Of a DNA stretch of 10,844 nt, positions 1-10,844 are shown in pieces. Both the position numbers and the translations under genes were made by a program. The stretch lies in assembly GCA_964474885.1 (NCBI GenBank), contig CAYYWO010000017.1:4373-15216 (forward strand). Reading direction: 5' to 3'. The stretch comes from Candidatus Hadarchaeota archaeon. GTDB lineage: Archaea; Hadarchaeota; Hadarchaeia; Hadarchaeales; JAWBSP01. How positions within the stretch are numbered: the first letter of the stretch is position 1; each line of letters opens with the position of its first letter. Below the pieces are notes generated by a model, which was given only the letters and a program-made list of their open reading frames with translations, searched no databases and was not told where the DNA came from.

Positions 1-16
1 GTAATTCGTATAAACA

Positions 17-24
17 TTTAAACA
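17..24 (+). promoter_or_regulatory. Putative archaeal TATA box for the flippase gene (probably leaderless transcript)
   Basis: TTTAAACA at 17-24 in an AT-rich stretch, 20-27 bp upstream of the in-frame GTG at 44. No SD motif is visible before either candidate start. Confidence 0.45.
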
Positions 25-43
25 TGTGAGTCGTGCTCATCTT

Positions 44-1480
44 GTGGAACTCGCCAGAAGGGTAGCGAGGAACGTGGTGTATAACCTTTCGGCAATGGCT
101 GTGGGAAGTGCTTCGGGTCTCTTCCTTGCCGTAATACTCGCGAGAATTCTCAGACCGGAGCAGTTCGGAATATACAGCCTGGCACTGTCAATAGCGATGA
201 TACTAACATCCCTTTCGAGTCTTGGAATAGAAGGGGCAGTAATAAGGTATGTGGCGTATTACTCTGGAATTGGCGATGTCAGGAGAGTTAGAAGTCATTT
301 CAGGTACTTCCTTAAGATAAGGCTTGTTCTCTCGATTCTTATATCCTGTTCGCTCATAGTACTTTCAAAGAACCTTGCAGTAATTTTCAGAAGGGAGGAT
401 CTTGCCCTGCCATTTGCCATAGCCGGTTTGATAGTTTTCTTCTATTCCCTCACAGTCTTCTTCGATTCATTCTTCAGGGGGATTCAGAGGTTCGAGTTCA
501 GCCTGCTAAAGCAGGTCGTTTACGAGGCCTCGAGATGGGCATTCGTGATACCCCTGAGCATGATCTATCTAGCATCAGGTGCACTGCTTGGATACGTAAT
601 ATCCTTTTTCATCTCATCCGCACTTCTGCTCTTCATAATACTATCCAAATACACCGATTTTGTAATTGGGGACACATCTGAAGTTGACAGAAGAGTTGGA
701 GCGTTCATAGGCTTCATGACGATTGCAGGTATAACGGGGATAATGTACGCATATATAGACAGCGTCATGATAGGCTACTTCCTAACGCCAAAGGACGTGG
801 GTTTTTACAGGGCTGCATTTATAATAGTATTTGCGATAATAGAGATAGTTTCATCTTCGAGCGGAGTTCTCTTCCCTGCATTTACTCAGCTCAGCATGGA
901 GGACATAAGGAGGGCTCTTGATAGGATAATGAGGTACACGTCTGCGCTGACATTTCCATCTGTTTTCATCATAATATATCTTGCAGGTGATATAATAAGG
1001 GTCGTGTACGGACACGATTACATGCCATCCGTTAAGCCCATGACTGTTCTTGCCTTCGCACTAATCCCCGGTGCCTTCGGATATCTTGGAACGATATTCA
1101 ACGCAAAGGAAAGACCTGATATATACGCGTGCATAGTTGCGATTAGCATGGCAATAAACGTCTTTCTAAACTTATTCCTCATACCCAGCCTTGGAACAAC
1201 CGGAGCTGCGGTTGCAACTGTTATCTCGAGATTCTTTCTGATAATAGCAGCCATAGTTTTCCTCTGCAGGATTCTCAAGATTGTTCCGAGCTTCAGATCG
1301 ATTCTCAAGCCCCTGATGTCTACGCTCGCAATGGTATCCTTCATCTTCGCAATTCCCGATGAAATAATTTCTTCTCATCTCAAGATAGCAGCAGCATCCG
1401 TCATTTACCTTTCGCTTCTGTTCGCAACAAGGGGTTTGACGGCTGAAGATATAAGGTATCTGAAGGCAATAGTTAAATAA
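44..1480 (+). CDS. Oligosaccharide/polysaccharide flippase (Wzx/AglR-like, MATE/MOP superfamily)
   Basis: Long, highly hydrophobic ORF with about 13-14 TM-like segments. Family motifs: ARNVVYN...ILARILRPEQFGIYSLA, LGIEGAVIRY, IDSVMIGYFL...VGFYRAA, LNLFLIPSLGTTGAAVAT. The ORF track starts at GTG 26; GTG 44 (MELARRVARN) fits the TATA spacing better. Confidence 0.9.
   Translation: MELARRVARNVVYNLSAMAVGSASGLFLAVILARILRPEQFGIYSLALSIAMILTSLSSLGIEGAVIRYVAYYSGIGDVRRVRSHFRYFLKIRLVLSILISCSLIVLSKNLAVIFRREDLALPFAIAGLIVFFYSLTVFFDSFFRGIQRFEFSLLKQVVYEASRWAFVIPLSMIYLASGALLGYVISFFISSALLLFIILSKYTDFVIGDTSEVDRRVGAFIGFMTIAGITGIMYAYIDSVMIGYFLTPKDVGFYRAAFIIVFAIIEIVSSSSGVLFPAFTQLSMEDIRRALDRIMRYTSALTFPSVFIIIYLAGDIIRVVYGHDYMPSVKPMTVLAFALIPGAFGYLGTIFNAKERPDIYACIVAISMAINVFLNLFLIPSLGTTGAAVATVISRFFLIIAAIVFLCRILKIVPSFRSILKPLMSTLAMVSFIFAIPDEIISSHLKIAAASVIYLSLLFATRGLTAEDIRYLKAIVK
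1473..1480 (+). promoter_or_regulatory. Possible internal TATA box overlapping the flippase stop codon, upstream of asnB
   Basis: TTAAATAA lies at -31 to -24 relative to the asnB ATG (1504), and there is no SD motif in 1481-1503. Confidence 0.35.
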
Positions 1481-1503
1481 CATCTGGGTAGTCTGAATTC
1501 TTA

Positions 1504-3423
1504 ATGTGCGGTATTTTCGGATTTTACGGCTTCAGCGATAAAGATCTCCTGATGGATATGAGCAGGATCCTCAGGCATAGAGGTCCAGACGATCGCGGTT
1601 TTTTCCTTGACGATAATCTGGGTATCGGAAACGTAAGGCTTAGCGTAATAGATGTTGAGGGTGGGAGGCAGCCTATATTCAACGAGGACGAATCAATTGT
1701 GGTCGTTTACAACGGGGAGATATACAACTTCAGGGAGCTGAGAAGGGAGCTGGAAGAAAGGGGTCACAGGTTTTACACGAACACAGATACGGAGGTCATA
1801 GTTCACGCGTATGAGGAATGGGGGTTCGACTGCGTCAGGAGATTTAACGGAATGTTCGCATTCGCCCTCTGGGATTCAAACAGGAAGATACTCTTTCTTG
1901 CAAGGGATAGGAGCGGAATAAAGCCTCTTTACTGGACAGTTCACGGAGATAAATTTATATTCGCATCTGAAATAAAGGCTCTGCTTCTTTATCCAGAGAT
2001 AAAGAGGGAGCTTGATCTCCAGGCATTTCACTACTTCATAAACCTTAGATACGTTCCGAAGGATTACACGCTCTTCAGGGGCATAAAGAAGTTACTTGCA
2101 GGGCATTACATCGTTGTGGGAGAGGATGGGATGAGCATAAGGAGGTACTGGAAACCTGTCATAAGCGTTAGGGATTATCCCGAGGGATACCTTGTAAAGA
2201 GACTATTAAAGATTCTGGAGGATTCCGTAAGAAGACATCTCATAAGCGACGTTCCCGTTGGCATATACCTGTCTAGCGGCATAGACAGCTCGACCGTGGC
2301 AGCGATTGCATCGAGGGTAAGCGAGGAACCTGTTAAGACATTCACGCTCGTCTTCGGAGATCCAAGGGATGAGCACGTAGATTCGAGGAGAATTGCCGAG
2401 GAGTTCGGAACGGATCACAGGGAGATACATATAGAGGAGTACAGGCTTCTTAAGGAGTATCCGAAGATGATATGGTACGCGGATATGCCGAAGAGAAACC
2501 TCTACCCCTATTATCTTGCAAGGGGTGTAAGCAGATATGTAAAAGTCGTTTTAAGCGGTCTCGGAAGCGATGAACTTTTCGGGGGATACGACTGGAAGTA
2601 CCAGTATGCTATGAGCGTCGAAAAGCTTAAGGGGTCTCTGAAAGAGAGAATTCATGCCCTGAAATCATATGCACGTGAGATAATCAGGGAGCTTTCGAAT
2701 CACGGATCTCTCGAGGACATAGAGCTTATAAACAGGCTGAAAAAGGTTCTTTTCATTGACAGCAGGGTTGATCTCTACCTGGCCGTTTCAAGTCTTGACG
2801 AGGTCTTTCTCGAGGATTACCTGAGGAATATATACGGTGAAGGCATGAACATCAACGGGCTCAAACCGGTTAGGGACGTGTTTAAAGAGTATTTCGAGGG
2901 AGATGAGGATTTCGTAGATCAGATACTCCTTGCAGATTACAGCGTCAAGCTAGTTGACGATTTTCTGCACGTTGAGGATACCATGTCAATGGCGAATTCG
3001 CTCGAATCCAGGGTTCCTTTTCTGGACTGCGAGCTTGTGGATTTCGCATTCACCATACCAAGTTACATGAAGTTCAACGGTGTAACGAACAAGTACATAC
3101 TTAAGAAGGCGATGATGGGAATTCTTCCGAAGGAGGTAATAAAGAGGGAGAAGAGAGGGTTCGGTGTGAACGTATACCTTAGATTCAAGGATGAGATAAG
3201 AGAATATGCGGAACAGATTCTGCCTGACGGAAATGCAGTGAAGCTGGGTTTGATAAAAAGGGATTACATTGAAAGGGTTTTGAGGACATATCCTCAGCCT
3301 GAGATGGCAAAGCACTACACCCTTTTATGGAACCTGATAACGTTTGAGATATGGTACAAGATGTTCATAGAGAACGATAGGATTGAAAAACCCAAGTTCG
3401 ACATCGATGCGTATATAGGGTGA
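1504..3423 (+). CDS. asnB: Asparagine synthase (glutamine-hydrolysing) family amidotransferase; in this context probably a sugar (uronic acid) amidotransferase
   Basis: N-terminal nucleophile MCGI, plus HRGPD, NGEIYNF, DTEVI, GMFAFALWD and RDRSGIKPL (class II glutaminase domain). Synthetase domain has SDVPVG..LSSGIDSS, SGLGSDELFGGY, MANSLESRVPFLD and KRGF. It lies between a flippase and a nucleotide-sugar enzyme. Confidence 0.92.
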   Translation: MCGIFGFYGFSDKDLLMDMSRILRHRGPDDRGFFLDDNLGIGNVRLSVIDVEGGRQPIFNEDESIVVVYNGEIYNFRELRRELEERGHRFYTNTDTEVIVHAYEEWGFDCVRRFNGMFAFALWDSNRKILFLARDRSGIKPLYWTVHGDKFIFASEIKALLLYPEIKRELDLQAFHYFINLRYVPKDYTLFRGIKKLLAGHYIVVGEDGMSIRRYWKPVISVRDYPEGYLVKRLLKILEDSVRRHLISDVPVGIYLSSGIDSSTVAAIASRVSEEPVKTFTLVFGDPRDEHVDSRRIAEEFGTDHREIHIEEYRLLKEYPKMIWYADMPKRNLYPYYLARGVSRYVKVVLSGLGSDELFGGYDWKYQYAMSVEKLKGSLKERIHALKSYAREIIRELSNHGSLEDIELINRLKKVLFIDSRVDLYLAVSSLDEVFLEDYLRNIYGEGMNINGLKPVRDVFKEYFEGDEDFVDQILLADYSVKLVDDFLHVEDTMSMANSLESRVPFLDCELVDFAFTIPSYMKFNGVTNKYILKKAMMGILPKEVIKREKRGFGVNVYLRFKDEIREYAEQILPDGNAVKLGLIKRDYIERVLRTYPQPEMAKHYTLLWNLITFEIWYKMFIENDRIEKPKFDIDAYIG

Positions 3424-3424
3424 T
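3417..3424 (+). promoter_or_regulatory. Shine-Dalgarno site (AGGGTGAT) overlapping the asnB stop codon
   Basis: AGGGTGAT contains the asnB TGA (3421-3423) and lies just upstream of ATG 3428, consistent with translational coupling. Confidence 0.7.
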
Positions 3425-3427
3425 GTT

Positions 3428-4333
3428 ATGATACTCGTAACAGGTTCGGCCGGGTTCATAGGAAGGAACATAGTTGAAGCTTTGAAGGAAAAGGAGATGG
3501 ATTTCATTGCAACGGACATAGTGGATTCACCCTTCAGGGATGTTGAGTACGTTAAGATTGACATAACGGACAGGAAAAGCGTTTTCGATGTTTTCAGGGA
3601 TTACGACATCGATTTCGTATTCCACCTGGCAGCCCATCCGCTTTCGGAATCTATAAGGGAACCAATGAGAAACGCCATGGTTAACATAATAGGAAGTCTG
3701 AACGTCATGGACGCATCCAGGGAGTTCGGAGTTAAAAAGATAATCTTCTCATCCGCATCCTCGATAGTTGGGGAGGTCATAAGAAATCCGGTTGACGAGG
3801 ATCATCCGTGCAAACCAAAAACTCCTTACGGTGTTGCAAAGTTCTGCATTGAGCACTATCTAAGGGTATATCAGGAACTTTACGGTCTTGACTACGTTAT
3901 ATTCAGGTTCTTCAACGTATACGGACCTTACCAGTATCCCAGCAGCGGAGCACTGATTCCGGTGGTAATGGAGAGGATAATAAGGGGAAAGGAGGTGTTC
4001 GTCTACGGCGACGGGAGAACTGCGAGGGATTTCATATACGTCGGTGACATAGCTGATTTCTACCTGGAAACGGTAAAGAGGGATGTAAAGAATGAGCTTT
4101 TCAACATGGGAACGGGTAAGCTCACGACCGTGATGGAGGTAATAGATCTGATAGCAAAAATCGTAGGGAAGGAACCTAAGATAGTTTACAAGCCAAGAAA
4201 ACCCGGAGAGATAATGAATTTTTCGGCGGATGTCAGCAAGCTCAGGAGGTTCTTTGGAAGGGTGCCGGAGACTACGCTTGAAGACGGTCTTAAGAGGACA
4301 TACGAGTGGTTCAAAAGGAATGTGATATCCTAG
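3428..4333 (+). CDS. NAD-dependent nucleotide-sugar epimerase/dehydratase (extended SDR, GalE/WcaG-like)
   Basis: Rossmann motif ILVTGSAGFIG, FHLAA, catalytic YGVAK (YxxxK), RFFNVYGP, GDG..ARDFIYVGD and FNMGTG. Confidence 0.92.
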   Translation: MILVTGSAGFIGRNIVEALKEKEMDFIATDIVDSPFRDVEYVKIDITDRKSVFDVFRDYDIDFVFHLAAHPLSESIREPMRNAMVNIIGSLNVMDASREFGVKKIIFSSASSIVGEVIRNPVDEDHPCKPKTPYGVAKFCIEHYLRVYQELYGLDYVIFRFFNVYGPYQYPSSGALIPVVMERIIRGKEVFVYGDGRTARDFIYVGDIADFYLETVKRDVKNELFNMGTGKLTTVMEVIDLIAKIVGKEPKIVYKPRKPGEIMNFSADVSKLRRFFGRVPETTLEDGLKRTYEWFKRNVIS

Positions 4334-4338
4334 AAAAA
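4334..4338 (-). terminator. Putative oligo-T terminator between convergent genes
   Basis: The only 5 bp between the two TAG stops are AAAAA, which read TTTTT directly after the aminotransferase stop on the - strand. Confidence 0.35.
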
Positions 4339-5439
4339 CTAACCCGATCTGAGGACATCCCTTATAACCCTGCATATCATCTCCTGCTGATCCTGTGTGA
4401 GCTCGTGATGGAGCGGTAGCGTAAGGGTATTTCTGAAAAGCATCTCGGAGTTCTCAAGGCTTCCGACCTTTTTTACTTCTCTGAATGCAGGTTCGATGTG
4501 CAGACAGTAAGTTCCTATCTGGGTTTCAACTCCAATCCTTGCAAGCTCCTCCCTTATTTTGTCCCTCATTCCATCTTTCTCAACATAGCAAACATAGCTC
4601 TGGAAGTTGTGCCTGGTTCTAGGTCTTACCTCTGGAGGCCTTATACCGTCTATTCCCTCTAGGATCTCCGTATATATCCTCGCCTTCTCAATTCTGATCC
4701 TGATTATATCCTCTATCTTTTCGAGCTGAGCTAATCCTATCGCCGAGAGTATGTCGCTCATCTTGTAATTCGTTCCGAACTCTACGAACCTCACCGAACC
4801 GTTCACATTCCTCATACCGAACCTCTTCAAACTCCTCGCCCTCTCCGCAAGCTCATCTTCATTCGTAGTTATCATTCCACCCTCTCCCGTCGTTATAACC
4901 TTTCTAGGATGAAATGAGAAGCAGGTCATATCTGCCCAAGATCCGACTTTTCTTCCTTCAAGTATCGATCCTGCACTGCACGCAGCATCCTCTATTACGT
5001 AAATCCCGTAATCCCTTCCAAGTTTATACACGTCCTTTTCAAGCGGGTTTCCGAATAGAGAAACGGGTATTATGGCTTTGGTCCTATCGCTCAAAGCCTC
5101 TTCTATAACCTCCGCTTTAACGTTGTAACTGTTCAGATCAACGTCCACGAGAACAGGTTCTGCTCCTACGAGTGCAACGACGGAAGCAGTGACGGGATAT
5201 GTGAAGTCAGGTACTATTACCTCGTCTCCCCTCCCTATTCCAAGAGTTCTCAGGCACAGCTCGAGTGCAGTGCTGCAGGAAGTTGTAGCTATTCCATGCT
5301 TTGCATCGCAGTACTTTGCAAACCTCCTCTCAAACTCCCTTGTAACCTCGCCCTCCGTCAGGAATCTGGATTCTAAAACCTTCCTAACGGCCTCGAACTC
5401 CCTCTCATCTATAAGGGGTCTGGCAAGGTATACCCTCAC
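4339..5439 (-). CDS. DegT/DnrJ/EryC1/StrS-family PLP-dependent nucleotide-sugar aminotransferase
   Basis: Motifs EFERRFA, GIGRGDEVIVPDFTY, TKAIIPV, VIEDAA, FSFHPRKVITTGEGGM (PLP Schiff-base Lys), GTNYKMSDI and LTLPLH. GTG start with a strong SD. Confidence 0.95.
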   Translation of the reverse strand: MRVYLARPLIDEREFEAVRKVLESRFLTEGEVTREFERRFAKYCDAKHGIATTSCSTALELCLRTLGIGRGDEVIVPDFTYPVTASVVALVGAEPVLVDVDLNSYNVKAEVIEEALSDRTKAIIPVSLFGNPLEKDVYKLGRDYGIYVIEDAACSAGSILEGRKVGSWADMTCFSFHPRKVITTGEGGMITTNEDELAERARSLKRFGMRNVNGSVRFVEFGTNYKMSDILSAIGLAQLEKIEDIIRIRIEKARIYTEILEGIDGIRPPEVRPRTRHNFQSYVCYVEKDGMRDKIREELARIGVETQIGTYCLHIEPAFREVKKVGSLENSEMLFRNTLTLPLHHELTQDQQEMICRVIRDVLRSG

Positions 5440-5441
5440 GC

Positions 5442-5450
5442 GATCACCTC
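5442..5450 (-). promoter_or_regulatory. Shine-Dalgarno site GAGGTGATC for the aminotransferase
   Basis: Plus strand gatcacctc reads GAGGTGATC on -, immediately upstream of GTG 5439. Confidence 0.8.
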
Positions 5451-5494
5451 TTCCCTCAAAGGTAAGATGAATTGAAATAGCTTTCGAACTTCTT

Positions 5495-5504
5495 GAAAAA
5501 GAGA
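5495..5504 (-). terminator. Putative pyrimidine/oligo-T terminator after the dockerin-protein gene
   Basis: TCTCTTTTTC on the - strand about 20-30 bp downstream of the TGA at 5525. Confidence 0.4.
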
Positions 5505-5524
5505 TGGTAATCGAAATTTCAACT

Positions 5525-6964
5525 TCAGAGTTCGCTTATCTTACCGAGCATGTAATAAGCTATCCTCGCAAGATCTCCTATGTCCACCCTTCCGTTCCCG
5601 TTGAAATCTGCCCTTAGATCCTGAGGATACTTCCCCACGACTATAAACGCAACATAGGCCGTGTCGGCTATGTCAACCTTTCCGTTTCTGTTGAAATCAC
5701 CGCTTTTTACAACCTTCCATCCGGTCAATATATAGATCGCACTGTATACCGGCGGCAGAGGTGGAAGTCTTATGCCCTTCCCCTGCTCCGGAATCGGTGT
5801 CGTCAGGTAATTGACGAAATCATCGCGCTGCTCTTTCACATAAACCTCTTTACCGCTAACGTTTAAATGAGATTCGAGCTCTTTCAGTTCATCCCTGCAG
5901 TACTTGTAAATCTTCAGAGATTTCTCGTCTATTCCCTCAACCTCATCCTCGTAGAACCTTATGCATATGATGGAATCCTCTATTGATCTCACAACCTGCT
6001 CACTCATAGCAACTGACAGATATCTTATGATCTCAAGATTCTTCCTCTCCAGCTCCTTTTTTATTTCATAGGGTAAGTTCTTGCCAACTATGAGATGCAT
6101 TTGACCTTCCGTCTTATTTAAAAACCTTAACACAATGCTGAACTCCTTTCCGTCCTCCACATAAATGAGATCTTTTCCCATAACAGTCGGACGAACGATT
6201 TCGGAGAAGTGCTTCACCTTGTCCACGTCGACTATTGCGAATCCCTCGTTTGAGCTTGCATCGTAAGCTCTGACTGCTATGCTGTAGAGACCCGTTCTGT
6301 AAGCGTATATATAACCGCGAATGTGCTTATACGATTCGTTGCCGGAGGCGTTCAGATAGATCTCGGATAAGTTCCCCATAATATAGCATACATTTCTCCA
6401 GCCAAATCCGCACTCTATAATTCCCTTACCGTTAAATAAAACTTCGACCCGAACGTTTTTCAGTACCATCTCATCGTAGACTTCTATATCGACTTCAAGC
6501 CTGTCCTCCTCAGTCCTTCCCCTAGGCTTGTTTATCTCTATCCTGGGAGGACTTCTGTCCCTTATGTCTATGGATTTAACCTTTACATTCCCATTCTCGT
6601 CAACGTATGTCACGTAAGCGTATTCATCTAGAGATATGTCCGGACTACGTGCGTTTTCTATTGTGACATGCTTCACAACCCTATCTTTGCAAATTCTCAT
6701 GTACAGGACATCACTACCGCTCTCAAACACCACGTTTGCACATCCCTCTCTATCTATCTCCAGCTTCGGATTCTTACCCTCTCCCAGAACGATCTCGATG
6801 ACCTTGTTGTTGTTCTTCCAAACGCTATAGCAGATATTTCCGTCAACCTCTTCAACCAAGTATATTTTACCCTTGTAATACCTCATCTCAAGACCTAAAG
6901 CTGGGGATAACGTGAGGGCTAATGTTAGAAGAATGAAAACCGTTATCGGAAGATATCCCCTCAT
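5525..6964 (-). CDS. Secreted modular protein with C-terminal type I dockerin (signal peptide, about 3 beta-propeller-like blades, Ig-like domain, PGF-pre-PGF-like domain, dockerin)
   Basis: Sec signal MRGYLPITVFILLTLALTLSPALG|. Ig-like signature DRSPPRIEINKP...YSIAVRAYDASSNEG. Segment ICIRFYEDEVEGIDEKSLKIYKY resembles archaeal surface domains. Duplicated Ca-loop/helix GDFNRNGKVDIADTAYVA / ADFNGNGRVDIGDLARIA at the C-terminus. SD present. Confidence 0.85.
   Translation of the reverse strand: MRGYLPITVFILLTLALTLSPALGLEMRYYKGKIYLVEEVDGNICYSVWKNNNKVIEIVLGEGKNPKLEIDREGCANVVFESGSDVLYMRICKDRVVKHVTIENARSPDISLDEYAYVTYVDENGNVKVKSIDIRDRSPPRIEINKPRGRTEEDRLEVDIEVYDEMVLKNVRVEVLFNGKGIIECGFGWRNVCYIMGNLSEIYLNASGNESYKHIRGYIYAYRTGLYSIAVRAYDASSNEGFAIVDVDKVKHFSEIVRPTVMGKDLIYVEDGKEFSIVLRFLNKTEGQMHLIVGKNLPYEIKKELERKNLEIIRYLSVAMSEQVVRSIEDSIICIRFYEDEVEGIDEKSLKIYKYCRDELKELESHLNVSGKEVYVKEQRDDFVNYLTTPIPEQGKGIRLPPLPPVYSAIYILTGWKVVKSGDFNRNGKVDIADTAYVAFIVVGKYPQDLRADFNGNGRVDIGDLARIAYYMLGKISEL
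5528..5701 (-). repeat. Dockerin type I duplicated motif (aa 422-479)
   Basis: Two D-F-N-x-N-G-x-V-D-I-x-D motifs 30 aa apart. At DNA level, 5578-5608 and 5668-5698 match at 27 of 31 nt, 90 bp apart. Confidence 0.9.
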
Positions 6965-6969
6965 ACAAC

Positions 6970-6977
6970 ATCACCCT
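6970..6977 (-). promoter_or_regulatory. Shine-Dalgarno site AGGGTGAT for the dockerin protein
   Basis: Plus strand atcaccct within the 19-bp gap between the two - strand genes. Confidence 0.75.
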
Positions 6978-6983
6978 TGTGCC

Positions 6984-9900
6984 TCAATAAAGAAAGATCG
7001 GTATGTAATCCGTTCTGGTCGCATAGTACTCGATTGTACTGTTTACCCTATCGATGGCATTACATAAGGCCTGCTTTGCAAATTTGCTGGGAATTTCTCC
7101 CATGATGACGTAATCTATGAGGTATGATACAAGCTTGGAAGGACTTATGAGAACTTCTGCAACCTCTTTTGCAAAATGATGCTCTCCTGTCATCTTCTCA
7201 ACACCATAGGCTATTAGTATACCAATTCCGGCACCGAGGTAATATCCGGCCACTGCAGCAGGTCCCAGCCTAGTAGCCGCACCAGTTGCAATCTGATACA
7301 GGCCAACTGTCAGACTCATCGAACTGAACATAGCTGAAGCACACTCCTCTGTTAACTTCTCAAGGAGTACTCTTTCAGCTATCGGATCCCTTACTTTTTT
7401 GTACTCTTCGCAGTACTTATTGATCTTGTATATCGTATAACCCAGAATTATGGAATCCGTCACAACTCCTCCTAAGTCCGATATCTTACCTTTAATCTCT
7501 TTACATTTGAATATTTCTTTCAGATCTTTGTCGCCGATGTTCTTTATACTATTCCAAGTATTCTTTATTTTTTTCAATGCATTTGCAAACTTCGGATATT
7601 TCATGCAAATCTTCTCAATCTTTAGAAGGACTTTTCTAAGTTTAATGAATTTCTTACCCAGCTTTTCTGCGTATTTCGACGATTTTATCTTCTTAAATAT
7701 GTTATCAATCTTGAATTCATCAAGAGCCTCCTTGCACTTCGTGAAGTTTTCACAAACCTTTATCCATTTTTCTACAGCACCTTTTACCGTGCAGTAAGCA
7801 TTAATGAGTTCTCTCGTTTTCTCATCGACCTTTTCACCTATATTCGTCACATCTGCCGCAAAACAGAAGTCTATACTCTTCGGATCAAATATGACCTGTA
7901 TCGCTTTGAGATAAGTTCCGTAGCGCTCCAACTTCTGAACAAGGATTATCTGATCTGTGATTATTGCCTTAGCATATTCAACGTTTTCATCACGTATTTC
8001 GTCTATGACGGCCTTAATCCTCGCCATGTCGTACATCGAGAGGTCTTCAGGATTTCTCCTGAACTCAGTTGTCGTGACTTCCATAATACTCTTATGCACA
8101 CCGTTTTCGTGCAGATGGAGTTTGTATATAGCTCTAAACGTCGTGAGTGCGTACGTGTTGTTTTCCTTAAGTATCGTATCGTATTCGTTGTAATCTACCC
8201 TGCTGTAGACCTCTCTACCAAGATCTTCTGTAAGCGTGTAATCGTCGTAATACGTTACCGTTATGGTATTCGGATAACTGAGATTTTCCTCATATGCAAT
8301 GTAATATACGTCATCTACCGTCTTTGCAACGATGACCGCAACATCCGCGTTTTCCGTCCCGCTAATGGCATTTTTTATAACATTCCTGAAGTACACGGTG
8401 TATCCCTGTAAGCTCAGCGATGTCCTGTCTTTGAGGGGTTGTTGGGCGTCGAGTTGCGTTATACTCTCAAGCACTTTTGTTATGTTTACATGATCCTTCA
8501 TAAACACGACATACGTATAGTTATACCTTCTAAGCGTTATGCTCCCTATGCTCGCATCCAATCTCTTCATGCTCCACGTTGATCTATCTCCCGTATCAGG
8601 CATCTTTATTGCAATCGGGAATACTGCGATTTCATCCGTTCCGGGCAGAACCTTTATCGTAGCCGTGTAATAATCGTGAGTCTTTACAAGCATCTTCATG
8701 TCCTCTAACAGCAGCTTATAATCGAACTCATAATCGTACGCGTATACAGGGGATCTGTTGAAGAGCATGTACTTCACAGCAGGCTTATATCCCTCAGGAA
8801 CTTCTGCCTTAACGTAAAGTGTTATATAATCGCCGTCTTCAAAATCGTAACTTATTGGAGCATACTTCAGCGCTTTGCTTGGATCACATTTATTCGATGG
8901 AGCGTATCTGTTATCCTCCAGATAACACGCGCTCAAGTTATTCGTAAGTGTAACTCTCCATGGTGAGGCGTTTATCCAGTATACTATTTTATAGCACCAT
9001 ATACCCCTGTGCTCCTTTAATCCCTTTGAGGCAAATGCCACAAACTTGTCGATCGTGTAAACAGGCCATTCCTCCTTTTCAATATACTTTAAAACAAGGT
9101 AATCATTTCCCGCAGCTCTACGGATCGCAGCCCTTGCACACACATCCTCAATAGCATAGCCGCTGCAACTCCTGTATATGCCCAGCTTACCCTTGCTGTA
9201 CAGTACATCACATCCTATATCGGATACATAAGACTCTCCATCGAGTATAATGCCTATGTACTTTGCCGGAATTTCTATCATTCCGGGCTTGAGGTATATC
9301 CTATCAGCCTCAATCTTACCCCATTTTATATCAACACCGTCCGGAATTCCGTCCCCATCGCTGTCGGGATTTGCCGGATCGTATTCCAGACCCCTACTGC
9401 TCATCGCAATCTCATCGCCGTCCGAAAGACCGTCCCCATCGGTATCTGCTATTAAAACGAACGTGTTTCTCTCGTAACCATCTAAAATTCCGTCTGTATC
9501 TGTATCGTTTGTGAACGGATCTGAACCCTTCTTCAATATGACTATGTATTCGATCTTACCATCACCTGATATCTTTAAGTTATGGCTTCCTTCGTACAGA
9601 TATCCGGAATAAACCAGTATGGCATCTCTCGATCCGAGCAAGCTGGAATAGTCAATGGAATCTATTCTTTCATTCCTTAAGAACATGTAATAACTGCCGT
9701 TCATGAAGACCGCTGCGTTAAAGTTGGATGCTTTAATGTAAATCTTATACGTTCCATTTTCGTGAATCGTGAAAGGTATTGTTACCTCTGATGCATAAAG
9801 GTAAAGACCGTCCTCACAGGCAACTGCCTCACCAGCTCTGTATTCACATTTGGTCTTTTCGAAGAGATCGCTGACCCTTATGTAATCGTATACGAAGTAC

Positions 9901-10844
9901 TTGTTGACCTCATCGTAATCGCTCAGACCATCCATATCTGTATCGTTCATCCACGGATCCGTTCCGTAAATGACAACTTCCTCGTAATCGCTTAAACCAT
10001 CACCATCGCTGTCGTACTTCGTCGGATCAGTTTCACCTATCTCCCTATCTACCTTACCGTTCAGATTTATGTCTTCCTGCCAGTCAAAGAGACCGTCACC
10101 GTCACAATCTTTACTAACTGGGCATGGATCAATTCCATCCAGTAGACCATCTAAATCGCAGTCGGGCGAGTATATGGCTGGATTTCCGTCTTCACATATA
10201 CAGTCCGGCTCCTGACTATCCATTAGTCCATCGTTGTCAGAATCGCTGTTTATGGCAGCGTATAGATCGTATCTTTCGGCATAGTAAAGCCTTCTTTCGC
10301 CGTAGTAATACCTTAAGTCCGGTTCTCTCGAATATCCCATGGAATCGAATCTGTACACGTATGCATCGTAATCTTTAGTGCTTGTGTTGTACAGGACTAA
10401 GCATATTGCGTTTAATTCTCTGACGGCTGGTTCCGTTTCGAACTTGAATTCATCGACATATATACCTCCTGATTGTGCTCCAATTGTCACGTTCGAATCT
10501 CCGCGCATTGGATACACTATGAAGGTCCTTCTGAGGACTAGCGAATTGTTATGTTTGATCAGGATGTTAACCTTCTTTATGAAAGTATTGACGTATACGT
10601 CAAGCGTGTACCAATCTGAAACGTTAATTGTGCCAAGCGGGTATTCCGGTATGCTTAGCGTGCTCAGATCTAGCTTTATCGTTGCCGATTCTGAATCAGA
10701 ACTGGCATTGATCGATAGGTATCTATCCCTGTAAATAGTCACTTCTGAGTTCGGATCTACCTTAAATGATATCAGTGCTCTGTAGGAGTTATTGCTACCA
10801 AATGGTAGGGCTTCAATGCTCATATACGAATTCTGTAAATGAAC
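6984..10844 (-). CDS. Giant modular, probably extracellular protein with thrombospondin type 3-like / binary-toxin-like Ca-binding repeats and a C-terminal membrane-active helical domain (5'-partial)
   Basis: The frame stays open past ATG 10823 to the window edge (VHLQNSY-MSIE...), with no SD and no signal peptide visible, so the true start is probably outside the window. It has eight DxDxDG[LI]xD motifs, many N-x-S/T sequons, about 23 Cys, a Lys-rich region and a Gly/Ala hydrophobic hairpin near the C-terminus. Confidence 0.85.
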   Translation of the reverse strand, partial: VHLQNSYMSIEALPFGSNNSYRALISFKVDPNSEVTIYRDRYLSINASSDSESATIKLDLSTLSIPEYPLGTINVSDWYTLDVYVNTFIKKVNILIKHNNSLVLRRTFIVYPMRGDSNVTIGAQSGGIYVDEFKFETEPAVRELNAICLVLYNTSTKDYDAYVYRFDSMGYSREPDLRYYYGERRLYYAERYDLYAAINSDSDNDGLMDSQEPDCICEDGNPAIYSPDCDLDGLLDGIDPCPVSKDCDGDGLFDWQEDINLNGKVDREIGETDPTKYDSDGDGLSDYEEVVIYGTDPWMNDTDMDGLSDYDEVNKYFVYDYIRVSDLFEKTKCEYRAGEAVACEDGLYLYASEVTIPFTIHENGTYKIYIKASNFNAAVFMNGSYYMFLRNERIDSIDYSSLLGSRDAILVYSGYLYEGSHNLKISGDGKIEYIVILKKGSDPFTNDTDTDGILDGYERNTFVLIADTDGDGLSDGDEIAMSSRGLEYDPANPDSDGDGIPDGVDIKWGKIEADRIYLKPGMIEIPAKYIGIILDGESYVSDIGCDVLYSKGKLGIYRSCSGYAIEDVCARAAIRRAAGNDYLVLKYIEKEEWPVYTIDKFVAFASKGLKEHRGIWCYKIVYWINASPWRVTLTNNLSACYLEDNRYAPSNKCDPSKALKYAPISYDFEDGDYITLYVKAEVPEGYKPAVKYMLFNRSPVYAYDYEFDYKLLLEDMKMLVKTHDYYTATIKVLPGTDEIAVFPIAIKMPDTGDRSTWSMKRLDASIGSITLRRYNYTYVVFMKDHVNITKVLESITQLDAQQPLKDRTSLSLQGYTVYFRNVIKNAISGTENADVAVIVAKTVDDVYYIAYEENLSYPNTITVTYYDDYTLTEDLGREVYSRVDYNEYDTILKENNTYALTTFRAIYKLHLHENGVHKSIMEVTTTEFRRNPEDLSMYDMARIKAVIDEIRDENVEYAKAIITDQIILVQKLERYGTYLKAIQVIFDPKSIDFCFAADVTNIGEKVDEKTRELINAYCTVKGAVEKWIKVCENFTKCKEALDEFKIDNIFKKIKSSKYAEKLGKKFIKLRKVLLKIEKICMKYPKFANALKKIKNTWNSIKNIGDKDLKEIFKCKEIKGKISDLGGVVTDSIILGYTIYKINKYCEEYKKVRDPIAERVLLEKLTEECASAMFSSMSLTVGLYQIATGAATRLGPAAVAGYYLGAGIGILIAYGVEKMTGEHHFAKEVAEVLISPSKLVSYLIDYVIMGEIPSKFAKQALCNAIDRVNSTIEYYATRTDYIPIFLY
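9330..10244 (-). repeat. Array of Ca-binding DxDxDG[LI]xD (TSP3-like) repeats in two clusters (9909-10244 and 9330-9527)
   Basis: First cluster: DSDNDGLMD, DCDLDGLLD, DCDGDGLFD, (DINLNGKVD), DSDGDGLSD, DTDMDGLSD. Second cluster: DTDTDGILD, DTDGDGLSD, DSDGDGIPD. Linked by TDP/SDP/YDP turns. Confidence 0.88.

Follow-up and report, generated by a model that had tools for sequence, protein, structure and literature searches.

Two adjacent genes of a hydrothermal-vent archaeon encode what, on the reading that we favor with somewhat better than even confidence, are two co-transcribed, strain-specific envelope proteins, the second of which is cargo held on the cell surface by a cohesin and not an adaptor for the product of the first gene. 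The window, meaning the whole stretch of DNA that was analyzed (10,844 nucleotides), carries both genes on its minus strand, as it does all features given below. The first product (P0001) would be a giant extracellular adhesin-like or coat protein with two TSP3 calcium-loop arrays and a C-terminus whose Lys-rich helices and Gly/Ala-rich hydrophobic pair would hold it at or in the membrane. The second (P0002), once secreted by the Sec route, would bind through its dockerin to a cohesin encoded elsewhere in the source genome and would be kept on the cell surface by that binding, as cargo of the known non-cellulosomal cohesin-dockerin system of the Archaeoglobus type. Archaeoglobaceae are already known to have surface proteins with dockerin tags; P0002 adds to the archaeal set one more dockerin cargo, wholly ORFan outside the dockerin.

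Gene pair and origin of the contig

The gene for P0001 (6984-10844) encodes at least 1286 amino acids and is truncated at its 5' side, where the contig end, like the window end, cuts it, so that the N-terminus and any signal peptide are not seen. It is followed by the gene for P0002 (5525-6964), a secreted protein of 479 amino acids. The preliminary description of this DNA had pictured a co-directional pair spaced by 19 bp with an SD in the gap, and a direct reading of the sequence agrees: the TGA stop of P0001 occupies 6986-6984 and the ATG of P0002 occupies 6964-6962, and the 19-nt gap (6965-6983) carries the SD motif GGGTGAT (6976-6970), which ends 5 nt 5' of that ATG. Judging only from this gap, the two genes are probably co-transcribed. 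A further co-directional gene, for a DegT-family aminotransferase (4339-5439; Pfam DegT_DnrJ_EryC1, 354.6 bits), lies 85 nt downstream of P0002, with a T5 tract and the SD GAGGTGATC ahead of it. This gene marks the edge of a glycan-synthesis cluster, with the P0001/P0002 pair adjoining that edge, and its product is 84% identical to the Archaeoglobaceae orthologue at the syntenic position.

To judge by its sequence, the contig comes from the genome of a hydrothermal-vent member of Archaeoglobaceae and was mis-binned into the MAG of another archaeon. Its AsnB is 82, 81, and 78% identical to those of three Archaeoglobaceae genomes, the best match among 20 bin-related genomes being 50%, and five of its glycan genes show synteny with Archaeoglobaceae genomes (57-84% identity). 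The AhcY encoded on a sister contig, C18, shares 84-86% identity with Archaeoglobaceae MAGs; the bin has another AhcY of its own, at 54% identity. About 17% of the bin (35 low-GC contigs) needs cautious handling. No bin contig was found to overlap the contig end on the 5' side of P0001, and Logan contigs from two runs reach only 57 and 95 nt past it. Of the low-GC contigs, C29 alone carries a large secreted ORF that runs off at the 3' end. It encodes a secreted Big_7/NosD/TSP3 protein; it is the only plausible candidate in the bin for the missing 5' part of P0001, and the link is unproven.

Closely similar DNA occurs in other metagenomic data. One metagenome contig is collinear with positions 2772-6758 of the window at 99.875% identity; it starts inside the P0002 gene and stops short of the giant gene, and its one difference from the P0002 coding sequence is synonymous. 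In P0001, the six nucleotide differences from other vent metagenome contigs all fall at third codon positions and are synonymous.

The dockerin protein and its putative partner

P0002 had been described as a secreted protein that lacks a recognizable catalytic domain and ends in a type I dockerin, and each part of that description holds. The hydrophobic N-terminus, MRGYLPITVFILLTLALTLSPALG (Kyte-Doolittle up to 2.17), forms a predicted Sec signal peptide (6893-6964; residues 1-24, ending ALG), with a cleavage site inferred from sequence and not by a predictor. At the other end, residues 421-479 (5528-5704) make up the dockerin. A type I dockerin comprises two tandem 12-residue EF-hand-like loops of the form D-x-N/D-x-N/D-G-x-x-D-x-x-D, each with a helix, and P0002 has both calcium loops, DFNRNGKVDIAD and DFNGNGRVDIGD, with a helix after each. 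The module scores 28.3 bits with Pfam Dockerin_1 (PF00404; gathering cut-off 22.9), aligns over its full extent (residues 419-479) with solved type I dockerins in the PDB, and shares 77% identity with that of a 1993-aa protein encoded on C18. Dockerin_1 is the sole Pfam/NCBIfam family found in P0002.

The body between these ends (5705-6892; residues 25-420) is an ORFan, with zero relatives in searches of proteins, Archaeoglobaceae genomes, and metagenomes. Its best score in the ESM Atlas (residues 24-415) was 0.75, which is chance level, and a word search, itself weak evidence, returned no longer protein containing it. The low-confidence AF2 single-sequence model (pLDDT 36.9) is beta-rich, then alpha/beta, and is too poor for a fold search; residues ~135-250 are possibly Ig-like, and in a pairwise comparison the body matches the Big_7 region of the C18 protein weakly (E 0.033).

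Dockerins of the P0002 type occur in 6 of 92 Archaeoglobaceae genomes, at 50-73% identity, always as the last module at the C-terminus and mostly ending GKIxEL. Their carriers are secreted and include an S8 subtilase, an M23 peptidase, NosD/beta-helix-PKD proteins, and a PQQ-propeller protein. Across these unrelated carriers, strong conservation of the second dockerin repeat suggests a protein partner in common. Cohesins score above the Pfam cut-off in 20 of the 92 genomes, 19 of which also bear dockerins, and in four of the six with the P0002-type dockerin. Cohesins of the relatives are found on giant surface proteins as well as on small ones anchored in the membrane; in one of these four genomes, a 279-aa protein consists of a signal peptide, a cohesin, and a C-terminal hydrophobic tail. 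From these counts, the dockerin type moves among unrelated secreted proteins in Archaeoglobaceae whose genomes also encode cohesins. The preliminary description had envisaged a cellulosome-like surface display serving antagonism or adhesion in place of polysaccharide digestion. Its display part is plausible, because the relatives combine C-terminal dockerins on secreted proteins with cohesins in most of the genomes concerned and with the 279-aa protein; its antagonism part is unsupported.

That no cohesin is visible in the window, as had been noted, is confirmed by Pfam, HMM, and hhalign searches, the last giving probabilities below 1% for P0001 and P0002 segments. Residues 280-386 of P0002 appeared as a cohesin candidate with a first HMM (E 5.5, 4.5 bits) and were rejected, the match being absent with larger HMMs and with hhalign. 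Across the bin, no cohesin was detected by Pfam or by HMMs derived from 13 cohesins from the bin's phylum and 30 from Archaeoglobaceae. This absence is uninformative, because the contig comes from a different genome, most of which is missing from the bin; since that genome is unassembled, no cohesin partner can be named for P0002. The main practical lesson is one about data: with the contig foreign to its bin, the absence of a partner "in the genome" carries no meaning here.

The dockerin might also act independently of any cohesin, for instance as a calcium-dependent fold with another component of the envelope as its ligand, in which case the two genes would be mere neighbors in a variable island. 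Dockerins without a detectable partner are common, as 17 of 36 dockerin-bearing Archaeoglobaceae genomes show no cohesin above the cut-off, and the bin yielded none; those 17 genomes, however, are mostly incomplete MAGs. We consider this alternative unlikely, given how regularly cohesin-bearing Archaeoglobaceae genomes have dockerins too, the constancy of the second repeat across unrelated carriers, and the finding that in the bin's own phylum all six other dockerin-bearing genomes carry cohesins in the same loci.

A different possibility is that the giant is itself the scaffold, with a cohesin in its missing N-terminal part at which P0002 docks, so that the pair would form a self-contained cohesin-dockerin unit. 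The complete Archaeoglobaceae genome G087 offers a precedent: at its locus L186, the gene for a dockerin-bearing S8 subtilase directly adjoins that for a 2372-aa surface protein, residues 35-177 of which are a cohesin (E 4.7e-24 with the lineage HMM; E 2.5e-5 to a solved scaffoldin cohesin), and next to come is a small protein that matches cohesins weakly and has a hydrophobic tail. That the gene for P0001 lacks its 5' end in the window also speaks for this possibility. Yet the 1286 available residues contain no cohesin, nor does the C29 protein; P0001 and the giant of G087 are not homologues, and a neighbor gene of >1000 aa lies beside only one of five dockerin genes inspected in the relatives. 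We accordingly give the scaffold a small probability, and continue to favor a cohesin encoded elsewhere in the source genome.

The giant protein and its C-terminal region

The calcium-repeat modules previously reported in P0001 are borne out by Pfam TSP3_bac (PF18884), which matches at 41.9 bits against a cut-off of 25, and by a motif scan that finds eight strict DxDxDGxxD loops. The first array (9915-10244; residues 201-310) has five strict loops and one loose loop, and the second (9336-9506; residues 447-503) has three. A lectin-like module, also proposed for P0001, drew zero Pfam/NCBIfam matches at E <= 10. In particular, no Concanavalin A-like lectin or LamG profile matched the N-terminal 200 residues at that threshold, and BLASTP gave no match between P0001 and the Laminin_G_3 domain of the C18 protein.

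The C-terminal part (6987-9302; residues 515-1286, 772 residues) is an ORFan. It has zero matches across 1.84 billion representative proteins, zero in a word search, none in metagenome contigs, no usable match in the ESM Atlas, and a single insignificant match (E 0.009, 13.3 bits) in the 92 Archaeoglobaceae genomes; against PDB sequences, P0001 has one match, also insignificant (8j1m_A, residues 1168-1223, E 0.9). An AF2 single-sequence model (pLDDT 33.0) is beta-rich, then all-helical, and is too poor for a fold search. Within this part, the cationic stretch reported earlier is present as a Lys-rich region at about residues 1040-1150 (7395-7727), helical in the low-confidence model; residues 1051-1100 contain 17 K/R and 2 D/E, and residues 1101-1150 contain 11 and 8, respectively. 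The "hydrophobic hairpin" consists of two Gly/Ala-rich stretches (7200-7343; residues 1168-1190 and 1193-1215), separated by TRLGP and followed by a 71-residue tail; the Kyte-Doolittle mean reaches ~1.6 in the second alone, against ~1.1 in the first. One stretch alone thus has typical transmembrane hydropathy, and no positive cluster comes after it. Archaeal C-terminal sorting signals (PGF-CTERM and others) combine a transmembrane helix with a short basic tail at the extreme C-terminus and a match to an NCBIfam model; P0001 has no such NCBIfam match and continues for 71 residues past the hydrophobic stretch. This C-terminus may anchor P0001 in the membrane, a reading that we regard as weak.

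The preliminary description took the giant to be toxin-like and P0002 to be its adaptor, chaperone, or immunity factor, the body of which would bind the giant and attach it to a cohesin scaffold at the cell surface, for use in contact-dependent antagonism. The tight co-directional spacing with an SD between the genes speaks for this, as does the C-terminus of P0001, all-helical in the low-confidence model and Lys-rich with its Gly/Ala-rich hydrophobic pair, a composition reminiscent of membrane-inserting pore formers. Against it, no toxin, pre-toxin, colicin, or immunity family of Pfam or NCBIfam was matched at E <= 10, and P0001 bears no recognizable C-terminal toxin domain or pre-toxin motif such as marks a polymorphic toxin. 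Immunity proteins of known polymorphic toxin systems are small and cytoplasmic or membrane-located, and are encoded by a small gene directly downstream; P0002, unlike these, has 479 residues, a signal peptide, and a dockerin, and nothing found supports a role for it as adaptor or chaperone. In relatives, dockerins of this type are found on ordinary secreted enzymes. Moreover, the pair was conserved nowhere in our searches, homologues being limited to the dockerin and TSP3 parts, so the searches provide no evidence of co-location. Alignment-free complex prediction for P0001 900-1286 with P0002 26-479, run twice and without controls, gave an ipSAE of 0.00, which counts neither way. In the portion of the literature on polymorphic toxins, archaea, and dockerins that was covered, no such archaeal system was found. 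Taken as proposed, this arrangement appears very unlikely to us.

More improbable still is a variant in which P0001 ends in a colicin-like membrane-inserting helical domain used on neighbor cells, with P0002 holding or neutralizing it at the producer surface. Lys-rich amphipathic helices would surround the Gly/Ala hairpin, and the cohesin would be found in the missing N-terminus of the giant or on a membrane anchor. If true, this would be an archaeal contact weapon organized by cohesin and dockerin and built on a previously unseen domain. A colicin-type pore-forming domain (Pfam PF01024) is recognized by a sequence or fold match to a ten-helix bundle with a buried hydrophobic hairpin; P0001 has no Pfam match of this kind at E <= 10, and its fold model has a pLDDT of 33.

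Comparison with known systems

Among giant TSP3-repeat surface proteins, bacterial and archaeal, the nearest named model to P0001 is CglD (NF033765, an adventurous-gliding lipoprotein), which likewise has DxDxDGxxD TSP3 arrays in a very large extracellular protein. The likeness is limited to the repeat region (residues 227-312), the other 772 residues considered in P0001 being without relatives, and because this region alone matches, at 63.8 bits against an NCBIfam cut-off of 400, P0001 is not a CglD member.

For P0002, the closest comparison is with the non-cellulosomal cohesin and dockerin modules of Archaeoglobus fulgidus (Bayer, Coutinho & Henrissat 1999; Haimovitz et al. 2008; Peer et al. 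2009, as cited in PMC9012536). According to the passages of PMC9012536 that concern them, Archaeoglobus dockerins bind cohesins, and archaeal cohesin-dockerin pairs without cellulose digestion have been known since 1999, their role being unsettled. The family is the same, a C-terminal two-loop type I dockerin sits on a secreted, non-cellulolytic protein in both cases, and relatives carry cohesins; the differences are that the body of P0002 is an ORFan and that its cohesin partner is putative. The Archaeoglobaceae carriers at loci L183-L187 share with P0002 a terminal dockerin module, 45-73% identical, but have recognizable enzyme or beta-helix domains where P0002 has none.

ANME archaea (Chadwick et al.; PMC9012536) differ in having, by the account in those same passages, scaffoldin-like proteins that bear as many as five cohesins, and ABC-transporter binding proteins that carry dockerins, neither of which is seen here. 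They resemble the present case in that their dockerins, unconnected with cellulose, occur on a variety of extracellular proteins and on carriers that differ strongly between close relatives, for which a role in cell-surface organization has been suggested. P0002 and the Archaeoglobaceae counts are in keeping with a general surface-tethering role and not with a special effector system.

Layout of the two genes

Both genes lie on the minus strand at the edge of contig C17, whose end is also the end of the window, C17 positions 4373-15216. The gene for the giant protein (P0001) runs from that end to a TGA at 6986-6984, a total of 1286 codons in which neither a start nor a signal peptide is visible. 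It is followed after a gap of 19 nt by the 479-codon gene for the dockerin protein (P0002; 6964 to 5525). Within the gap, GGGTGAT at 6976-6970, 5 nt ahead of the ATG, fits the usual archaeal anti-Shine-Dalgarno sequence, the reference being the archaeal consensus and not the source organism's own 16S. The preliminary description of two co-directional genes 19 bp apart with a Shine-Dalgarno motif between them is therefore borne out, and the tight spacing suggests co-transcription. The next gene on the same strand, 85 nt downstream of the P0002 gene, encodes a DegT-family aminotransferase (4339-5439) and is preceded by a T5 tract and then GAGGTGATC; together with the flippase, AsnB-type amidotransferase, and sugar epimerase genes on the plus strand of the window, it makes up a glycan-synthesis cluster. 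Immediately ahead of the window's first base is a run of 100 Ns, a scaffold gap at C17 positions 4273-4372.

Origin of the contig and composition of the bin

Contig C17 comes from an organism other than that of its bin. This bin (G000; 1.18 Mb in 60 contigs, 92% complete, 3.1% contamination) carries its archaeal 16S on contig C4 and has large contigs with GC contents of 0.52-0.56, and 35 of its contigs (196 kb), including C17 at 0.436, have GC contents below 0.48. Among these low-GC contigs are C13, C16-C18, C24, and C27-C29. The AsnB encoded in the window is 82, 81, and 78% identical to proteins from three Archaeoglobaceae genomes (eight of 92 match at E <= 1e-50), and only a single genome among 20 relatives of the bin has a match, at 50% identity. 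Five genes of C17 are also syntenic with the AsnB-matching Archaeoglobaceae genomes, at 57-84% identity. Elsewhere in the bin, AhcY occurs in three copies, on C18, C56 (77% identity), and C3 (54%), and the one on C18 shares 84-86% identity with genes from MAGs titled Archaeoglobaceae or Archaeoglobales. The bin looks chimeric, its low-GC contigs carrying Archaeoglobaceae-like genes, and the three AhcY copies suggest that this MAG, rated 3.1% contaminated, contains two or more foreign populations.

Comparison with Archaeoglobaceae loci also places the two genes within their surroundings. Relative to the epimerase gene, the DegT gene of the window is inverted when compared with two such loci (L179 and L181), and in the related genomes G129 and G110 the DegT gene runs in the same direction as the epimerase gene and is followed by unrelated genes, so that the P0001 and P0002 genes occupy a rearranged, variable spot. 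The DegT inversion marks a rearrangement breakpoint exactly at the site of the two orphan genes. An assembly artefact of the bin does not account for this arrangement, because a separate metagenome contig (L182) repeats window positions 2772-6758 with five mismatches.

Domains and relatives of the two proteins

The N-terminus of P0002 is hydrophobic and ends in ALG, and the protein closes with a Dockerin_1 module (28.3 bits; cut-off 22.9) in which both canonical calcium loops are present; residues 419-479 align with solved type I dockerins along this module, and family searches matched no catalytic family. It is as first described, a secreted protein without a recognizable catalytic domain that ends in a type I dockerin. 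Its relatives are confined to that module: three matches in a word-index search, to the dockerin only (11-13% of the query covered); nine of 92 Archaeoglobaceae genomes, every match inside residues 410-479; and two of 61 genomes of the bin's phylum, namely the bin itself and a dockerin at 38% identity. In metagenome contigs the only match was L182, and the search for longer related proteins found none.

In P0001 only the TSP3 repeat (41.9 bits; cut-off 25) gave a family match, and a sub-threshold match to CglD is limited to the same repeats. A motif scan located eight strict DxDxDGxxD loops in residues 201-310 and 447-503, and the calcium-repeat modules proposed for the giant protein are therefore real; the lectin-like module proposed alongside them found no counterpart, as no lectin or LamG family matched even at E <= 10. 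Of the cationic C-terminus with a hydrophobic hairpin, the first part stands, with 17 K/R against two D/E in residues 1051-1100. The second is weaker: TRLGP separates two hydrophobic stretches rich in Gly and Ala (1168-1190 and 1193-1215), and only the latter, with 71 residues after it, has a Kyte-Doolittle mean near 1.6. Most simply, P0001 is a giant calcium-binding envelope protein. Residues 515-1286 had no match in the word index, among 1.84 billion representatives, or in metagenome contigs, and one match in 92 Archaeoglobaceae genomes (E 0.009, 13.3 bits) was judged to be noise. In vent metagenome contigs, taken from runs of three coded studies of which one is possibly the source, all six differences in gene 1, that of P0001, are synonymous and at third positions, indicating that its reading frame is under selection. 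Structure models of both proteins, run without alignments, were poor.

Two further large secreted proteins are encoded in the bin. The first (C18, 2043-8021, plus strand; 1993 aa) combines Laminin_G_3, Big_13/Big_7, two PQQ-type propeller blocks, and a right-handed beta-helix with a C-terminal dockerin 77% identical to that of P0002. The second (C29, 70-4698, plus strand; >1543 aa) has a signal peptide, Big_7, a NosD beta-helix, and long TSP3 arrays; its ORF is open at the 3' contig end, and among the bin's low-GC contigs it alone is a candidate for the 5' part that the giant gene lacks. C29 was not found to overlap the contig end in the window.

Cohesins, dockerin carriers, and the role of the pair

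The preliminary description cast P0002 as an adaptor, chaperone, or immunity factor that joins a toxin-like giant protein to a cohesin scaffold. The cohesin HMM search of the genome that it proposed has been run and recovered no cohesin in the bin, where the source genome is largely absent: Pfam Cohesin gave none at E <= 1, nor did an HMM based on the bin's phylum (13 of its 14 cohesin segments over cut-off, a 66-position fragment being omitted) or one from Archaeoglobaceae segments (29 of 52 over cut-off, plus one at 22.0 bits). This absence says little, because so little of the source genome is in the bin. Nine segments of P0001 and P0002 compared by hhalign with the combined cohesin alignment gave probabilities below 1%.

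Cohesins exceed the cut-off in 20 of 92 Archaeoglobaceae genomes, 19 of which also have a dockerin. Dockerins are found in 33 of the 92 over cut-off and in 36 at E <= 0.01, and 17 of these 36 have no over-cut-off cohesin. A P0002-type dockerin (at least 50% identity) is present in six genomes, accompanied by an over-cut-off cohesin in four, by sub-threshold matches only in one, and by none in one. In the bin's phylum, all six other dockerin genomes have cohesins in the same loci. The loci concerned (L014-L045, from six of 65 other genomes) always place the dockerin in a cohesin ORF or locus, directly after a cohesin and with a second cohesin gene adjoining.

Carriers of this dockerin type at five loci from two Archaeoglobaceae genomes are an S8 subtilase, an M23 peptidase, two NosD/beta-helix proteins (one with PKD), and a PQQ-propeller/beta-helix protein; another protein, of 279 aa, encoded in one Archaeoglobaceae genome, consists of a signal peptide, a cohesin (33.8 bits), and a hydrophobic tail at the C-terminus. 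At only one of the five loci does the dockerin gene adjoin a gene for a protein longer than 1000 aa; this 2372-aa protein (FG-GAP/CARDB/TED) has a cohesin at its N-terminus. P0001 could likewise be the partner of the dockerin through its missing N-terminus, a reading for which this giant protein beside a dockerin gene is the sole precedent; none of the tests shows a physical link between P0001 and P0002. The locus itself (L186; G087:C1:1682000-1700000, in a complete genome) has three adjacent minus-strand genes, for the S8 subtilase with MAM and dockerin (746 aa), the 2372-aa protein, in which the TED is of alpha-2-macroglobulin type and PEGA is also present, and a protein of 271 aa that combines a weak match to cohesin with a hydrophobic tail, and looks like a self-contained unit of protease, giant cohesin protein, and anchor.

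A toxin/immunity role for the pair has no positive support except the composition of the P0001 C-terminus, and a literature search, which proves no absence from print, did not bring to light any dockerin-tethered toxin system in archaea. Most simply, P0002 is a further putative cargo of the non-cellulosomal cohesin-dockerin system of the Archaeoglobus type, which is already known: PMC9012536 describes it and cites papers from 1999 and 2008 for it.
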